Assembly (NCBI GenBank): GCA_000165345.1 | Contig: CM000433.1 | Location: forward strand, 224,001-288,000 | DNA: 64,000 nucleotides | Reading direction: 5' to 3' | In this document: piece by piece, positions 1 through 64,000 of the stretch | Position numbering within the stretch: the first letter of the stretch is position 1 | Layout: every line of letters begins with the position of its first letter | Translations under genes and position numbers: made by a program | The notes under the pieces: model-generated | The model's input: the letters and a program-made list of their open reading frames with translations, nothing else | Database searches by the model: none | Told to the model about the DNA's origin: nothing

Positions 1-106
1 TAACAATCTTATAAAAATATTTGTAAATAAAGAGGACGAAGTTAAGCTATGCCAAAATGAATTGTTAACTTGGTGAATTATAATTTATAGATTAGCAAGA
101 TAATGT

Positions 107-1192
107 TTAAATATAGGTTTGACTTGTTTTAATAGGGATCTTTTGCGATATTTCTTTTTCAAAATTATTCAATGATTCATTTTCATTTAATTTTAATATT
201 GAAAGCGATCTCAAATATTTTTCTACCGATGCACAAATCTGTCTTTTCTTTAATTGACTAAATCTATAATTAACTACTGGACAAGTTCCTCCTTTAATTC
301 GAGCCCCTCGTTTCAAATAACAATCGCAATTAGAAGATATTTCATTAGGACAAAAGGGAGTACTCCCATCATATGGCTGATACCACCAACTGTCATCATG
401 CAAAAAGTATGTTCCAACAGGATATTGACAAATTGGAGGTTCTACATTTCTTATTTCTCTCACTAAAACAGCTTTAATTAAATTCCCCATTTCTTGATCA
501 GATTTCCATTCGAGTTCGTAATTACCTATATATTTATCAAATTCGTAATTACCCAGCCCACTTGTTTCCCATTCTTTAACATAAGAGTTGGGTTTTTGGA
601 CAATTTCAACAACTATTTGCCACCACTTTTTGGACTCCTTGATTTTGAATGGTGCAGAATACAATCCAAAGCTTGCATATAAAAGCGAGGGTGAAGTAAA
701 AATAAAATATTGGTTTGGGATATGTCCTTTCCGAATATGAACTGTTTTATTATTTGGAATCACTAGTCTCTTGTCTTTTAGTATACTTTTTATTGCCTTA
801 TGAGTTGTTCCATGATAAGACAAATCCCAATTTTTGACATTTTCCTCTTCGAATTTACTTATTTTTAAAGGATATCTTGACCATCCATTGAGTTCTACAC
901 CTGAATTAGGATCACTTTCATTAATTTTACAATGATCACGACAACAAGTTTTTTTTTCAAAGTCTAAATAGCTTTTTAGGTTGAGTAATTCAATTAATTG
1001 ATCTGTATTATTGATACACTGACAACCTTTTGACAGATTAAAATTTTTTTGAGATGATTTTTCATCAATTTTATATTTAAGATTCAAAATATTTGCCGAA
1101 TTTGAAGTTTTTTTTTCACTATTTAAATTATTATTTATAAAGATTTGTTCATAGAAATCAAATAATTTACTTCGCTCACTTGCTTTTTGCAT
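107..1192 (-). CDS. hypothetical Cys-rich protein, 361 aa; possible divergent ADP-ribosyltransferase (PARP-like) fold
   Basis: Uninterrupted ORF with a true ATG at 1190-1192 (MQKASERS...). Cys clusters at both ends (CQC...CCRDHC; CPNEISSNCDCY...GGTCP). A central stretch, 'YHGTTHKAIKSILKDKRLVIP...QYFIFTSP...NYEF', loosely resembles the PARP H-G-[ST]...Y-[FY]...E signature. No confident family assignment. Confidence 0.5.
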   Translation of the reverse strand: MQKASERSKLFDFYEQIFINNNLNSEKKTSNSANILNLKYKIDEKSSQKNFNLSKGCQCINNTDQLIELLNLKSYLDFEKKTCCRDHCKINESDPNSGVELNGWSRYPLKISKFEEENVKNWDLSYHGTTHKAIKSILKDKRLVIPNNKTVHIRKGHIPNQYFIFTSPSLLYASFGLYSAPFKIKESKKWWQIVVEIVQKPNSYVKEWETSGLGNYEFDKYIGNYELEWKSDQEMGNLIKAVLVREIRNVEPPICQYPVGTYFLHDDSWWYQPYDGSTPFCPNEISSNCDCYLKRGARIKGGTCPVVNYRFSQLKKRQICASVEKYLRSLSILKLNENESLNNFEKEISQKIPIKTSQTYI

Positions 1193-1418
1193 GCGTATAG
1201 AAAAGCTATAGAAACTAAATAATTCAATAATCAGGCTTGCTACCTTGATCTTTATCTAAAAATAATTACTTTCTTTGAAGCAATTGATTTAAGATGATTT
1301 TAACCTTAAAATACTATTTTATAATTTACCCTAACCTTTTTTAAAGATGCAAAAAAAAAAAAAAAACAGGTTTGGAATTTACCACATTTATATAAAAATT
1401 TAAAAATATAAAAATTGA

Positions 1419-4190
1419 TTAAATTAATCCTAAAAGTTGTTTGATTTCATTTGAAACAATAAAAGATTTTTTAATGCCATATATTAACTCTAGACAAATG
1501 ATTAATATCTCATTGCTTTTCTGATCCCAGAAAAAATGAGTTCTCCTAATATTGTTCCATTCAAACCCTTTATTTGGAGTAGCATTAATAAAGTCATTTA
1601 AAGCGTCTCTTTGAGATTGAAAATCCCCATTTAACAACTCAAATGCAATATAATGTATCCACGTATCACCTATCTTATTATCAATTTCCAGTGCACTTTT
1701 GAACCATTTTCTTGACTTATGAAAATCATTTTCTTTCCAAAATGATATTGCAATAGCAACCAATACATAAGGATCATTTCCACACTGTTCTAAAGCAATT
1801 AAAAATTTGGATTTTTGTTTTTGCTTTTGTTCAGTGAAAATGCTTTCTGCGTATAGCAATCCAGATTTTGGGCATTCTTTTAATGCTTTAGATAAAATTT
1901 GTGGGATAAACTCATTATTTCCTGCATTTTTTTCCAACTTAATTGTTTGCATCCACAATTCTGGTTGATTTTTGTTTTTTGAACGGGCCAAATCTAGAAA
2001 TGTTCTAGCTTTCTTCCAATTTTGCAAAAGCATTAATAATTCAATAGTAGAAAACCACAATTCTATTGAATCGCTGCAGAAGTTCAATCCTTCTTCGTAT
2101 ATTTTCAAGGCTTCATTGATCCGATCAGGAAAGGCTTTTCGATAAATAAATCCATATAAAAGCCATAAATTTGGAGAGCTTGGATATTCTTTAACAGACT
2201 CAGAGCAGTAGAGTATACACAAGTCATAGTTTTTTTGGTCATTTTCTAGCTTGATTGATTCAACCCAAATTTGTACCGATGGAGAGTTAGTTCTTTCTCT
2301 CTCTAAAATAATCTTGGCACGTTCTATTTCACCCTGAGATAGTTCTAATCTTGCTGCCTCCAATACTATTTCTTCTTTATCGTTTAAGCTCGAAGAATAT
2401 CCTTTCGACAGAATTAATCGTGCAATTTCGGCATTCCCATTTGCTGATTGATTTTGTGCGGCTTTCAACCAAAGTATTTGTTTGTCCGGACAATTCTTAA
2501 GTGATTTTTGTAAAACATGATCTACCTTTTCAAAGTTACCATACTTTTCTTCAAAATTAGCCCATTTTATCCAAAAATATTCTTTTGACTTAAACATATC
2601 TGCAGATGATTCAAACATAGCACGTGCAGATATTATATTATTTGATTTTATGAAGTTATCTATATAGGAAAAAACTTGATCATTAATTGCGTCATCATCA
2701 ATTCCAAGATTCCATGTATTTTTTATTATTGAAATACATGTATTTGAATAACCCTCTTTTTCGCATTCCCCTGCCCTATTTAACCAATCATCTCTTGAGT
2801 GTACAAACCTTTTAGCGGATAAATTTGAAATACAGCGTTTAACAATTAATTCGACTTTCTCAACTTTTCCATTTTGCTCTTCTAACTTTGCTGCTTCTAC
2901 CCAAATACCAGGAAATGTAGGCAATACTTTTCTTGCTTCATTTAGTATCTTTTGCGCATCGCAGTATTCGCTTAATCTTGCATATCTTAGCCAAAGCTCC
3001 TCAGATTGAGGTACACACTTTACAGCCTTTGATAGTAGAGCTTTTTCAGATTCATTATCAACAAGTGATATTGCTTCTTTCCAAAGTTTAATTGAATTTG
3101 GAATAAATTCAAGAGCTTTTTTAATTATTAGTAACTTTTTATTTTTATTTGTCTCTCTATTAGCTGCAACCATCCAAACTTTAGTTGAGTTTGGGATAAA
3201 TTTTATTGATTTCACAATTATTTTGTCTATTTGTTCTGGCTTTCCTAATCTAATAGCCTCCAGCCAAATATCTTCATTCTTTGGGCACATTTCACAACCT
3301 TTTGCAATAATTTCTCTTGCATGGGAAAGTCTACCTACGAACTCTTCGAATCTGGCTGCAGCTATCCAACCTGGAGAATGTTTAGGGTTTGTATTTACTA
3401 CTGATTTAAGTAATAGCCTTGCTTTTTTAATATCAGATAGATCCCCATTTAATTTAATACCAGCTGTGTTTAAAGAACTGAGATATTTTGATGGGTCAAT
3501 AACAGATTGTCCAGAAACACTGCCCATTGCCTTATCTAATTTTAAAGAAAGGATATTACCCTTAGCTGTTCCAAGCTCATTCAATTCAGTAGTAAGTTCA
3601 GTGTTTAATTCTGAATTAGAACAGTTTTTTTGGGTTAGAGTTTCAAACAAGTTCTTATGTGAAGATTGTATAATTTCATCTGGTACAGGCAAGAAAAGTT
3701 TTGGTTTCTTGTTCTTAATATAATAGTCTCCTGGTTCAGGAATTTGATCCCATTCTTCAATTTTTACGTCCCCCAAAGATTTCTTAAGACCTGAAAACTG
3801 CTCTTGTAAAGTCGGCCTATGTTCTCTTACCTTAAGAATCTCCTCTCTAATTTTCTTTTCTTTTTGTTTTTTTCTTCTGGTAGACAATTTCTCTTCAATC
3901 ATTTCATATATCGAATCTGCTTGCCGATCATCATCATCGTATTTAATATCATTAAATAGATGTTCATTAAACCCAGAAAATTTATCAAACTTGGTATCAG
4001 AATAATCACCAATATCAGCCTCAATTGTAATTGTTTGATCATCTCTACTGACTCCGCTTGCAAACCCAATAGCACCACGGCCTTTTCCAGGAACATAGTC
4101 TGGCGGTGGCTCGCCAAAAATATTATGTTTTTTTGAAATCTGTAGATCTGAAGAATTTATTCCAAGAGGATATGTATAAGAATTATTCAT
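1419..4190 (-). CDS. PRPF6: pre-mRNA-processing factor 6 (PRP6 / U5 snRNP 102 kDa), HAT/TPR repeat protein, 923 aa
   Basis: N-terminal PRP6 domain motif 'PPPDYVPGKGRGAIGFASGVSRDD', followed by about 15 HAT/TPR-like repeats (W..A..LE motifs). ATG at 4188-4190. Confidence 0.85.
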   Translation of the reverse strand: MNNSYTYPLGINSSDLQISKKHNIFGEPPPDYVPGKGRGAIGFASGVSRDDQTITIEADIGDYSDTKFDKFSGFNEHLFNDIKYDDDDRQADSIYEMIEEKLSTRRKKQKEKKIREEILKVREHRPTLQEQFSGLKKSLGDVKIEEWDQIPEPGDYYIKNKKPKLFLPVPDEIIQSSHKNLFETLTQKNCSNSELNTELTTELNELGTAKGNILSLKLDKAMGSVSGQSVIDPSKYLSSLNTAGIKLNGDLSDIKKARLLLKSVVNTNPKHSPGWIAAARFEEFVGRLSHAREIIAKGCEMCPKNEDIWLEAIRLGKPEQIDKIIVKSIKFIPNSTKVWMVAANRETNKNKKLLIIKKALEFIPNSIKLWKEAISLVDNESEKALLSKAVKCVPQSEELWLRYARLSEYCDAQKILNEARKVLPTFPGIWVEAAKLEEQNGKVEKVELIVKRCISNLSAKRFVHSRDDWLNRAGECEKEGYSNTCISIIKNTWNLGIDDDAINDQVFSYIDNFIKSNNIISARAMFESSADMFKSKEYFWIKWANFEEKYGNFEKVDHVLQKSLKNCPDKQILWLKAAQNQSANGNAEIARLILSKGYSSSLNDKEEIVLEAARLELSQGEIERAKIILERERTNSPSVQIWVESIKLENDQKNYDLCILYCSESVKEYPSSPNLWLLYGFIYRKAFPDRINEALKIYEEGLNFCSDSIELWFSTIELLMLLQNWKKARTFLDLARSKNKNQPELWMQTIKLEKNAGNNEFIPQILSKALKECPKSGLLYAESIFTEQKQKQKSKFLIALEQCGNDPYVLVAIAISFWKENDFHKSRKWFKSALEIDNKIGDTWIHYIAFELLNGDFQSQRDALNDFINATPNKGFEWNNIRRTHFFWDQKSNEILIICLELIYGIKKSFIVSNEIKQLLGLI

Positions 4191-4275
4191 TCTTACAAAT
4201 AAAATCTTTGCATTTAAATGTGTCTAATTTTTGTTTCTAAATTACCGCATTTTATATTTAGATGATAATATTCGC

Positions 4276-5066
4276 TTATTTTGTATTAAATTGCTCATTA
4301 ATCAATAGTTCCACATATGCCCTTGGACCTTCTATTATACCTTCCTTAGTTTTAATTATCCATTTCTCATCTTCAAGAAAAGAGATAGTTTTTTCTACTG
4401 AATGTTTTATCTTAACAATCAATTTAATAATTAATATTAAACTTACTTTCTTCTATGGAACAATTTTCAAAGGACTTTTGTGAGCATATTTCCTCAAATG
4501 GAATGGGGTAATCTTTTGAAAAAGTCAGAAGATTGATACGATTTAATATTTACTTACCTTTCTCAGTTATTAGTTTTAAAATATCTGTAATACCTATTAA
4601 TACCAATCCAAATTATGTAAAGTTTACATACCTTTTATTTCATTATAATCTTTAATTTTCTTAAGTCCAAGATTTAGAAATCCAAACTTTTCTTTGCTTA
4701 TGCTTTCTATGCCTTCATTAGAATGAACGTTACTCCTTAGACCAATGAAGTCGTTTTCGTTATTTCCCTTAGTGAATACAACTTCTAATAAAAGCGAACA
4801 TAATTCATCATTGCAGGCATTGACCAATTCAAAAATATTTTCAAAATCTCCTCTTGAGTTCTCCTAATACTGATGAGATTTTTATAATAAATATTATTAC
4901 TTACATTTAATACATTTAGGAAATTATTTGCATCTTTCACACTTGTTACCTAGCAAAAGTAAAGTGGTTTAATTGTCTAACAGAGGTAACTCACTTTTAC
5001 AAGAAGCATGCACTGAATAAATAAAGAGATAACTTTACTTCTTCCAGTTATTGTTCCAGAAATCAT
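4276..5066 (-). CDS. predicted 6-exon small gene (187 aa, unknown function) in an apparent intergenic gap
   Basis: Manual splice model on the minus strand. Exons: 5066..4995, 4949..4905 (45-nt micro-exon), 4863..4632, 4584..4558, 4512..4447, 4397..4276. All five introns are 41-49 nt with GTGAGT/GTAAGT/GTATGT donors and AG acceptors. Phases are consistent (the last four junctions are all phase 1) and the model ends at a TAA. Product: MISGTITGRSKVISLFIQCMLLVK|VTSVKDANNFLNVLN|ENSRGDFENIFELVNACNDELCSLLLEVVFTKGNNENDFIGLRSNVHSNEGIESISKEKFGFLNLGLKKIKDYNEIK|DILKLITEK|DYPIPFEEICSQKSFENCSIEE|IEKTISFLEDEKWIIKTKEGIIEGPRAYVELLINEQFNTK. This replaces the track ORFs 4624..4827(-), which is really a TTG-start fragment of exon 3, and 4262..4483(+). 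Confidence 0.4.
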
Positions 5067-5141
5067 TTTGTGAGAAGATATTAGCGCTCTAATAATTTCT
5101 ATATTTTATTATTAATCATTAATTGCTGGCTTTTGAATAAT

Positions 5142-5773
5142 ATGATTTCTGATCTTATAATTAAAGAAGAAGTTGGGCCAGGAAATGTCCCTAAGGCTCT
5201 ATTTATTTCATCAATAGAAGAATTTGTTGGCGATAGACCAGTTTATGGTATATTAGAAAATATCCAGTTACTTAATAGAAAATATAAAATAATGGAAAGT
5301 TCAATAAAGACTCAACAAGAATATCTTATTGCCAAGATTCCAGATATTGAATTGGCAATAGAATCGGTTTTTCAAAGAAAAAAATTGCTGGTACGTTAAT
5401 TGTTTAAAAATCTAGAACATTAATATTAATTTAGGAGAATAACTTGAATAAAAACGAATTATACTTTCCTGTTTCTGACAATTTATTTGCAAAATGTTCT
5501 TCTCCCCCGTCAAATACAATTTACCTTTGGTTAGGTGTAAGTTATTAAAGAATTATTTGATTATTTAACTCCTTTTAGGCAAATACAATATTAGAATATC
5601 CATTGGAAGAAGCGATTGAAGTGTTAAAGAGTAATCTTTCTACAGCTAAAAACACGATAAAACTATACCAGGAATCCTTAGATTTCATTAGGGAACAAAT
5701 AACCATTATGGATGTAAACACCGCGAGAGTTCATAACTACGGTGTTATGCAAAGAAAACAAAACAAAGTATAG
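5142..5773 (+). CDS. VBP1: prefoldin subunit 3 (VBP1/GIM2-like), 3 exons
   Basis: Exons 5142..5390, 5435..5536, 5579..5773. Introns 5391..5434 (GTACGT...TTTAG) and 5537..5578 (GTAAGT...TTTAG). The track ORF starts at a TTG (5133); the true ATG is at 5142 (MISDLIIKEE...). The spliced product '...ELYFPVSDNLFAKCSSPPSNTIYLWLG|ANTILEYPLEEAIEVLKSNLSTAKNTIKLYQESLDFIREQITIMDVNTARVHNYGVMQRKQNKV' is colinear with the prefoldin-3 core motif ('...DNLY.K...PP.......LWLGAN.MLEY...'). Confidence 0.75.
5391..5434 (+). other. spliceosomal intron 1 of prefoldin-3 (44 nt, GTACGT...AG)
   Basis: An in-frame stop follows immediately after 'GTACGT'. Splicing restores conserved prefoldin-3 sequence. Confidence 0.7.
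5537..5578 (+). other. spliceosomal intron 2 of prefoldin-3 (42 nt, GTAAGT...AG)
   Basis: Joins '...YLWLG' to 'ANTILEY...' in frame. Confidence 0.7.
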
Positions 5774-5926
5774 TTTATCACTCTTAAAATAGATAATTAA
5801 TACTTTTTCTAGGATTGGAAGAGTCACGCATTATTGCAAACTAACCTAGGAACAAACTAATTAGAAATAAATATCTAAAAGTTCATTCTCTCACATTAAA
5901 TTGACCGATGAATGTAATAATAAACT

Positions 5927-6385
5927 TCATGGACTCATATTACCCTTTTTACCTTTTTTCCCTATTAAAGCCTTACCCATAAGAGACTTTTCTATGTGAG
6001 GTATTACACCACCACCTGCAATTGTGGCCTTAATAAGGGAGTCCAGCTCTTCGTCACCTCTAATGGCAAGTTGAAGATGTCTAGGCGTAATACGTTTGAC
6101 TTTAAGATCCTTTGAAGCATTACCAGCCAATTCGAGTACTTCAGCGGTCAAGTATTCCAAAATTGCAGCTGCGTAAACAGAGGCAGTTGAACCTACACGA
6201 CAATCTCCTGGAATACGATGCTTTAGCATACGTTGAATACGGCCGACTGGAAACTGAAGCCCTGCACGAGCTGCTCTGGAAGTCGGTTGCTTCTTACTTC
6301 CCTTACCAGAACCTGCTTTTCCTTTTCCACCAACCTTGCCACCAACTTTACCACCTATTTTACCTGATGAGGTTGCGCCATCCAT
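5927..6385 (-). CDS. H2AZ: histone H2A.Z variant (152 aa) with apicomplexan-type GGK-repeat N-tail
   Basis: The core '[15 protein letters not shown]...[59 protein letters not shown]' is essentially identical to H2A.Z and distinct from canonical H2A. The N-tail carries '[13 protein letters not shown]'. The track start (6394) is a TTG; the true ATG is at 6383-6385 (MDGATSSGK...). Confidence 0.9.
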
Positions 6386-6516
6386 AATTAGCAATATTAA
6401 AAATATAAGCAGTCTTGGTTAAAAAGATATTTCTTCGTTAAGCTCAATACAAATGAACTTTATCAGATGATATAATGAGCAGATTATTTTGTTTCATGTG
6501 GACAAATTAGACATTA

Positions 6517-6523
6517 GGCGCGC
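6517..6523. promoter_or_regulatory. E2F-like GGCGCGC motif about 130 bp upstream of H2A.Z in the divergent promoter
   Basis: 'TTAGGCGCGCAC' is the only GC-rich island in the 6395-6914 promoter region. GGCGC-type E2F-like boxes are a recognised Cryptosporidium promoter motif class (established knowledge). Function here is inferred. Confidence 0.3.
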
Positions 6524-6914
6524 ACTAAATACCGCAATACAGTAAATTGCATGAGTAATTTTTAAATCGTAAAAAAGTAAAGTGCCACTATTTAGTTTTT
6601 CTAACTCGATTACATTTTTAATTTCGACCTCTGCATTTTGGTTAGTTTATATGGGTTTTGTTCATTAATAATACACTTATTTTTGAAATTAGAGTAGTAG
6701 CCTCTATTCAAATCAACGCTAAAATGCGATTACAATCGTATTCGATTTCTTATTTACGTTTATAAATATTCATATGTATTATTATTATATATGTATTACA
6801 ATCTGGCTAAGGTTAAAATTATTAGTTCCGCATCAATAAGTATTTTTGCTCTTAGTTTGGAAAAAAAGGTCTAGGTAGTGCGCCAGTTCTTGATAATAGT
6901 TAAGATGTCAAAGA

Positions 6915-8192
6915 ATGGTTTCTTCAAATGAATATAAGAACATCCTGGAGTGGATCGCATCTGTACATTTGTCTGTTTCAAATAGAGATGGGAGAAATCT
7001 GTCGAACCTATTTAATTTGAGGAATTTTAGAAATACTATTAAAGGCAATCTCTGTTCTTTTTATACCCAGGACATCAAATTACTCACCCAAAAATCTTTC
7101 CAAAATAAAAAAAATCTGTTTTCTGGGTCTCTTTCAGTAATTATTGAGAACTTTTTAGAATTATATAAGGAATTAATGAAAAAAAATTGCCAATGGGCCA
7201 ATATTCTTATTAATGGGACTGTAATTCTGAATTCTTGGATTGAAATATATCGAGACCAAGAAGCATTTCCCTGTCACTGGGTGGTTCCAGTACTATCATC
7301 AACGTGCATATTAATATCAAAGATAGGTATTATGGCAGATACGATGCTTAATTCTGGAGATTTAGATGATGACGAAAATGAAGATTATCAAAATAAATAT
7401 CAAATTTCAGTCTTAAATTCGATCAGGCAGCAAATTGGGAAATTTAGAGGTGACGATGATAGACAAGCTGGGTATGTAATTTTGATGACTGAAAGCATTA
7501 AGTGTTGCATGCAATTAAGAAATATGCAAATGGCTTCAACATTTTTAAAACATATAGAATCATCCAATATTAATCGGAATAGAGTTCCAAAAGGCCCAAT
7601 GGTTTTATTTTGTTATTTTCTAGGGAAATTGTATATGCAACAAGATAGATTTGTTCTTGCTGAAGAACAACTAATCTGGGCATTTGGAAACAGCGGAAAG
7701 AACAATAAATTAAAAAGAAATATTCTTGAATGTTTGATACCTGTAAAATTTAGGTTAGGATTTATCCCTAATATTTCACTGCTTAAAAAGTACAACCTAG
7801 AACACTATTTTGAGATATCAAAAGCTATATTACAAGGTAATATTAAACGATTTGACGCTGCAATTGAAAAATACTCATCGTTATTTATAAATCATGGAAC
7901 TATACTTTGCATTGAAAAAGTTAAGTTTATTTTATATAGGAATTTAATGAGGAGAATTCGCAATTGGTGTCGTAAAAATCTTAAGGGCGATCCAAATAAA
8001 CTCACATTTTCTGTTTTTGATGCAGGCTTCAAGTGGCAGTCAGATGAATTATTTGACCAACAGGAAATGGCATGTATTTGTGCAAACCTAATAAAATTAG
8101 GTTATATTAAAGGCTACATTTCTTGGGAACATCAAGTGATAGTATTTTCTGTTAATGATCCTTTCCCAAAATTAAGTAACGTTAAATCATAG
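6915..8192 (+). CDS. PCI-domain protein (CSN12 / PCID2 / Thp1-like), 425 aa
   Basis: The C-terminal PCI/winged-helix region 'AILQGNIKRFDAAIEKYSSLFINHGTILCIEKVKFILYRNLMRRI...ICANLIKLGYIKGYISWEHQVIVFS' matches the CSN12/PCID2 pattern. ATG at 6915. Confidence 0.6.
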   Translation: MVSSNEYKNILEWIASVHLSVSNRDGRNLSNLFNLRNFRNTIKGNLCSFYTQDIKLLTQKSFQNKKNLFSGSLSVIIENFLELYKELMKKNCQWANILINGTVILNSWIEIYRDQEAFPCHWVVPVLSSTCILISKIGIMADTMLNSGDLDDDENEDYQNKYQISVLNSIRQQIGKFRGDDDRQAGYVILMTESIKCCMQLRNMQMASTFLKHIESSNINRNRVPKGPMVLFCYFLGKLYMQQDRFVLAEEQLIWAFGNSGKNNKLKRNILECLIPVKFRLGFIPNISLLKKYNLEHYFEISKAILQGNIKRFDAAIEKYSSLFINHGTILCIEKVKFILYRNLMRRIRNWCRKNLKGDPNKLTFSVFDAGFKWQSDELFDQQEMACICANLIKLGYIKGYISWEHQVIVFSVNDPFPKLSNVKS

Positions 8193-8217
8193 TTATTTTC
8201 AGTTAGTAATTTAAGTT

Positions 8218-8952
8218 TTATTGATAATCATCCACTAATGTCCAGACCTGGAATGCATTGACAAGGAAGTCCTCGTGGCTTGATAGAGTTGGAGAATCAT
8301 ATGTTGAACACGGAGATGACCAACCTCTAAAGAACTCTCCATCGATTGTTAATGAATATGATCCACCACCTCCTATTGCAATCCTTGAGTTATCAGTATA
8401 TATGTAAAAGCAATTTTTGCCGCTCCATGGAAAAACGCTTATTCGTGAAATAGATTTTGATGATTCCTTTAAATTGTCTCCATTTTTTCTAAAGTTGCTT
8501 TCTTCTCGTGCAAGTCTATATTCACTAACTGCAAATTCTGTAAAGCAATCTTTCATCGATGTCCTGAGGTCGCAATTACTTTTGCTTGGTTCTAAATAGT
8601 TAAATTCGGTTTTTTCTGTTGGGTTTTTTGTATCAATAGTAGATAGTTGCTTGTATGTAAAAACAAACATCTCACCTGTTCCATAATAATTGGTTGAATT
8701 TCTTATCGACTCGGAAATAAATGCACCGAATACAACGCCGTTGGTATCACGCACAACTAAGATGCTTGGACCTTTATTTGAAACTCTTCTATAAAAAGAA
8801 CCAAAAGATACCCCATGTAGCTTTGAACAGAATGAAAGTTGCCACCTTCTGAGAGCTAGAACAATAGGCAAATAAGATGTAATTTCATCAACCATACCTT
8901 CATTTAGTATTTTTTTTGCTCCCTCTGGAACTTTGAAACTTGTGAGCCACAT
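8218..8952 (-). CDS. TLDc-domain protein (OXR1/NCOA7-like), 244 aa
   Basis: 'GPSILVVRDTNGVVFGAFISESIRNSTNYYGTGEMFVFTY...FYIYTDNSRIAIGGGG' is the TLDc signature. ATG at 8950-8952. Confidence 0.7.
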   Translation of the reverse strand: MWLTSFKVPEGAKKILNEGMVDEITSYLPIVLALRRWQLSFCSKLHGVSFGSFYRRVSNKGPSILVVRDTNGVVFGAFISESIRNSTNYYGTGEMFVFTYKQLSTIDTKNPTEKTEFNYLEPSKSNCDLRTSMKDCFTEFAVSEYRLAREESNFRKNGDNLKESSKSISRISVFPWSGKNCFYIYTDNSRIAIGGGGSYSLTIDGEFFRGWSSPCSTYDSPTLSSHEDFLVNAFQVWTLVDDYQ

Positions 8953-9325
8953 GAAATAACTAATCGAGCATCCATATCATTACATTAATGTGTGCTATAT
9001 TAATTTTAGGATAAAGTATTTACCGCCGACCAAACACATGGCAATTGAGAGGGAAATTGAGAGGGCAAATAAAAAAAAAAAAGCAGTAAATAATACCAAA
9101 GGCATTATATCGAATTAAGCAAAGAAACTTATGAAAACTGTATTACCTAGCAACTCTATCTTAATGGTTAACTGCAACGGCAATCCGAATGACCAACTAC
9201 AATTAAAACCAACATCTGCTTAAAATGTAATTATAAAGTAACAAGATAAACCTATATGATTGTACCTCGTTTCATCCGTATATTGAAGCAGATCTCGGCA
9301 GACTTAACCAGCTAAAAAAGATTTC

Positions 9326-9934
9326 TTAGTTTTGGCCTGCCAATCTTAAGATCGTCTGTTCCTCAGTAGATAATTTGCTAAATACGGATTTTTGGGCAGC
9401 TCTTAGAGCCTTATCTTTGGCAACCTTCTTAACAAAGAATGCATGGGATCTCTCCTTTCTCTTTTCCTCTAATGCACTAATAGTCTTACATTTGTTGTAC
9501 CCAACTAAGGATGACAATGTTCCAAGCGTAGTGTACTTTCTTTGGGGTTTTAAACGCAATACACGAAGTGATGATGGAACAACGACACGCTTAACTTTGT
9601 CAAAGGGAGCAGGGCAGCCATCTATTGTAGTTAACCTAGCTAGTGCAGCAGCGCCTCTTGGAGTCTTATGTGGTATCATTCCGCGAACAGCTCTAAATAG
9701 AATCTTCGAAGGGGCACGATGATGGAAAGGTCCCTTTCTTGGATTTGTGTTCATTCGTTTACGTAAAAAGTCTTGGTACTTCATACGGTTTCTATAGAGT
9801 GATCCTGATATATTTATTCCTTCGCATCTTACTGCGACTATTTTCTGGCCGTTTAATAATTCCTTCGCGATCACAGATGCTAAACGCCCCAACAATGAGC
9901 CACGGCAATCAATCACAATCTTCTCTTTCATCAT
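9326..9934 (-). CDS. RPL13A: 60S ribosomal protein L13a (uL13), 202 aa
   Basis: '[92 protein letters not shown]' is colinear with eukaryotic L13a. Confidence 0.9.
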
Positions 9935-10116
9935 TTTCTGTTAGATAAAAATTAGGGTGAATAATCCAAGTTTTTATTTATTCTGAATTTACTAGAGTTT
10001 CAGCAAATGGTGTCAAACTATGTTACAATTATTATTCAGAGACAGACATTGCTTTATGCGCGTCTACATTTAGTGCGGTACTAATTGCCGCATTAAAATA
10101 AAAGCGGAATCAATAA

Positions 10117-10917
10117 CTAGTTCCTGAGGAATTTATGATCATTTTCCCATGGATCTAAATTTGCAATATCAATTAAGTTTTCAACATGTTCGCTCTTACT
10201 TTCAATATGTTTTAATAAATTTTTTATGCAATCAAAATATATTGGCTTCAGACCAATACTTTTAATTATTTCTTTTGCAAAATCTTCTCTAATTTGATCA
10301 TTTTCAAACTCAGAAAACTGAATCTTGACGTAATTGTTTTCATTTATTAACAAATTGATTTCGTACTTTGCCATATCACCATATTCGATATTTACAGCTT
10401 GCCCCTCGTTAATTTTTGAAGTAGGTTCAGGATTCAGATCGCATTGATTGGAATCTTGGCTAGTATGATTATCAGAATCCTGAACTTCTTTAAATAGAGG
10501 AGAATTTTGACCATATTTCATCACTTTTAATTGTTTAAAATGATTATTTAAATCTGATTTTTTGCCTATAAAGTTTTTTGTTTCCTCACAATGATTGAAT
10601 AACGCTTTATCATTTTTATCGTACTTTGATAAACAAACATCATTTTTGGAATTATATGTCAATGATAATGAATCGAATTCTTCCAGTTTATTAAATTTAG
10701 GAAAAAATGCGTTTTTAAGTAATTTTCCTATTCTTTCTTTGGCATTTGAAGACCTGTTTTTTAAACTGTTTAGTTCTAAATTATGCTGTAATATTCTGCA
10801 ATTTTCGTTGTAAAGTTCGAATATCAACTTATTTAAATCAAGAATACTATTTTTTAATCTGCCCTCAATTATAATCAGCTCTTCTAAATCAAGCATTTCT
10901 AGTATATTTGCATCCAT
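10117..10917 (-). CDS. hypothetical protein, 266 aa
   Basis: Long ORF with a true ATG (10915-10917). Helical, Asn/Lys-rich, with no recognisable domain. Confidence 0.45.
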   Translation of the reverse strand: MDANILEMLDLEELIIIEGRLKNSILDLNKLIFELYNENCRILQHNLELNSLKNRSSNAKERIGKLLKNAFFPKFNKLEEFDSLSLTYNSKNDVCLSKYDKNDKALFNHCEETKNFIGKKSDLNNHFKQLKVMKYGQNSPLFKEVQDSDNHTSQDSNQCDLNPEPTSKINEGQAVNIEYGDMAKYEINLLINENNYVKIQFSEFENDQIREDFAKEIIKSIGLKPIYFDCIKNLLKHIESKSEHVENLIDIANLDPWENDHKFLRN

Positions 10918-11017
10918 AATTGTACAAATCCCATAATATTTACTTAATTCACAAATTTCATCATGCTATTTTACGCGCGAACATATTTGCTATCCTGTCA
11001 ATAATTATTGTAAACTG

Positions 11018-14000
11018 ATGGATGTAATTTTTTCAAGAATTACACTTGAAGAGCTATCATTTCTCGGTTGGAGTGGAAGCTCTATCGATGAGTTATTTAT
11101 TAAAGTTATTTCGAGAATATTAAATGGACCATATAGAAATTTTGCATCTTTGTTTAGAAATCCTTCTTATAAAGGAAAAATAATAGAAATAATTGCTTCC
11201 CACAAACACACTTTTGTAAAGGATAAATTAAATGGAATTGTGCATTCTTTCAAGAATTGTACAGATTATTATTCTTCAGAAAATCTACTATTTGAAGCAA
11301 ATGATTGTATAAAGAATCATATATTAGACTTGAATATTTTCTCAAATATATCTGAAGTTGAAGGAAGGCTTTCTGTATACATGACAATTGCAAGTAAAGG
11401 ATTTAATGGGTGTTGGCAATATGAAATTTCAAGATTACTTAAGATGGATCCCAAAATGGTGTTTCAACACCTCAAGTATTTATATAAGTACGACAATATT
11501 GTTAGGTTCTCTATTCCAATGCCGACAAATCATAAAAAAAGATTATTTCCCAATGAAGACTCAAACTCATCTTCAGGAGGTCATCTTTCTGCAGTTATTT
11601 GGTTGACTCGGTTCTTTGACATTAATCTTATTCCTAGAGAAATTTCCCAGTTAATTTGGTATCAACACATTCAACCCCTGAGTACTGAGATTGTAAGAAT
11701 TTTAGAATATAAAGCGCCTGGGAAAATAGCATGGGAAAAAGATATTAGAGCTCTTTGCGCAGGATTTATGATCGTTCATGACGAGAATTCAGCAGATCAC
11801 CTCATCTGCTCACAGAGAACTGCCAATAAGGTCTTTAACAAATTGAGAGATTTTTTATTAACGAAAAATGTTAGAAGAGTATTCGCATGGCATCCACTAA
11901 CTAAATCATACTCTCCTTGTCTGTGCTTAAAGGATGCCTTTCCATCTACAACCATTGACTTATCGTCTGAAATTACTGTTAAGGCAGAGACTCATGTTTC
12001 TGAATTAAATATTACCAATAATGAAGACTCTAATTGTCAAAGAAATAACCCGAATAATGAAGATAAAGCTAATGCAAATAGTGGTTTTTTCCATGACTTA
12101 TATCAAGAAGAAATTCAAGTTTCCACTGGAAATAAAATATTTGAAATTACTGAAGCAGCGCAAGTCTTATGGTTAATAAGAGCCAGCGGAAGAGTTGGTT
12201 TAGTCTCTCTAGATATAGTAAAAGTATTCGGTATAAGCATGAAAAGGCTCGGAAAACTGTTATCAGACTTGTGCAAAATAAAGATAATTAATAAGATTCC
12301 GCAAAGGTATAATCGGACATTCATGTATAGATATTATTTTAATAATATTATCTTCTCTCTGAAGGCAGTCACAAATAATAAAACTGACAAATTTACGATA
12401 GATCTGGATAATTATGATAAAAATAAAGTAGACGTAAAATCTGAAATAAAAAATATTGCAATAATGTTTAGTGAAGCTTTTCCAGATAAAAAAATGGAAT
12501 TATCCGGCGTTACTGAACAATTTGTCAAAAGACTAGTCTTAATGAAAAAATGGATAGACGAGTCAAAAATTCTTACGATCCCTGAAATTGCGAAGCTTTT
12601 TTCAGAAGCTGAAAATACTCAAAACGGACCTGACAGAAAAACTATTAAAAGAATATTATCTAAAATTTTGGAATTAGATGAGTACTCGAAGGAATCAAGC
12701 ATTATTCCATGCAAAAATAATAATACATTATCTTCTTCCGGAGAAGTCACGATTTTTTTTTCTTTGAAATTTTACAGTGAAGACGAAGCGAGGGATTTAA
12801 AAGCTACTGAATTAAAAAACAAAAGATCATCTACAACTAAATCTGCAATTGAAAGAAGGAAAAAGGAACTTTCACAGGTTGCTGCAATAATTGATGCATC
12901 CAATTCGTTATCTCCAAACAAACAAAAAGAAGTTTCGGTTATTAATCAATCAAATCATTCTTCTAACGCTATTTTGTCTCAAACTGGTACAAAAGTAATA
13001 TGCGACGATCCGAATCAAGCAAATATACCGAGATTAGTAACAAATAAAATAGGAGATGCTACAGTTATGTTAAATACTCCAGATTTTATGGTTGCATCGT
13101 TAAACATAGAAATTAATGGAGATGATAATTCCGTGAATGATATATTAAGTTCTAAAATAAACAATTCTGATTCAAAACTCCATATTCCTGGGATAGAGTT
13201 TAATAAAAAAATAAGTTTTGATCCTTCAAAAAGAATTAGCCTTGGATTTTCAAATTTATCTAAGGGAGGAATAAAAATTCAGTCAAGCCAAGGAAAAATA
13301 GGATTTTTATCTTTTAGCCAAAAAATTCTTGCGCACTATGGATTTGTATTTCCCATTATGATACGTTTAAAGATTTTACATCATCACTTGCTTTTTTTAT
13401 GCAAAGAAGGTGGATTTAAATGTGATTTGCTGTCTTCTAAAGAAATTTTAGACAATATGACAATAGATACATTTCTTAGAGTAATAGGATTTGGACATAG
13501 ATCAAGATTTATTGAAGAATACCTGCTATATGGCACTAGTGAGACTTTCAAATTTGGTCAAAATACACGTATAAAAGAACTTCCATCCAATCTTTATGAA
13601 ACACTTACAAGGAATTATCCAAAAAAGTTTTTTTTTGGATATGGGAAAAAGAAACACATGAAGAATTATGAGAAAGGTAGGAAAGCAATATCTGTCCTAT
13701 ACAAACTTTTATTTCTACTTTGCAAACTTAATTTCATTAATTTTTCGATAGATGATTCTAAAGAAATTGATAAATCTAATTTTAAAATTTCAAATATTAA
13801 TCAAATGAATATAGAGAGCGTTCCAATATCATCGCCAATATGGAAATTGGAATATAACTTGAAGATTCCTATTCTTATTGATGCTGAGAAGAATGAAATA
13901 GAGAGGCTAACTGAATACATTAAGCATACAAATGTTTCATATAGTTTAAAAAATAGTGAGCAATTTGAACAATTTTGGGCAATTTTAAACAAAGAGTCTA

Positions 14001-16969
14001 TTGATACACATAACTATATTATAGAGTTTAAACCATATAACTATATTACAGTTTTCCCAGACATATTGTTGAAAAGAAATTGGAAAATTAATCCATTATT
14101 ATCAATAAATATAAGAAACCAGCTGGAAAAGTACGCTAGACAATTATTATTTGACAATGCAAATTCATCAAATACATTCGATGAACCAAAAGATAAAACT
14201 CATATTGTGTTATCATTAGCCTCACCAGAAATAAAAAATATTTCCAATGAGCTGGCAATAAGCCCTTTAACAACATTGAAATACTTAATACGTGTTGTTG
14301 ATTCGTTGTCATTAGAAGAATTCAATTTTTCAAATAATCCAGACTCTGCTAAAAGAATTAGTTTCCATCCAATTCGTGATCCCCGTTATCAATGCCATAT
14401 ATGCCATGCTTTATATTCAACACATCCAGCAATGATTTCTCATTATAAGACAATTCACAATATTTACTCGATTACAAACTCTTCAATGTATACTATAAAA
14501 AAAGACAGTTCATTGATTTCCAAAAATAAAAATATTAACTTTAATTCTACAATTAGAACTCAAATACTTAGTGAAAATTATATTCCAAATACACTAAAAC
14601 ATTTGTTGGAGACAAAAGAAACTGATAATACTTGCAATGAGATTGAAAGAACAGATAAGATTGAATTACTCAGAGCATTCTTGAGATTAAGTAAGGAAGA
14701 TATAATTTTGCTATACATTATACTATTTATCAATAATAAAGTAAATATGAAGAATAAAAAATTACTCTCTAACAATTACTTATTTAGAATACTTTCATTT
14801 TGCAAAGAAAAAAAAATTGAAAGTAATTTATTTAGCCTTCAGTTTTTGCGAATTAAGTCATTGATACAAAAAATAAGTGGAATATCAGGAAGCAACTCAA
14901 TTTGTATTATTGAATTTATTTTTTCTTGTTTAAAGACAATTTACCCTTTGAACTCAAAATTGCTGGAAGCAATAAAATTAAAAGAAAAACAAAGGATTTG
15001 TTGGAGTCATTTACTAGAAGTTAATTCATTTTCTAATAGGTGGAAAGTATTTACTACCAAAGAATCAAACTCATCTATAATAGCTTCGAACATCATACCT
15101 CTATTAGATTATTCAGTAAATAATGAATATTATCATAATTTCTCTGGTTCTGGTGGTAAGGATTCAAATATTTCATTTTCAAAAATAGATTATTTACTTG
15201 TTATTAATCTTATTAAATCAGAGTTGCTTACACAAAAAAAAATAATGCAAAAGCCAATTTTTAGGTTTGCTAATCATAATATATTAGCCGAAGAACAAAT
15301 TAAACACTACTTTGAGGACTCTATTAACAAAAATATTTTGAAACAGATTCATCGTAATTCAGATTTACCAAAATTTGAAGAATCCCTCCATAATTATTTA
15401 AATAGATTTGCACCAACTAGGAGAATGTTGCTAAACTGCTTTGGCAAGACAATTGTTTGGCGTGAAATTTTTAATCTTTGCTTTGCTTTCCTACAGATTA
15501 ATTATTCAAAAGGTACAAAATTTAATGTTAACGCTCAAAATACCAATGGAGCATTTGTGTTAAATCATTTAAATAACTTGATAGAGAATAATTGTACTTT
15601 AGAAATAGAATGGAACGATCACGATTTTTATGAAAAGGTATCAAATAAAAACGATGAAGAATTATTCAGATTATTAAATGAGGTGGTTGATCAACAAAAT
15701 TCATTTGAAGATTTCTCTGAGGAATTGAATCTGAATACTGAAAAGTCGATGTTAGATTCTCAATTTTTAAAAAATAAAATGAATCTGAATGTTACAAAAG
15801 AGAATGAAGCAATTTCGAACAAGACAGATAATCTCGGAAATTCAGAATATTTTGAAGATAGCAATAACAAAAACCCAACAATATCCAACATTACAGCAAT
15901 TTATTTAAATAAGCATATTAGCAACAAGTATCTCCCCAATTTCATGGAAGTAGAATACTCATTAATAAATATTCCATTTCTAGGTGCAATGGATTCTGAT
16001 CCCTTGGAATTTAGCAAATTGCCTTCTAATTTTTCAATTTCTGAGATTCTATTGAGTTTTTCTGAAACAAAACTAAAAAATTCAAGTAGAGAGACTATTG
16101 ACCCAATTTTTAAAATTATTAAAGCTGTTTCAAGATTCATAGTTGACTCCAGCTCAAATGAGCATAATCTAATAATGAAATCAATTTCAATTATTATATA
16201 TACATTGAAGAACAGTCCCTGGTTAACAATGAACGAAATTGAAGAGATATTTTTTTTAAAATTTTCTGATTTAATTTCTGAATTATTAATAATAGGATCA
16301 AAATTTATCGATTCGGGAATTCTTTTCTATGAATTTAGGTTACCTATTATTTATCATATTATTTATTTATTGGAAATACTTAGAATATGTATAAGAATAC
16401 CGACAGAAGGAAATTGGTTATTTTCATTATTTTGCTCTATAAATAATAAGTTAGTTGAATTTAACATTGATAATCTTAATAATAATAATAATGATAATAA
16501 TAAATTAACGAAAAATAATGGAAATATCTTAATACCAAATAATGTTCCAACAAGAATATGGCTACTTTGGTCGAATGAAGTCGTTTTACAATTATTTAAC
16601 GAAAAAGAGTTAAATTTGATCGTTAACAATATTAACAAATCTCTATTTGAAGTTTTTGAATTAAATTTTATTGTACCTCCAGAAATTTACTTGAATAGAC
16701 CACAAATCAATTGTTTCGTTTCTGTTGATGGACAAATAAATTTGCCAATTTGCGGATTATTGATTTATTTCATCTCTTCATTAATTCACAGATCGCCAAT
16801 ATTTAATTTGTCAGAATTCACCTCGCGTTTCTCTTTCTTTAGCTCCTGCGAGATTGAATTAATTCTGGAATCTATGTTTGCTGAGAATTGTCTTTACAAA
16901 GATAACACACAAATAATTTTTTCAAAGCCTATACAAGATATTTTTAAAGTTTATGAAGGATATCTATAA
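11018..16969 (+). CDS. GTF3C1: TFIIIC B-block-binding subunit (tau138 / TFC3 / GTF3C1-like), 1983 aa, with one C2H2 zinc finger
   Basis: A single 5.95 kb ORF. The C-terminal block 'VDGQINLPICGLLIYFISSLIHRSPIFNLSEF...CEIELILESM' parallels the GTF3C1 C-terminus ('[33 protein letters not shown]...LELLQGLESLGC'). The N-terminus resembles a TFC3-type winged helix ('LEELSFLGWSGSSIDELFIKVISRIL'). C2H2 finger 'YQCHICHALYSTHPAMISHYKTIHN'. Confidence 0.55.
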   Translation: MDVIFSRITLEELSFLGWSGSSIDELFIKVISRILNGPYRNFASLFRNPSYKGKIIEIIASHKHTFVKDKLNGIVHSFKNCTDYYSSENLLFEANDCIKNHILDLNIFSNISEVEGRLSVYMTIASKGFNGCWQYEISRLLKMDPKMVFQHLKYLYKYDNIVRFSIPMPTNHKKRLFPNEDSNSSSGGHLSAVIWLTRFFDINLIPREISQLIWYQHIQPLSTEIVRILEYKAPGKIAWEKDIRALCAGFMIVHDENSADHLICSQRTANKVFNKLRDFLLTKNVRRVFAWHPLTKSYSPCLCLKDAFPSTTIDLSSEITVKAETHVSELNITNNEDSNCQRNNPNNEDKANANSGFFHDLYQEEIQVSTGNKIFEITEAAQVLWLIRASGRVGLVSLDIVKVFGISMKRLGKLLSDLCKIKIINKIPQRYNRTFMYRYYFNNIIFSLKAVTNNKTDKFTIDLDNYDKNKVDVKSEIKNIAIMFSEAFPDKKMELSGVTEQFVKRLVLMKKWIDESKILTIPEIAKLFSEAENTQNGPDRKTIKRILSKILELDEYSKESSIIPCKNNNTLSSSGEVTIFFSLKFYSEDEARDLKATELKNKRSSTTKSAIERRKKELSQVAAIIDASNSLSPNKQKEVSVINQSNHSSNAILSQTGTKVICDDPNQANIPRLVTNKIGDATVMLNTPDFMVASLNIEINGDDNSVNDILSSKINNSDSKLHIPGIEFNKKISFDPSKRISLGFSNLSKGGIKIQSSQGKIGFLSFSQKILAHYGFVFPIMIRLKILHHHLLFLCKEGGFKCDLLSSKEILDNMTIDTFLRVIGFGHRSRFIEEYLLYGTSETFKFGQNTRIKELPSNLYETLTRNYPKKFFFGYGKKKHMKNYEKGRKAISVLYKLLFLLCKLNFINFSIDDSKEIDKSNFKISNINQMNIESVPISSPIWKLEYNLKIPILIDAEKNEIERLTEYIKHTNVSYSLKNSEQFEQFWAILNKESIDTHNYIIEFKPYNYITVFPDILLKRNWKINPLLSINIRNQLEKYARQLLFDNANSSNTFDEPKDKTHIVLSLASPEIKNISNELAISPLTTLKYLIRVVDSLSLEEFNFSNNPDSAKRISFHPIRDPRYQCHICHALYSTHPAMISHYKTIHNIYSITNSSMYTIKKDSSLISKNKNINFNSTIRTQILSENYIPNTLKHLLETKETDNTCNEIERTDKIELLRAFLRLSKEDIILLYIILFINNKVNMKNKKLLSNNYLFRILSFCKEKKIESNLFSLQFLRIKSLIQKISGISGSNSICIIEFIFSCLKTIYPLNSKLLEAIKLKEKQRICWSHLLEVNSFSNRWKVFTTKESNSSIIASNIIPLLDYSVNNEYYHNFSGSGGKDSNISFSKIDYLLVINLIKSELLTQKKIMQKPIFRFANHNILAEEQIKHYFEDSINKNILKQIHRNSDLPKFEESLHNYLNRFAPTRRMLLNCFGKTIVWREIFNLCFAFLQINYSKGTKFNVNAQNTNGAFVLNHLNNLIENNCTLEIEWNDHDFYEKVSNKNDEELFRLLNEVVDQQNSFEDFSEELNLNTEKSMLDSQFLKNKMNLNVTKENEAISNKTDNLGNSEYFEDSNNKNPTISNITAIYLNKHISNKYLPNFMEVEYSLINIPFLGAMDSDPLEFSKLPSNFSISEILLSFSETKLKNSSRETIDPIFKIIKAVSRFIVDSSSNEHNLIMKSISIIIYTLKNSPWLTMNEIEEIFFLKFSDLISELLIIGSKFIDSGILFYEFRLPIIYHIIYLLEILRICIRIPTEGNWLFSLFCSINNKLVEFNIDNLNNNNNDNNKLTKNNGNILIPNNVPTRIWLLWSNEVVLQLFNEKELNLIVNNINKSLFEVFELNFIVPPEIYLNRPQINCFVSVDGQINLPICGLLIYFISSLIHRSPIFNLSEFTSRFSFFSSCEIELILESMFAENCLYKDNTQIIFSKPIQDIFKVYEGYL

Positions 16970-17047
16970 TTAAATTATTATTTTGCATGTCTAAAAATGC
17001 TAAAAAATTTAGTACTTCCCTTTTGGATTCCCCTATTGAGCTACAAT

Positions 17048-19159
17048 TTAATTATCCCCATTTTTTAATATTGTAGTTGTATTAATTGGGTTTGATGTTT
17101 TTATTTGTATTATTTTCTCGTTCTCAGGTAGCAGAGTTGTATTTTGTGCAGCACAATTCAATTGCGGAACAAACTTTAATTCATTTGAAAATAAAGAATT
17201 TTGAGAATTGTTTTTACTCAAATTAGCATTAGCATTATTTGATTGACATACACCTGGAGAAATTCCAAACGGAACTGCCATTTCTGAGTGAATTTGAGAA
17301 TTTAAAGGGAAAAGGGTTAAATTTGAATCGTTTTTTTGCTTATTAATAATTCCAGAGTTATTTAATAAACTTTGTGTTTCGTATGACCCCATATGATTTA
17401 ATGGGATATAATATGGATACATAGATGAGTTAGTATTGAGTATTAAATATGGACTTGATGTTCCAGTTGGGTGCAAAATTGTAGGAAGCTGAACTTGAGA
17501 AAAGTTTCCAAGAGCAATTGATTGATTAATTCCACAAATGTTTTGTATTGAACTCCCTATTAATGAGCTATTTCTCAAAGATTCAAATAAATCTTGTTGT
17601 ATATTTTGACTTTTAGCGCTATTTTTTTCACCAGTAATAATTTGAGACTCCATGTCGACATTAACTATACTGTTTTTATGGGTGCCTCCATTATCTTCAA
17701 AATTGTTAATTGTTGCTTTAACCATTCTTGCATGCGCCATAGTAGGAGTGTCACTGCAATCAATAGATATAGGAGTTGTTCCAGCGCTTGAGCAATTACT
17801 CAAGTTATCTGACATTTGAATAGATGTTGTATTTTGGGAGGATGAAAGCATATTAAAGGCTTTTAACCTTTCTATGGTAAGGCTTGTATCAAGCTTCTTA
17901 GTATTGTCTAGATAGTTTATGAAGTCATGAAGATATGATTGTTGCTGCGCTAAAGAACTAATTACTGGGTTGAAAGTGACCGGAGAATTTTGCTGTATCA
18001 TGAATTGTGAAATCGGTACCTGCGAATTTATTTTTGAAGCGAACTGTAATTGAATTTTGCTCAAATCTAACTGTGATGATAGTGACTCAGATGAGCTACA
18101 TGATTGAAGCTGCTCAAGATGACATCTTTCATCCTTATCAAAAACAGAAGTTTTATTTAATGGTGTTGATTCTTCTGAATTATCGTTTCTATTATTGTAC
18201 TTCAGAATAGGAGCTGACAAAAAAAAGTTATGTGTTCCGTTTGTTCGTGCATATTCTAGAAATCTTTGCATGACAGTGATTAAAGTTTTTTCGGCCATCT
18301 CAGCTGTAACGTCATTTAATTCATGATCTTTTGATACTTGTAGTTTCCAAACAAGCCTAACTGATTGTAAATGATCACAGAAAACTACGTAATCTTGAAG
18401 TGCAAACTGATGGCGATAAGAATAATGCCAGTTCCTATTTAAAAAACTTGTTTGATTGCTATGCTTGGCACAATAAGTCTGTTGAGGGCATAAAGTTGCA
18501 GCAAAATAATTACAATCATCTACAACATCACCATATGCTTCGTAAACACACCTTGGAACCATTAAATTACCACCTTTTGGTGGTAGGTACAATATTTTCC
18601 ATTGCCCAACAATTTTTTCTCTTTTGTCAGCTTTTGGGATACAGTCACAAGAAGGACAAAGAGTCCACCTTTTCTTTCTACCTGTAAAGCCAACGGTAAT
18701 AACTGTTCGATCCATTGTGTCGTTAGATAATCTAGTGCTACGCTTACTAAAGTCGAAAATATAACCATCGACTTCATCTTGATGTGTAACAGCATACCTT
18801 CTTAATCCAATAGTTCCGGGCTCATAATGAGAAATGATAACATTTCTTTCAGTCTCATTAGAAACTTTTTCGAACAATTCTTTTTCAAAACTTATATTCA
18901 TAGAGTCAGCAAAACTACAGAATGAAGGTACATGACGTGGTTTCTGTCTATGAACTGGAGTTTTCGATGCATAAGGTTTACGTATAATCGTAGTTCCATT
19001 ATTTGTATTCATTCTGAGATTATTTTGCATTCCTGGATTTGAAACTGTTTCATGCATAAGCTGATTACGTTTAAAAGATAATTCCTTTATTTCATTAATT
19101 GACTCACTTGTATCCGTCTCTTTAATTTCAATTATTGGCGTTTTTTTAATTTCAAACAT
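17048..19159 (-). CDS. paralog A of a head-to-head gene pair: nuclear/DNA-binding-like protein with a conserved ~230-aa Cys/His-containing domain plus Asn/Ser/Gln-rich tail, 703 aa
   Basis: Shares with 20398..22713 the blocks 'KPRHVP', 'GTIGLRR', 'TFRG..KRW..CP', 'YFAATLCPQQTY' and a following ~80-aa region. Low-complexity C-terminal half. ATG at 19157-19159. Confidence 0.6.
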   Translation of the reverse strand: MFEIKKTPIIEIKETDTSESINEIKELSFKRNQLMHETVSNPGMQNNLRMNTNNGTTIIRKPYASKTPVHRQKPRHVPSFCSFADSMNISFEKELFEKVSNETERNVIISHYEPGTIGLRRYAVTHQDEVDGYIFDFSKRSTRLSNDTMDRTVITVGFTGRKKRWTLCPSCDCIPKADKREKIVGQWKILYLPPKGGNLMVPRCVYEAYGDVVDDCNYFAATLCPQQTYCAKHSNQTSFLNRNWHYSYRHQFALQDYVVFCDHLQSVRLVWKLQVSKDHELNDVTAEMAEKTLITVMQRFLEYARTNGTHNFFLSAPILKYNNRNDNSEESTPLNKTSVFDKDERCHLEQLQSCSSSESLSSQLDLSKIQLQFASKINSQVPISQFMIQQNSPVTFNPVISSLAQQQSYLHDFINYLDNTKKLDTSLTIERLKAFNMLSSSQNTTSIQMSDNLSNCSSAGTTPISIDCSDTPTMAHARMVKATINNFEDNGGTHKNSIVNVDMESQIITGEKNSAKSQNIQQDLFESLRNSSLIGSSIQNICGINQSIALGNFSQVQLPTILHPTGTSSPYLILNTNSSMYPYYIPLNHMGSYETQSLLNNSGIINKQKNDSNLTLFPLNSQIHSEMAVPFGISPGVCQSNNANANLSKNNSQNSLFSNELKFVPQLNCAAQNTTLLPENEKIIQIKTSNPINTTTILKNGDN

Positions 19160-20397
19160 TTTTACAACTTATTAAACGGCTTTATTTTAAATAATTTCAC
19201 TGAGAACTATCTTAATAAATACCTGAAGTTGTTAAAAAGTAGTTGTAATAATAATTTTGTCCCAGTGATTCAGATATTGATGATTCTTTTAAATAACTTA
19301 ATAAATTTTTTTTCATCTAATATAGCATTGAATTTGTAAGATACAAAGTTTTAATAAATGTTATGAGTGTCCACGTTTATCGTATGAAAGTATTCCAAAG
19401 ATATTTATTTAAATATAAATATTGTATATGCGCATATTTTTTTTAATGGAATATATATATTTTGTAATATTGTTTTAATCTATTTTCATAGACCACAATG
19501 TACCTCTAATACAACTATTGGATATAGACACTCAAATCCTATTGATTAATATATTATTATCATAAGTCCTTGCACCCAAAAGTTATTGATATAATAAGTT
19601 TTGTATTTTTGTCATCACAAGATAATAATGTGTGATGCATGCATGATTTTTGCATTTAGTGTCTACTTAGTGTGCATTTATTTGAGCGCTAATTTTTATA
19701 GGTATTAATTGTGGATTATAAAATGAGAATATAAAGCAATTATATACAATTTTTAATCTTTCACAAAACTATTACAAAGAAGCAAACACATAAATAGCTT
19801 ATGTAGTTATTAATATATTTACGGGTTTAGTCTAATAAAATTTTCATTAATTGAATTTTTAAAATAAACGACATTCCATAAAATTGCATGTAAATTTTTT
19901 TAGTAATTTACCGGTAATTAGCATATATTCATGCTTGCATGAATATACCGCCCCCACGTTAGGCGCCAACTTGCATCAATAACATACGTGTGCTAGAAAG
20001 ATATTAAAGGCAAGATTCCGCTAAAAATAGAGATATCATTATCTGCCGACATTTGTGTGAACAACTGCACGCATGTCAGGTGGCTGCTTATCCCACAAAA
20101 TAAATAATAATTAAGTATCGTATAGAGTACCATCTATAACTTTAGCTAGTGGCGAAAGTGGAAAATCTAATAATTTAAAATATTTATTAAAATAATAAAG
20201 ATATCGTCTAAAATAAAGTAAAATATAGAATTAAATACAAAAACAATAAATAAAAATTAAAACCCATTTTTTTAAAATTATAATGCAACAAGAAATTAAC
20301 CAATAAAGAAAGAGAATTAAATTACAAAAGCGTTTTTACGAAATTAGGCGATAATTGGATTATAATTTCGACATTTTCGCATTTTGCGTCTATCAAC
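19160..20397. promoter_or_regulatory. 1.24 kb bidirectional regulatory region between divergent paralogs, with a TGCATGCA/TGCATG motif cluster and an E2F-like GGCGCCAA box
   Basis: TGCATGCATG at 19636-19645. TTGCATT/GTGCAT follow nearby. TGCATG at 19885-19890. CATGCTTGCATG at 19930-19942. GGCGCCAA at 19962-19969. GCACGCATG at about 20068. Perfect palindrome ATATGCGCATAT at 19426-19437. This is by far the longest non-coding stretch in the window. Confidence 0.4.
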
Positions 20398-22713
20398 ATG
20401 TCGGATTTTCACTGTAATTCAGTGGACAGTGATATAATTTATGAGTATGAAAATATTTCGGTGAACCAAATGATTGGAGTTAGGAATGGGTTTCGAAGCC
20501 AGGATAATATACATCGAAGCGATGTAGAATTAAGTAAACAAGGTTACAATGGCTTAAAAGATGGGATAGTAAGTAATTCATCAGAAGTCAACGCATATAA
20601 CAGAAGTGTGAATCCCAATAGGCGTGGAGGCAAGTTGAAGCCAAGACATGTTCCTGATTTCGTATTAATATCGCCTGAAGATGTAGATAGATTACTCTCT
20701 ACAGTAACGACTTTAGATGAAAGAAAGACAATAATGAACAATTATGAGCTTGGGACTATTGTATTAAGAAGGCTATGCATAAGCGAAAGTAGCGAAATCA
20801 AAGCTTTTATGGACTCGATTCAAATGAGAACAACAGGAAAAGCATTAGAAAGCCATGAACGGAATATAATTTGCTTGACTTTTAGAGGGCAGCCTAAGAG
20901 GTGGGTGTTTTGTCCATGCAGAAGCTGTTTATTTAAAGGTAAGGCACATGATAAATTAATGGGCCATTTTAAAATTATGGAGCATGATACTCAGACAAAC
21001 AAATTTCAAATCTCTAAGAACGTTTATGATTCATATGGCGTTTTCATGGCTTCTTGTGGCTATTTTGCTGCCACGTTTTGCCCCCAACAAAATTATTCTT
21101 CGCATAAAGTATTTGTCGGCCCTACAATTTCAGATTTGAAAGGCAGGATTCATGATCGATATATATTATTCATCAATGACTCAAAAGTTATACAAATGGC
21201 ATGGAGAAGAAAACAGAATTATTCCTTTGAATGCGAGGAATTACTTAGTAATGTAATGTCCAAGTTGATAGTTTGTGGGAAATCAGGTCATGTACAGATG
21301 ATAAATCAGTTGAGTAAAGGATACTCTGGACTAATATCTCTTCCACTTAAATTACGTTTCCATTGCGAAAACTTAGAAAAACAGCCTAATTCGATTAGTT
21401 CGGTAAATGAATTTAGCAAAGGGGGAGTTGGCTTAGTCAATAAAAAGAACAAGAGAAAAATGAGCAAGAGGAATATGGAAGATTGGGATATTATAAATTC
21501 AGATAAATTTTTGAATGATGCAAATGAACTTCAGAATGCTTATAGCAAAGGTATGGATCAGAGTCTGACATCCAAATCTTATTCTTTTCCAAATTCTCCA
21601 ATAGTAAGGGTTCAAAATAACCAATATTATAATTCAGATAGCAATTCTTTAACTCCAAGATGTACAAAACAGTACATTTCAGAATCAGGGCATGATATTG
21701 ATGGTGAGACTCTAACTTCTAATAGATATGGCTGTATTGTTGGCGATGTATCTACTGCATCAGCAACACCTATTGCAGAAAGCGCAGATTGCATTATTAA
21801 CAAGCAGTTTAATAATTATAATTCAAAGATTTTGGATTGCATTCAAACAATAAATAAAAGCGGGTTATCATTAAACGATATGAGTAGAGGCATTTATGCA
21901 GGTAGCCCGTTGGATCCAAATTCCTTCATTTCAAAAGTTCCAATTCCATCTTCCTTCTTCAACAATATAGGCCAAAATAAGATTTTGATGAATAACATTG
22001 ACGCAAATAAGGCAGATAGATACGGGAATAAATCAAATAGCAAAAACTGGCTTGGATCATTAGAAAATGAAAATGAAAACCCAAATATAAAACAATTAAA
22101 AGAGAACTATTTGTATGGGGATTTTTCACAGGGTAATGGAATTTTTAGATCACATTTTCAACAGAATTTCATAAATGAAGGAGCTCACTTCAATTTTAAT
22201 CCTTTGGCATTTTCTTCTGATTCCGCAACCAACCCAATTCTACAAAATGAGACAATTGAAGAGGAATCCATAAACAAGCAAAATTTTAACGGTGGATTTA
22301 TAATAAATGGTATCGCTGCAAACCAATCAATCTCTTTATATAGGCAAGTTTTTTCTACGAATGAAATCACAACTCCAAATTCTACGCTTGAAATTTCATC
22401 ACCCATACAACAGATTCAACATTCATTTATTTCAGATGGAATGGGTCAAGAACAGAACAGCCAAATTAATATTATTCAACAAACGCAAAATATCGTTAAC
22501 CCTGGAACATATAGTGATGTATTTGGAGAAGATGTAACACAATGCGCTTCATGCGAGCATTGCTCAATTGGTGGGTATCCTTATTATTGCAATTGCTATA
22601 AAATGCCATCTGAATCAGCAGCTAGCTCTAATGTTATCGATGTTAATGATACTGCAGGAGTCTTTCAGTTGAATAATCAATTTATTCATGCTTCACATGA
22701 GGTGGATACATAG
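20398..22713 (+). CDS. paralog B of the head-to-head gene pair (same conserved domain as 17048..19159), 771 aa
   Basis: 'KPRHVPDF...GTIVLRRL...CLTFRGQPKRWVFCPCRSC...YFAATFCPQQNY' is colinear with paralog A. Asn/Ser/Gln-rich tail; a C-terminal Cys cluster 'CASCEHCSIGGYPYYCNCY'. ATG at 20398. Confidence 0.6.
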   Translation: MSDFHCNSVDSDIIYEYENISVNQMIGVRNGFRSQDNIHRSDVELSKQGYNGLKDGIVSNSSEVNAYNRSVNPNRRGGKLKPRHVPDFVLISPEDVDRLLSTVTTLDERKTIMNNYELGTIVLRRLCISESSEIKAFMDSIQMRTTGKALESHERNIICLTFRGQPKRWVFCPCRSCLFKGKAHDKLMGHFKIMEHDTQTNKFQISKNVYDSYGVFMASCGYFAATFCPQQNYSSHKVFVGPTISDLKGRIHDRYILFINDSKVIQMAWRRKQNYSFECEELLSNVMSKLIVCGKSGHVQMINQLSKGYSGLISLPLKLRFHCENLEKQPNSISSVNEFSKGGVGLVNKKNKRKMSKRNMEDWDIINSDKFLNDANELQNAYSKGMDQSLTSKSYSFPNSPIVRVQNNQYYNSDSNSLTPRCTKQYISESGHDIDGETLTSNRYGCIVGDVSTASATPIAESADCIINKQFNNYNSKILDCIQTINKSGLSLNDMSRGIYAGSPLDPNSFISKVPIPSSFFNNIGQNKILMNNIDANKADRYGNKSNSKNWLGSLENENENPNIKQLKENYLYGDFSQGNGIFRSHFQQNFINEGAHFNFNPLAFSSDSATNPILQNETIEEESINKQNFNGGFIINGIAANQSISLYRQVFSTNEITTPNSTLEISSPIQQIQHSFISDGMGQEQNSQINIIQQTQNIVNPGTYSDVFGEDVTQCASCEHCSIGGYPYYCNCYKMPSESAASSNVIDVNDTAGVFQLNNQFIHASHEVDT

Positions 22714-22792
22714 CCATTTTGTTTTTAATTTTATATTTGAAATAAATTGATCGGTTTTAAAATATTAATATTCCCATTAATAAATTATAATT

Positions 22793-24313
22793 TTAGGTTA
22801 TTTCTTTGTATTCGACATCTTCGAAAACTAATTCGTTAATAGGCTTTGGTCTCCAAACAGAATTCTGGTAAGTGGACGAATTAGGGTCGTTTGCATTTGA
22901 ATAATTTACGTTGCTTGGTAAAGTCCAAATATCTTTTTGCCTAGTTGTAATCTCAATAGATCCTCTTTTTTCACCTATTAAATCAGATGCGCTTCTCGTT
23001 TTTCTTAGTTGACCAGACGTATTCATAAAGTATTTTCCTGCGAGCTTTCCTGCATTTATCATAGTTAGAACGCCCATTGCAAGGGGGAGCTGAGTGTCAA
23101 GCATATTTCCTTTCATTCCGTCTAATTTTGGTACTTCTTCCGTTATCCCATCGTTATCAGTTACACTTTCGTCAACTGCCTTTTTAAATGCTAGAATTTC
23201 TCTGATTGACATCACGATTACGAATGATGTGGTAATAATAATTCCAAAGGAAAATATTATTGTCATTATGAATGTAAATCCTTCAAATTCGTGAAATTTA
23301 GTGAACCCTCCAAAAGTACTAAAAAGTGTCCAAAATACGTAATATGCAGGCACAACCAAAGTTGCATCTCCCATAGCTAGACCCAGATTAAGAAAATGCA
23401 TCTGAAGCCAAGTTGAAGTGGAGAAAAATATAAATGCGAGGTACGGTTGTATGTTATACATCCAATCTTTAGTATGCTGCAAAGCAAATTCACCCCAAGC
23501 AACCATTTCTTTTATTTCAAGGACACATTGGGCACCTATTAGGCCTGCCAAAAAACCATATAACATACTTATATATTTAGGATATTTAGGAAGATTAATT
23601 TTTATTTTTGCGTGATTATTCAAATTTAGTGAATTGTTTGGGGATACTTTCCCAGTTGGAATGATACCAAGCGAATCTTCGTCCAGAGATTTCAATATTG
23701 CCCTTCTTGTTTGAATTTCTTTTTGCTCATTGTATTTTGCCTCTTCATTATTGATTACGATCAAGACAGCCAATGCACAAATAAAACAAAAAATTATATA
23801 AATTAAATAATACGGATCTGACCAAGATTCAATCCCTGAATATTTAGTCGTTGGGGCTTCGGTCGGAATAACTGATGCAATTGCACATAGACAAATTCCA
23901 AAAATGACCCCTACTGTGGAAATCAATTCAAAAATTCCAAACTGTTCATCAAGCAGAGTTGCTGCAGCGAATGCATTAGCAACTAAACCAAAACTATTCA
24001 TTGGCGCTAAAATTGAGGCTGGCGCAAACCCGAGTGCAATAATATGAATAATTGCCCCAAAAGCGTATGAAATAACACCTATCCACCATGTAACTTCATT
24101 ATAAGCCATACTATAAACGTTAGTTTGAGAATCGTTGATACATTTTTGCTGTTGGATGTGTAGACCTTTCTTCATATACGCATTTCCAAATGCCATAAAG
24201 CAAGATCCCACAATAGTAAGCACAATTCCAATCGTCAAACTAAGCACTGGAAAGTTTGTGATTAGCATAAAAAAATAACTCTCCTCCATATTTTCATCTT
24301 TGAAGAGGGACAT
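22793..24313 (-). CDS. NIPA-like Mg2+ transporter (DUF803 / DMT superfamily), multi-pass membrane protein, 506 aa
   Basis: About 9 hydrophobic segments. 'VISYAFGAIIHIIALGFAPASILAPMNSFGLVANAFAAATLLDEQFGIFELISTVGVIFGI' matches the NIPA family core. Confidence 0.6.
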   Translation of the reverse strand: MSLFKDENMEESYFFMLITNFPVLSLTIGIVLTIVGSCFMAFGNAYMKKGLHIQQQKCINDSQTNVYSMAYNEVTWWIGVISYAFGAIIHIIALGFAPASILAPMNSFGLVANAFAAATLLDEQFGIFELISTVGVIFGICLCAIASVIPTEAPTTKYSGIESWSDPYYLIYIIFCFICALAVLIVINNEEAKYNEQKEIQTRRAILKSLDEDSLGIIPTGKVSPNNSLNLNNHAKIKINLPKYPKYISMLYGFLAGLIGAQCVLEIKEMVAWGEFALQHTKDWMYNIQPYLAFIFFSTSTWLQMHFLNLGLAMGDATLVVPAYYVFWTLFSTFGGFTKFHEFEGFTFIMTIIFSFGIIITTSFVIVMSIREILAFKKAVDESVTDNDGITEEVPKLDGMKGNMLDTQLPLAMGVLTMINAGKLAGKYFMNTSGQLRKTRSASDLIGEKRGSIEITTRQKDIWTLPSNVNYSNANDPNSSTYQNSVWRPKPINELVFEDVEYKEIT

Positions 24314-24448
24314 TTGAATGTTAAGCTATAAAATACATTAAAAAAACGGGGGAATATGAACAAATCAAGATATATATAAAAAAAATAATTATTTTGTGTG
24401 AAAATACAAGTTAGACAGGACGGTCATAGCTCAAGATTTTCTTTTAGA

Positions 24449-25877
24449 TCACCTCTGACGATAATTGCTTTTAAGAGTAATGTAGCTTATTTTCATATTT
24501 GAATGGTATTCGGTGTGAGTATCTGCAACCTTTTTAATGATTTCCTGTATTTCCTCAAAGTATTTATTTTTCTTCTTAACCTTCATTGCATCAAGGAAAG
24601 GCTTGATTTGCATCCTGCCTCCTGCAAGGCTAAGTTTACGAATAACTTCTGCCTCAAGACTCCTTGAAAAACCATTAATTGAAGAGGATAATGCTGTTGG
24701 AGACTTTACTGTCTTTTTTTGTATTTCAAATTGTATATTCGTATTAACTGTAACCGGAGCGGAACTACTAATATTACTTTTACTTTCAACGTCGTCATCA
24801 ATCTCATCAGAATACAGATTCAGTTCTTCATCAGCTTCCATATCTTGTTGATTAGCTATCATTGTCTTAAGAGTTTGTCCATATTCTGTTAAAATTCCAT
24901 CTGGGCCTTCATCGTCTTCTGAATTAGAGTAATCATTTCCATTAACTAAATTTGGGTTGTGCTCTTCCTCGAACTTTTCATCCATTTCATTTTTTTCTAT
25001 ATAACCTTCATCATCACTCATTTTTCCGTCTCCATCATAGTCCCAGTAATCACCACTCTTTAACGTAGTTAATGAAAGAGCAGATACAACGATACGCGAG
25101 TCATCTGAATTCTCTTTGTTTAGCATCGCAGAAATTTTTCTTTTTTTTTCTTGTCGTTTAAGACCAAAATCTTTATCGTAGATATCATCCAATATTCCTC
25201 TCATTACTCCAGGAATTACATTATTTTCGCAAGAGCTATTAAAAATGCCTAGATTTTTATTTGTATCGCTTTCAGGTGTTTGATCGTCTTCAGCATCATT
25301 TTCAAGTTTAGTTCTCATTTTATTAGACGATTCTTGTATACGAGCGGTCACAGCAGCCTCTCTAGAAATGTAGTCACGCTTTAAATTTTCTGCAACATCT
25401 GAATTACTTTCGTTCTTTCCCTTAATGCTAGGGTCAAATACAAATAGTCCATCCAAAAATTTAAATTCATAGTGGGTTCCTTTGTCAATTATAGCTGCAT
25501 AATTGGAATTTTTTTGTGATAACTGCCTTCCTATACAATGTTTTGAATTGCTATCTCTAATCCTTATATTTATCTGGTTTGGATCAGCTGTATTATTGGG
25601 GGAAATAGAGGGTTCATATTTTACGCTTAAAGAATCAATATCCTGAAACATATAGGCATGAAACTTAGGATGATTTGAAATAACTTACTCTTACAGGAGT
25701 CACATAATCGACAAAAACAGCACCTACCATACTTTGGGCATGAGTAGGTACGCTAAATCTTCCAAAAAAGCAGCTTCCTGGTTTATCTGCATTCAAAATA
25801 AGCTGCTTTTCATTTCCAAAATCGCCTTCATCAAAATATTCAGCAATTTCATCTGTTGTACAACTTGAGGAATTCAT
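24449..25877 (-). CDS. 2-exon gene; possible TFIIF alpha (RAP74/Tfg1)-like protein with acidic middle and C-terminal winged helix
   Basis: The track splits this into 25665..25877 and 24449..25651. Minus-strand 'CCT|GTAAGAGTAAGT...TTTCAG|GAT' joins '...VDYVTP' to 'DIDSLSVKYEP...' in frame. The intron is about 46-52 nt with two possible donors. The acidic D/E/S-rich centre and the C-terminus 'LEAEVIRKLSLAGGRMQIKPFLDAMKVKKKNKYFEEIQEIIKKV' resemble the RAP74 winged helix. Confidence 0.45.
25643..25694 (-). other. spliceosomal intron (~46-52 nt) of gene 24449..25877
   Basis: GTAAGA/GTAAGT donor and TTTCAG acceptor on the minus strand. Coordinates may be off by 1 nt. Confidence 0.5.
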
Positions 25878-25965
25878 TTAGTGTAATATTTGCTCACAGA
25901 TAAATGGTAATCGAAAAAGAAGGGGCGGCAATATTTTTTGAAATGAGTATGAAATGTCTATAACA

Positions 25966-26613
25966 CTATGAAACCAAAGAATCAAAATCAAAATTTTCAT
26001 CTAACCTTCGGCCCTTTTGGTTTATTAGACTGCCTTGCTTTTGAATATTATTATATTTGCCAACAGTACTAGGCATTGAGTTGAACTTTATTGTCTGAAC
26101 ATTTCCAGTAGATTGAGTATCTACCTTTTCAGGGTTTGCTGTATAGTTATCTCTATCAATGAGTACAAACTCATTTGGATTTTTAGGACTTAAGTTGTCA
26201 AATTCAGAGATCTCTGAATCTAGTATCTGCTTGTATTGTCTCCCACATATGGAACTGGCGTACTCTTTAGTTTTTGGAGAAAAATTAACTCCTAAAACTT
26301 GTTTGAAATAATTTCTTGCTCGACCATTTCCACCAATATCCATCCTCACCAGCTGAATTGGAGTAAATTTATCAAGATCAGATGACCTTACAAAACTAAT
26401 ATGTACTCCCATCTTCCTATGATCAGAGGAACAATTTAGGCAAATGAATACAGCAAATGATAATGAAAGCCATGTGGGATTCCTAGATTCGCAATCAAAG
26501 CAAGTTCGATTTTCCGGCCTATTTCTCACAATTTGGAAGAAATTATCTCTGAGTTTATCGGAAACAAACCCTTTTTCGTCTACATCAGCATTAATTAAAT
26601 TTGAAATATTCAT
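25966..26613 (-). CDS. ArfGAP-domain protein (ARF GTPase-activating protein), 215 aa
   Basis: C4 zinc finger 'CFDCESRNPTWLSLSFAVFICLNCSSDHRKMGVHISFVRSSDLDKFTPIQLVRMDIGGNGRARNYF' is a canonical ArfGAP motif. Confidence 0.85.
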   Translation of the reverse strand: MNISNLINADVDEKGFVSDKLRDNFFQIVRNRPENRTCFDCESRNPTWLSLSFAVFICLNCSSDHRKMGVHISFVRSSDLDKFTPIQLVRMDIGGNGRARNYFKQVLGVNFSPKTKEYASSICGRQYKQILDSEISEFDNLSPKNPNEFVLIDRDNYTANPEKVDTQSTGNVQTIKFNSMPSTVGKYNNIQKQGSLINQKGRRLDENFDFDSLVS

Positions 26614-26650
26614 ATTTTGTTAATGTTCAGTTCTACCGCGCAAGAATTCT

Positions 26651-28543
26651 TTACTTCGGAAATTTCTTATTGGTAATTCTCCTCATAATATTCTTCAAAT
26701 TGTTCCATGCGGCTTGGTTTCTAATAAGTTGTGGGTTCTTAAGACAGCTTGTATGTATTGCAATAATGTATAGTTGTGATATGTTTAGCTCCTTTTGTCT
26801 GCATAAATGCATAACTTTCATCCTTAATGACACACTATAAAATTCTTGCTTTGTTTGGATGAAATTATATGTGAACAAACCTACTGATCTTTGTATATAT
26901 GTTGCGTAACGACCAATAGTAACAACCCATGACATTGCAGATTCTAATGAACTGGCAATGAAATCCGAACAAAACGTATCATATCCATCAAGAATTCGAA
27001 TGCTAAAAAACAGCCACGGGGAATTTATTACTTCATTCTTATCTTCTTCTGCTTCACTTTTTGTCTGGCGTTTAAACAGCTCGTGAAAGAAGCCTTTAGG
27101 CTGATTAATTCTTCGAAATGAGTTAGAGTTATTTCCATAATCAATACCTATCACTTTTTCCAAAGGTATGGTTTTCACAACGTTGCTTGAAGTTGTGTAT
27201 TCAAATGTTGTGCCAACAATTCTGCAATAACACTTTAAAGTATTACCATGACTACCTTGTAATTTATGTAAAATTGAGCCATTTCTAACTTCAAATGTTA
27301 AACTAGGTTCAAGAGCGTTACCTGGCCGACCAACACTATTAAATAGCAATCTTTTAAGATTAATAATCTTTTCTTTAGAATTTGTCAGTTGTGTTTTTAA
27401 GCTATTCACAAGCATATATGAGTCTTGAATTCTTCGATTTTCATTTGCAATTATATCGTTTTTAAAATGAGAAATTATACTCGAAAACTTTTGAATACTG
27501 TTCTCAATTCCAACAATATCCTTTCGAATATTTGAAATTTCCTCAGTGAGGTCTCCTGTATTTTTTGACAAATCCTCAGTAATTTCTGTAATTACTTCAT
27601 TTCTTTTTATTAATAGCGTTTCAAGATATGCTGCCATTTTGTCGACCATTTCTTTCGACCGTGATAAAGGTTCATAAATTTTCAATTCTCTCTTCATTTG
27701 ATCTCTTTCTTTTTTCAGATCCTGATTATTCTTCATAAAGTCAGATAGTTTTTCTTCAACATCAGTTTTTTCTCTGCTTATTTTGTCAATGTTTTTGTCC
27801 TTTTCTTTATTTTCATTTTCAAGTAGTTCAAACCTTTTTTCAAGTTCCTTAAAAAAATTAAATGAGTCGGAAACTAATATATTTTAACTTACTTCAAATT
27901 CCGTCTTTTTTGCCTCGAGTTCATCTTTCACATTAGAGAATTCAACATTTCGCTTACCGAGAATTATTTGAAATTGTTTCTGAGTTTGATAAAGCTCTTC
28001 TTGAGCTTTATTCCCCACAGCAAGTAGACTTTGGGTACCATTATGAAGCTCTTGTAGTTTTTGATATTCATTTATTTTGTTTTTTAGCCCTTCTCTAAAT
28101 GATTCTTTTTGCTCGATGGCCTCTTCAAATCTTAGAACAAGTTGATTATACCTCTTTTTGAGTTCATTGCACGACTCTTCAATATTCTGTTTTTCAATAA
28201 GCACTAACGTGTATTGATCTTCAAGGGAATTACTTTTGTTGTTTTTTTGATTCGTAAAATTAAATTTATTTTCTAGATGTTCATTTGCTTTTTTTTGTTC
28301 GCCCTTTAAACGCCCATTAAATGGAATATTTTTTGGGGAATTATCATGGTACTTATTGTGCCTGGAGTTGGTATTAATCAATTTGTCTGTTGGATTGTTT
28401 GCTCTTCGGTTGATATTTGTAACTAAATTAGTCAAATTTTCATTCCACTCTTTTATTTTTTCCTTTTCATTCCTAAGACGTTGAACATTTACATTCTTAT
28501 TATCTGCGCTGACTCTTTTGTTTATAAACAGATTTGTGTGCAT
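26651..28543 (-). CDS. 2-exon coiled-coil protein (~615 aa) with C-terminal PH-like domain
   Basis: Track ORFs 27884..28543 and 26651..27736 are one gene. Minus-strand 'TTTGAA|GTAAGTTAAAATATATTAGTTTCCGACTCATTTAATTTTTTTAAG|GAACTTGAA' (intron 27848..27892, 45 nt) joins '...KKTEFE' to 'ELEKRFELLENENKEKDKNIDKISREKTDVEEKLSDFMKNNQDL...' in frame. Exons 28543..27893 and 27847..26651. Confidence 0.65.
27848..27892 (-). other. spliceosomal intron (45 nt, GTAAGT...AAG) of the coiled-coil gene
   Basis: See the gene model above. The frame is continuous across the junction. Confidence 0.65.
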
Positions 28544-28747
28544 TTAAAATAATTTGTCAATCTTATTATTAGTTAAAAAAAAAAAAATCATTTAGGTAAA
28601 CAAAAGAAAAATCTAATAATGACATTGCACATCTCCACATACTACGCGCCAAATTTTGGAGTTATTGAATAATAAATGAAAACTAATAATATATAAATTA
28701 GTATATTCTTTATTTTACGAGTAATTGATTTATATTCACGCAAATCT

Positions 28748-29509
28748 ATGAATATACTAACATTATCTCTGATTATGTCTAAAGCCTCAGAGGATGAAAA
28801 GATTATTAAAAAAAAAATTACTAAGAAGTTAGCTTTGCAATCAAATAAGTCAAATAGGCTTCAGTTATGTACTTATTTTATTAAAGGAAGGTGTAAAAAT
28901 GGAAGTTCTTGTCAATTCAAACATTCAGCTATTCCCATTACGAAGAAGAAGCTTTGCTGGTATTTTATATCGGGAAAATGTTCAAAAAGCGACTGCCAGT
29001 ATAGTCATGAAATATCGAAGTTTCCATGTAGATACTTAAATACTGTTGGGTTTTGTAGGAATCTTAAAGACTGCCGCTTTAGTCACGAACTAATAAAGAC
29101 CGAGCAACAAAGAGAAGAGTTTGTCAGAGAAAATAAGGATTATTTGCTCCTTCCTCACAAAGATGGCGGACCGAGTGAAATTCATGTAAACCATATGTGG
29201 TGGGTACCTTTATTAAAAAAGATTATCAAAGAAGATGAAGAAATAGCAGCTAAACGTTCGTTCATTAAAAGACTTTATAACGAATCAGAGACTTCCGTTC
29301 CAAAGGGGATTTGTAGTTCAATTGAACCCAGGTTTGCTATAAATATAAGTAATCGTTCTGAAAATATTTGTCTAACAGATACTACCTCTGAGTATAGTTC
29401 AAAAGAGTATAATTCTAATACTTCTAATTCATTTAATCGAATTTTCGAGAGAAAGGAATTTAATATTAAAAAACTATACTCGAATTTGTTTGGTAACTCA
29501 AATAACTGA
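28748..29509 (+). CDS. CCCH-type zinc-finger protein (three C-x7-8-C-x5-C-x3-H fingers), 253 aa
   Basis: 'CTYFIKGRCKNGSSCQFKH', 'CWYFISGKCSKSDCQYSH', 'CRYLNTVGFCRNLKDCRFSH'. Confidence 0.75.
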   Translation: MNILTLSLIMSKASEDEKIIKKKITKKLALQSNKSNRLQLCTYFIKGRCKNGSSCQFKHSAIPITKKKLCWYFISGKCSKSDCQYSHEISKFPCRYLNTVGFCRNLKDCRFSHELIKTEQQREEFVRENKDYLLLPHKDGGPSEIHVNHMWWVPLLKKIIKEDEEIAAKRSFIKRLYNESETSVPKGICSSIEPRFAINISNRSENICLTDTTSEYSSKEYNSNTSNSFNRIFERKEFNIKKLYSNLFGNSNN

Positions 29510-29703
29510 TAACTTATTACTATATTTACTACCTTTGAGAACGCATTATTGCGATTTTTTTCGAAAATAAAAGATTAACTTTTTTATTATCGTACCTATA
29601 AGCATCTTAAAAAAACATTACCGCCGAATTATTACAGTTATTTTTTAAGTTGAATGAATAATTGAATATCTTTATTCGAATTATAGAATAATAATTATAT
29701 TTT

Positions 29704-31035
29704 ATGTCATTGCATACTCTACTCGAAAATATTTCATTTGTTTTCAAAATTTATGCCGGCCTATCAGCATTCTCAGTACTTTGGTTTACATACTCATACA
29801 ATGTTTATATTAAACGCAGTCCAAATAAGTTGAAAAATATTAACCAATCAAAATTTAGTTTCTGCGAAAGATTAGACCATGAAAATATTTCTTTATTGTA
29901 TTCCGTACTTGGTTCAATTCTTTATTGCCCACTCCGAATATTTGTATTATGTCTTACAACAATTGTAGTAATAACGATTTTACTCGCTTTAAAGCTAATT
30001 GGAAGTATATTTCCTTGGATGAATGAAGCTCATTTATACAATTACATTCATATACTAATTGTTAAATTTGTAGGGTTTTTTACGCTTCGACTTCTGGGCG
30101 TCCTAGAAGTGGATCATTTTGTACTAGAAAAGAATGGCATTGATGATTCTGGGAAAATAAAATACAGTTATCAAAAATCAGACGGCTTACCTGCAATTGA
30201 TGATATTGTAACCATTGTTTCTAATCATATTTCAATTTTAGATATTTCCTTTTTTATGAGATATGTTTCATGCGGATTTGTTGCTCAAAAAGAAATTCGT
30301 GAAAATTATATTTTTGGGACTGTTGCAGACATTATAGGATGTATCTATGTTGATAGAAGCTGTATGGAAACTAGGTCGAAAGCAAAGCATTTAATTCAAG
30401 ATAGGCAACTTCGAAGATTTGAATTAGTTCAATCTAGAGCATCCGAAACTATTATTTGTTCAGAAAAAGCCAAAGACTCCAAATGTTTATTATTTAGGAG
30501 TGAAATAAACAAACATCTTAATTCTCTAGAAAAAACCCCACTTGTGATATTCCCTGAAGGAACAACAACAAATGGCAGTAGCATTATTCCCTTTAAGCTA
30601 GGCGCATTTGAATCCCTCACACCAGTAACACCAGTTGTTCTTCTATACAAATATTCTGCATTCTCGCCGGCATTTGACATTATCCCATTTTGGGTACTTA
30701 TATGTTTACTTTTTTGCAACTACGGCAAAATAACACTATCTGCATATTGGCTGCCGCAAATGCATGCAATCGAGCTGAATAATAAGGAAATTTCAACTAA
30801 AGAATTTGCCGATCGAGTAAGGAAACTTATGATTGAGGTACTTCGCGAAGCTGAGGAATTTAAAAGTGAAGGCTACCTATGGGTTTCCCAGAAAAAAAAC
30901 TCTCATATAGATACAAAGAAGAACTTCAGAAAAAGGTTTGAAATATCTACTAGTAAAAATTTGGATAGTAGCAACTTAACTACGACTGGTTCACTTAGGT
31001 TGAAGCAAGAGTATATTCGGATGCTCAATAATTAA
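29704..31035 (+). CDS. lysophospholipid / glycerol-3-phosphate acyltransferase family protein (PlsC/LPCAT-like), membrane-anchored, 443 aa
   Basis: N-terminal TM helices. Acyltransferase motif I 'SNHISILD' (H-x4-D) and motif III 'FPEGTTTNG'. Confidence 0.8.
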   Translation: MSLHTLLENISFVFKIYAGLSAFSVLWFTYSYNVYIKRSPNKLKNINQSKFSFCERLDHENISLLYSVLGSILYCPLRIFVLCLTTIVVITILLALKLIGSIFPWMNEAHLYNYIHILIVKFVGFFTLRLLGVLEVDHFVLEKNGIDDSGKIKYSYQKSDGLPAIDDIVTIVSNHISILDISFFMRYVSCGFVAQKEIRENYIFGTVADIIGCIYVDRSCMETRSKAKHLIQDRQLRRFELVQSRASETIICSEKAKDSKCLLFRSEINKHLNSLEKTPLVIFPEGTTTNGSSIIPFKLGAFESLTPVTPVVLLYKYSAFSPAFDIIPFWVLICLLFCNYGKITLSAYWLPQMHAIELNNKEISTKEFADRVRKLMIEVLREAEEFKSEGYLWVSQKKNSHIDTKKNFRKRFEISTSKNLDSSNLTTTGSLRLKQEYIRMLNN

Positions 31036-31454
31036 TCACAAAGTTGTGGTTCTACGTTGATATTTTATTGCATATTATTAATAATAGTAGAGCAAACTAA
31101 TTAAATATATGATATGATTAGTAATTACCAAATAATCGTTTATACTCTCTTTAAAAGAAATTTTTTTTTTGATTAAATTCACCTATAAAAACGATAAAAA
31201 AAAGTCGCAAATTTATAAAATGACGTTATGTCTCTGAGTCACTGAGTTTTATAATTAAATATAAGAAATAATTTAACAAATCAAGTTTTTTGCGACTATT
31301 TTTAAGAACGAGTGTAAATGAAACTTTTTTGAGCAGACTAAGATATTTGTATATCTTGGATAAATCATTAAAGTGATACTAAATGCTGGTAATAACCGGG
31401 GCTAATCAAGCAAGATTATGTCTTGCGTTATCGTTAATCCTGACCTGTCACTGG

Positions 31455-32570
31455 CTATAATTCTTGGACTTTATTGCCGATTAATCTTTTGTATCCAAGT
31501 GGTCCTTTCAACCTAACCCTTTCTCGTATGTCTTTTCCAAATATTCCTTCATTTTGACAGTTTATATCATATTGGGGATATTTGGCATTTGTTTCTTTCG
31601 CGTTCCCACTTCTAATACGGTTTCTTCCGTCACTGTATTTGTTCCATTCTGTATTTCCCACGGAATCTTCTGGAAATATATTTGCTGCCTTTTTTATCTG
31701 AATTGGGATGGATCTACTCTTCTTTTGTGCTGAAAACGCTACCCTTGACTTGTAATTAGTGGGATTACTACTGGGGATTGTAGGAATAATTGGAATTTCT
31801 GAGTTAGTGAGATTTATTGAAAATGCCTTTTTGCTTCCTATATAATCTTCTCTTTTTATACCTGTAATAATTGGTTTCATAAAAATTAAATTATTTGTTA
31901 TAGTCTTCTGAGCTAATATTTTTGAACTTTTTGAAAGCAATAACTTGCCAGGATTCCATACACAATAATTATTTCGACAATCATTTTTTATATCGTTTAT
32001 TTTGATTATGTCTTTAAGGAATCCATTACTGCATAATTTAGGCAAATATAATTGATTAATACCTAATCTTGAATTGAAAGGAACAAATTTTCTTTCTTGT
32101 GTTATTGGGAATGCCAAATGATTTCTTGATATACTGTTTCTCTTTGGAATAATTACTTTATGCATAGGCATTATATCAAATCTCCAATTTAATAAATGAT
32201 TTTCTGCTATTTCACTTCTTTCGTTAAAAATTTTTGATTGTAAACTAGAACTCGATTCATTATTGTATTCTTTATAAAACATAATTTTTTTTAATTGGTT
32301 GGATATCCATTTTTTTTTGTGTATATTTTTTTCCTTAATATAAACATATTTTAATAGTTTAATGATAAAGTATATATCGTTATTTTTGTTTTCGCAATAG
32401 ACATTTAATACAGATTTTGAATTTCTCAAATCATTTATGTTTACAATATTTAAAAATGACTTTTTATAAATTTTAAGAAATGGAAATATTAGATTTGAAA
32501 TGTTTCCTTTCTTGTGATCAATTTCATTCGATTTACAACTTGAAAAAGAAGATAAAAATAAAATAGCCAT
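31455..32570 (-). CDS. hypothetical protein with hydrophobic N-terminus (possible signal peptide), 371 aa
   Basis: Long ORF with a true ATG; N-terminus 'MAILFLSSFSSC'. No recognisable domain. Confidence 0.4.
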   Translation of the reverse strand: MAILFLSSFSSCKSNEIDHKKGNISNLIFPFLKIYKKSFLNIVNINDLRNSKSVLNVYCENKNNDIYFIIKLLKYVYIKEKNIHKKKWISNQLKKIMFYKEYNNESSSSLQSKIFNERSEIAENHLLNWRFDIMPMHKVIIPKRNSISRNHLAFPITQERKFVPFNSRLGINQLYLPKLCSNGFLKDIIKINDIKNDCRNNYCVWNPGKLLLSKSSKILAQKTITNNLIFMKPIITGIKREDYIGSKKAFSINLTNSEIPIIPTIPSSNPTNYKSRVAFSAQKKSRSIPIQIKKAANIFPEDSVGNTEWNKYSDGRNRIRSGNAKETNAKYPQYDINCQNEGIFGKDIRERVRLKGPLGYKRLIGNKVQEL

Positions 32571-32758
32571 TTTAATATATAAATATATATTGTAATAAAT
32601 CGTGTGGAAACATTTTTTTTTAAATATATTTGTAAAATTTATTTTTAGTTTTTACATTTTTTTTAAATATATTTGGTGTGTAATTATGGGTGATAATAGA
32701 TTAAGAAAAAAAATAGTATAATGCTTCATATTTGAATAAATGACTATTTCTAAGAGTA

Positions 32759-34249
32759 ATGAAAAATCATTATGAGAATAGTGGTTTATTTCAATCATGT
32801 TTAGAAAAAGTAGAAGATTATTTTACTCTTGACTTGATTAAGCTGTCTTCAAATGGCTGCTATAATGATTTAGAATGTTTAGGTGGTCAGTTAAAATTTT
32901 CATGTTTAACACTACCACCTAAAGGCTTGAATGCATCAAGTGAAGATATTATTGTAGGCATTCCTGTTGGAACATTCAATTCGAGTCAGCTAAGAAAGTT
33001 AGCAAAAATCGTGGAAAATCTTGTTATATTAGAGGAATTGAAGTTTTTCAGATTTTTCGATTTTTTTATTTCATTTTCAAATAAAGATCCAACAAAAAAA
33101 GAATATTTTTTGTTAGATCTTACCAAAAGTGATGGACTAAAATCTGATTTCAAAGAATCAAACGTTTTGATCGAGACAATATATAAAAAAAATTTGGATA
33201 ATTTAGAGTTAAGTGAGACACTAAAACCACTAATTCATGGTACTCTAAAGAAAAAAATAAATGTTATGCAAAGTTTATTAGACCATTTTACTAAAAATAC
33301 AAATTTATTAATTGACCAAGTCATGGATAAATTTGATGAAAAATCAATAAACTTGAACAGGAAACTCGAGACGGCACAAAACAAAATATTGTTACAGGAG
33401 GCAAAAGTAAATCGTCTTAATGATGTAGCTTGGAAAATTATTAAGCAATTTGGTGAATTAAAAGAACTGGATTTTTCAGAAAGTGAAACAATTTTTTGTG
33501 TGGATATAAGTAAGGAACAACTAGAAGAAAAAACTTATAGAGAAGTACTGACGTTACAAGAAGCACTTCAAATAAGAAGATCACATGGGGGAGAAGGATT
33601 GCCAGAAGATTTTGAATCACCTGACAAATTATTGCAGTTTGGAAGAGTTGAAGGTGGAGCTCCGAATAACTTTGAAGATGAAATTAGCCCACAGGAAAAG
33701 GAAGTAATTTCGAAAAATCTCCAAGAGGGTATTTGGGATCCAATGAAAAACAATACAAACTTAAATCATATGCACTTCCGTAAAATTGACTGGATGCAAA
33801 CCGACACCATACACCCTGCATTTATACAATTATTGAAATTAAAAACAAACAGTGAATCAAAAGATGAAATAAAAAATAAAATAGAAACGTGTTCAAGAAA
33901 TAAAATTTATGATCCAATTTCTGATTATAAAATTAAGAAATTAAATATGATAGATAACATGACTGAAAATAATAAACATTCAACTGTATTTAGTTATCTA
34001 GGTAGGCCAATTCCAAATTTACGTCATCAAGAAATGCCATGCATTCCAAGACAAAAAATTATTGAAAGCATACAACATTCCATGAATACAGAAGTTTCAA
34101 TGAATAAGAAATGGAAGAGCTATGGAAGACCAATAGTAAAAAGAGATATGAAACTTAAAAATCCTGAAGGGTTGAGGATTGAACCACTGAATACCAAAGT
34201 TAGTGACTTTGAAATTTCTAGTAAAGATGTTTATAATATACTGCTTTAG
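32759..34249 (+). CDS. hypothetical protein, 496 aa
   Basis: Long ORF with a true ATG at 32759. Central coiled-coil segment. No domain recognised. Confidence 0.45.
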   Translation: MKNHYENSGLFQSCLEKVEDYFTLDLIKLSSNGCYNDLECLGGQLKFSCLTLPPKGLNASSEDIIVGIPVGTFNSSQLRKLAKIVENLVILEELKFFRFFDFFISFSNKDPTKKEYFLLDLTKSDGLKSDFKESNVLIETIYKKNLDNLELSETLKPLIHGTLKKKINVMQSLLDHFTKNTNLLIDQVMDKFDEKSINLNRKLETAQNKILLQEAKVNRLNDVAWKIIKQFGELKELDFSESETIFCVDISKEQLEEKTYREVLTLQEALQIRRSHGGEGLPEDFESPDKLLQFGRVEGGAPNNFEDEISPQEKEVISKNLQEGIWDPMKNNTNLNHMHFRKIDWMQTDTIHPAFIQLLKLKTNSESKDEIKNKIETCSRNKIYDPISDYKIKKLNMIDNMTENNKHSTVFSYLGRPIPNLRHQEMPCIPRQKIIESIQHSMNTEVSMNKKWKSYGRPIVKRDMKLKNPEGLRIEPLNTKVSDFEISSKDVYNILL

Positions 34250-34263
34250 ATGAATTTGGAAAT

Positions 34264-35019
34264 TTAGTATGTTGATGAGCTAATATTAATTATAGAAAGT
34301 GGGTTAGGACTTGACCTTGATTGCGCTTGCTTTAGAAGATGTTGCACTTCAGGTGCATCGGGGTGCACTTTCATAGTATGCTGTGTAAGTCCACTTTGAT
34401 TTCTGCATTTTCTTTGGCAGTATCTACATATGAAATGTTCATTGTTCTGTGTCTGAATATAATTAGGACTTGAGGAGGAGTTTCCTATTGATATTCCTAT
34501 ACCGTTTTGAGGATCAAATTCTGGTGATATTGATGCGATAGGTTCATAACACAACTTTGATAATTGAGGATTTGAAATGATATTTGGGTTTTCACACGAT
34601 TGTAAATTTTGTTGGTCAGAAATTTTTTGGTCGTTTATCCTAAAGTCTACATTGTTAGCTTCAAAATAAATTGGTTGAGAAGTGTTTGATGATAAGATAG
34701 GCGAATTTAAAGCTATGTTTGGTGCTCTATTGGAAATTGTTTGTTGGGGAGTTGCCCTTTTATTTTCTGATGAATAATCACAGGAAAATACTGGTCTTAG
34801 AAGATCATTAACGGTTAGGTGATTTGGAGCCTTTGGCTGGTTACTTAAGTGCGCAAGCAAGAACAAATTTTTTTGTAGCCTTGAAAGTAATACTCTCAAA
34901 AATTCTTCATGTCTATCATTTTTTTTAAATGAGTTGATTCCGTAAATTAACTGTTTATTTTCCTGAATTATATTTTCTACCTGTTCATGCGAAAAAAATG
35001 ACTTATTTGAATACGGCAT
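34264..35019 (-). CDS. C2H2 zinc-finger protein (single C-terminal finger), ~252 aa
   Basis: C-terminal 'FICRYCQRKCRNQSGLTQHTMKVHPD'. The track start (35175) is a TTG; the first ATG is at 35017-35019 (MPYSNKSFF...). Confidence 0.5.
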   Translation of the reverse strand: MPYSNKSFFSHEQVENIIQENKQLIYGINSFKKNDRHEEFLRVLLSRLQKNLFLLAHLSNQPKAPNHLTVNDLLRPVFSCDYSSENKRATPQQTISNRAPNIALNSPILSSNTSQPIYFEANNVDFRINDQKISDQQNLQSCENPNIISNPQLSKLCYEPIASISPEFDPQNGIGISIGNSSSSPNYIQTQNNEHFICRYCQRKCRNQSGLTQHTMKVHPDAPEVQHLLKQAQSRSSPNPLSIINISSSTY

Positions 35020-35408
35020 GATGCTAAATAGTGAACTTAAAATTTTTTTTGTAATAAATTCGTGCTTTATTATAAGACTGAATAAAACCTTCCCAAATAG
35101 CGAAAGCTTTATTATATACTTAAAAAGTATTTCAAAATGAATTAGATTGATCACCCAGATACAATATCTATGCAAGTATTATTAAAGGCTTTAATAATTA
35201 GTACACTAAGAATACACAAAATTAAGCTTTTTTGCTTTAATTACCTTTGATAAATTTCTGAAATAAACTTAATGAGCTTTTTGAATAGCATTAAATACTT
35301 ATTCTGTTATAGACTTCTGTTATGAATATTAAAAAACATTATTTGCCCTGCTATTTCTAAAGCGCTTAAAGAAATTAGCATTAGATTTGCGAAACAAAGT
35401 TAAACAAT

Positions 35409-37139
35409 ATGGGGCCCATCATTCGTGATATTTTGGGCGTCACTCCCAATATAAAAATAGTTTCCCAGATGAACGAGAAGCTGAAGAATGATGATTCACC
35501 TGGTAATTATGGAAAGAAAACACTTAAAAGTCCAAATTTGGAGATGGTTAGCATTCCTATTAATACTTCAATTGGAATTTCATCAAAACAAAAACCTATA
35601 TCTAATTGGGAATGGGTTAAATTTAGGAATAGCGCACGCAATGATTCTCTTAAATTATATCACTGGTCAAAAGTACAAAGTTCAAACAAGCAAGAGGTTT
35701 GCATTAGCGGAAATAAAGAATTGAATTTAAAAGATAAATTAAAGAAAGAAAATAACTCTGTTCTTACTCCCACAGATGATACTTTGCAAAAAGATAGCCA
35801 TACGAGTAATTATTATTTTTCGAAGTTCAATAAGCATCCAACCATTTATAGCATTCAATCAGACCAATACAACAAATTTATCAAGGATATAGATCCTGAT
35901 TGGACAGAAGATGATACTTATTTACTATTTGACTTGTGTAAGGAATTCGATTTAAGATTTATCGTTATTCACGACAGATATATTCCGCCATCTGGGAAAC
36001 AACGTACACTGGAACAACTTAAACAAAGATATTACTCTGTTTCAAAAAAGTTGGTTGAACTCAGCTTCGACTCTAGAAGGAGAGCTCTTGGAAATTCTCC
36101 TGACCCATCAATTCTTGCTTCTCTCAAGGAGGAACGTAATCGGCATCCATATATTAGGTATTCATATAATTTTGAGCAAGATAGAAATAGAAGAGTTGCT
36201 TTGATTGAAAGTTTTAGTGATCGAAATACAAGGAAAAATGCCAAGAAAATTATTTCTGATATTCATCCAAAGCCTAATCAACACAATAACAAGAAAGGGA
36301 GTATGTATATACAAAAATGCGTAGGGGATTTGGTTGAAATTGAAAATGAAATTGAGCAAGAGTTTAAGTTCATCTCAAAGCTAAAATTACATGATTCATT
36401 CGGCCCAAAGAAAAGCGGCGTTACGACCGTAGGAGCATTATGCTTTCAATATATTTCCAATCTTCCTAGGAAATTCTCTTCAGATGTAGAGAATTTTTTA
36501 AAACATTTCAAACTTGATATTTTCCCATTGCCATTTTTAAATATTGAAGTTGCAGAACAATACTGTGCAATGAGGTGCGATTTATTAATTTTACTTTCAA
36601 CCAGAAAAAAACTACAACGTCTAAATTCGTTCAAACATGCTTGGCAAGAAAAATTGAGGAATGCAATTATTCAAAATGATGAGTTTGGGCATGCAAATCA
36701 AGTTGAGCACGATGAAAAAAATAGAAGCTCTTTAGTCAATTCTTCAGGAAGACAATATCATGCTTCCGTTCCATCACCTGCTCTCAACACTTCAAGAAGT
36801 TTTTCCTCGAAAACTAGAGGCAAATCCATTAGAATGCAAGAGCAAACATCAGGCCAAATTGTTATTTCCGATGTAAATAATATTTCAATCGCAACACAAT
36901 TTAATCAAAATAATGAAGCAGTGAAGAGGGATACTGATTTAATTGAAAAGCCCAGGAAAAGGTCTAAATCAAATGTTTCAAGGTTTTTAACTCAACAAAA
37001 TGGGTTTTCTAATCAACATGGAACTCATTTGAGCTCCATACAAATATTAAATGGGCAAGCTGTTGCTACACCCACAAATTCTACACAGAACGAGCAGTTT
37101 TTGCTACATAACGACTCAATAATTAGAAGTGATATTTGA
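35409..37139 (+). CDS. DMAP1: DMAP1 / SWC4 (Eaf2) homolog, SANT-domain subunit of NuA4 / SWR1-type complexes, 576 aa
   Basis: 'DPDWTEDDTYLLFDLCKEFDLRFIVIHDRYIPPSGKQRTLEQLKQRYYSVSKKL' is colinear with the DMAP1/SWC4 SANT domain ('[27 protein letters not shown]...RSVEDLKERYY'). Confidence 0.8.
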   Translation: MGPIIRDILGVTPNIKIVSQMNEKLKNDDSPGNYGKKTLKSPNLEMVSIPINTSIGISSKQKPISNWEWVKFRNSARNDSLKLYHWSKVQSSNKQEVCISGNKELNLKDKLKKENNSVLTPTDDTLQKDSHTSNYYFSKFNKHPTIYSIQSDQYNKFIKDIDPDWTEDDTYLLFDLCKEFDLRFIVIHDRYIPPSGKQRTLEQLKQRYYSVSKKLVELSFDSRRRALGNSPDPSILASLKEERNRHPYIRYSYNFEQDRNRRVALIESFSDRNTRKNAKKIISDIHPKPNQHNNKKGSMYIQKCVGDLVEIENEIEQEFKFISKLKLHDSFGPKKSGVTTVGALCFQYISNLPRKFSSDVENFLKHFKLDIFPLPFLNIEVAEQYCAMRCDLLILLSTRKKLQRLNSFKHAWQEKLRNAIIQNDEFGHANQVEHDEKNRSSLVNSSGRQYHASVPSPALNTSRSFSSKTRGKSIRMQEQTSGQIVISDVNNISIATQFNQNNEAVKRDTDLIEKPRKRSKSNVSRFLTQQNGFSNQHGTHLSSIQILNGQAVATPTNSTQNEQFLLHNDSIIRSDI

Positions 37140-37153
37140 TATTCGAATATATA

Positions 37154-38473
37154 TTACGAATTTTCACTTTCTGAAGACCATACTCTAATGGTGCGGTCTA
37201 ACCCAACTGTGATAATTCTTTGTCCATTTGAAGAAATATCCATACCTGTAATTTTATGTGAATTAGTATCTACACGCTTTATGCATGAATAAGTTATACG
37301 GCTAAAGTCTGAATTAAAGTCAATTGTAGACTCATTCTTAAGCTTTGAAGTCGACCAAATTTTGATGCTTTCGTCTAAAGACGCAGAGGCAATGTATCTC
37401 CCTTTTTTTGGTTCGTACTGAACTTTTGAAATCTGTTTCGAATGCCCCAAAAGGCTAGATAACAAAGGTTTGTCAAATCTTCTTAAATCCCAAATCTTAA
37501 TATAATTATCTTGAGAGGATGTAATAAATGTAGCGTCACAGTTGGGAGAAAACTGAGAGGTAATGATTTTTTTTGAGTGAGCCAGCTGGGATAATATTGA
37601 CCTTCCCGTTCGGATATCCCAAATCCTGAATGCCCCTCCAGAATCTCCACTAACAACGAGAGCTCCATCTGGATGCACATCTAACCCGAAGATTGGTCTA
37701 GAATGACCTTCCTGAACTTGAACTTGATTTAAAGTTTCAATGTCCCAGATTCTCCATGTTTCGTCACTGCTAGCAGAAAATAAATGTTTTGAAAATGGAT
37801 GTATAACGATTTTATTTACCTGATCTTCATGTCCGATGTATTTATTTTCCACTTGACTGTTATTCCATAAAAATATGTTTGCATTTAAATCGCAGGAAAA
37901 TAGTTTTGAATTTCCCTCGTCTGTAACAATCCAGTTTACATCTGTAATGCTATGCTTATGAGACTTTAGGAAAAAGTCCTGAATTAATTTTTTTGAATCC
38001 CAAACTTTTAAGTCACCACTCAAGCCATATGTGGCAATTTTGTCTTCAAGCGGAGAAATGCTGCATCCCAATATATATCTAGTATCACACATTTCACAAA
38101 TGTTTTGTCTGATATTCAGCGTGAAACGGGTCAAAAAATCATCCTTTTCTTTTGTTAAGATTTTTTCAGAAAATTCTCTAGTATATTTTAATCTGTAATA
38201 TGATTTCTTAATCGATAGTGCGAGGATTTTCTTCCTAAAAGACATCAATTCATCTGTTCCTTCTGAAAAAAATGTCTCTTTTGCCAAGGGCTTGACAGAA
38301 TCCTTAATTACTTCAGTCGAGTTTTTTTGCCTTTCAATTAAATTAGATAGCCTTTCTCTTCTTCTATACTGATCTTCTCCAAAGTAGCATATCGGTTCTC
38401 CAAGTTCGCGAAGTTGAAGTTTTACAATTTCATCATTTGTAGAAACAGCCGAGTTGATAAATATGTAATTCAT
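37154..38473 (-). CDS. PRPF4: U4/U6 snRNP protein Prp4 (WD40, with N-terminal PRP4/SFM domain), 439 aa
   Basis: 'LQLRELGEPICYFGEDQYRRRERL' is the Prp3-binding SFM motif. It is followed by seven WD repeats (WD/WR dipeptides). Confidence 0.85.
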   Translation of the reverse strand: MNYIFINSAVSTNDEIVKLQLRELGEPICYFGEDQYRRRERLSNLIERQKNSTEVIKDSVKPLAKETFFSEGTDELMSFRKKILALSIKKSYYRLKYTREFSEKILTKEKDDFLTRFTLNIRQNICEMCDTRYILGCSISPLEDKIATYGLSGDLKVWDSKKLIQDFFLKSHKHSITDVNWIVTDEGNSKLFSCDLNANIFLWNNSQVENKYIGHEDQVNKIVIHPFSKHLFSASSDETWRIWDIETLNQVQVQEGHSRPIFGLDVHPDGALVVSGDSGGAFRIWDIRTGRSILSQLAHSKKIITSQFSPNCDATFITSSQDNYIKIWDLRRFDKPLLSSLLGHSKQISKVQYEPKKGRYIASASLDESIKIWSTSKLKNESTIDFNSDFSRITYSCIKRVDTNSHKITGMDISSNGQRIITVGLDRTIRVWSSESENS

Positions 38474-38717
38474 ACTTGGTATGAAGACAACAAATTATAA
38501 CATACAAAGATTGATAATATTAAATAATCAAATCTTATACAAAGTAGCTCAAATATTAATCATCTCCTTAAAATTCACTGAATGATATCGATCTATTACA
38601 AGAATTTGGCTTTATTTGTTTTACTCCCCTTAAGTGAGGAAAATGATTACCGCAATAATTTAGAACAGCATTTTTTTCTTTTTTACGAGAAATTAAGAAA
38701 TATTAACAGTTGGATTT

Positions 38718-40052
38718 ATGACCGAAAATCAAGGATATAAGCAAGACATTTTGAGTAGTAGTACTCCAAATATGTCTAAAGAAAATAAAAATGAAAAGAT
38801 AAACACTACTTTTGACGCAGATCAAGATAATAGCACAAAGCCAATTATTGAAAAAATTCCATTACACACAGAAGCTGAATACAATTGCTGTGAAGATGTT
38901 AAAGTTAAAAATAATGCTGACTACCCAATTAGAGAGCATAATGGCGTAAATAACTCTCATAATGTTTCAGAGTATGCAGTTCAAGGAGAAGTTTATTCTT
39001 GCATGGAACCATTAGTTTACGATAAAAACAACAACAACACTATTGTTCTTGTTACTGGAGCAACGGGATTTATTGCATCACATATTGTGGAGCGATTGTT
39101 GCTTAGAGGATATAAAGTTCGTGCAACAACAAGATCGAAAAATAGCCAAAATTCGGACTCTTTATTAAATTTCCATTTTGCTGATGAGAATTTAATGCTT
39201 TATGAAGCAGATTTATTAAATAGTGAATGCTGGAAAGAGTTGGTTAAGGGATGTAGAATTGTGATTCATTGCGCGTCTCCATATAAAATGGATTGTAAGG
39301 ATCCATATGAAATTATAGATCCTGCAATTATTGGAACAAAAAATGTTATTCATGCATGCTGTATGTGCGATGATGTAAAGACTGTTGTTTTAACTTCATC
39401 AATTGCCGCGGTTGTAGGGGCTTATAAAGATGGAAAAGTATATTCCGAGATTGATTGGAATGAAGATTGTAATCCTTTGATACACCCATATTTGTACAGT
39501 AAGGTTGAAGCAGAGAAAATAGCTTATAAGGTAGTGGATGAATGCCGTAAGTCACTAAATCTAATAGTTGTGAACCCGGGCATGGTAATTGGTCCTTCTT
39601 ATAGAAGTGATGTAAATCAATCGGTTCAATGGATTTATAATATGATTACTGGTAGAATGCCACTGACTGTAGACTTACAGACAGGCTGGGTTGATGTAAG
39701 AGATGTCGCAGAAATACATATTAGACTTTTCGAGTCTGGCAAATTTTCCGGGAGATTTATTTGTATCGAAGGAATGTATACATTTCTCGATATTTCTAGA
39801 ATGATAAAACACATCTCACCTCAGCTAAACCCACCTAATCATTCCCTTCCTAATTTCATAGCCAAAATTATTCTTCCTCTATTCGCTTCAAAAAATGAGA
39901 AAGATTTTTTGAAAACATCATTAGGAAAAAGAATATTACTTAGCAATGGTAGGTTATTATCGCATCTACCTAATTACAAATTTTTGTCGACATTCGAATC
40001 GGTAAAAGATACATGTAATGATTTAACAAACAAGTTCGATATCAAAAAATAA
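38718..40052 (+). CDS. NAD(P)-dependent epimerase/dehydratase, extended SDR (cinnamoyl-CoA reductase / 3-beta-HSD-like), 444 aa with Asn-rich N-extension
   Basis: 'IVLVTGATGFIASHIVERLLLRGYKV' Rossmann motif. Catalytic 'YSKVEAEK' (Y-x3-K). Confidence 0.8.
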   Translation: MTENQGYKQDILSSSTPNMSKENKNEKINTTFDADQDNSTKPIIEKIPLHTEAEYNCCEDVKVKNNADYPIREHNGVNNSHNVSEYAVQGEVYSCMEPLVYDKNNNNTIVLVTGATGFIASHIVERLLLRGYKVRATTRSKNSQNSDSLLNFHFADENLMLYEADLLNSECWKELVKGCRIVIHCASPYKMDCKDPYEIIDPAIIGTKNVIHACCMCDDVKTVVLTSSIAAVVGAYKDGKVYSEIDWNEDCNPLIHPYLYSKVEAEKIAYKVVDECRKSLNLIVVNPGMVIGPSYRSDVNQSVQWIYNMITGRMPLTVDLQTGWVDVRDVAEIHIRLFESGKFSGRFICIEGMYTFLDISRMIKHISPQLNPPNHSLPNFIAKIILPLFASKNEKDFLKTSLGKRILLSNGRLLSHLPNYKFLSTFESVKDTCNDLTNKFDIKK

Positions 40053-40092
40053 AATTGAAATGATCTAGATATATTATTAGCTATTTCTACAA

Positions 40093-41253
40093 CTAGAGTC
40101 CTTTGCCTTCAAGGCTAATTTTCATTGCATGCTTAGATCTGTTCCTAGTGCGACTACTTCTGTTAATGCTAATATTTCCAATCGACTTATCTGTAAATGT
40201 GCTTGCATTGTGCTCTATACTTGAGTTATCGTTTTGCGGGATTACCTTGAAGTTATAGCCAGTATTAATTGGGATTCTCGCCGTTCTGGGTTCAATATGG
40301 AATGAACTTTTTTTAGAAGTTGACTCATTATTGTTAGATTTAATTTGTGATTTCAGGCTTTCAGGTGTAATTGGAACTTTATCAATTGTTTCCAAGGATG
40401 AGGGCCTATCTTTAGAAATAAGTCTCACCCAGCGTTGTATTAGCGTTCTTATAATTTGTCTATTCTCAATGGTCTCAGCAGAATTTTTCCAAAGTTTACA
40501 CAAAGTTTTTCCTAATTCTGTAGAGGTTATATCTTCTTCTCCCAAAGGAATGTTGCTTATTAGTTTTAAAATTTTATTTCGTATTGATAGGTTTGGAAGA
40601 GTGCCGTCTTTAAAAGGCGAAAGCCATTGACTTAGAACATCGAGCACCCCCTCAGAAATAAAGTAATTCGATAGGTTATTCATCGATACTCTTTTACAAA
40701 CTTCATCAATCATTTTCAGTTTTGAAATTGCAACTTTTCCATCAGAATAAGCAATTTCATCCTTATTAGCTGCATCTTTCATTAGTTGAATAAATTCCCT
40801 AATTTCAGTACGGACTTCCGTTTCAGAAAATTTCCTTCCAAGAGAATTTTTGTGAACATTCAAACTTGTGTCTTCAATAAAGTCATTGCTAATTTTCTCG
40901 TCGCATTCATCGTCTGATGATTTAATTCCTCCCTCGACTCGAATAATATCATCCTCATCAAAATCAGAAGACCCGTCTTCAACTATAAAGTCATCAACAC
41001 GCAAATCATCGTTATTAGGAAGAACAAATTTGTTATTTTTTTCATCATTTACATGAATTTGAGTGAAATGTTTTTTAATCTTTCTTTTTTTCCTTTTAAC
41101 TTCATGTAAGTTTTTGGTTTCTTGTTCTTTTTCCGGAAAAGTGTTGGAATTAAATTGCTCTGAAGTTACTAATTCAAGATCTATAATTGATTCACCAATT
41201 CTGTTCGTTCTATTGTTAGATATTCCGGAGTCGAATTCGTTAGTTTCAACCAT
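40093..41253 (-). CDS. IWS1: transcription elongation factor IWS1 / Spn1 homolog (TFIIS-N domain), 386 aa
   Basis: 'VAISKLKMIDEVCKRV...GVLDVLSQWLSPFKDGTLPNLSIRNKILKLISNIPL...ENRQIIRTLIQRWVRLI' is colinear with the IWS1 core ('PAIKKLKML...GSLPNINIR...KLIDKWSRPIF'). Acidic N-terminal region. Confidence 0.8.
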   Translation of the reverse strand: MVETNEFDSGISNNRTNRIGESIIDLELVTSEQFNSNTFPEKEQETKNLHEVKRKKRKIKKHFTQIHVNDEKNNKFVLPNNDDLRVDDFIVEDGSSDFDEDDIIRVEGGIKSSDDECDEKISNDFIEDTSLNVHKNSLGRKFSETEVRTEIREFIQLMKDAANKDEIAYSDGKVAISKLKMIDEVCKRVSMNNLSNYFISEGVLDVLSQWLSPFKDGTLPNLSIRNKILKLISNIPLGEEDITSTELGKTLCKLWKNSAETIENRQIIRTLIQRWVRLISKDRPSSLETIDKVPITPESLKSQIKSNNNESTSKKSSFHIEPRTARIPINTGYNFKVIPQNDNSSIEHNASTFTDKSIGNISINRSSRTRNRSKHAMKISLEGKGL

Positions 41254-41538
41254 AGGAAAAAAACAATTTTTAATGGCATTCGCCCGCTATGAATTTTAAG
41301 GAATAATTATTTATTAACAATTAAAAAAAAAGTCATTTTGGGGAAAGGAAAGGGCAGTTAATTAAGAATTATATCTTTTAGTTAACTCAGGAATCTGCTT
41401 CTAAAGGCTAAATTCAAGTTTTAGTCATTTTTGACTACCAGAGAACTAGGGTAACTCCAATTAATATTCTTGATCATCTGGTTAATTAATATGCGAATCT
41501 ATTTCAAAACAACTATAAATTGAAATAAAGTTTTTATC

Positions 41539-42828
41539 ATGCCTGTTATTAATTGCAGTTCAACACGTTTGAGAACTGACTTAATAGATTATATTTGGAC
41601 GATTGAAGATTTTCCTTTACTAAGAACGCTCGCAATGCAGCGTGCATTGCCTAATCACGACAGAATAATAAGTAAAAAATTTGGTGATCAGCATAATGGA
41701 ACTTGGTTTCTAACCATATTTCCTGCAGGAGTAAACTGCGATGGTGATATGCTATCAATTTATTTATTTTCATACTCTGAACAAATCAGGATTGCACAAT
41801 TTGAAATTTCTTTATTAGATGATAAGTTAAATATCATTGAGGGTACAACAGTCTCGCTTTCTCAACCTCGAATTTTCAATGTTCATGATTCAAGTTGGGG
41901 ATGGGAGGATTATATGCGAATTGATATAATCGACGATACTAGTTTAAATGACATGAGTATTAAAAATTCTCCAAGTCAAGCAATTCCCTCCCCATTTGGG
42001 AATGACCTGGGAAGAACGCTATCACCAGATGAATTAATTTATTTTTCGGATGAAGGCTTAGACACATATAGCGTTCAAAACCATTTATTAGATGGAAGCA
42101 GTGAAATAAAATCTTCTGAAGATAACATTTTGAATTGGGAGAGAACTGTACTTAAATATTTTATTTTTGGTGGTGCAATCCGTGTAAAAATAAATATCAA
42201 GTCATTTAAAGATTTTATTCATTCAGATGGGAGCGTAATGGTTCCTAATTTTTTATCAAACAGAATTGCTACTCAAGATTATTTATGGCTTGCAAACGAC
42301 ATTTCCAAACTTTCTAAAGAGTGCTCAGATAAATTATGCGAAAAAGTTACACTAAATTGCGGTACCGAGCTCTTTCATGTCCCCAAGTTTGCACTTGCTG
42401 CTAGATCGAAGTACTTCCAGAATTTTTTTTTATCAAACTTCTCAGATTCAAATGCTAAGTATTTTTCAATTCCAGTTGGCGATGCATCACCATATATTCT
42501 AAGAAATGCATTAGATTATATTTTAACTGGAGATTGCAGATTATTAAGTGATGAAAACATTAAAAACTGGAAGGAGATAATAGATTTATTCAGATTTTCA
42601 GACAAGTATGGAATTAAATCGTTGTACAATGCATGCGTGCCCGCAATTATTGCAAATATCAATTCAGAATCCGTATGGGCTACTATGATAATTGCAAAAC
42701 AATGTAATTCAGATAAAATTCTTAAATCAGTGGAACATTTTTTTAAGACAAGTGGGGATTTTTCTTTAATTGTAAATGCTCTAGTTGGCCACATATTAGA
42801 ATATAAAAACTCTATAGTTAAAGGCTAA
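41539..42828 (+). CDS. MATH-BTB protein (SPOP-like cullin-3 adaptor), 429 aa
   Basis: N-terminal MATH/TRAF-like domain ('YIWTIEDFPLL...GTWFLTIFPAG...LSIYLF'). BTB/POZ domain ('VTLNCGTELFHVPKFALAARSKYFQNFF...ILRNALDYILTG'). Confidence 0.7.
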   Translation: MPVINCSSTRLRTDLIDYIWTIEDFPLLRTLAMQRALPNHDRIISKKFGDQHNGTWFLTIFPAGVNCDGDMLSIYLFSYSEQIRIAQFEISLLDDKLNIIEGTTVSLSQPRIFNVHDSSWGWEDYMRIDIIDDTSLNDMSIKNSPSQAIPSPFGNDLGRTLSPDELIYFSDEGLDTYSVQNHLLDGSSEIKSSEDNILNWERTVLKYFIFGGAIRVKINIKSFKDFIHSDGSVMVPNFLSNRIATQDYLWLANDISKLSKECSDKLCEKVTLNCGTELFHVPKFALAARSKYFQNFFLSNFSDSNAKYFSIPVGDASPYILRNALDYILTGDCRLLSDENIKNWKEIIDLFRFSDKYGIKSLYNACVPAIIANINSESVWATMIIAKQCNSDKILKSVEHFFKTSGDFSLIVNALVGHILEYKNSIVKG

Positions 42829-42933
42829 AACGGCAAATCTGTGAAAAAAAAATCGGTTCTGTATTTTTTTTTTTTGTATTTATATAAAGTTATAATTTTA
42901 GTCTTAATTAAATTATGAATAGAAGATATATTC

Positions 42934-45183
42934 CTATTTATTTTCTAAAGTGTTAACAAAATCTGTAATCTCAACGTTCTTATTATCAATAAAAGACCAA
43001 GAAATTACTATTTTATTTACAACACTTTTTTTGATGTCAATGTTGGGTTGGTCAATAATTGCATCAGAAAGGTATTTATTAATGACATCTAGCTGATAGC
43101 TCTCAGCAGTAATTTTAACAATTAAACTTTTATAAGTAATAATAGTCAAATTGTCATAAAAATATGACTTGATTAATCGATTAATTTCTTCGTTGAAGTG
43201 CGGTTTTCTTAAACTACAATTTTTTTTCCTGATGATATATTTGCGAAATACATTACTTAACAAATTTCCAATTGCAATTAATATCTTGAAAATTTCGATA
43301 TCATATATATTTGAATAAAATGTCAAATTAAATTTATTGATGTTGTGAAATGTTTGTTTAATTTGGAATCTTTTAAATTGATATATTGTGATATTCGTTT
43401 CTGAAGTATCTTTATTTTTCTTTGAATGTTTTTTCATTTTCAATAGTTTCTTTTGGAAAATCTTTGACTTTCCTCTCAAATATGTATATAATTCATTTTT
43501 TGTCAAGATAAATGAATGTTTATGATCAGTGTATTTTGAAGTAAAAATGTAAATTGGAAATAGCTTTGGTATTCCATAATATTCAATTAACAACGAACGT
43601 AAATGACAAATTGAATGGGCACTATTTTCTAATAAACCAATAGTCGGATTATTAAGCTGTCTAATCCGAAACTTTTCAATAATATTTCTTGCTTTTAATT
43701 TATTCACTAATGAATTTTGTATTGAATTTATAGCGTTTATCAATGAATACTTTATTGAAAGGTAGCAAACATATTTGCAGTTCTCTTTAGTGGGCAAAGT
43801 GGTAATTGAACCATTATGTGGGCAGAATGTAGGAATTTTAAATTCAGAATTTATGAACGATGCCAAGTTTAGCATACCATGTCTTTCTCCGTGAACGAAT
43901 GCTATAGATTGTGGCTCTGAGTGAGAAATAAGGGATTGTATTCCGATAGAATCTGCGTGTGATGAAAAGCTGAGATACTTTACATTGCACCTTACTTCAA
44001 TACATGTGGTAGGATCTTTTTGGTCGATGTAAACTCTTTTTGCACCATTAATTATCTTTGAGCCAATAGTGCCAGATACGCAAAAGCCGGGAATAATAGT
44101 AAGATTGTTGGAGTCCGGTGCCCACATTTTAAAGGCTTGAAGAGAAAGCCCAGTATGAAGCATCCCAGGTGTTGCAAAAAGTACTGCAGGGCCTGAAAGC
44201 GTCAGAATAGATTTGTCATATGGCAGTACATGCGGAAAAGTAAAAATATTATCAGCGAGCGGCGTGTTAGTCCAGTTAGTAAATAATTGGTAATATGAAT
44301 TGGCCTTTTCCGTCATTGAGCCTCCGAAAAAAATTGGGAATCTTATTTGCATTCTACGCCAGTAAATTTCCAATAGTATACATAGTTCTTGCGCTCGACC
44401 AATTGCAAATACGGGTATCAATACTTTACCACCTCTCTTTAAGCAAGAGTATACCATTTCACAAAAGGTTCTCTCAGTTGAACGCCTTGAAGGCCGAATG
44501 TATGTTGCATATGTGCTTTCTGAAATTAATAAGCTTGGTAGTAGCTTAGGTATTAATGCTGGTCCTAGATGCCTATCTCTAACCATATTGAAATCACCAG
44601 TATAAACAATTGATTCGTCACTAACCTGTACGTGAAACATCGAAGCCCCCAAAACGTGACCTGCATAATATGGAGTAATTTTTATCCCTGAAATAACTAT
44701 GGTTTGATGAAGCTGAATAGCCTTTACCTTTTCCATGCAGCTCCATACATCAGAAACAGTGAAAAAACCATATTCATTATTATAAACTGTTTCATTTGGG
44801 GGAGCCACATCAACGTTTGTTTTTTGCAATAATAATTTTTGTTCCATAATTTTGCAGCAGTCAGAAAGTAAAACAGATGAAACAGATTTTGTAGGATAAG
44901 TCATTACTATTGGGCCTTTATAACCTATTTTCTCTGTAAAAAAAGGTAGTGCACCGCAGTGATCTAAATGATAGTGAGATATTATGACCAAATCGATATA
45001 TTCATTTATAATTAAAGGGTCTAGAGTGGCACTAATTAATCTAAAATCAGGATACTTTCTTTCATCTTTAAAACCCATATGCATTCCACAATCAAACATG
45101 ACTGTTTTTGATCCAATCTTTGCTATTATACATGATCTTCCTACATCTTGACCTGCGCCTAGTGGTATAATTGAAATTGTCAT
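42934..45183 (-). CDS. INTS11: Integrator subunit 11-like metallo-beta-lactamase / beta-CASP nuclease (CPSF73 paralog), 749 aa
   Basis: 'IPLGAGQDVGRSCIIAKIGSKTVMFDCGMHMGFKDERKYPDF', 'ISHYHLDHCGALPFF' (HxHxDH) and 'YYAGHVLGASMFHVQVSDESIVYTGDFNMVRDRHLGPA' are colinear with INTS11. They are closer to INTS11 than to CPSF73, which reads 'DCGIHPG...'. Includes a ~150-aa Asn/Lys-rich C-terminal extension. Confidence 0.8.
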   Translation of the reverse strand: MTISIIPLGAGQDVGRSCIIAKIGSKTVMFDCGMHMGFKDERKYPDFRLISATLDPLIINEYIDLVIISHYHLDHCGALPFFTEKIGYKGPIVMTYPTKSVSSVLLSDCCKIMEQKLLLQKTNVDVAPPNETVYNNEYGFFTVSDVWSCMEKVKAIQLHQTIVISGIKITPYYAGHVLGASMFHVQVSDESIVYTGDFNMVRDRHLGPALIPKLLPSLLISESTYATYIRPSRRSTERTFCEMVYSCLKRGGKVLIPVFAIGRAQELCILLEIYWRRMQIRFPIFFGGSMTEKANSYYQLFTNWTNTPLADNIFTFPHVLPYDKSILTLSGPAVLFATPGMLHTGLSLQAFKMWAPDSNNLTIIPGFCVSGTIGSKIINGAKRVYIDQKDPTTCIEVRCNVKYLSFSSHADSIGIQSLISHSEPQSIAFVHGERHGMLNLASFINSEFKIPTFCPHNGSITTLPTKENCKYVCYLSIKYSLINAINSIQNSLVNKLKARNIIEKFRIRQLNNPTIGLLENSAHSICHLRSLLIEYYGIPKLFPIYIFTSKYTDHKHSFILTKNELYTYLRGKSKIFQKKLLKMKKHSKKNKDTSETNITIYQFKRFQIKQTFHNINKFNLTFYSNIYDIEIFKILIAIGNLLSNVFRKYIIRKKNCSLRKPHFNEEINRLIKSYFYDNLTIITYKSLIVKITAESYQLDVINKYLSDAIIDQPNIDIKKSVVNKIVISWSFIDNKNVEITDFVNTLENK

Positions 45184-45263
45184 AATTTTTTAATATTAGC
45201 TTTTATTCAAACAAAAAATGAGTGATCGCGGGTATAATAATTTCCAATTGAAATAAAAAATTA

Positions 45264-47752
45264 ATGCAGAAAAAGGATAATACTAATTTGTTCAGCTACA
45301 AAAAAATTAGGAGGAAGACTTTTAAAAAAGACAACAGTGGCTGTAATTACAAGCCCACAAACTTTTTACCAAATAGCTGTATTAGAGGTGATAGGAAAAC
45401 AATTCTATGCGTTGCAGAAAAAAATTCTGTTGCAAAAGAAATTGCTAATATTCTCTGCCCAGAATTTCAATCACCAAATAAATTGAAGAGCAAAAGTAAG
45501 ACAAATGTTGCGTTATACTTCCCTTATGAATTTTGTGGGGATGAGTGTAACATGATAGTTACATCAGTAAGAGGCCATTTGAAGCAACTAGGATTTGCAT
45601 CAAAATATTCAGACTGGGGTTCGGTAAACCCTGTTGTGCTGTTGGATCTATCTACGCCAGTTATTAGTTCAATTTTACCTGACTGTATGGGAATTGCAGA
45701 TAACTTAACATATTTTTCAAAAATATCATCTTATTTGATTCTATGGTTAGATTGCGATAGGGAGGGCGAGAATATTGCATTCGAAGTACTAAGTATTTGT
45801 TTAAACTCGAACAAAAACCTGATTACTTTTAGGGCTCATTTTTCAGCGATTACTAAATTTGAGATTAACAATGCAATGAAAAAACTATCATTTCCCAATC
45901 GTGCATTAAGCGATGCTGTCGAGGCTAGAAAAGAAATAGACTTAAGAGTAGGGTCTTCCTTTACGAGGTTTTTAACTCTGAGGTATAGTAGGCTATTCCC
46001 GATTCCAGAACGCACACTTAGCTATGGAACATGCCAATTCCCTACTCTTGGATTCGTTGTAAGCAGATATAAAAAGATTATTAATTTTAGAGAGGAAGAT
46101 GAGTGGACGATCACATTGGAAGTTAAGATGAAGATTTATGAAGGGAATAACAAAGAAATGTCGAACGTAATTTTTGAATGGGAAAGAGGTAAACTTTTTG
46201 ATAACTTATTTACATTTATTATATATGAAACTTGCATAGAAAATTCAAATGCAAGAATTAAAGAAATAGTTAATAACAAGATCTTGAAAAGAAAACCCTT
46301 ACCACTTAATACAGTTGAAATGACAAAAATTGCATCTGATAAGTTAAAATTTTCTCCTATTAAGTGCATTAATATTGCAGAAAATCTTTATAGAAAAGGT
46401 TACATTTCATATCCAAGAACAGAAACAAATAGTTTTTCGGACAGCATTGATATCTCAAAATATATAAAAGAGCAAGAAAAAAGTAGCATATTCGGATCAT
46501 TTGCAAACGAGTTGTTGTATTTAAACAGTTTTTCAGTACCGAGAAAAGGCTGTAAAGATGATGGTTCTCACCCGCCAATCCATCCTGTAAAATGTTTGAA
46601 TAAGGAACAAGCTTCTTCAAATGAAGAATGGTTGTTATACGAGCTTATTACACGTCACTTTTTGTCCTCATGCTCAGAAGATGCTGTAATTATGGAAACA
46701 ATCGTTAAAGTTGATATTTCAGGCGAGACTTTCAAGACTAAAGGAACCGTAAGTTAATTAATTCAATCATCACACTAATTAATTTCTATTAGGTTATAAT
46801 AGAAGAGAATTGGCTAAAGATATACTATCCATTTGAAAGAATAAAAACAAAGATATTACCAGCATTTAATCTTGGTAATTTAGCCTTTCCATACAAACTA
46901 TTCCTACGTAAAAGCAAAACAATCCCTCCGACATTACTGAGCGAGGCAGAACTAATTGATTTAATGGATAAGAACGGGATCGGGACTGATGCTACGATGC
47001 ACGAGCACATTGAGAAGATACAAGTCAGACAATATGTTAAGAAAAATTCAAAATCATTACTTTCTCCAACGGCATTAGGAGTTGCTTTATATAATGGATT
47101 TGAACTAATTTCTAGAAAAATGGAATCAAAGATAGATAAAGCTAAACTTATTGGTGAAACGAAGTCGCTTTATTTAAATAATATACCGGCTTGCAACCTA
47201 ATGCATTTTAGAATTAGACAAATAATTGAAAGAAGTATCGAGAAAATAACTTCCGGTGAATATTCTAGAAGTTATGTTGTTGAGCAGATAGCTGCGTTCA
47301 TGAAAAATATATACGAAAAAATGCTCGAATTTATTAGCTATTTGGATTCAGCACTACATGCTTATTTCCCTAAATGGGATGCAAGCATCGTGATGACTAA
47401 TGGAAAGATGGTTAAACAAAATATATCTGAATGCGGGTTTTGCGGGTCTAGCATAAATGTATACGAAGTTGAAAAGAGCTTGAATGGGCTTCCGCCTATT
47501 ACTGAAGCAGAAGGCGATACTATCATTCGCATTTCTAAAGATGCAAAATTAGCAATTTGTAAAAATCAATCGAAAATAGAGTGTAATAGGCCTTTATTTA
47601 TTCCAGATTTTAAATCAATTAATATTACAAATGAATACTGTCAATTTTGTAGATTCAAAAAGATTAAAATTGAAATACAGAACTCAAAAAAAGTTAGCTT
47701 ATGCCTATATTGCTTCAGTAATCTAGAAAAGGGCATATATGCTAAATGCTGA
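45264..47752 (+). CDS. TOP3: DNA topoisomerase III (type IA), 2 exons, ~814 aa
   Basis: Exons 45264..46748 and 46793..47752; intron 46749..46792 (GTAAGT...TATTAG, 44 nt). Toprim N-terminus 'ILCVAEKNSVAKEIANIL', 'YISYPRTETNSF', 'SHPPIHP'. Splicing joins '...FKTKGT' to 'VIIEENWLKIYYPFE...LLSEAELIDLMDKNGIGTDATMHEHI', colinear with Top3. C-terminal C4 zinc ribbons. The track splits it into 45264..46757 and 46964..47752. Confidence 0.85.
46749..46792 (+). other. spliceosomal intron of TOP3 (44 nt)
   Basis: GTAAGT donor directly after codon ACC; AG acceptor at 46791-46792. The frame is continuous into the conserved Top3 sequence. Confidence 0.8.
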
Positions 47753-47871
47753 ATTTGATAAAAGTTTTATTGCACATCTTCGAATTGCTTAATTATATAC
47801 AAATTAACAATTTCTTTTCGCGCTATAGTAATGCGGTTATAAAAAATTAGTTCTATCCAAAAATAGTAACA

Positions 47872-49023
47872 ATGGTTGAAAAAACATTTCGTAAGATTAC
47901 AGATGATACAGATGAAGGAAAGACTATATTCCTAAGAAATATCCCATTTGAAATGTCTGAATTTTCTCTTAAGGAATTGATTGAGGGAAAATTTGGAGAA
48001 ACGCTTTATGTAAAAATCGTTTTTTCAAAGCTAACCCAATTACCGAAAGGGGTTGCTTTCGTTAAATTCAAGAATATTGAATCAGTTGAAAAAGTTTTAG
48101 AAGGAGAGAAGGTTGCAGATAGATTTTATAATGACCATATTTTTAGACATAAGAGAAAGCCTATTTCTGATTCTGGGAATTTTAGTGCGATTATTTTACC
48201 TCCGGAAATTGGTATTCAATTTAATGGAAGAAGAATCTTTGCCCGTTTAGCTCTGAATAGAACAGAAATTGCAAATATTGAAAGTAGCAAATTATCTGAA
48301 AGTTCAGATAAGCTTAGTAAAAATTTGGATTTGCTTAAAAAAGGATTAATTCTACCTGGAATGAAAGAAGCTGAAGGTATTAGCAGCCATGATTTGAGGC
48401 TACGCGAAAATTCATGGAAAGAAATGAAAATTAAAATGAGCAACCCTAACTACGAGGTCAATAAATACAGGCTCTGCATTCGTAATATTCCAACAAAAAT
48501 AAAGTCAAGTGAATTAAATGATATTTTAATTCGAGAAATTTCAAAGATGCGCGACATTGAGGTTCAGAATTTGGGACATGAAATAGTCTCTGAGTTTGAG
48601 AAATCTGAAAATTCCAACTTTAAAAAAATTTTGATGTCATTGAGGCGAAACATTAACTCTCCCAAAAAGTGTAAGCTAGTATTTAAAAGGTTAATAAACA
48701 AAGTAAACATAGTTAGAGAAACTTCATCAAAATCGAGCAAGTCCAGAGGATTTGCATTTGTAAATACTAGTTCATTTTCTCTCTCGAAATCACTTTTGGA
48801 AGCTTTAAACAACAATCCAAAAATATTTACTTCAGAAAAAAGGCCTATAGTAGAATTTGCAATTGAAGATAAAAGGGCATTGTTTATTCAAAAAAAGAGA
48901 ATAGAAAACCTTAAACGGCGTGAAAAGAAGAGCAGCGAGATATGTGATAAAAAACCACGTAAATCGTATAATATTAGCAAAGTCGGCCGAGGGAGAAGGC
49001 AACGAATAAAAAATGCTGCTTAG
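47872..49023 (+). CDS. RNA-binding protein with RRM domains (nucleolar Nop4/RBM28-like), 383 aa
   Basis: RRM RNP motifs 'KTIFLRNIPFEMSEFSLKEL...KGVAFVKFKN' and 'RLCIRNIPTKIKSSELNDIL...SRGFAFVN'. Basic C-terminus. Confidence 0.65.
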   Translation: MVEKTFRKITDDTDEGKTIFLRNIPFEMSEFSLKELIEGKFGETLYVKIVFSKLTQLPKGVAFVKFKNIESVEKVLEGEKVADRFYNDHIFRHKRKPISDSGNFSAIILPPEIGIQFNGRRIFARLALNRTEIANIESSKLSESSDKLSKNLDLLKKGLILPGMKEAEGISSHDLRLRENSWKEMKIKMSNPNYEVNKYRLCIRNIPTKIKSSELNDILIREISKMRDIEVQNLGHEIVSEFEKSENSNFKKILMSLRRNINSPKKCKLVFKRLINKVNIVRETSSKSSKSRGFAFVNTSSFSLSKSLLEALNNNPKIFTSEKRPIVEFAIEDKRALFIQKKRIENLKRREKKSSEICDKKPRKSYNISKVGRGRRQRIKNAA

Positions 49024-49103
49024 CACAATTTACTTTAGACAAGACATGATGTGTGCTGAATTTTAGAATCTAATTTTAATGGTTCAGTATAAGATTCGGC
49101 AAA

Positions 49104-51065
49104 ATGAATTCAAGTAGTCAGCTTGAAAGAGATGTACCAACAAACTCTAGTGAATTTGGCAAAGCCCCAGACACTACTGGAGGAGCTATATTTACAAGCA
49201 TTAACATTGCAAATAGTAAACAAAGCGGCAATAGCGATATTCTCAATGATGATCATGATGAGATTGTACCATGTTCATATTGTAATCAACCTACTTATGA
49301 AGAATCTTATATGTTACTTTCGTGTCTGCATAGATATCATTACTCCTGCGTTTTAAATAATATTAGCGCTGTTACACCTAGTGGGGATTTTATGATGTGC
49401 AAAGTTTGTGGATTTAAATCAGCTGTTTTGGGTAAAACTGGGCTCCCAGTAGCCCGTGACCTAGGTTTAATATCTTCAAAAAATAGTCTAGGTTCCATTC
49501 CAAAGGCCCCGTGTTCAACTTGCCAATTTAGAACTTCTACCGTATATTGTATCGATTGTTGTGAAGGATTTTGCTCAAAGTGCGTCAAGGAGTTTCATAA
49601 TAGTGTCTCTACACTACAGAGCCACGTAATAAGACAACTTGACACCAGTAATGATAGCGAAGCAGTTCAGATCAATTCTGCCATTGAACTTGTTAAAGCT
49701 GCAAAAGAAGAAAAGATTTTATCAGGAATAAATGGTACTGAAAGCAATATGAATACAAAGCTGATTCAGAAGAAAAAAAAACAATCAGCAGAGGAATATT
49801 GTATTGTACATAAACAAACAGAGGCGAAGTACTTTTGTTTAACATGCGAACATAATTGTTTTTGCGAAGTTTGTGCAACTGTAGGTATGCACCGCGATCA
49901 TAAAGTTTTGATGGCGAATGAAGCAATAGACTGCATAAGAGATATTTTAGGGAAGTTTCAACATTTTGCAATTAAACGTATTTCTGAACTGGATTCAGTA
50001 CAAGACTCAACATCTGAATGGAAGAAACAACAGCAATTATTTCTTGAAGAAGTAAAACCACAGCTCGAAACTAACTCATCCCAAGCTTGCCAAATATTGA
50101 ATGAAAACATAAGCAAATTTAAAAATGAGCTACTAAAGGAATGGTTTGACAACGAGGATATTATATTGAAGGAAATTAATGACGCAAAGAAAAAACATGA
50201 CGAAATTAAACAACTAATTACCTCATTGCATGCTTGTTTGGATAAAAATGACGATTATTTCATGATGAATTTCCTTCATGATAAGTATAAGGAAGTTTAT
50301 ATGTGGCTGGACAAACCGTTTAATGAAAGTGAATTTTCCAACTTTACAGATCCTGTAGTTTGCTATGAACGCATATATAACATGACCGACAGAATGAATA
50401 GAGAAACAGCTAATTTGATATCACAACAGATCGCATTGAACAGGTTGAGCTGTATATTTCAACCCAGAAAGTTCCAATGTAACTTTGAGAGTGATATCAT
50501 TACCTTTGACGATGATGGAATTGCAATTCCTGTATTATCAAGTGAAAAAATAAGTTACTCAGGAGGAAGTGGTGTTGATGAAAATAATTGCAGCGATAAA
50601 TCCATAATTAAAATTAGAGGAGAATTGTTTAATGACAGTATTTTTAGTAGGAAAAAGCAAGACATCCAGATTGAGAAGTCAGTTTCATTGGAAATCATTC
50701 ATAAAGAAGGAGAAGAAGATGAATTTGAAGATAATTCTTACGATGCTCTTTACGAGAAAATGGTATGGCTGCATCCAAGCAATCAGTCAATTAATGAAGC
50801 CCATTCAGAGATTAATGATGTGGTAACTGAAGAGATACCATCTAGCTCTGAAAATGATATGAGGTCCTCGTTAGATGATGTTACAGAATTTACCAAAAAT
50901 ACTTGTAATTATAAAGCCTTATCCAACACATTTTTTACAGATTTTTCAGAAGACGAATCTTTTGTTTCAAATCTTTGTATTGATTTGAAAAATGAATGTA
51001 TTAATGTGCTACCCAGATTTGATATTTTATATTCTAGAAAAAACAACCCATTTATCTGCAAATAA
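49104..51065 (+). CDS. RING-H2 / B-box / coiled-coil (TRIM-like) protein, 653 aa
   Basis: RING 'CSYCNQ...CLHRYHYSC...CKVCG'. Two B-box-like fingers ('CSTCQFRTSTVYCIDCCEGFCSKCVKEFHN', 'CIVHKQTEAKYFCLTCEHNCFCEVCATVGMHRDH'). These are followed by a predicted coiled coil. Confidence 0.7.
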   Translation: MNSSSQLERDVPTNSSEFGKAPDTTGGAIFTSINIANSKQSGNSDILNDDHDEIVPCSYCNQPTYEESYMLLSCLHRYHYSCVLNNISAVTPSGDFMMCKVCGFKSAVLGKTGLPVARDLGLISSKNSLGSIPKAPCSTCQFRTSTVYCIDCCEGFCSKCVKEFHNSVSTLQSHVIRQLDTSNDSEAVQINSAIELVKAAKEEKILSGINGTESNMNTKLIQKKKKQSAEEYCIVHKQTEAKYFCLTCEHNCFCEVCATVGMHRDHKVLMANEAIDCIRDILGKFQHFAIKRISELDSVQDSTSEWKKQQQLFLEEVKPQLETNSSQACQILNENISKFKNELLKEWFDNEDIILKEINDAKKKHDEIKQLITSLHACLDKNDDYFMMNFLHDKYKEVYMWLDKPFNESEFSNFTDPVVCYERIYNMTDRMNRETANLISQQIALNRLSCIFQPRKFQCNFESDIITFDDDGIAIPVLSSEKISYSGGSGVDENNCSDKSIIKIRGELFNDSIFSRKKQDIQIEKSVSLEIIHKEGEEDEFEDNSYDALYEKMVWLHPSNQSINEAHSEINDVVTEEIPSSSENDMRSSLDDVTEFTKNTCNYKALSNTFFTDFSEDESFVSNLCIDLKNECINVLPRFDILYSRKNNPFICK

Positions 51066-51245
51066 TATTAAGTATACTATTATTATAGGAGGATTTTGCG
51101 TTAGGAATAACTTGGAGAATTTATCAACTTTGAGTAAATTTAATATTACTAAACACGTTCTAAACGACTCATACTCTACAGATTTGAAAATAATATTTAA
51201 ATAGCGATAAACTTTAGATTATCTCATAAATTTGTTTATCTCAAT

Positions 51246-54065
51246 TCACTCATTAGATTGAGAACTATTTTTATCATTGTTTAATGAGGGCGGTGAAGAA
51301 TAACCAAATTTGACGGAGTCGGAAGTATCTTCGTTAGGAACAAACTTAGAGAATAAAGGCGCAACTTCCGTACCATTTAAGGGGGATAAAGCGAATTTGC
51401 CTTGAGAAGTGCCATTTGTGAGTATTAAGCTTGAACTAATGTATCTTTCATTATTTAAATTTGTAGTTTGATTCATTGTGTTTGAGCTTCCAGGCGCTCT
51501 ATCAAGCTGATCGGATTTATCTTTTATATAATTAGGATTAGATTCAGTTGAATTTAATGAATTGATATTGGTTCCATTGTATTGTGATTGACTTGAGTTC
51601 GAGACATTATTTATAACGTTAGCTGGTGTAGTTGTAGTTGTAGTGTACTTTTTGAAAATGTGTTGATTTTGTAATAAGTCTGTTTGCTTTTCTGACCTTT
51701 TATCTGTTGCATTATTAGATTGATTGATTCTATTTTTTGCATCAGAGTTGTTATCGTAAGTTTTATTCGTTTCCTTAGTCGCTTCAGGAGAAGTAGTATT
51801 TAATAACTTTTTTTGGGCTGGAATAATTAAATTTGAGTCATCATTTAACTGGGTGTTAGTAGGCTGTAATCTATTATTATTTTGAGATAAAAGCATTAAA
51901 GTATTTGAAAGCGAGCTGTTAATGCTAGCTGTGGTGGCGGTTGTTGTTGTAGTGGTAGTGGTAGTAGTTGTGGTAGTAGTTGTGGTAGTAGTTGTGGTAG
52001 TAGTTGTGGTAGTGGTAGTAGTAGTAGTAGTTGTTGTTGTTGTAGACGTTGTATAATATGGCTTAAAGAATTCCTTTTTTGGTAGGAAAGAAATATTGTT
52101 TAGATCTATTTGGTTAAAAAGAGATGATTTACTAGCTTTTTGAGAACTGTTTGTATTCTCTCTGAGCCTCCTATTCACAGATGCAATTTTGCCAACATTG
52201 GAAGCGTTCAAAAATAGGTTTGCTTCAGTAGTAGTAGTGGTTGTTGTGGTAGTAGTAGTTGTGGTAGTAGTAGTTGTTGTGGTAGTAGTAGTAGTAGTAG
52301 TTGTTGTTGTTGTTGTCGTAGTTGTAGTTGTTGTGGTAGTAGTTGTTGTGGTAGTAGTAGTTGTTGTGGTAGTTGTAGTAGTTGTGGTAGTTGTAGTAGT
52401 TGTGGTAGTAGTAGTTGTTGTGTAATATGGCTTAAAGAATTCCTTTTTTGGTAGGAAAGGAATATTGTTTAGATCCATTGGATTTATAAATGTTGATTTT
52501 ACAGTTTCTTGTGGGCTATTAGGACTNNNTNNNTANNNTNNNNNTTNTNNGANGCANTAGNANNANNNNNNGATANNNNNANNNNTNNNNNNAGNATNNN
52601 CNNNNNGNNGNNNTNGNNNNNGNNNNNGTANTNNNTNGNTNNNTNNNTAGNGGTGAANNGAGNANTGGTANTNGTGGTAGTAGNTGTNNTTGNGGNACGG
52701 TTGTAGNANTTNTNGTGGTGAGNNGTNNNANNTNNANNAGTAGNNNNGGTAGTANNNNNNNTTGNANNGTNTNGNANTANTAANGTTNNGNTANNGAANT
52801 ANNANTAGNTNTNNTAGTNNTAGTAGTAGTAGTAGTTGTTGTTGTTGTTGTGGTANTAGTAGGTAGTTGNTGNNGTTGTGGNAGTAGTAGTTGTNGTGGT
52901 GGTAGNAGTTGTTGNTGTTGTGGTAGTTGTAGTAGTTGTTGTGGTAGNTGTAGTAGTTGTGGTAGTAGTTGTAGTAGTAGTTGTAGTTGTGTAATATGGC
53001 TTAAATGGGATTCAAAAATTTTTCTTTCATTTGGAAAAATGGATTGTTTAAATCTATNGGAAGAAAAAAGTTTGGTTTTGCAATTTCCTGCGATGAATTT
53101 GAATTGATTTGTGAAACTTCATTGCTTGCTGTGATACCTAAACTTGGCGAGTTCAAAGCTAGACTTTCTGCAGTGGTAGTAGTTGTGGTAGTTGTTGTTG
53201 TTGTGGTGGTAGTAGTTGTGGTAGTGGTAGTTGTTGTTGTTGTGGTAGTGGTAGTNGTNGTTGTTGTGGTAGTGGTAGTTGTAGTAGTTGTTGTTGTGGT
53301 AGTAGTAGTAGTTGTTGTNGTNGTNGTTGTTGTGGTAGTGTAGTGGNTAGTTGTTGTAGTGTGGTGGGTAGTTGTGNTGGTAGTAGTAGTTGTGGTAGTG
53401 GTAGTAGTAGTTGTGGTAGTGGTAGTAGTAGTTGTAGTTGTTGTTGTGGTGGTAGTAGTAGTAGTTGTTGTTGTTGTCGTGGTTGTGGTAGTTGTAGTTG
53501 TTGTTGTGGTGGTAGTAGTAGTTGTAGTAGTTGTAGTTGTGGTTGTGGTAGTTGTAGTTGTTGTGGTAGTTGTTGTGGTAGTTGTAGTTGTAGTTGTTGT
53601 TGTGGTTGTGGTAGTAGTAGTTGTTGTGGTTGTGGTGGTAGTTGTTGTTGTGGTAGTTGTTGTCACTGGTCTAAATGGTCTAAAGAATTGTTCTTTCATT
53701 TGGAAAAATGGATGGCTTAAATCCATTGGATTAAAGAACGACGAGGACTTCACAGTCGAATCGTTTCCCAGTAACACTTTAGAACTATCCAAATTAGTGC
53801 TATTTGTATACTCAGTAGATAAAGGCATTCCGGGCAAATCGATGCCACCTATGCCAGTTAATATACCTTCAGAAGCATTTTTACTGTTTGTTACGTAGGA
53901 TTCATCTATATTACTTGGTGTGATTTGATTACCTCCTAACTCACTATTCCATGCCTCTGATTTATTTTCAGAGTATGTGATGGTATTAACTTCACATAAA
54001 GCATACTTTGAAAATTGAAGCAGAAGAAAGAAAAATAAAGTCGAAAAAACCTGTAGAAAATTCAT
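51246..54065 (-). CDS. secreted mucin-like glycoprotein with four poly-threonine tracts separated by a repeated aromatic/basic module; spans a low-quality N-containing patch and one apparent frameshift
   Basis: Signal peptide 'MNFLQVFSTLFFFLLLQFSKYALC' (ATG 54063-54065). Modules read 'DLSHPFFQMKEQFFRPFRPV-(T)n', 'IDLNNPFFQMKEKFLNPI', 'DLNNIPFLPKKEFFKPYY-(T)n' and 'IDLNNISFLPKKEFFKPYYTTS(T)n'. Ser/Asn/Thr-rich C-terminus. The track ORFs 53001..54065 and 51246..52478 are parts of one gene. Confidence 0.6.
51932..52052 (-). repeat. poly-Thr (ACN)n coding tandem repeat, tract 4
   Basis: (GTAGTAGTTGTG)n-type trinucleotide array on the plus strand. Confidence 0.8.
52228..52424 (-). repeat. poly-Thr (ACN)n coding tandem repeat, tract 3
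   Basis: GTN triplet array about 200 bp long. Confidence 0.8.
52527..52856. other. degenerate, N-interspersed consensus inside the poly-Thr region (unresolved or collapsed repeat)
   Basis: Single bases alternate with runs of n, but the GTN periodicity is still visible ('gtggtagtagntgtnnttgngg'). Confidence 0.7.
52857..52990 (-). repeat. poly-Thr (ACN)n coding tandem repeat, tract 2 (continues into the N patch)
   Basis: GTN triplet array with scattered n. Confidence 0.7.
53170..53670 (-). repeat. poly-Thr (ACN)n coding tandem repeat, tract 1 (~165 codons)
   Basis: About 500 bp of uninterrupted GTN triplets, with a few n. Confidence 0.8.
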
Positions 54066-54258
54066 TCGAATTACTAAACTTCTAATAAATAAAGAATGTA
54101 AACAGTATTATTTGTTTTTTTGGAATCTGGTGGTGTGTATGTTATAAAATTATCACATCACAAAAATAACATATTCTCGAAATAGAGTAGTTTTGACATC
54201 TTTAAAGTCAACTTAAATCGAGACCGCGCAAGATTTTTTTTTTATTTATTTATTTATT

Positions 54259-55011
54259 ATGAGGAGACTACAATCATTCAAGACACCATCAAGGTTAAAT
54301 GAAAAGTTAAAGTTCTCAAACAAGAGCAATAGCATTAACGATGCTACGATAAACAACAGCACAAAATTTGTTCCAAATATAAGTGCGTTCGATTCTAACG
54401 AAGTTTTAAATAACAGCGCTCAAACAAATGATATTTCATTAAGAAATATAAAGTTTGACGAGAAGTCTGAACTGGAAGAGGTTGAACGGACTAATAGTTT
54501 GCAAAGCTTTGATTTGCCTTCAATAAAGGCTATTAAAAGATTTGAAGCTTTAAATAAATCAGGAAAACAAATTTTAATTTACGATCAGTCCAATAATATT
54601 TCTGTTGAGCCAACAATTGACAACCGAACCGTAGGTGTCTGCAATCATATTTCTGAATCTGGGATCGAAAATGTTCACAACAAATTAGAAGGCTGGTCTG
54701 TGTTTCAATTACCCAAATATATGCCTGAAAGTAAAAAAAACTACTGCGAGATTAGCAAAAATTCTACTCCTACATTACTACACGACACTCCCTCAGGTTC
54801 TATTGGTAAGCTAATATTTAGGCAAGACGGTAATATAGATTTATATTTAAATTCAAGCAAAGACAAAGAATGTACCTCGTTCAAAATAGACTGTATATCG
54901 AAAGACAATTCAGAGCAATTTATTGCTGCATTTTCAAAAATAAATGAACTAATTAACCTCGGGAAATGTGATTCATTATTAATTGCTACCCCTAAAATAC
55001 AAAAATATTAG
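54259..55011 (+). CDS. hypothetical protein, 250 aa
   Basis: ORF with a true ATG at 54259 (MRRLQSF...). No domain recognised. Confidence 0.4.
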   Translation: MRRLQSFKTPSRLNEKLKFSNKSNSINDATINNSTKFVPNISAFDSNEVLNNSAQTNDISLRNIKFDEKSELEEVERTNSLQSFDLPSIKAIKRFEALNKSGKQILIYDQSNNISVEPTIDNRTVGVCNHISESGIENVHNKLEGWSVFQLPKYMPESKKNYCEISKNSTPTLLHDTPSGSIGKLIFRQDGNIDLYLNSSKDKECTSFKIDCISKDNSEQFIAAFSKINELINLGKCDSLLIATPKIQKY

Positions 55012-55025
55012 AGTATAGTCAGAAT

Positions 55026-57278
55026 TTAATTAATTCTAATGTTATTATCTTCGAACCATGTAATTGGGAACCACTTAGGGAATACTCGTTTATATAATGG
55101 CATTCCTACTACTTCGTTTTGCTGTATTGGTCTGCTGAATAAGCATTTCATATATCCATGCATGCCCAAAGGTTCTCTTATTATTCCTCTGATGCCGCTC
55201 CTAGTTCTCAATCCAACAGATTTGAACCACTTGACGTCTTCAGGATTGTTAAACATATTTCTTACAACAGCTTTCGATTTTCTTACTTTAAATAGGTTGC
55301 CAACTAGCACTATTCTTTTAACAATAACACGATATGGGTCTGCATCAAGGATGTCACCCCATGCGAGAGGCCAATCATTTAATGTAAAATTTCCAGGCTT
55401 GAAGTTTTTATAAGTAATTTTATTTTGAGAATTAGAGTTTATATCACGAAGTGAAAAAAGTAAAATAGGGCATGGGGGAAAAACGATTGTGCTGTAGCAT
55501 GAAATAATGTAATAATCTCCATGTAACAAGACTTTGCATTGCTTCAGTATCTGAGTCCTTTCTATTTTAGTCGCAGATGAAATACGAGGACAATTACTTA
55601 CTATGGGACATATGTAAAATCTCCTAAACCCTGCTTGTAAAACCAATGGTGTTTTATTCTTGATTAAATCATTATTCTCAGCTGTCCTTTTTATCCTAAA
55701 ATTCATAACCCCAACTTTTCTTTCAAAAGGTAAAATAGATGATAAAATTATTATTCGATTTGAAACATTCTTATCTTTTAATGCTCTTTGTGCTTCCGAA
55801 GATACAGGGGATAATTTAATCTCGCAATATTTACCTTTAAAATTTTCTTGGTTGCAATTATCAACATAGATTTTTCTGGAGATTTCTCCTGTCTTTTTAA
55901 ATGATTCGATTTCAAATATTTTGGAATATTCACTGGGAAGATTTTCAAACGGATCCCAGTTGGAAGTTCTCAGAGATTCTAATCCTCGATATTTTTTAAA
56001 ACGAGTACGGCAAATAGTTTCTATTTCAACTCTCTTTTCATCAGAAGAAATCTCATGCTCATCTTCAGATTCATCAGTCAGAATTTCGTGCATACTGTCA
56101 ATTTCTGATTCTAAATCTAAATTGTCTTCATAGTGTTCAATACCATTAGCAGATAAATTATTAGGAGTATCAATGTGCATAGACTCAGCATATTTACAGA
56201 AGTCTTCATGTGAGCTATCATCAAGAGAAATGGAATTTTCCATTCCAATGGTCCCAACAAGTTCTTTATTTAAAATTTCATTGTTTTTTAAGCCACTAGG
56301 AATAAATTTATTATGGCTGGAAGGAGGAGTAGAAGATTTATGTAGAGGATCATCTATGGGACGAATTTCGTCAATAACGAAATCGCCAATATTAGTTATA
56401 TGGACAGGAAAGTTCATGGATAATCCTACTCCACGTACAAAACCTCTAATGACGAGTTGACATTTTTCTTCATTAGAATAATTATTTACTACAATGCTAG
56501 ATGATTCCGAAAGCATGTAGCCTCTTCCTTCTCTTAAGCATATTTTTGAATAGCCCATATTAGGAATTGAAGATAACAAGTTTCGAATATCATTTTCTTT
56601 CTGTAGAGAGAAAAATTTCATATTCTTCTCAAATTCCATTTCGAATGATTTCTTAAATACTTTTTCGCAATCCAAAATCTTATTGCCGAAATTATGACTC
56701 TCATTATGGAAAAAAAGCCCTATGGTATCGGTTTGGCCTTGAAGTTTTATAGATTTTAGTAATTTATATCCAATTTCATCGAATGCTTGGAATTCATCGT
56801 TAAACCCAAATAAGGCCATGACAAAATCCGAGCATTTGATTAAGTCTAACGTATCAAAAATTTTGTTATATTCTGCAATACAAATAGATAGTTTATGCTT
56901 GCCTATGTTAAATGTGAATACACTATTTGAGTTATTTTGAAAATGAATCTCAGATTCAGAGTTTCCAGGATAATGAAGATAAATATAATTGGATAATACT
57001 TTGACAACTGAAATAGGATCGCAATAAGAGTTAAATGGAATAATTGTGCACAGTATTGGAGTTCCTAACTGACACGCCTTTTCTTCTTTCCTTAAGTTAT
57101 TAGAAATGATTTTATTTTTTCTGAGTTGATTTTTTTGATTTTCTCTATTTTTCCCAGAAAGTGGCTTTAAAAAACTTTCATTACACTTTCTAAGTCTTTG
57201 ACTTGATTTCTTGCGTATGGACGATCTACCTTTGAAAGGTTTGTTGGACTGTTTTAATATCGGTTTATGACGATGCAT
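55026..57278 (-). CDS. TSR1: ribosome biogenesis protein TSR1 (Bms1/Tsr1 family), 750 aa
   Basis: C-terminal 'VIVKRIVLVGNLFKVRKSKAVVRNMFNNPEDVKWFKSVGLRTRSGIRGIIREPLGMHGYMKCLFSRPIQQNEVVGMPLYKRVFPKW' is colinear with the Tsr1 C-domain. Basic N-terminus. Confidence 0.8.
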   Translation of the reverse strand: MHRHKPILKQSNKPFKGRSSIRKKSSQRLRKCNESFLKPLSGKNRENQKNQLRKNKIISNNLRKEEKACQLGTPILCTIIPFNSYCDPISVVKVLSNYIYLHYPGNSESEIHFQNNSNSVFTFNIGKHKLSICIAEYNKIFDTLDLIKCSDFVMALFGFNDEFQAFDEIGYKLLKSIKLQGQTDTIGLFFHNESHNFGNKILDCEKVFKKSFEMEFEKNMKFFSLQKENDIRNLLSSIPNMGYSKICLREGRGYMLSESSSIVVNNYSNEEKCQLVIRGFVRGVGLSMNFPVHITNIGDFVIDEIRPIDDPLHKSSTPPSSHNKFIPSGLKNNEILNKELVGTIGMENSISLDDSSHEDFCKYAESMHIDTPNNLSANGIEHYEDNLDLESEIDSMHEILTDESEDEHEISSDEKRVEIETICRTRFKKYRGLESLRTSNWDPFENLPSEYSKIFEIESFKKTGEISRKIYVDNCNQENFKGKYCEIKLSPVSSEAQRALKDKNVSNRIIILSSILPFERKVGVMNFRIKRTAENNDLIKNKTPLVLQAGFRRFYICPIVSNCPRISSATKIERTQILKQCKVLLHGDYYIISCYSTIVFPPCPILLFSLRDINSNSQNKITYKNFKPGNFTLNDWPLAWGDILDADPYRVIVKRIVLVGNLFKVRKSKAVVRNMFNNPEDVKWFKSVGLRTRSGIRGIIREPLGMHGYMKCLFSRPIQQNEVVGMPLYKRVFPKWFPITWFEDNNIRIN

Positions 57279-57756
57279 TTCAAAATGTCAAAAATAACCG
57301 TAATAATTGCGGCGGTACGCTAGGATAATTAAGAAGACAAAATTATAAATTTATTTCGGTAATTAAGATCCATATAAAAACGAAAAAATATTTATGGTTG
57401 TATTTTGAAATATTATTTTTATTAGTTATTATTTTAACCTATAAGCTATTTTTTAAATATTGAATACAACGCATATTTTGTTGTTATACCTCTATTTTAG
57501 AAACTTATTAGTTAATTGTAACCTACAATCTTAGAATACTCATTGATACTTTATCAAATCAAATTAATCGCTTCTTAATCTCCTTTTACATACGAGTTGG
57601 CGACGCATTAAGTTTGCGTAAGATCTTCATAAAAGTTACATAGATGATAATATTTACAATGATAATACTTATGCATGTTTCATTCGTATTATAATTTGCA
57701 ATACTGTTTAATATTGGTTTAGGTTTTATATCTGACCTCAAAATAGAAGCGATTAA

Positions 57757-60075
57757 TCATTTGGGGAAATTTATCCAGTATTCAGAATAAATGGCTTTGA
57801 AATAGAATTTAAATTCAGAGTAGTAGTCTCGTTGAAATGCTGTACGTTTACTAGTGTAGCAAAAGATTTGATTCGAGTACTTTTTTGATAGAATGATATT
57901 TCGAATAGTTTGAAAAATAGTACGAATATTTTCTGTCGCTACAATACTGTCGATGCCTATTAACTCATTTTCAAAACAGTTAATTGTAATTTTAATGGGC
58001 TCATAAAGCTCTATAATTGAATTAAGAATTTCTGCGACAGGAGGAGCGGATATTTTGCCCTCTAGGCTGGATTTAAAAAAAGATATTTCATTATTACTAA
58101 TACATCTTTTGAGAAAAATATTTAACTTTTGAATTTCAGTAATTAATGAAAACTTAATTATAATGTAAATAAGTTCGGAATTTGATAACAAATTTTCATC
58201 TTTTAAACTTTCAATAATTAGTTTGAGTAATGATTTATGCATTAAAATTCCACAGTAGAATCTGTTAAAGAATCTCAAGTTAGATCTATCTCCATTATAA
58301 GTATTTAGCGAACAGTATATTTGACTACTTAAAAAAATTAAATAATGAGTAATTTTTTCTGCAACATGCCAATGAAAATTTTTCATGTAAATTGAAATAT
58401 TTTCAATAATAGAATAAATAATGCTACATAAATAAATGTCCTTACCAAATTTGTAGTTATAAAACATTGCTCTTAGTAATACAGCAATTAAAATATTACC
58501 AATAGATATTGAATGATTTTCTGATAATTCAAACCCACTTTTTTCCTTATTACCGCTACATTTATGAATCACTTTTTTAAGAGAGTCATCCTCTAGCCAA
58601 TGTGGGAGGCTTTCAATATAAGTATAGCTCAGAACCTTGCACATATTTAAATCATTTGTTAATCTGAGAATAATAGAGAGTAGAGCAATCAGCTGGCATA
58701 AATTAGTTTCATCTATGTCTTTTGAGATAATATAAACGGGTTCCAATAAAGCAAGTATTAAGGCATCTGGGTCAGCTCTTGATAAGCAATAGGAAATAAA
58801 ATAAGAGTTTGAATGCACCAAAGAATATAGGAAAAAAACAAAAAGATTGTGTTTTACGAGAACTCCATTAAAAGTTACCGAACGATAGGCTTGCTCAAAG
58901 TATGGAAAATCTACAAAGTCAGTTTTGTTGGCATCCACATCCGAGTCTGTGTTAGAATCTGATAAAATAAGGTTATCTGGAATAAATCTTGGATCAGAAA
59001 AATGATTAATCCATTCTGAATATATATTGAATTTTAATTCTGGTGGATTAAAAAGAATAGTTGAAAGCAATATAATTGACTTTTTTTTATTTAGTTCAAA
59101 TAATTGACATTTTTTTTCAAAATTGAGCGATTTTTTAATTAAATATTGCAAAAATAGGTACCTGTTATCTTGAAACAAGTCAGAATCGTCCTCACAATAT
59201 ATTAATTTTACAGATTTTATCGATGAGTGAACTTGAAAGCATGTAATAAATGTGTAAATGTCACCATTATCTATATGTTGATGATTTTCAACATTTGGCA
59301 AGAATAATACTAGCATAATATCCATTAAAGTATTCTGAAGGCTAATTAATAGATTGCAAATCTCGCTAAGTGAATTACTTTGATCAATGTACTTTTGAGA
59401 GCATACTAGGAATGAAGGTATATTTAAAAAAATTTGTTCAAATACAGAAAGATCTTCAAATGATGCCAATAAATGCTCATTTTCTTTTAAAAACTTCGAC
59501 GACTTAGATACATATTTGATTAAGTTAAGCTTGCTACTATTGTTTCCTTCTACTTCGTTGTATTTAAACAAAATAAATTTTTCGAGTTCACTTAATTGCT
59601 CACTTGTAAAATTCGAATCATTGACAAAATTAATATACTGTGTATGTTCTGCTGATTTTATTAGTTCATCTATTCCGAAATTCTTTAAATAGTGTATAAT
59701 TATAAACTTAATTACTATACCCAAACCAATTAAGTGATTTATACTAGTTATTAGACGATCGTATTGAAATCTATTGCTTTCAATAGAAATGTATAATTCT
59801 CTCTCTTTTTCAAGTAATATTTCAATGAAAAATAGAGTTAAAGAACGAAAATTTCCACTAGTTGCATTTCTTACAAATAGTTTTGAAGAAATATGTTCAA
59901 ATATAAATTGATCTGCGAATGAATTATCTTCGATTGGAGTAATAATTAACTTTTGTAACTCATTCAAAAGAGATAAATTGGTTCTAATATTTTCTTTTTG
60001 TAAAAATGGTTCAATAAACCTTAGGCAGTTTTGTGGTAAGGAATTATCCTTATCTTTAGAAATGGATGAACCCAT
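57757..60075 (-). CDS. large hypothetical protein with N-myristoylation consensus (MGSSISK), 772 aa; possibly dymeclin-like
   Basis: MG-x3-S at the N-terminus (Gly2, Ser6). Helical and Leu/Ile-rich throughout. Any dymeclin resemblance is only architectural. Confidence 0.45.
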   Translation of the reverse strand: MGSSISKDKDNSLPQNCLRFIEPFLQKENIRTNLSLLNELQKLIITPIEDNSFADQFIFEHISSKLFVRNATSGNFRSLTLFFIEILLEKERELYISIESNRFQYDRLITSINHLIGLGIVIKFIIIHYLKNFGIDELIKSAEHTQYINFVNDSNFTSEQLSELEKFILFKYNEVEGNNSSKLNLIKYVSKSSKFLKENEHLLASFEDLSVFEQIFLNIPSFLVCSQKYIDQSNSLSEICNLLISLQNTLMDIMLVLFLPNVENHQHIDNGDIYTFITCFQVHSSIKSVKLIYCEDDSDLFQDNRYLFLQYLIKKSLNFEKKCQLFELNKKKSIILLSTILFNPPELKFNIYSEWINHFSDPRFIPDNLILSDSNTDSDVDANKTDFVDFPYFEQAYRSVTFNGVLVKHNLFVFFLYSLVHSNSYFISYCLSRADPDALILALLEPVYIISKDIDETNLCQLIALLSIILRLTNDLNMCKVLSYTYIESLPHWLEDDSLKKVIHKCSGNKEKSGFELSENHSISIGNILIAVLLRAMFYNYKFGKDIYLCSIIYSIIENISIYMKNFHWHVAEKITHYLIFLSSQIYCSLNTYNGDRSNLRFFNRFYCGILMHKSLLKLIIESLKDENLLSNSELIYIIIKFSLITEIQKLNIFLKRCISNNEISFFKSSLEGKISAPPVAEILNSIIELYEPIKITINCFENELIGIDSIVATENIRTIFQTIRNIILSKKYSNQIFCYTSKRTAFQRDYYSEFKFYFKAIYSEYWINFPK

Positions 60076-60225
60076 ATTTTACTAAAATGAATCTTGCGGC
60101 AATAATTATTACACATTCACACATGAATTAAACTAGAAATAAATTACAAAATTAGGCAATGAAAGCTGTCATTAATTCAATAATAATACTAAGCTATACT
60201 ATACTATATTCCAATAGTAGAAATT

Positions 60226-61122
60226 TTATTTACTCTTCGATATTTTTTTGTTTATTTTTGAAAGCTCACAAAAAGATTTTAATTGTTCATTGTTGTCCGC
60301 AAATCTAATTTCAGAAAAGTGCGTATAGTTAGGGTATTCAATTATTTCATATAGTTCTTCGTTAAAATTAGGCCTTATTATATTTCTTAAAGGTAGAAAC
60401 CACAAGTACTTGCTTTCACCGAATATCATTTTAAAGTTGTTGAAAAGTTTTATTTTCTTACCACGTTTATTTGTCATTGATTCTACGAGAGTGGAATTTG
60501 AAGAAATATAATCTATTTGATCAAATAAAAATATTACCGTAGTTAAAAAAATTATGATATGAATTATCAAATTAATGATTAAAGCTTGTCTCATTTCCTT
60601 GATTCCATTCTCTAAAGAAAATATAATTAACTTAGTTAAGAGGAAGAACGACGAGACTATAGTTAAAGAAGACGAGCAAGCCAAATAAAATAAAAAAAGA
60701 ATATAAATTTTTTGATTAGAATATCCAATGCAATTGTTTATAAGCATGCAATGATGGTCCATTTTGAAAATGCAAATATTACACGTTGTACAATGATGCG
60801 CTCTCGGGGGTTTCCATTTTCTTCCTGAGCATTTATTACAGTATCTAATTGTAGACTTAAACTCTCTCGGAGGATTATTGTCGCATTTTAGTGATTCCAA
60901 AGAGCCTGGGTCCTTAATAATAAGTATAGCAAAGGAATAAATGGTCAAGAGGGTCAAGATAGTATACCAAGTTAGTATTCCGCTCCAAAGGTAATAAAGT
61001 AAACTTGATTGATAAACTTTGAGACAAGCTATAAAGTTAAAAATTGTGTAGCAATTAATTAAAACTAATGTAATAAATATAAATAGTGAAGGAGATTGTT
61101 TAAGGATTGATTTAACGAGCAT
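60226..61122 (-). CDS. DHHC-type protein S-palmitoyltransferase, 298 aa, 4 TM
   Basis: 'CNKCSGRKWKPPRAHHCTTCNICIFKMDHHCMLINNCIGYSN' is a canonical DHHC-CRD, flanked by TM helices. Confidence 0.85.
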   Translation of the reverse strand: MLVKSILKQSPSLFIFITLVLINCYTIFNFIACLKVYQSSLLYYLWSGILTWYTILTLLTIYSFAILIIKDPGSLESLKCDNNPPREFKSTIRYCNKCSGRKWKPPRAHHCTTCNICIFKMDHHCMLINNCIGYSNQKIYILFLFYLACSSSLTIVSSFFLLTKLIIFSLENGIKEMRQALIINLIIHIIIFLTTVIFLFDQIDYISSNSTLVESMTNKRGKKIKLFNNFKMIFGESKYLWFLPLRNIIRPNFNEELYEIIEYPNYTHFSEIRFADNNEQLKSFCELSKINKKISKSK

Positions 61123-61354
61123 TTGATTTATTCTGTATAAATATCAATGAATTGATTAATAAAACATAATATTTATCTAATGTAGTTCTGGTAGGTAATG
61201 ATTATATTAAATATTATATTTATAAACAATAATCCTTATAGTCTGCTGTATATTTACTATTTAGTGGCTTTGTTCGCATGGTTTACATTCTAATGATCAT
61301 CTTTTTAGTTATGGCGCATAAAAAAAAAAAAGAATTATTTTTATTAGTACATAA

Positions 61355-62482
61355 ATGAAAATGGCAGAGCAAGTTGATCAAGAATTAATGTACACAAAAT
61401 TTGTAAGATTTTTATTAGGCTCAAAGACCGGTGTACGAACTAAAGGCGCAATAGAAGTTGGGAGAAGAGCAGTTGATTATTTTCGTGGTATTGAGTTTAT
61501 CAGGTGGATGAGAAAAAATGAAGATCATATTAAAGAAAGTTATCCAGAAGTTGTCAAAAATATCTCTTTCGAATCTATTAATGATTTGAATCAAGTTGGA
61601 ACCGAGTTGATTAGGCGTTCATTTATCGTCAGGGCGGAATATAAACCGGTTGGAACCAACACTGGTGATTTGAAAATTCCTAAGTGGCCAAAGAGACTTT
61701 GCGTAACAAGCAATCAAAATTTTGATGAACACTCATTCTACATTATTACTTTCGATAGTAACAAAACAATGTCAAATATTTTAATGATATCAATTTTGGT
61801 TTCAGTTGTCGCGTTATTCATGTTCCCTGCTTGGCCTTTGGCAATAAAAATATCGGTTTGGTACATTTCCGTTGTATTTTTATCGGCGATGTTAATTGTC
61901 TTTTTTGGAAGATTGATAGTGTTCGCTTTTCTATGGTTCTTTGGCTTTGACTTTTGGATCCTTCCTAATTTATTTGATGAAGATACCGGAGTAATTGATT
62001 CGTTTAAACCACTCTATTCTATAATCAGAAGAGGAGACGATTGGTTTATGCTGTCTATACGAGTGTTCTGTGCAATATTTCTTGCAGGGGCAATTTATCA
62101 GTTAAGTAAGACTCACACAGCATCAGATGTAGGACAATTCGCAAGACAATCATTTTTGGATGTGTTGGATTGGGGACATAGAAAGATCTCTCCTCCGGAA
62201 GATTTTACACCTACGTTACATAACTCAAACATGGGAAGTAATGAACACATTGGAGAAAGAAATCTTTCTAATGAGGAGCACATTTGTATTACGAGATGTT
62301 TGAGGTTTGAATCTAAGGATGCAATATTAGATGAATGCGCAACAGATTGTCACTGCTTAAGCGAATTACTAAGTCTACCATGTCTAAAGTCTAGATCAAT
62401 TTGTCCTTCTGAATTCGAAGAAGAGCTTAATAATGCAATGGCAAAAAACTGTCAAAGTAATCAAGAAAAAAATGAGTTATAA
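61355..62482 (+). CDS. SEC62: translocation protein Sec62, 375 aa
   Basis: N-terminal 'KTGVRTKGAIEVGRRAVDYFRGIEFIRWM' is the Sec62 signature. Two central TM helices. Confidence 0.7.
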   Translation: MKMAEQVDQELMYTKFVRFLLGSKTGVRTKGAIEVGRRAVDYFRGIEFIRWMRKNEDHIKESYPEVVKNISFESINDLNQVGTELIRRSFIVRAEYKPVGTNTGDLKIPKWPKRLCVTSNQNFDEHSFYIITFDSNKTMSNILMISILVSVVALFMFPAWPLAIKISVWYISVVFLSAMLIVFFGRLIVFAFLWFFGFDFWILPNLFDEDTGVIDSFKPLYSIIRRGDDWFMLSIRVFCAIFLAGAIYQLSKTHTASDVGQFARQSFLDVLDWGHRKISPPEDFTPTLHNSNMGSNEHIGERNLSNEEHICITRCLRFESKDAILDECATDCHCLSELLSLPCLKSRSICPSEFEEELNNAMAKNCQSNQEKNEL

Positions 62483-62485
62483 TTA

Positions 62486-64000
62486 TTACCAGAGTATTCC
62501 TCCAAATATATCTGCCTTTGATAAAAGCGATAGATTGTAGCATGCCATTTTTTTAAGTTTGATAAAATCATAGCTTCGAACATCAGTGATAGAGCTTAGG
62601 GAATTTATACATTTTATGTAACAGTTTATTGCGTTTGTTTTCAAATTAATTTGATGGAATGCGCGTGCGAGATTATAGAGGCATTCTGCCTTATAAATTT
62701 CATCATTAATATAAATACTCTGCCTTCCTTTTGAATATCTCATAATAAATGAAAACCCTTTTATTATTGCAAAAATCCGATTCTTGGATTCTTTGCTTGT
62801 TGCTACTCCTACCAACGAAACCCCAAGACAAAGAGAAATAAGATCATCGAAAGGAATTAATCTGTGGATTTTTAAGTATTCGGATGAAGCTTGGTTTAGA
62901 CGGTTGGAAAAAACGTAAAGATGGGCAGTAATAATTTGAAGCTCTAGATTATCTCTCGAATTTAAAATCTGTCTTTGTATCCACGATCTTGTTTCACCAA
63001 TAGTTTCTTTTTCGAGAATGAAATGGTTATTTAATTTATTTAATTTTGATGCAAATAAATTTGGCATTAAAATTAGGCTGCCTAACACTTTGCAAACACT
63101 TTTCTTATTGGATTTCTTGTTGAATTCTTCTCTCAAAAGTCCGAGTAATACACGCCAGATACCACCTTCAAATGAAAATGTAAGTAGTAGTTTTTGCAAT
63201 GAGTGTTTTCCTCTATTTAGTGAATCTCCGTTCATTTCAGGGCATAAGAACTTAAGGTTGTTAAGAAGCTTTTCAAATAATTCTACAGCAATGCTATTTT
63301 TTTTTGAATATTTTAAAAAAATTGCACCTAGCGATAGAAAATGCCAAAATTCATTTTCAGAGGCTAAAATACCTTCTAATGTAATTAAACCAAGCTCATT
63401 CCTAACTTTTGCCAATTGGATATTTGCTCTTTGCAGCCTTTTACTTGTATTTAATGTAGATGTTTCATTTGAATTTTTAGAATAGTTAGAAGTACTAGAT
63501 ATATCCTTTTCAATGCATTCTAAACTATTTTTTTTATTATTTTCATTATATTTCCTTGAATATATCAATTGGTTTATACGCTTTATGTCAATTATAAATT
63601 CATTAATTACATTGGCAAATCGATCTGCAAATAAATAAATAGAAATGTTATCAGGTTCAAAGTATATATTTGTGGTAATTGCAGTCTCCAAATATGGTTG
63701 AACTTCAATATTATTTGTAGTTTTTGCGATTTCTTTTTTCATGTCAGAAAATAAATCAAGAACGATTGTTATTCTCATTTCTTGCGGAATTGGAATTGAT
63801 ATATCTTTAGACTGTATTATTTCATCGTATTTCATTGTGTAGATCAACTCTTCGCTTAGACTATCGTAACCCATTTTCGAATATATGGAGGCTAAAAGCG
63901 TTTTCGCTCTGGAAATATTAAAATCACCAGAAACATCTTTATTTTTCTCCAATAATTTTTTAAGTACTGATGCAGCATCTTCATTTAAATTGAGTTTATG
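62486..64000 (-). CDS. GTF3C3: TFIIIC TPR subunit (tau131 / Tfc4 / GTF3C3-like), C-terminal part; gene continues beyond the window end
   Basis: C-terminal TPRs 'AECLYNLARAFHQINLKTNAINCYIKCI...MACYNLSLLS' parallel GTF3C3 ('EALFNLGRSLHQLGLTHLAIHYYEKAL...IAYNLSLIY'). The track 'start' at 63952 is a TTG. The frame stays open to position 64000, so the gene is 5'-truncated by the window. Its stop lies 3 bp from the SEC62 stop. Confidence 0.5.
   Translation of the reverse strand, partial: HKLNLNEDAASVLKKLLEKNKDVSGDFNISRAKTLLASIYSKMGYDSLSEELIYTMKYDEIIQSKDISIPIPQEMRITIVLDLFSDMKKEIAKTTNNIEVQPYLETAITTNIYFEPDNISIYLFADRFANVINEFIIDIKRINQLIYSRKYNENNKKNSLECIEKDISSTSNYSKNSNETSTLNTSKRLQRANIQLAKVRNELGLITLEGILASENEFWHFLSLGAIFLKYSKKNSIAVELFEKLLNNLKFLCPEMNGDSLNRGKHSLQKLLLTFSFEGGIWRVLLGLLREEFNKKSNKKSVCKVLGSLILMPNLFASKLNKLNNHFILEKETIGETRSWIQRQILNSRDNLELQIITAHLYVFSNRLNQASSEYLKIHRLIPFDDLISLCLGVSLVGVATSKESKNRIFAIIKGFSFIMRYSKGRQSIYINDEIYKAECLYNLARAFHQINLKTNAINCYIKCINSLSSITDVRSYDFIKLKKMACYNLSLLSKADIFGGILW

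What the first reader, a model, noticed from the sequence alone, without database searches (positions are those of the whole stretch)
4191..5132. Intron-dense 187-aa micro-gene hidden in the only large 'intergenic' gap
Nearly all genes in this window lack introns, and the PRP6-prefoldin spacer (about 950 bp) looked empty. Reading the minus strand by eye gives a 6-exon model. All five introns are 41-49 nt with GTGAGT/GTAAGT/GTATGT donors and AG acceptors. Phases are consistent, with the last four junctions all phase 1. There is a 45-nt micro-exon and a clean TAA stop. The intron sizes match the four other introns I found in the window (42-52 nt), which argues against chance. The 187-aa product has no family I can name. 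A gene with this exon/intron density is very atypical for this genome and would be missed by any ORF-based annotation. It also accounts for the track ORF 4624..4827, which is exon 3 read from an internal TTG.
Basis: seen in the sequence. Interest (0 to 1): 0.65.

Follow-up and report, generated by a model that had tools for sequence, protein, structure and literature searches.

The report
Cryptosporidium's missing, RING-less Nse1 gene
It most likely encodes the parasite's so-far undetected Nse1 subunit of the SMC5/6 DNA-repair complex, in a short form that lacks the usual RING finger.

Summary
The window is Cryptosporidium parvum chromosome 5. It has six exons (72, 45, 232, 27, 66 and 122 nt), five GT-AG introns of 45, 41, 47, 45 and 49 nt, an ATG at 5066 and a TAA at 4276-4278, and it encodes 187 aa.

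The exact protein is already deposited (QOY41528.1, WRK32239.1; names CPATCC_0022740 and cpbgf_500923, "uncharacterized protein"). The gene is therefore not hidden any more, although other deposited annotations skip micro-exons or truncate it.

In eight Cryptosporidium species, including C. muris, all ten splice dinucleotides are invariant. Both micro-exons keep exactly 45 and 27 nt, and the projected models give intact proteins of 179-188 aa.

Function, with four lines of evidence:
- Pfam SMC_Nse1 matches below threshold in 5 of 8 orthologues.
- A profile-profile comparison with vertebrate NSMCE1 aligns the whole N-terminal domain (P = 1.2e-4, far above shuffled and reversed controls).
- A published survey lists C. 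muris as having SMC5, SMC6, Nse4, Nse3 and Nse2 but no Nse1.

There is no room for a RING domain and no conserved cysteine pattern. Verdict: the gene is known; its reading as a RING-less Nse1 appears to be new. Interest is modest.

The parts
4995..5066 (-). Exon 1 (72 nt; ATG at 5066-5064; codons 1-24; ends in phase 0)
   Evidence: The donor is conserved in 8 species.
4950..4994 (-). Intron 1 (45 nt, GTGAGT...TAG, phase 0)
   Evidence: GT and AG are invariant in 8 species, and the length varies 43-49 nt, not in multiples of 3.
4905..4949 (-). Exon 2, a micro-exon (45 nt, 15 codons, VTSVKDANNFLNVLN). It encodes helix 2 of the first winged helix.
   Evidence: It is exactly 45 nt in all 8 species. 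Variable sites by codon position are 6/7/14. pLDDT is 78-91 in the model. Two deposited models skip it (P0020, P0022).
4864..4904 (-). Intron 2 (41 nt, GTAAGT...TAG, phase 0)
4632..4863 (-). Exon 3 (232 nt). It covers the rest of winged helix A, the disordered linker and the start of winged helix B. It is the source of the 67-aa ORF 4624..4827.
   Evidence: Exon indels between species are only in multiples of 3 (232 or 235 nt).
4585..4631 (-). Intron 3 (47 nt, GTATGT...CAG, phase 1)
4558..4584 (-). Exon 4, a micro-exon (27 nt, DILKLITEK). It forms part of the first helix of winged helix B.
   Evidence: It is exactly 27 nt in all 8 species. Two deposited models skip it (P0018, P0020).
4513..4557 (-). 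Intron 4 (45 nt, GTAAGT...AAG, phase 1)
4447..4512 (-). Exon 5 (66 nt)
   Evidence: 66 nt in seven species, 69 nt in C. muris.
4398..4446 (-). Intron 5 (49 nt, GTAAGT...CAG, phase 1)
4276..4397 (-). Exon 6 (122 nt including TAA at 4278-4276). It encodes the wing and last helix of winged helix B, with the genus-invariant GPRAY.EL motif.
   Evidence: The Pfam SMC_Nse1 match covers residues 137-178, which span exons 5 and 6.
5067..5141 (.). 75-nt divergent spacer between this gene and prefoldin (ATG at 5142 on the + strand). It contains a conserved AGCGCT palindrome at 5083-5088 and is a presumed shared promoter.
   Evidence: Promoter function is inferred, not tested.
4191..4275 (-). 85-nt spacer between the stop codon and the PRP6 start codon (4190). 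It leaves no room for a RING-encoding exon. A conserved AAATGCGGTAA lies at 4242-4252.

Best explanation
This is a genuine six-exon protein-coding gene of Cryptosporidium parvum chromosome 5. It is already annotated as 'uncharacterized protein' under the names CPATCC_0022740 and cpbgf_500923. Its structure, including 45-nt and 27-nt micro-exons, is conserved throughout the genus.

Its 187-aa product is a very divergent orthologue of Nse1, one of the two KITE (kleisin-interacting tandem winged-helix) subunits of the SMC5/6 complex. It consists only of the two winged-helix domains (about residues 8-83 and 109-185) and lacks the C-terminal variant RING finger of canonical eukaryotic Nse1.

Inferred mechanism, from what is established for Nse1 in yeast, frog and human: it pairs with Nse3 and binds the middle of the Nse4 kleisin through its second winged helix. 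This would help form the DNA clamp on the SMC5/SMC6 heads and tune the ATPase cycle. Having no RING, it cannot itself act as a ubiquitin ligase.

Shown here: the gene structure, its conservation, the tandem winged-helix fold, the best sequence-profile and structural matches to Nse1, and the absence of a RING. [quoted passage not shown]
For: Gene reality:
- The translated model is identical to deposited C. parvum proteins.
- Prefoldin | gene | PRP6 synteny holds in 7 other species.
- All 10 GT/AG dinucleotides are invariant, and intact 179-188 aa ORFs result in 8 species. Exon lengths change only in multiples of 3, intron lengths do not.
- In the four closest species, variable sites by codon position are 36/27/94.
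- Intron interiors are 91-100% variable across 8 species.
- The IOWA-ATCC annotation paper states its introns are 100% RNA-seq supported.

Nse1 identity:
- Pfam SMC_Nse1 is the top or joint-top sub-threshold family in 5 of 8 orthologues (best E 0.0035).
- hhalign of the 8 orthologues against 15 vertebrate NSMCE1 sequences gives score 35.9, P 1.2e-4, over 146 columns. Query 15-179 aligns collinearly with template 18-178, which is the whole N-terminal Nse1 domain.
- Controls: 200 column shuffles gave mean 14, sd 2.8, maximum 25.4; reversed profiles gave 12.5 and 14.0.
- A vertebrate Nse1 N-domain HMM scores C. muris at 19.9 bits and C. bovis at 18.4 bits. All 8 orthologues fall in the top 11 of 186 sequences.
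- AlphaFold2 on a Cryptosporidium-only alignment gives pLDDT 70.5 and two winged helices.
- Foldseek ranks 1-3 are human, Xenopus and yeast Nse1 (E 1.2e-5, 5.9e-5, 9.8e-3). The first two are the only hits at or below 1e-3.

Context:
- Cryptosporidium has Smc5 and Smc6.
- A 2025 survey scores C. muris as SMC5 1, SMC6 1, Nse4 1, Nse1 0, Nse3 1, Nse2 1, and says these subunits otherwise co-occur consistently.

No RING:
- The stop codon lies 85 nt before the PRP6 ATG, and the start lies 75 nt from the prefoldin ATG.
- Only two cysteines are conserved across the genus.
Against: - No sequence match reaches a curated threshold: Pfam gives 16.8 bits against a cut-off of 23.3.
- HMMER against 1.84 billion representatives found nothing outside Cryptosporidium except one spurious epimerase hit.
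- HMMER profile searches of PDB sequences did not find Nse1.
- hhalign probability is only 55%, and the Nse1 profile was vertebrate-only.
- A RING-less Nse1 contradicts the usual architecture. Yeast work says the RING stabilises Nse1/3/4.
- I could not check whether another RING-bearing Nse1 exists in C. parvum itself. The published absence is for C. muris.
- No expression or interaction data were examined directly.
Confidence: 0.75

Rival explanations
1. The product is a lineage-specific tandem winged-helix protein unrelated to SMC5/6, for example a small DNA- or protein-binding factor. On this reading its resemblance to Nse1 only reflects the ubiquity of the winged-helix fold.
Against: Nse1 is the top hit by three methods that differ in kind (Pfam HMM, hhalign, and two structure searches). 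The sequence alignment spans both domains collinearly. Nse1 from three distant species fills the first three Foldseek ranks. The genus otherwise lacks a detectable Nse1 while keeping the rest of the complex.
Confidence: 0.14
2. It is the Nse3/MAGE-type KITE, or another KITE paralogue, rather than Nse1.
Against: hhalign against MAGE-A3/A4 aligns only 11 columns (the motif), whereas an equally shallow two-sequence Nse1 profile aligns 153 columns. No Pfam MAGE hit appears at E up to 1 in any orthologue. Nse1 scores higher than Nse3 in both structure searches. Nse3 is already scored present in C. muris while Nse1 is not. Caveat: the MAGE control used only two human type-I MAGE sequences.
Confidence: 0.06
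3. The true mRNA differs from the six-exon model. One or both micro-exons would be skipped, as in deposited models of 163 and 179 aa, or the gene would end after exon 3, as in models of 107-119 aa.
For: Several GenBank annotations use such models. Both micro-exons are multiples of 3, so skipping them keeps the frame.
Against: Both micro-exons keep exactly 45 and 27 nt, with flanking GT/AG and no stop codons, in eight species out to C. muris. Exon 2 varies mainly at third codon positions (6/7/14 variable sites); the 27-nt exon 4 is too short to show that bias (8/4/8). Both encode parts of confidently predicted helices of the winged-helix domains. The truncated models end in read-through of intron 3. 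The six-exon protein is the one in the RNA-seq-curated annotation.
Confidence: 0.04
4. A chance arrangement of GT...AG pairs in non-coding spacer, with no gene.
For: AT-rich sequence offers many possible splice pairs: 241 GT..AG candidates in the region.
Against: Donor clustering has P about 3e-5. There is genus-wide conservation of frame, splice sites and amino-acid sequence, and a foldable two-domain product.
Confidence: 0.01

Closest known systems
Nse1 / NSMCE1 of animals and fungi (PDB 5hvq_C and 9lwi_F human, 7dg2_A Xenopus, 7qcd_D and 7ymd_B yeast; Pfam PF07574 plus PF08746)
   Same: Both have two tandem winged-helix domains in the same order. The profile alignment is collinear over the whole N-terminal domain. 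These are the best structural matches. The conserved 'KW(L/I)...G..(G/P)RA..E(L/M)' segment lies at the end of the second winged helix.
   Different: Sequence identity is about 11-18%. The protein is 187 aa against 230-340 aa. The C-terminal C4HC3 variant RING is completely absent, so there is no ubiquitin-ligase module and none of the RING's reported structural contribution to Nse1/3/4.
Nse3 / MAGE homology domain proteins (PDB 4v0p, 7uoa, 7qcd_E; Pfam PF01454)
   Same: It is the paralogous KITE with the same tandem winged-helix plan, it has no RING, and it shares a GPRA-type motif.
   Different: Similarity is confined to that 11-residue motif in the profile comparison, and structural scores are lower. 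Nse3 is already accounted for in C. muris.
Prokaryotic and archaeal KITE proteins (ScpB, MukE, JetB, archaeal Nse1/3-like kites)
   Same: They are small, RING-less tandem winged-helix partners of a kleisin. ScpB (6juv_A, 1t6s_A), Wadjet JetABC and MukBEF complex chains appear among the weaker Foldseek hits.
   Different: Their scores are much weaker than for eukaryotic Nse1. The Cryptosporidium protein sits in a eukaryotic genome that keeps SMC5, SMC6, Nse4, Nse3 and Nse2. Its lack of a RING is therefore best read as a secondary loss, not an ancestral state (inference).
Other multi-intron genes of C. parvum
   Same: Short GT-AG introns with GTAAGT-like donors. Published annotations report intron-containing genes with 2-10 exons.
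   Different: Five introns in 791 nt, with two micro-exons, is at the dense end for a genome where about 90% of genes lack introns. The introns here (41-49 nt) are shorter than the reported mean of about 99 nt.

Membership tests
Nse1 (SMC5/6 KITE subunit) | Sequence match to Pfam SMC_Nse1 (PF07574) at or above the gathering score | tested here: not met
   16.8 bits against a cut-off of 23.3, E 0.0064, residues 137-178 against profile positions 152-194. Sub-threshold hits occur in 5 of 8 orthologues, best E 0.0035.
Nse1 (SMC5/6 KITE subunit) | Profile-level homology across the whole N-terminal Nse1 domain | tested here: met
   hhalign score 35.9, P 1.2e-4, 146 columns, query 15-179 against template 18-178. 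Shuffle controls reached a maximum of 25.4, reversed profiles 12.5 and 14.0. A vertebrate Nse1 HMM places all 8 orthologues in the top 11 of 186 sequences, with C. muris at 19.9 bits. The probability is only 55%, so support is moderate, not decisive.
Nse1 (SMC5/6 KITE subunit) | Tandem winged-helix (WH-A, WH-B) fold closest to solved Nse1 structures | tested here: met
Nse1 (SMC5/6 KITE subunit) | C-terminal variant RING (C4HC3, Pfam PF08746) | tested here: not met
   The ORF ends at residue 187 and lies 85 nt before the PRP6 ATG. The same holds in 8 species. Only two cysteines are conserved.
Nse1 (SMC5/6 KITE subunit) | The rest of the complex is present in the genome and no other Nse1 is present | tested here: met
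   This is a published table look-up, not my own search. C. muris RN66 is scored SMC5 1, SMC6 1, Nse4 1, Nse1 0, Nse3 1, Nse2 1. Smc5 and Smc6 are reported for C. parvum/hominis. It was not verified for C. parvum with my own search.
Nse1 (SMC5/6 KITE subunit) | Physical association with Nse3, Nse4 and SMC5/6 | not testable with these tools
   This needs co-purification or a multimer prediction.
Nse3 / MAGE | Match to the MAGE homology domain over its length | tested here: not met
   No Pfam MAGE hit at E up to 1. hhalign aligns only 11 columns around GPRA.
Spliceosomal multi-exon protein-coding gene (the six-exon model) | GT-AG boundaries, an open frame only after splicing, and cross-species conservation of frame and splice sites | tested here: met
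Spliceosomal multi-exon protein-coding gene (the six-exon model) | Transcript evidence for the five junctions | not testable with these tools
   The evidence is indirect only. The identical protein is in the C. parvum IOWA-ATCC annotation, whose introns are described as 100% RNA-seq supported.

The most novel reading that the evidence does not exclude
Cryptosporidium runs its SMC5/6 complex with a naturally RING-less, minimal Nse1 (two winged helices, about 180 aa), conserved across the whole genus. This would be a natural experiment showing that the Nse1 variant RING, and any Nse1 ubiquitin-ligase activity, is dispensable for a functional eukaryotic SMC5/6 complex. It would also explain the apparent 'absence' of Nse1 in published surveys of the genus as extreme divergence plus mis-annotation of an intron-dense gene.
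Probability: 0.6. Interest if true: 0.5.

Novelty: new variant of a known kind. Interest (0 to 1): 0.38.

Why it matters
The existence of the gene is not news, because the exact protein is already in GenBank. Two things are useful.

First, deposited annotations of this locus disagree across species and even across C. parvum assemblies, with products of 107, 117, 118, 119, 141, 156, 163, 179, 187 and 188 aa. The eight-species comparison shows which model is right, including the 45-nt and 27-nt micro-exons.

Second, the protein can be given a likely identity, Nse1. That would fill the one gap in an otherwise complete core SMC5/6 set reported for the genus. It would also show a eukaryotic Nse1 reduced to its KITE module.

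This bears on an open question in the SMC5/6 field: is the Nse1 RING needed structurally, or only as a ubiquitin ligase? It also gives a concrete target for tagging or knock-down in a parasite where genome-maintenance factors are poorly known.

Tried and rejected
Reading them as exon ends fixed it.
- AlphaFold2 on the shallow eight-sequence alignment of near-identical proteins gave pLDDT 39.6 and was not used for fold search.
- The afdb50 fold library was unavailable.
- The word-indexed homologue search and the exhaustive HMMER search found only Cryptosporidium sequences, plus one spurious epimerase.
- HMMER searches of PDB sequences gave only weak, unrelated hits: ADP-heptose epimerase, myosin-I and Fur.
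- The weak Pfam hits Casc1_N, Swi5 and DUF5382_N were rejected. They are short, lie outside any consistent region, and have no structural support.
- The search with human NSMCE1 returned only tetrapods in its top 120, so the Nse1 profile is vertebrate-only.
- Rfam found nothing in the window.
- Searches for the gene identifiers in the literature found nothing.
- The other ORF-free gap (19160-20397) was checked for a similar hidden gene. It has one donor-like hexamer and 25% GC, so it looks truly intergenic.

Full report
**Where we are.** The 923-aa ORF at 1419-4190 (minus strand) is identical to the Cryptosporidium parvum Iowa II Prp6 protein EAK88146.1. Two other ORFs in the window also match C. 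parvum proteins exactly. The window is therefore C. parvum chromosome 5, about 31% G+C.

**The observation.**
- Exons: 5066-4995, 4949-4905, 4863-4632, 4584-4558, 4512-4447, 4397-4276.
- Introns: 45, 41, 47, 45 and 49 nt, with donors GTGAGT, GTAAGT, GTATGT, GTAAGT, GTAAGT, and AG acceptors.
- The spliced CDS is 564 nt, encoding 187 aa plus TAA. The unspliced sequence has many stops.

The five strong donor hexamers are the densest cluster of that motif anywhere in the window. The background is 0.43-0.44 per kb per strand, the Poisson P is about 3e-5, and no other 800-nt window has more than three.

Small corrections follow. Intron phases are 0, 0, 1, 1, 1. There is a second micro-exon of 27 nt. 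This is not the only long ORF-free stretch, because 19160-20397 is another, though it shows no sign of a gene.

**The gene is already known.** The exact 187-aa product is in GenBank as QOY41528.1 and WRK32239.1, with the names CPATCC_0022740 and cpbgf_500923, both "uncharacterized protein". Orthologues are deposited for C. hominis UdeA01 (CUV06082.1) and C. tyzzeri.
- A 2015 paper that re-annotated C. parvum Iowa and described the C. hominis UdeA01 genome added 74 C. parvum genes supported by cDNA or RNA-seq. It reports that about 10.8% of genes have introns, with 2-10 exons per intron-containing gene.
- The 2022 long-read re-annotation states that its introns are 100% supported by RNA-seq.
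- I did not see reads myself, so the transcript evidence is indirect.
- Other deposited models for this locus disagree. They give 163, 179, 119, 107, 118, 141, 156 and 117 aa by skipping one or both micro-exons or by reading through intron 3.

**Comparative test of the model.** I fetched the orthologous loci of C. meleagridis, chipmunk genotype I, C. ubiquitum, C. canis, C. felis, C. bovis and C. muris. All keep the order prefoldin (divergent) | gene | PRP6.
- In the eight-species DNA alignment, all ten GT and AG dinucleotides are invariant.
- Projecting the splice sites gives an intact ORF of 179-188 aa in every species.
- Exon 2 is exactly 45 nt and exon 4 exactly 27 nt in all eight.
- Exon length differences are multiples of three. 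Intron lengths (41-63 nt) are not.
- Among the four closest species, variable sites fall 36/27/94 on codon positions 1/2/3.
- Across all eight species, intron interiors are 91-100% variable.

This settles the gene model independently of RNA data and favours the six-exon form over the shorter deposited ones.

**What the protein is: sequence evidence.** Ordinary searches fail. The only homologues among 5.8 billion clustered and 1.84 billion representative proteins are Cryptosporidium sequences, apart from one spurious epimerase hit. PDB sequence searches give only noise.

The one recurring hint is Pfam SMC_Nse1. It scores below its threshold (16.8 against 23.3 bits) but appears in 5 of 8 orthologues.

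I verified the human NSMCE1 sequence against PDB 9lwi_F and built a 15-species vertebrate Nse1 alignment. I then compared profiles.
- hhalign aligns query residues 15-179 collinearly with Nse1 residues 18-178, which is the whole N-terminal domain. The score is 35.9, P 1.2e-4, probability 55%.
- Two hundred column-shuffled controls gave a mean of 14, sd 2.8 and a maximum of 25.4. Reversed profiles gave 12.5 and 14.0.
- A vertebrate Nse1 N-domain HMM ranks all eight orthologues in the top 11 of 186 sequences (178 decoy ORFs from the window). C. muris scores 19.9 bits and C. bovis 18.4.
- Against the paralogous MAGE/Nse3 domain (MAGE-A3 and A4, verified), only an 11-residue GPRA motif aligns. An equally shallow two-sequence Nse1 profile aligns 153 columns.

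**What the protein is: structural evidence.** A second AlphaFold2 run used only Cryptosporidium sequences, so it was not biased towards Nse1. It reached mean pLDDT 70.5.
- It shows two winged-helix domains (residues 8-83 and 109-185) joined by a low-confidence linker.
- Foldseek's three best hits are human, Xenopus and yeast Nse1 (E 1.2e-5, 5.9e-5, 9.8e-3). The first two are the only hits at or below 1e-3. Chains of other KITE-containing complexes (ScpB, Wadjet JetABC, MukBEF) appear further down.
- Caveats: pTM is 0.45, TM-scores are about 0.4, and winged helices are common.

**Genomic context of the complex.** Cryptosporidium has Smc5 and Smc6. A 2025 survey of SMC subunits scores C. muris as SMC5, SMC6, Nse4, Nse3 and Nse2 present but Nse1 absent. 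Toxoplasma and Plasmodium have Nse1, and the authors note that these core subunits otherwise co-occur.

The C. muris orthologue of the present gene (CMU_040970) is deposited as a truncated 156-aa model. Together with its divergence, this explains why it would be missed. The empty Nse1 slot and the filled Nse3 slot fit the assignment.

**No RING.** Canonical Nse1 carries a C4HC3 variant RING after the second winged helix, and it is regarded as a eukaryotic innovation. Here the ORF stops at residue 187, 85 nt before the PRP6 start codon on the same strand. The start codon is 75 nt from the divergent prefoldin gene. The same holds in all eight species, and only two cysteines are conserved. The protein is therefore only the KITE module.

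**Most likely mechanism (inferred from Nse1 in other organisms).** The protein would pair with Nse3 and bind the central part of the Nse4 kleisin through its second winged helix. It would thus contribute to the DNA clamp and to control of the SMC5/6 ATPase, without any ubiquitin-ligase function of its own.

I put this at about 0.75. The main rival is a lineage-specific winged-helix protein unrelated to SMC5/6 (about 0.14), followed by an Nse3-like or other KITE (about 0.06).

**Verdict.** What appears to be new is the identity: a divergent, RING-less Nse1 that fills the reported gap in the Cryptosporidium SMC5/6 complex. No source name or searched paper makes this link. It is a modest but useful result and needs a proteome-wide RING/Nse1 check and an interaction test.

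Noticed in passing
window 51943-53663: Long arrays of GTT/GTA/GTG-based tandem repeats (periods 3-60) with GC skew +0.64. Read on the minus strand they are ACN-rich, which suggests a poly-threonine, mucin-like coding repeat. This may be the chromosome 5 tandem-repeat protein mentioned in the 2022 re-annotation paper.
   Followed up: partly
window 19160-20397: A 1,238-nt ORF-free, 25% G+C divergent spacer. It lies between two genes that look like paralogues (17048-19159 minus, 20398-22713 plus) and share KPRHVP.F, ELGTI.LRR and CPQQ.Y motifs. It is unusually long for this genome. It has only one donor-like hexamer, so it is probably truly intergenic.
   Followed up: partly
window 5083-5088 and 4242-4252: A conserved AGCGCT palindrome lies in the 75-nt divergent spacer shared with prefoldin. 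A conserved AAATGCGGTAA lies between the stop codon and the PRP6 start. Both are retained in most or all of the closely related intestinal species in the DNA alignment and are possible promoter elements.
   Followed up: no
window 5142-5926 (plus strand): The neighbouring prefoldin gene is also split by at least one short intron. There is an 88-aa first ORF, a donor-like hexamer at 5537, and the orthologues give 149-184 aa products from spans of about 635-650 nt. The two adjacent, divergently transcribed small genes are therefore both intron-containing in a genome where about 90% of genes are not.
   Followed up: partly
L004 4001-4704 (C. muris), L005, L006, L007, L001: The deposited gene models for the orthologues in C. 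muris (156 aa), C. bovis (141), C. felis (117), C. canis (118) and C. ubiquitum (107) are truncated or mis-spliced compared with the conserved six-exon structure. Corrected products are 180, 179, 181, 181 and 181 aa.
   Followed up: yes
whole window: No Rfam family reaches its gathering score anywhere in the 64 kb.
   Followed up: yes

Follow-up and report, generated by a model that had tools for sequence, protein, structure and literature searches.

A head-to-head gene pair of Cryptosporidium parvum with a domain homologous to Plasmodium SLARP and a conserved intergenic region

Within the window analysed here, a 64,000-nucleotide stretch of Cryptosporidium parvum Iowa II chromosome 5, two divergent genes, cgd5_1000 (gene A) and cgd5_1010 (gene B), encode proteins sharing a domain that is, on sequence comparison, homologous to Plasmodium SLARP/SAP1. 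Both proteins are small members of the SLARP family, and we hold with moderate confidence that their genes are turned on jointly by a common, genus-conserved control region. Gene A (17048..19159, minus strand) encodes 703 amino acids identical to EAK88139.1/Q5CRY5 and falls into a SLARP-type clade of a neighbour-joining tree; gene B (20398..22713, plus strand) encodes 771 amino acids identical to EAK88137.1/Q5CRY4 and appears to be the more ancient paralog, with no counterpart detected in Plasmodium. Both open reading frames lie where an earlier note on this DNA had placed them. In the newer annotations of C. parvum ATCC and C. tyzzeri the first codon of gene A is Met35; the spacer between the genes would then measure 1340 bp. 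Literature searches for SLARP with Cryptosporidium, the gene identifiers and the accessions found no study of cgd5_1000 or cgd5_1010.

SLARP is the liver-stage master regulator of the malaria parasite and controls sporozoite and liver-stage gene expression. The two Cryptosporidium proteins are clear paralogs (BLASTP, 28% identity and 49% positives over 227 aa, E=7e-31), and the motifs by which they were first recognised as such (KPRHVP, GTI[GV]LRR, KRW..CP and YFAAT.CPQQ.Y) all fall within this alignment. A profile made without Plasmodium sequences matches four SLARPs (E=6e-30 to 3e-23), and direct BLASTP comparison with P. relictum SLARP gives 36% identity over 149 aa for A (E=2e-27) and 29% for B (E=6e-12). 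SLARP carries the domain in two parts, residues 2-50 and the final ~160 residues, on either side of an Asn-rich insert of 2,500-3,100 aa. Residues 2-50 of the SLARP N-terminus (MRKGKPRHVPMF...HYDIGLIVL) align to profile positions 12-59 in three species (16-17 bits, conditional E about 2e-7), and the KPRHVP motif is identical in SLARP and the Cryptosporidium pair. Published reviews have called SLARP genus-specific, that is, restricted to Plasmodium (PMC7878544).

Outside Cryptosporidium, which has three paralog families, relatives of the domain turned up in gregarines and Plasmodium only. A neighbour-joining tree (a distance method, applied to a short alignment of 153 columns without a maximum-likelihood or outgroup test) places A, the gregarine sequences and SLARP in one group, with 96% bootstrap support, and leaves B and the third paralog outside. 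As A is thus closer to SLARP than to B, the duplication appears to be ancient rather than recent and local. The duplicated locus proposed in the earlier note is right as to paralogy, but a recent local duplication finds no support in this tree. Orthologs of B adjoin A in every Cryptosporidium species examined, and seven species keep the head-to-head gene order together with a long spacer.

Apart from the homologous domain, the pair resembles SLARP in the same invariant W, K and Cys3His set, the N-terminal KPRHVP...HY[DE].G.I.L element, long Asn-rich low-complexity sequence, a large upstream region with [T/C]GCATG AP2 sites, and expression as invasive zoites form, the Cryptosporidium data covering merozoite formation only. 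The architecture differs: the Cryptosporidium proteins have 700-770 aa and SLARP 2,760-3,380 aa, their domain is contiguous, and their low-complexity part is a C-terminal tail rather than an insertion. Cryptosporidium also has three paralog families, two of them head to head, whereas one gene was detected in Plasmodium.

Alignments and the profile match to Plasmodium SLARP place the domain of A at 18230..18985 (minus strand, aa 59-310), with KPRHVP at 18926-18943, GTIGLRR at 18797-18817, and putative zinc ligands Cys168 and Cys173 (in 18641-18667) and Cys224 and His233 (in 18461-18496). In B the domain spans 20596..21297 (plus strand, aa 67-300), with KPRHVP at 20638-20655 and putative ligands Cys172 and Cys177 (in 20902-20928) and Cys228 and His236 (in 21073-21105). 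The residues W, C, C, K, T, C, P, Q, Y and H are invariant in 28/28 homologs; they include the complete Cys/His set, spaced C-x4-C-x44-60-C-x7-8-H, and the W and K. The domain has a basic pI. AF2 models of the A domain reach a pLDDT of 72 for the full domain and 85 for its core. The shared block had no match in Pfam and no sequence match in the PDB, and comparison of the confident domain model with solved structures returned no matching fold. To this extent the domain is outside the curated families, as the note had suggested; the note had missed the homology to SLARP, which leaves the domain uncharacterised but gives it a place.

Beyond the domain, A continues into a low-complexity N/S/Q-rich tail (17051..18199, minus strand, aa 321-703; N 13%, S 15%, Q 8%) and B into an N/S-rich tail (21388..22710, plus strand, aa 331-771) with a small C-terminal Cys cluster (CASCEHC...CNC). 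The two tails contain 13% N, 13-15% S and 6-8% Q, compared with 6-7% N in the domain part, bearing out the composition described before. For the tail of B, Pfam gives only a weak DUF2284 match, short of the cut-off (E=0.066). Membership of the ApiAP2 family was rejected, as neither full-length protein has an AP2 match in Pfam at E<=1. A classical CCCH finger (C-x8-C-x5-C-x3-H) was likewise rejected, as the spacing differs and the best zf-CCCH-type Pfam match has E=1.4 and occurs in 4/28 members.

The two genes share a divergent intergenic region of 1238 bp (19160..20397), which is indeed the longest segment of the window free of open reading frames (the next are 942 and 522 bp) and at least 2.4 times as long as the window's other divergent spacers. 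Six other Cryptosporidium species have spacers of 1197-1646 bp in identical gene order. The motifs listed in the earlier note are present: TGCATGCATG at 19636-19645, TGCATG at 19885 and 19936, GGCGCCAA at 19962 and ATATGCGCATAT at 19426-19437. Across the whole window TGCATG occurs at background (35 found vs 30.4 expected); in the spacer it reaches 4.0/kb, above the 0.5/kb of the window's other intergenic DNA. These copies amount to three independent sites, making the statistics alone modest and cross-species conservation the strong evidence. Comparison of seven species separates the listed motifs. TGCATGCA and the CATGCA at 19936 are kept in 7/7, TTGGCGCC in 5/7 and GCGCC in 7/7, which bears out TGCATGCA and the E2F box as elements shared throughout the genus. 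The TGCATG at 19885 is present in this species only, and the 12-bp palindrome ATATGCGCATAT (19426..19437) occurs in 0/6 other species; the palindrome is probably without function.

Cross-species alignment resolves the conserved sequence into separate blocks. The A-proximal block (19630..19679), 480-530 bp upstream of the A start codon, contains GTGTGATGCATGC with the AP2_1 site TGCATGCA (19636-19643), TTAGTGTCTAC (19656-19666) and GTGTGCATTT (19670-19679), which includes both the AP2_2 core GCACAC and a match to HTGCACH. Two short blocks, ACCACAATGTACCTCTA (19492-19508) and TTGCACCC (19570-19577), are kept in 5-6 of the 7 species. A snoR11 match over 19492..19577 was judged to be chance (E=3.3, 19 bits vs a gathering score of 50). 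The B-proximal module (19936..20084), 314-460 bp upstream of the B start codon, is ultraconserved and comprises TGCATG (19936-41), a G-box on the minus strand (GTGGGGGCGG, 19948-57), the E2F site AGGCGCCAAC (19961-70; GTTGGCGCCT on the other strand), ACATACGTGTGCTAGA with GCACAC (19982-97), GATTCCGCTAAAAA (20014-27), ATTATCTGCCGACATTTGTGTGAA (20038-61) and CTGCACGCATGTCAGGTGG (20065-83). Its 134-nt core is 99% identical in chipmunk genotype I, 96% in C. ubiquitum, 95% in C. canis, 85% in both C. felis and C. ryanae, and 77% in C. muris; identity of the whole spacer across the same six genomes is 77-37%, with C. muris at 37%.

The motif families used for the spacer were defined in PMC3734150 and PMC12246861. 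TGCATGCAT fits Motif 1 (BGCATGCAH), GTTGGCGCCT fits Motif 3 (DTTGSCGCCH) and GTGGGG fits the G-box G.GGGG; the AP2_2 core GCACAC occurs twice, and Motif 8 (HTGCACH) is also matched. These published motif matches are conserved in 5-7 of 7 species. Going by these motifs, the spacer would qualify as a C. parvum E2F/AP2/G-box cis-regulatory module.

Expression agrees with the proposal that the two genes are co-regulated. In a published 7-point RT-PCR time course their profiles are nearly identical (Pearson 0.99), off or low at 2-6 h (A about 0 at 2 and 6 h), with a peak at 12 h and a second rise at 36 h; the data are bulk, probably not strand-specific, extend to 72 h and cover merozoite formation only. 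The 12 h peak corresponds to immature meronts, when zoite-building genes are on. Both genes fall into the same cluster (30) of 200 expression clusters, in which AP2_1 and E2F-like motifs are over-represented upstream of the genes. The primers (Mauzy 2012) map to 18635 and 18799 in gene A and to 22315 and 22434 in gene B.

We lean towards reading the pair as ancient SLARP/SAP1-family paralogs, jointly driven by a bidirectional spacer, that are nuclear regulators of the zoite programme. Each combines a contiguous N-terminal domain of ~250 aa, split in SLARP, with a disordered N/S/Q-rich tail. The spacer would be a bidirectional regulatory region, read by an TGCATGCA-binding ApiAP2 of the cgd2_3490 type, by E2F/DP, and by G-box and GCACAC-binding factors, which would drive both genes together during merogony. 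The A and B proteins would be loaded into zoites as they form and, like SLARP, would act in the nucleus, setting the expression programme for after the next invasion through a basic domain, putatively stabilised by zinc, in contact with nucleic acid or with factors bound to chromatin. The homology of the domain to SLARP, which is known to control gene expression in sporozoites and liver stages, makes a regulatory role plausible. The description of the locus as transcription-factor-like can be kept in that sense, but DNA binding by the domain is putative, suggested by no more than the basic pI and the invariant Cys3His set.

Following the SAP1 model, A and B could instead be cytoplasmic post-transcriptional regulators whose domain binds or protects specific zoite-stored mRNAs rather than promoters, which we consider unlikely. 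As summarised in PMC7878544, Aly et al. found P. yoelii SAP1 in the cytoplasm and specific mRNAs degraded without it, and proposed mRNA stabilisation; a basic Cys3His module suits RNA binding equally with DNA binding, and expression while zoites form is compatible with mRNA storage. In P. berghei, however, SLARP-mCherry is nucleus-associated and reporter plasmids are said to indicate promoter-level action, and the Cys/His spacing of the domain is unlike that of the classical RNA-binding finger, with no CCCH family matched.

A bolder proposal, which we regard as equally doubtful, is that the SLARP domain has a so far unrecognised fold that binds DNA sequence-specifically and depends on zinc. 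This fold would have been present in the ancestor of Apicomplexa and kept in Cryptosporidium, gregarines and Plasmodium. The head-to-head paralogs would bind their own spacer as an auto- or cross-regulatory switch setting the post-invasion programme of zoites, with its conserved inverted pair ACATGCGTG/CACGTATGT as candidate elements, and Plasmodium SLARP would be a direct transcription factor. If this were true, the DNA-binding domain of SLARP would have been overlooked because a 2.5-kaa insert splits it.

Co-expression might also be regional or technical, arising from open chromatin, read-through or polycistronic transcripts, or non-strand-specific RT-PCR, with the motifs serving one gene only. 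The convergent neighbour cgd5_1020, also in cluster 30, tracks B more closely still (r=1.00), and some of the co-expression could therefore reflect the neighbourhood or read-through. Polycistronic transcription has been reported in C. parvum (PMC12246861 and the abstract of 10.1101/2025.01.17.633476), and the two conserved blocks, at different distances, could be separate promoters. Read-through cannot link A and B, however, because they are divergent; cgd5_990, on the far side of A, is anticorrelated (r=-0.48), and the head-to-head pairing is retained throughout the genus. We find this reading rather improbable.

There is a slight chance that the ultraconserved 134-nt block at 19936-20084 is not a regulatory module but a small non-coding RNA gene missing from the annotation; the spacer would then be long because it contains a third gene. 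Its conservation out to C. muris is of a degree usual for structural RNAs, and the 9-bp complementary pair ACATGCGTG / CACGTATGT is kept in 7/7 species. Against this, Rfam gave no match at E<=10 in 19936-20084, compensatory changes were found in 0/36 predicted pairs, and neither strand folds better than shuffled sequences (z=+0.68 and +1.58). The conserved pieces are 6-23 nt long, are joined by linkers variable in sequence and length, and coincide with the published E2F (DTTGSCGCCH), G-box (G.GGGG), AP2_1 and AP2_2 promoter motifs.

It is just as improbable that A and B are not gene regulators and the domain is a structural or signalling module of zoites, its likeness to SLARP uninformative on function; cluster 30 holds mostly calmodulin, centrin, articulin, PLC, kinases and membrane or secreted proteins rather than regulators, and no nucleic-acid-binding fold was recognised for the domain model, but SLARP, the sole family member studied, has a gene-expression phenotype, and a basic Cys/His core with long N/S/Q-rich tails is typical of nuclear regulators.

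The domain also bears a superficial likeness to zinc fingers of the WRKY-GCM1 and FLYWCH types, with a conserved Trp that precedes a Cys by two residues where a beta-strand ends, a C-x4-C knuckle, Cys/His ligands further on and a model order of strand-strand-strand-(insert)-strand. Membership of the WRKY-GCM1 superfamily was rejected, as structure comparison did not detect its four-stranded sheet fold with zinc ligands. Like ApiAP2 proteins, A and B are lineage-restricted and stage-specifically expressed, with long low-complexity regions and a compact basic domain that alone is conserved; they differ in having no AP2 domain and another predicted fold, and their DNA binding is putative only. 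Their spacer resembles the divergent E2F/AP2 promoters of C. parvum in its Motif 1, 3 and 8, G-box and AP2_2 sites (motif families of Oberstaller 2013), but it is longer than the other divergent spacers of the window and has a 134-nt block 77% conserved even in C. muris.

The two divergent genes at 17048..19159(-) and 20398..22713(+) encode proteins identical to C. parvum Iowa II EAK88139.1/Q5CRY5 (gene A, 703 aa) and EAK88137.1/Q5CRY4 (gene B, 771 aa), each with 13-14 residue differences from C. hominis. The RT-PCR primers of Mauzy et al. 2012 (PMC3305300, supplementary file 3) for cgd5_940, 950, 990, 1000, 1010 and 1020 map within matching ORFs of the window, and hence A is cgd5_1000, B is cgd5_1010 and their neighbours are cgd5_990 and cgd5_1020. 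The earlier note had described A and B as paralogs with Asn/Ser/Gln-rich tails. Both ORFs and the protein motifs it quoted are present, BLASTP finds one significant segment in common between A and B (28% identity over 227 aa, E=7e-31), and the other ~400 aa of each protein form the N/S/Q-rich tails. Both are currently annotated as hypothetical proteins, and text searches of the literature by gene ID and accession turned up no paper on cgd5_1000 or cgd5_1010; the family to which we assign them has one studied member, the Plasmodium liver-stage regulator SLARP/SAP1.

The core of the shared domain (profile positions ~88-240) matches the final ~160 residues of SLARP, gene A showing 36% identity over 149 aa (E=2e-27). 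The N-terminal part (positions 12-59, KPRHVP...HYE.GTI.L) matches SLARP residues 2-50 (MRKGKPRHVPMF...HYDIGLIVL) at 16-17 bits, with a conditional E of ~2e-7, in three species. In Cryptosporidium the two parts are separated by ~30 residues, whereas in Plasmodium the gap is ~2,500-3,100 residues and largely Asn-rich. These alignments indicate that the extreme N- and C-termini of SLARP (sequences P0029, P0030, P0032 and P0035) are two halves of one ~250-aa domain that is contiguous in Cryptosporidium.

Pfam found nothing in A, B or any of 28 homologous domain segments, and profile searches of all PDB sequences returned nothing at E<=10. We also ran HMMER exhaustively against 1.84 billion representative proteins, using a profile whose only inputs were Cryptosporidium sequences and three close ones from outside the genus; it recovered just 28 proteins. 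By source name, these include orthologs of A and B from Cryptosporidium, members of a third paralog family in that genus, four Plasmodium SLARPs, gregarine transcripts (Selenidium, Siedleckia and Trichotokara), some unnamed environmental sequences and VCBS proteins; no coccidian or piroplasm protein was detected in this search. The two bacterial VCBS-repeat proteins (E=1e-17) are spurious: their 16-26 tandem repeats give 0-7 bits each, none aligns with the invariant Trp or Cys residues, and the score is high because many weak repeats are summed. A word-indexed protein search with a broad alignment returned only five proteins and left the distribution unchanged. Members of the third paralog family (P0040-P0043, e.g. 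C. canis OJ253_1851 and C. ryanae FG386_001878) are ~770-1,500 aa long and more divergent, with the domain mid-protein; related Logan sequences (P0033, P0034) also exist. Within the window, tblastn found only A and B and no further copy.

In a neighbour-joining tree, A groups with the gregarine sequences and SLARP (96% bootstrap), while B and the third paralog fall outside. This grouping of A with SLARP to the exclusion of B suggests that the A/B duplication is ancient rather than a recent tandem event. Judged by sequence, the SLARP family is older and wider than its description as Plasmodium-specific, taking in Cryptosporidium and gregarines. The automated annotation of C. felis, in one instance, names the A ortholog a putative SLARP.

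Ten residues are invariant over 28 sequences from all subfamilies (W165, C168, C173, K182, T222, C224, P225, Q227, Y229 and H233 in gene A). Their Cys-x4-Cys...Cys-x7-8-His set is probably a structural zinc site. Four of five subfamilies have a basic core (pI 8.5-9.4); three basic columns are conserved and not a single acidic one, which argues against a metal-dependent hydrolase. Such a core would fit nucleic-acid binding, though it does not count as evidence for it. The pattern RW..C....C was considered as the mark of a WRKY/GCM1-type finger, a lead that structure comparison did not bear out; the domain's predicted fold appears to have no solved relative. We did not find the split-domain architecture of SLARP stated in the literature searched, nor the occurrence of SLARP beyond Plasmodium or the invariant Cys3His set on a fold without solved relatives.

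The start codons of A and B are separated by 1238 bp (19160-20397), which is, as first claimed, the longest ORF-free stretch of the 64-kb window (runners-up 942 and 522 bp), and every DNA motif cited for it lies where it had been placed. We compared it with six further Cryptosporidium genomes (chipmunk genotype I, C. ubiquitum, C. canis, C. felis, C. ryanae and C. muris). The gene order NIPA - B - spacer - A - TFIIIC is identical in all six, with spacers of 1197-1646 bp. The seven-spacer alignment consists mostly of unalignable AT-rich DNA, plus two conserved regions. The larger is a 134-nt core (19936-20084, 314-460 bp upstream of B), with identities to the six species, in the order listed, of 99/96/95/85/85/77%, vs 77-37% for the whole spacer. 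It is built of invariant 6-23-nt pieces with variable linkers between them, including CATGCA, a G-box (G.GGGG) in GTGGGGGCGG, GTTGGCGCCT, which fits the published E2F-like Motif 3 (DTTGSCGCCH) exactly, and AGCACACGTATGT, which contains AP2_2 (GCACAC); several further pieces match no named factor. The second conserved region (19630-19679, 480-530 bp upstream of A) carries TGCATGCAT and ATGCACAC. The former matches Motif 1 (BGCATGCAH), and the ApiAP2 protein cgd2_3490 binds [T/C]GCATGC[A/G] (motif definitions from PMC3734150 and PMC12246861).

The motifs singled out in the earlier note differ in conservation. All seven spacers contain the TGCATGCA motif; five of the seven have an exact E2F box, and its GCGCC is conserved in all; the palindrome ATATGCGCATAT occurs in this species alone among the seven, as does the TGCATG at 19885. 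A further conserved element, TTAGTGTCTAC at 19656-19666, reads GTAGACACTAA on the other strand and resembles Motif 18 (WTAGACR) of Oberstaller et al., which it matches exactly in C. ubiquitum, C. canis and C. felis and with a single mismatch in the window. Within the 134-nt core, a 9-bp complementary pair, ACATGCGTG (19982-19990) and CACGTATGT (20067-20075), lies ~80 nt apart and is invariant in all seven species save one G-U change. The pair gives no net folding stability; its sequence could represent paired half-sites for a dimeric factor.

An RNA gene might also account for the conserved core. However, there is no Rfam match there at E<=10, none of 36 predicted pairs is compensatory, and folding gives z-scores of +0.68 on one strand and +1.58 on the other; the absence of an Rfam match, covariation and a stable fold favours a cis-regulatory module. 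Elsewhere in the spacer, a match to the C/D-box snoRNA snoR11 (19490-19569, -) overlaps two short conserved blocks, but its box motifs are poor and its 19.4 bits fall short of the gathering score of 50 (E=3.3), so it is probably due to chance. A protein-coding exon can be dismissed, as all spacer ORFs are <=46 aa and the conserved blocks show 1-2-nt indels among species.

Co-regulation of the pair, as previously proposed, is supported by the RT-PCR data of Mauzy et al. (normalised to 18S; four replicates; medians as % of maximum). Over 2, 6, 12, 24, 36, 48 and 72 h, cgd5_1000 measured 0, 0, 100, 8, 37, 6 and 10, and cgd5_1010 measured 2, 8, 100, 9, 36, 18 and 5 (Pearson r=0.99), so the unrelated expression that the earlier note had named as grounds for refutation is not seen; these data are bulk and probably not strand-specific. 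The upstream neighbour cgd5_990 is anticorrelated (r=-0.48). The downstream neighbour cgd5_1020 correlates with B at r=1.00, which may reflect either read-through seen by non-strand-specific RT-PCR or genuine regional co-regulation. Oberstaller et al. (2013) sorted 2,949 genes into 200 fuzzy clusters, and their cluster 30 (38 genes) includes cgd5_1000 (membership 0.999), cgd5_1010 (0.98) and cgd5_1020 (0.94); the chance of B falling in A's cluster is ~1.3%. Upstream regions of cluster 30 are enriched in Motif 1 (AP2_1), Motif 4 (E2F-like) and Motif 18, the last reported as enriched upstream of this single cluster. At 12 h the parasite is an immature meront, a stage that transcribes apical-complex and inner-membrane-complex genes, and the 12 h/36 h periodicity corresponds to successive merogony rounds.

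In the best-supported reading, A and B are SLARP-family proteins produced during zoite assembly and driven together by a shared, deeply conserved AP2/E2F/G-box region. By analogy with SLARP, they would probably shape the programme of gene expression in the following intracellular stage. DNA, RNA and partner proteins are all candidate binding targets of the family. In Plasmodium, ChIP likewise places peaks of the TGCATG-binding AP2-Sp in a large stretch upstream of SLARP, and by this parallel the AP2-to-SLARP regulatory edge may be ancestral.

Malaria liver-stage development cannot proceed without SLARP/SAP1, and genetically attenuated sporozoite vaccine candidates carry a deletion of it; at about 3,000 aa and 30-40% low complexity, the protein has been described as having "no known domain" and as Plasmodium-specific (PMC2398788, PMC7878544). 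Its mechanism has been a puzzle since 2008, and a 2023 paper calls it 'the unclassifiable TF' (PMC9973277). This locus offers a tractable way into that question. The compact Cryptosporidium proteins are practical objects for structural, zinc and DNA/RNA-binding work, and suggest the idea of a "mini-SLARP" in Plasmodium. For Cryptosporidium itself, they add two or three candidate stage regulators absent from current transcription-factor lists (PMC12246861), and the spacer is a rare deeply conserved cis-regulatory module open to reporter dissection.

Some details of the locus and its surroundings deserve mention. Newer annotations (C. parvum ATCC CPATCC_002101 and C. tyzzeri) begin gene A at Met35 (19055-19057), giving 669 aa; this start would extend the spacer to 1340 bp, and the first 34 codons may be 5' UTR. 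The C-terminus of gene B (22530-22600, +) holds a small Cys cluster (C-x2-C-x2-C...C-x-C), where Pfam reports nothing beyond a DUF2284 match below threshold (E=0.066); one C. hominis ortholog is labelled 'C2H2-type domain-containing' in UniRef. Upstream, cgd5_990 (1983 aa) has a weak TFIIIC B-block match. Downstream, cgd5_1020 (22793-24313, -, 506 aa) is a NIPA-type Mg transporter convergent with B, their stop codons 79 bp apart. The seemingly empty stretch at 4191-6914 contains a prefoldin-like gene of two ORFs (5133-5399 and 5603-5773, +), probably cgd5_930 with one intron, and the adjoining histone H2A gene cgd5_940 (5927-6394), whose true start is likely an internal ATG. Finally, two adjacent ORFs (51246-52478 and 53001-54065, -) carry long ACN-codon repeats, and these account for a GC skew as extreme as 0.64 at 52-54 kb. 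The translated 53001-54065 ORF has an N-terminal hydrophobic stretch and a long poly-threonine run, and ambiguous residues (X) in this run indicate that it holds at least part of the 159 N bases in the window.

Follow-up and report, generated by a model that had tools for sequence, protein, structure and literature searches.

A single mucin gene annotated as two

The minus strand of positions 51246-54065 in the window (the whole stretch analysed, 64,000 nucleotides long) carries one mucin gene of Cryptosporidium parvum Iowa II chromosome 5, Muc14. It consists of cgd5_1220, the N-terminal half, and cgd5_1210, the C-terminal half, which were annotated as two genes in the 2004-type assembly. As reported in the preliminary description, four Thr (ACN) tracts alternate on this strand with copies of an aromatic/basic module. 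One copy lies just N-terminal to each tract. The adjacent 250-aa protein is identical to EAK88122.1 (C. parvum Iowa II; its BGF counterpart is cpbgf_5001230), and the neighbouring Tsr1 is identical to Tsr1 in C. parvum assemblies; Muc14 orthologues were collected by synteny via these two neighbours. Plus-strand ORFs (poly-Val, Cys/Gly/Ser) were rejected as genes, being mirror images of the ACN repeat. The features of Muc14 are as follows.

53994..54065, minus strand: start codon and predicted signal peptide MNFLQVFSTLFFFLLLQFSKYALC, start of cgd5_1220 (hydrophobic N-terminus by inspection; conserved in 9 species)
53748..53993, minus strand: N-terminal non-repeat region, aa 25-106, rich in N-glycosylation sequons and fast-evolving
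53664..53747, minus strand: module copy 1, A type, SSSFFNPMDLSHPFFQMKEQFFRPFRPV, directly abutting Thr tract 1
53187..53663, minus strand: Thr tract 1, ~160 ACN codons, with a few N and miscalls
52991..53186, minus strand: unit A2, spacer AESLALNSPSLGITASNEVSQINSNSSQEIA and module KPNFFLPIDLNNPFFQMKEKFLNP(F)KPYY, holding the 1-nt insertion and the false stop
~53090-53004, minus strand: module copy 2, A type
52630..52990, minus strand: Thr tract 2, ~120 codons, with frame shifts and low-quality N
52422..52629, minus strand: unit B, upstream half masked by 68 N, module KSTFINPMDLNNIPFLPKKEFFKPYY at 52499-52422 (copy 3)
52242..52421, minus strand: Thr tract 3, about 60-65 codons
52044..52241, minus strand: unit B', EANLFLNASNVGKIASVNRRLRENTNSSQKAS and module KSSLFNQIDLNNISFLPKKEFFKPYY (copy 4, 52127-52050)
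52158..52172, minus strand: RRLRE, a PEXEL/TEXEL-like RxLxE, 14 residues upstream of the module start
51954..52043, minus strand: Thr tract 4, about 35 codons
51246..51953, minus strand: C-terminal non-repeat region, about 230 aa, predicted to be disordered; stop codon at 51248-51246
about 51288-51398, minus strand: conserved tail KFALSPLNGTEVAPLFSKFVPNEDTSDSVKFGYSSPP within the C-terminal region, with a hydrophilic end

The window does not contain a single intact ORF for Muc14, since the frame is broken within the gene. A 1-nt insertion was observed at 53009-53007, where the window reads CCC and two other assemblies read CC; the extra C generates a false stop at 53003-53001, which is why cgd5_1220 and cgd5_1210 were annotated separately. 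All 159 N of the window were located inside Muc14, and 151 of them, together with additional frame errors, fall in Thr tract 2 and at the start of the third unit. The split into two models goes back to the inserted nucleotide and to a stretch of poor-quality base calls. Intact single ORFs were found in C. parvum (GCA_048859185.1; 1237 aa for L002), C. hominis (1214 and 934 aa), chipmunk genotype I (1023 aa) and C. felis (1456 aa), and the BGF T2T locus forms one 1201-aa frame. These intact frames in several assemblies and species argue that the region is one gene, as first described, and not separate genes, despite the broken frame in the window. Other assemblies have T350-B unit-T54 in place of Thr tract 1 of the window, which is probably a collapsed form. 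The cgd5_1210 and cgd5_1220 models should be merged, and the same merging is due for the split models in the IOWA-ATCC, BGF and C. tyzzeri assemblies, the last with an N run still in its sequence.

The gene had also been put forward as a plausible surface-antigen candidate; as such it is not new, cgd5_1210 being already catalogued in the literature as Muc14. It has further been described as mucin-like and as an INDEL hot spot, and cgd5_1210 and cgd5_1220 were put together under 'large repetitive sequences'. The gene itself is already known, and its conserved repeat unit seems to have gone undescribed so far.

The repeat unit and its aromatic/basic module

The two module subtypes had been correctly named: A type, PFFQMKE[QK]F[FL], in copies 1 and 2, and B type, I[PS]FLPKKEFFKPYY, in copies 3 and 4. 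In the masked half of unit B, the readable bases match the L002 spacer ITAARGAESNFAISTISANASKNRRLRESPNSPQETV. The repeat is far above chance, as 17/18 residues are shared in the best pair of 18-aa windows, whereas shuffling the non-tract residues 300 times never gave more than 10/18, and a profile made from the C. parvum copies alone picks up the C. felis copies (E about 1e-11). The length of about 18 aa first given for the module did not hold: the conserved unit comprises a 26-aa module and a motif 13-14 residues upstream of it. The consensus of the unit is [optional RxLxE] - 9 residues - K-S-[ST]-F-F-x-P-[IM]-D-L-N-x-[IV]-P-F-x-P-K-K-E-F-F-K-P-Y-Y - poly-Thr, and the junction into the Thr tract is Pro-rich in all species (K-P-Y-Y-T, F-K-P-T or K-Q-P-T).

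Module copies were confined to Muc14 in the window and the 18 loci examined. Profile searches of a clustered protein collection found the module nowhere outside Muc14; Muc14 proteins are themselves absent from this collection, so other low-complexity mucins may carry the module unseen. With the same scope, the unit of module and RxLxE motif was found in none of the other Cryptosporidium mucins. Neither the N-terminal region, one unit nor the C-terminal region had a Pfam match at E<=1. In single-sequence AlphaFold predictions, the module had no confident structure (pLDDT 60-70), and confidence was low for the C-terminal region (mean pLDDT 44).

The position of the module, always immediately N-terminal to a tract with the Pro-rich junction kept in all species, would also suit a docking or priming signal for an initiating polypeptide GalNAc-transferase or an ER/Golgi chaperone, which would ensure efficient glycosylation of each tract. 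Candidate GalNAc-transferases are present in Cryptosporidium, and one of them, the candidate ppGalNAc-T cgd5_690, is expressed in females. A general signal of this kind would be expected to be shared among mucins, however, and the profile searches of the clustered collection found the module in no other protein; we consider such a priming function very unlikely.

Conservation of the modules across species

Ortholog comparison, proposed in the preliminary description for other isolates, showed that the modules are kept across species and are the best-conserved part of the Muc14 protein. B modules of C. parvum are 77% identical to those of C. felis and 62% identical to those of C. ryanae, whereas the comparison of C. 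parvum with C. felis gives 21-33% for the N- and C-terminal bodies and 60% for Tsr1. Identity of the N-terminal non-repeat region to C. parvum falls from 91% in C. hominis to 61-65% in chipmunk genotype I and 21-33% in C. felis. In full-length assemblies of the parvum/hominis/tyzzeri/chipmunk clade there are five units in the order A-B-A-B-B', an order common to four species in independent assemblies. C. felis has nine units and C. ryanae at least seven. Modules were present in C. ryanae and, in the syntenic gene, in C. xiaoi, a relative of C. bovis, though Muc14 loss had been reported; the reported loss in C. ryanae needs to be revisited.

These comparisons show that purifying selection maintains the modules and the RxLxE motif as the remaining protein drifts, and the earlier suggestion that the modules are functional units is likely to be right because of this selection (77% identity in the modules versus 21-33% elsewhere between C. 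parvum and C. felis). The modules could instead be functionless, their likeness resulting from recent duplication, from unequal crossing-over or gene conversion, or from an assembly artefact of a simple repeat. The B copies of C. parvum are indeed almost identical at the DNA level, a likeness for which gene conversion, and not selection, may be partly responsible within a species, and the locus is an INDEL hot spot at which unit number differs among assemblies. Against this, orthologous modules were kept where the flanking sequence fell to 21-33% identity, and the order of the units was the same in four species. The module is also non-repetitive and was seen in Sanger, short-read and long-read assemblies, so that mis-assembly does not account for it. 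Judged by the cross-species comparison, an absence of function appears largely refuted and extremely improbable.

Only three modules were found in IOWA-ATCC and BGF, both long-read-based C. parvum chromosome assemblies, and four in the window. If the three-module form is real, the number of nodes would not be critical. The T613 tract of BGF consists of re-used pieces of tract 1 (anchored to L002), and both a real allele and a mis-assembly fit this arrangement. INDEL calls made at the Muc14 locus in population studies call for caution, since the unit count is three, four or five depending on the assembly.

A secreted mucin expressed in female gametes

Full-length Muc14 is 54.6% Thr and has 24 N-x-S/T sequons; its Thr tracts span 35-350 residues and use a mixture of ACT, ACA and ACC codons. 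The signal peptide, identified by inspection, shows a hydrophobic core FSTLFFFLLLQF followed by YALC/E. The protein has a single Cys, residue 24, where the predicted signal peptide ends, and none in its mature part. There was no TM helix or GPI-attachment signal: the C-terminus (...VKFGYSSPPSLNNDKNSSQSNE) is hydrophilic, and no hydrophobic stretch occurs past the signal peptide. Muc14 resembles other Cryptosporidium mucins (GP900, GP60/gp40-15, Muc1-7, Muc25) in its signal peptide and in long Thr-rich tracts, for which modification with single O-GalNAc residues is predicted, and shares with the mucin-like glycoproteins of the genus a fast evolution outside the tracts and length polymorphism. 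In contrast to GP900, which has a TM domain, and GP60, which has a GPI signal, it carries no anchor.

Published RNA-seq shows a roughly 400-800-fold induction of Muc14 in sorted female gametes compared with asexual stages. For cgd5_1210, log2 CPM rises from 3.5 in asexual stages to 12.1 in vitro and 12.9 in vivo in females, and for cgd5_1220 from 3.5 to 13.2 and 13.9 (Tandel 2019, PMC6877471, supplementary file 4); one half of the gene reaches up to about 1.5% of counts in females. Both gene IDs are included in the top-500 female list together with COWP3 and COWP7 (PMC6877471), and neither occurs in the sporozoite gene lists of supplementary file 8 of the same paper. In addition, cpbgf_5001210 is among 15 female-exclusive genes situated in polycistronic transcripts. 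The other known Cryptosporidium mucins have been studied in zoites and invasion or, for Muc25, in export by asexual stages, whereas Muc14 is specific to female gametes. It is among the most abundant female transcripts.

The preliminary description had proposed a surface antigen of invasion and attachment. On this account Muc14 would be a sporozoite or merozoite surface mucin whose modules make receptor or lectin contacts, a proposal in line with its being secreted and Thr-rich and with the action of the mucin-like glycoproteins GP900, GP60 and Muc4/5 in attachment and invasion (PMC12407990). The expression data run the other way, the mRNA being almost absent from asexual stages in culture and very high in females, and to this are added the missing gene IDs in the sporozoite lists and the lack of a TM or GPI signal for retention at the surface. 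The antigen proposal is not supported by these observations and has, in our estimate, only a slim chance of being correct.

A proposed role in oocyst construction

Expression in female gametes points to the building of the oocyst rather than to invasion of the host cell. Construction of the oocyst by the female parasite is poorly understood and essential for transmission, and a second wave of female genes, comprising glycosyltransferases, mucins and a C-type lectin, is secreted for building the oocyst wall (review PMC13657310). We consider it somewhat more probable than the converse that Muc14 is a secreted female-stage mucin for oocyst construction with the modules as interaction nodes, the role being read from stage-specific mRNA. 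Under this proposal, Muc14 would be made in macrogamonts, and its Thr tracts would be O-GalNAc-glycosylated into stiff bottle-brush rods. As the oocyst forms, the protein would be released into the wall, the glycocalyx or intra-oocyst fibrils. The unglycosylated aromatic/basic module bordering each rod on its N-terminal side would serve as a short linear interaction node, and the modules would tie the rods non-covalently to one another or to other wall components. The RxLxE motifs may be processing sites in addition.

The proposed arrangement can be compared with known systems. Gel-forming mucins (MUC2/MUC5AC/MUC5B) contain CysD domains that interrupt the PTS regions and mediate non-covalent cross-links. 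Muc14 would be similar to them in having O-glycosylated rods punctuated by short unglycosylated hydrophobic elements, but no vWD, CysD or C-terminal cystine-knot domain was found in it (Pfam on three parts of the protein; Cys count) and its mature part has no Cys. The Muc14 modules are 26-aa linear motifs, the CysD domains are folded and about 100 aa long, and the two are not homologous. With the COWPs, Muc14 shares co-expression in females only; COWP-type Cys-rich type I/II repeats were not found, given the Cys-free mature part and the lack of a Pfam match.

As a functional counterpart of a female-stage mucin, CST1 of Toxoplasma gondii comes closest: it too is stage-specific, secreted and Thr-rich. 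CST1 belongs to the wall of a transmission stage. CST1 carries SRS (SAG-related) domains. No SRS domain was detected by Pfam in the three parts of Muc14 searched; unlike CST1, Muc14 has no recognisable domain, and its wall location is putative, female-stage expression being the single feature that fits. In CST1, the Thr-rich mucin domain is glycosylated by ppGalNAc-Ts and gives rigidity to the bradyzoite cyst wall (PMC3873430, PMC5225312).

RxLxE motifs upstream of the modules

Three RRLRE sites are present in C. parvum, at aa 510, 801 and 930 of 1237, and 2-6 R.L.[EQD] sites in other species; the copy at 52158..52172 is the only RxLxE fully readable in the window. In five species each R.L.[EQD] site precedes a module by 13-14 residues, save one site in C. 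felis, and the counts of such positioning were equalled by 0-10 of 2000 shuffles. Variants of the motif are RRLRE, RKLRE, RVLVE, RILVE, RRLNE and RRLRD, in which R, L and E (positions 1, 3 and 5) were conserved. The codons of NRRLRE differ among the three C. parvum copies while the residues are kept (dS about 0.7, dN about 0.08). The sites conform to the RxLxE/Q/D or RRLxx pentamer of PEXEL/TEXEL substrates but are internal, not at the classical PEXEL position shortly after the signal peptide; TEXEL sites can lie away from the classical position (PMC4764566). The early idea that the modules may be protease sites has thereby gained a concrete candidate, the conserved RxLxE at fixed spacing, with cleavage itself putative.

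Muc14 might on this basis be a polyprotein, cut after the Leu of RxLxE in the secretory pathway by a Cryptosporidium aspartyl protease of the plasmepsin V/ASP5 clade. Several pieces would result, four in the five-unit form, each starting about 11 residues before a module and closing behind a Thr rod; once mature, each piece would expose its module as a head. The fixed spacing and the residues retained despite synonymous divergence agree with such processing, as do a clade D aspartyl protease of Cryptosporidium that clusters with plasmepsin V (PMC8540915) and PEXEL-like motifs reported in C. parvum, still uncharacterised (PMC12483598). ASP5 is also reported to mature substrates at N- and C-terminal ends alike (PMC4764566). 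Besides the internal position of the sites, it speaks against cleavage that the Arg is missing in A-type units and in several C. felis and C. ryanae units, and that single-sequence AlphaFold predicts the motif as helical (pLDDT 84-88), not in the extended form needed by the protease. The LxE core is kept without the Arg in C. ryanae, which makes a binding helix an equally possible reading. We rate the polyprotein as rather unlikely.

A different protease type was ranked lower. The glycoprotein gp40/15 is processed by furin- or subtilisin-type RxxR cleavage. In Muc14, the P1 Arg of such a site varies (RVLVE, RILVE, RRLNE) while R-x-L-x-E is kept, and conserved R, L and E with variable positions 2 and 4 fit the PEXEL form RxLxE/Q/D better than furin RxxR.

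Like the substrates of plasmepsin V (Plasmodium) and ASP5 (Toxoplasma), Muc14 has RxLxE, mostly RRLxE, in a secretory protein of an apicomplexan with a plasmepsin V-clade protease. In contrast to them, its motif is internal, occurs three to six times in each protein and is contained in a female-stage mucin, and a role in cleavage or trafficking is putative. A combined scheme, in which a plasmepsin V/ASP5-type protease of female gametes cuts Muc14 into glycosylated rods whose aromatic head inserts into the oocyst wall or glycocalyx as it forms, appears unlikely. If true, it would be the first PEXEL-type processing tied to wall assembly instead of export into the host cell, and would give the first defined assembly motif in a Cryptosporidium oocyst component. 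The 26-aa module and the PEXEL-like motif provide two precise handles that can be mutated.

One Muc14 gene split by a false stop codon

The mucin gene Muc14 is split in the window, and the features of the locus and its neighbours are as follows.

51246-54065, minus strand: Muc14 locus, two open reading frames (ORFs), the first opening with the hydrophobic signal-like peptide MNFLQVFSTLFFFLLLQFSKYALC
52478-51246, minus strand: second Muc14 ORF, 410 aa, covering two further Thr tracts and the C-terminal region of 230 aa
about 51288-51398, minus strand: C-terminal tail KFALSPLNGTEVAPLFSKFVPNEDTSDSVKFGYSSPP
54259-55011, plus strand: 250-aa protein cgd5_1230, identical to EAK88122.1 of C. parvum Iowa II (BGF counterpart cpbgf_5001230)
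55026-57278: Tsr1-like protein, identical to that in C. parvum chromosome-level assemblies

Judging from the numbering and gene order, cgd5_1220 corresponds to the ORF of the N-terminal half and cgd5_1210 to that of the C-terminal half. Muc14 is already catalogued as a mucin: Table S2 of PMC5146892 gives this name to cgd5_1210 and names Chro.50263 and cubi01812 as its orthologues, with no counterpart in C. andersoni. An INDEL hot spot on chromosome 5 includes the mucin-like gene cgd5_1210 (PMC9317183), and both cgd5_1210 and cgd5_1220 were among the "large repetitive sequences" left unmapped in short-read assemblies (PMC4407392). Our analysis confirms and extends an observation on a known gene.

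The first frame runs through the signal-like peptide, a Thr tract of about 160 ACN codons and a spacer to a stop at 53003-53001. Three-frame translation showed that the +1 frame reads on beyond this stop as FKPYY-TTTT. The window has AATCCCATTTAAG against AATCCATTTAAG in two other assemblies, and this one extra C at 53009-53007 accounts for the false stop. A second frame slip lies within a patch of ambiguous bases, and the 159 N in the 64 kb of the window all fall at 52527-53377, within Muc14. The rest of the window is clean, so that low sequence quality in this part of the assembly is confined to the Thr-codon repeat.

Loci of other assemblies, fetched by synteny via the neighbouring genes, carried intact single ORFs of 1237 aa in C. 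parvum GCA_048859185.1 (L002), 1214 and 934 aa in two C. hominis assemblies, 1023 aa in chipmunk genotype I and 1456 aa in C. felis. These results show that Muc14 is one gene, and reading across the stop, as the preliminary description did, was correct. Because the stop stems from a single extra base and the +1 frame continues, the four modules and four tracts described there are real and correctly placed. The repetition of the modules is far above chance expectation, the best pair of 18-aa windows sharing 17/18 residues compared with at most 10/18 in 300 shuffles. Plus-strand ORFs at 52189-52425, 53005-53343, 53343-53720 and 53359-53898 were rejected as genes, being poly-Val or Cys/Gly/Ser mirror images of the ACN repeat.

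Full-length Muc14 is 54.6% Thr, encoded by mixed ACT, ACA and ACC codons, and contains 24 N-x-S/T sequons outside the tracts. Its sole Cys, residue 24, is where the predicted signal peptide ends, and its C-terminus is hydrophilic; the sequence thus specifies a poly-Thr protein predicted to be secreted, anchorless and unable to form disulfide bonds. AlphaFold predictions without an alignment gave weak results, namely a helix over ASNVGKIASVNRRLRENTNS (pLDDT 84-88), no confident structure for the module and a mean pLDDT of 44 for the C-terminal 235 residues.

Unit number differs among assemblies

Units, each comprising an optional RxLxE motif, a spacer and an aromatic/basic module of subtype A or B, were counted by a six-frame profile scan of the window and syntenic loci, which detected none outside Muc14. 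C. tyzzeri, chipmunk genotype I, C. parvum L002 and the two C. hominis assemblies each have five units in the order A-B-A-B-B' (B', the last unit). C. felis has nine; the C. ryanae contig, which is truncated, shows at least seven, and C. xiaoi has at least two. The four C. parvum assemblies differ. L002 (13214-16927) has five units; the window has four, lacking the first B unit of L002; IOWA-ATCC (L001 13214-16733) is frameshifted with three; and BGF T2T (L018 4205-7810) has three in one intact 1201-aa frame, annotated as two genes of 783 and 410 aa despite that frame. The BGF frame includes a 613-residue Thr tract in which pieces of tract 1 are used again. The three- and four-unit forms may be real alleles or collapsed assemblies. 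Muc14 is also a systematic assembly breakpoint: eight short-read contigs (L003, L004, L009, L010, L012, L014, L016 and L017) from six species or genotypes (C. parvum, C. hominis, C. ubiquitum, C. xiaoi, C. ryanae and one further species) break off within it.

Conservation of the module and the RxLxE motif

Nine species or genotypes supplied 35 copies of the unit, whose alignment gave the consensus n-r-x-L-x-E-n-(5 residues)-E-x-x-K-S-t-F-F-n-P-i-D-L-N-n-i-P-F-x-P-k-K-E-f-F-k-x-P-f-y, with the Thr tract directly after it. Comparison of orthologues, proposed in the preliminary description, showed the conserved unit in all the intestinal species that were sampled. The B module is 77% identical between C. 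felis and C. parvum (62% between C. ryanae and C. parvum), compared with 21-33% for the N-terminal body, 27-33% for the C-terminal body and 60% for the housekeeping neighbour Tsr1 in the C. felis comparison. The modules are therefore the most constrained part of Muc14, and they are not mere neutral leftovers of a recent duplication. The tail KFALSPLNGTEVAPLFSKFVPNEDTSDSVKFGYSSPP is a further island of conservation, in which the final 50 residues are 64% identical between C. felis and C. parvum against 27-33% for the C-terminal rest; it has no known family in Pfam and no confident predicted structure.

Within C. parvum, the three NRRLRE copies differ in codons (dS about 0.7, dN about 0.08), and the conserved unit of module and RxLxE motif is under purifying selection. 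Some gene conversion among B modules is likely as well, since their DNA is close to identical among C. parvum copies. Apart from a single site in C. felis, every R.L.[EQD] in these proteins is positioned 13-14 residues upstream of where a module begins, and their N- and C-terminal regions contain none. The observed counts were matched in only 0-10 of 2000 shuffles of non-tract residues. The retained residues are R, L and E (RRLRE, RKLRE, RVLVE, RILVE, RRLNE and RRLRD), a sequence pattern resembling PEXEL and not furin RxxR. C. felis (L015 13130-17500) has an additional RRLRE 70 residues upstream of a module, and its tracts are mostly (T6-8 E)n instead of pure Thr, which would give them a regular negative charge.

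Searches of protein collections for further module copies, a check suggested in the preliminary description, returned none. A 32-sequence unit profile had no match in a word-indexed collection of 5.8 billion proteins. When 1.84 billion representatives were scanned exhaustively with a profile built from the window's four units, nothing reached E<=0.001, and no part of Muc14 matched Pfam. The collection lacks the Muc14 proteins themselves, so other low-complexity mucins may be absent from it too. In the searchable literature we found neither the conserved unit nor its RxLxE register described, and no account of the wider phyletic distribution.

Muc14 in C. ryanae and C. xiaoi

Muc14 was reported to be lost in C. 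bovis and C. ryanae (PMC7371110). We found signal-peptide poly-Thr genes with recognisable modules at these loci:

C. ryanae L017, 13232-15136
C. xiaoi L016 (a relative of C. bovis), about 13230-14176

Both are syntenic, with the Tsr1/RPC4-like pair on one side and the end of the contig on the other. Outside the repeats they are only about 9-35% identical to C. parvum, and this divergence together with the contig break is probably why orthology pipelines missed them. The sequences would correct the published statement, with C. bovis represented by its relative C. xiaoi.

Expression and proposed role

According to the literature, Muc14 mRNA is very abundant and female-gamete specific. In sorted-cell RNA-seq (Tandel et al. 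2019, PMC6877471, supplementary file 4, log2 CPM), cgd5_1210 was at 3.5 in asexual stages, 12.1 in females in vitro and 12.9 in vivo (log2 fold change 8.6), and cgd5_1220 at 3.5, 13.2 and 13.9 (9.6); this parallel behaviour fits one transcript. Both are in the top-500 female list beside COWP3 and COWP7, and neither ID is in the sporozoite file. A 2025 preprint placed cpbgf_5001210, the BGF name for this locus, among female-exclusive genes and also gave it as part of a polycistronic transcript (10.1101/2025.01.17.633476). The second female expression wave comprises glycosyltransferases, mucins and a C-type lectin secreted for oocyst wall building (2026 review, PMC13657310), and the candidate ppGalNAc-T cgd5_690 is expressed in females.

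The female stage of expression and the missing anchor conflict with the earlier idea of an invasion or attachment antigen. We propose instead that Muc14 may be secreted while the oocyst forms, with its Thr tracts as O-GalNAc rods and the aromatic/basic modules as putative unglycosylated interaction nodes, which would play the part that CysD interruptions play in gel-forming mucins, though the two are unrelated. More speculatively, RxLxE could be cut by a plasmepsin V-clade protease, which is present in Cryptosporidium (PMC8540915), and such cleavage would make Muc14 a polyprotein. The motif and modules offer concrete starting points for work on this female-stage protein, which is very abundant, but the mechanism proposed for it is inferred.

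The neighbouring "hypothetical protein" cgd5_1230 is probably the RNA polymerase III subunit RPC4. Its Pfam RNA_pol_Rpc4 match is weak (E 1.5e-4, 22.5 bits, below the cut-off of 26.5), as is that of the C. xiaoi orthologue, and the C. ryanae orthologue matches at E<=1e-5.
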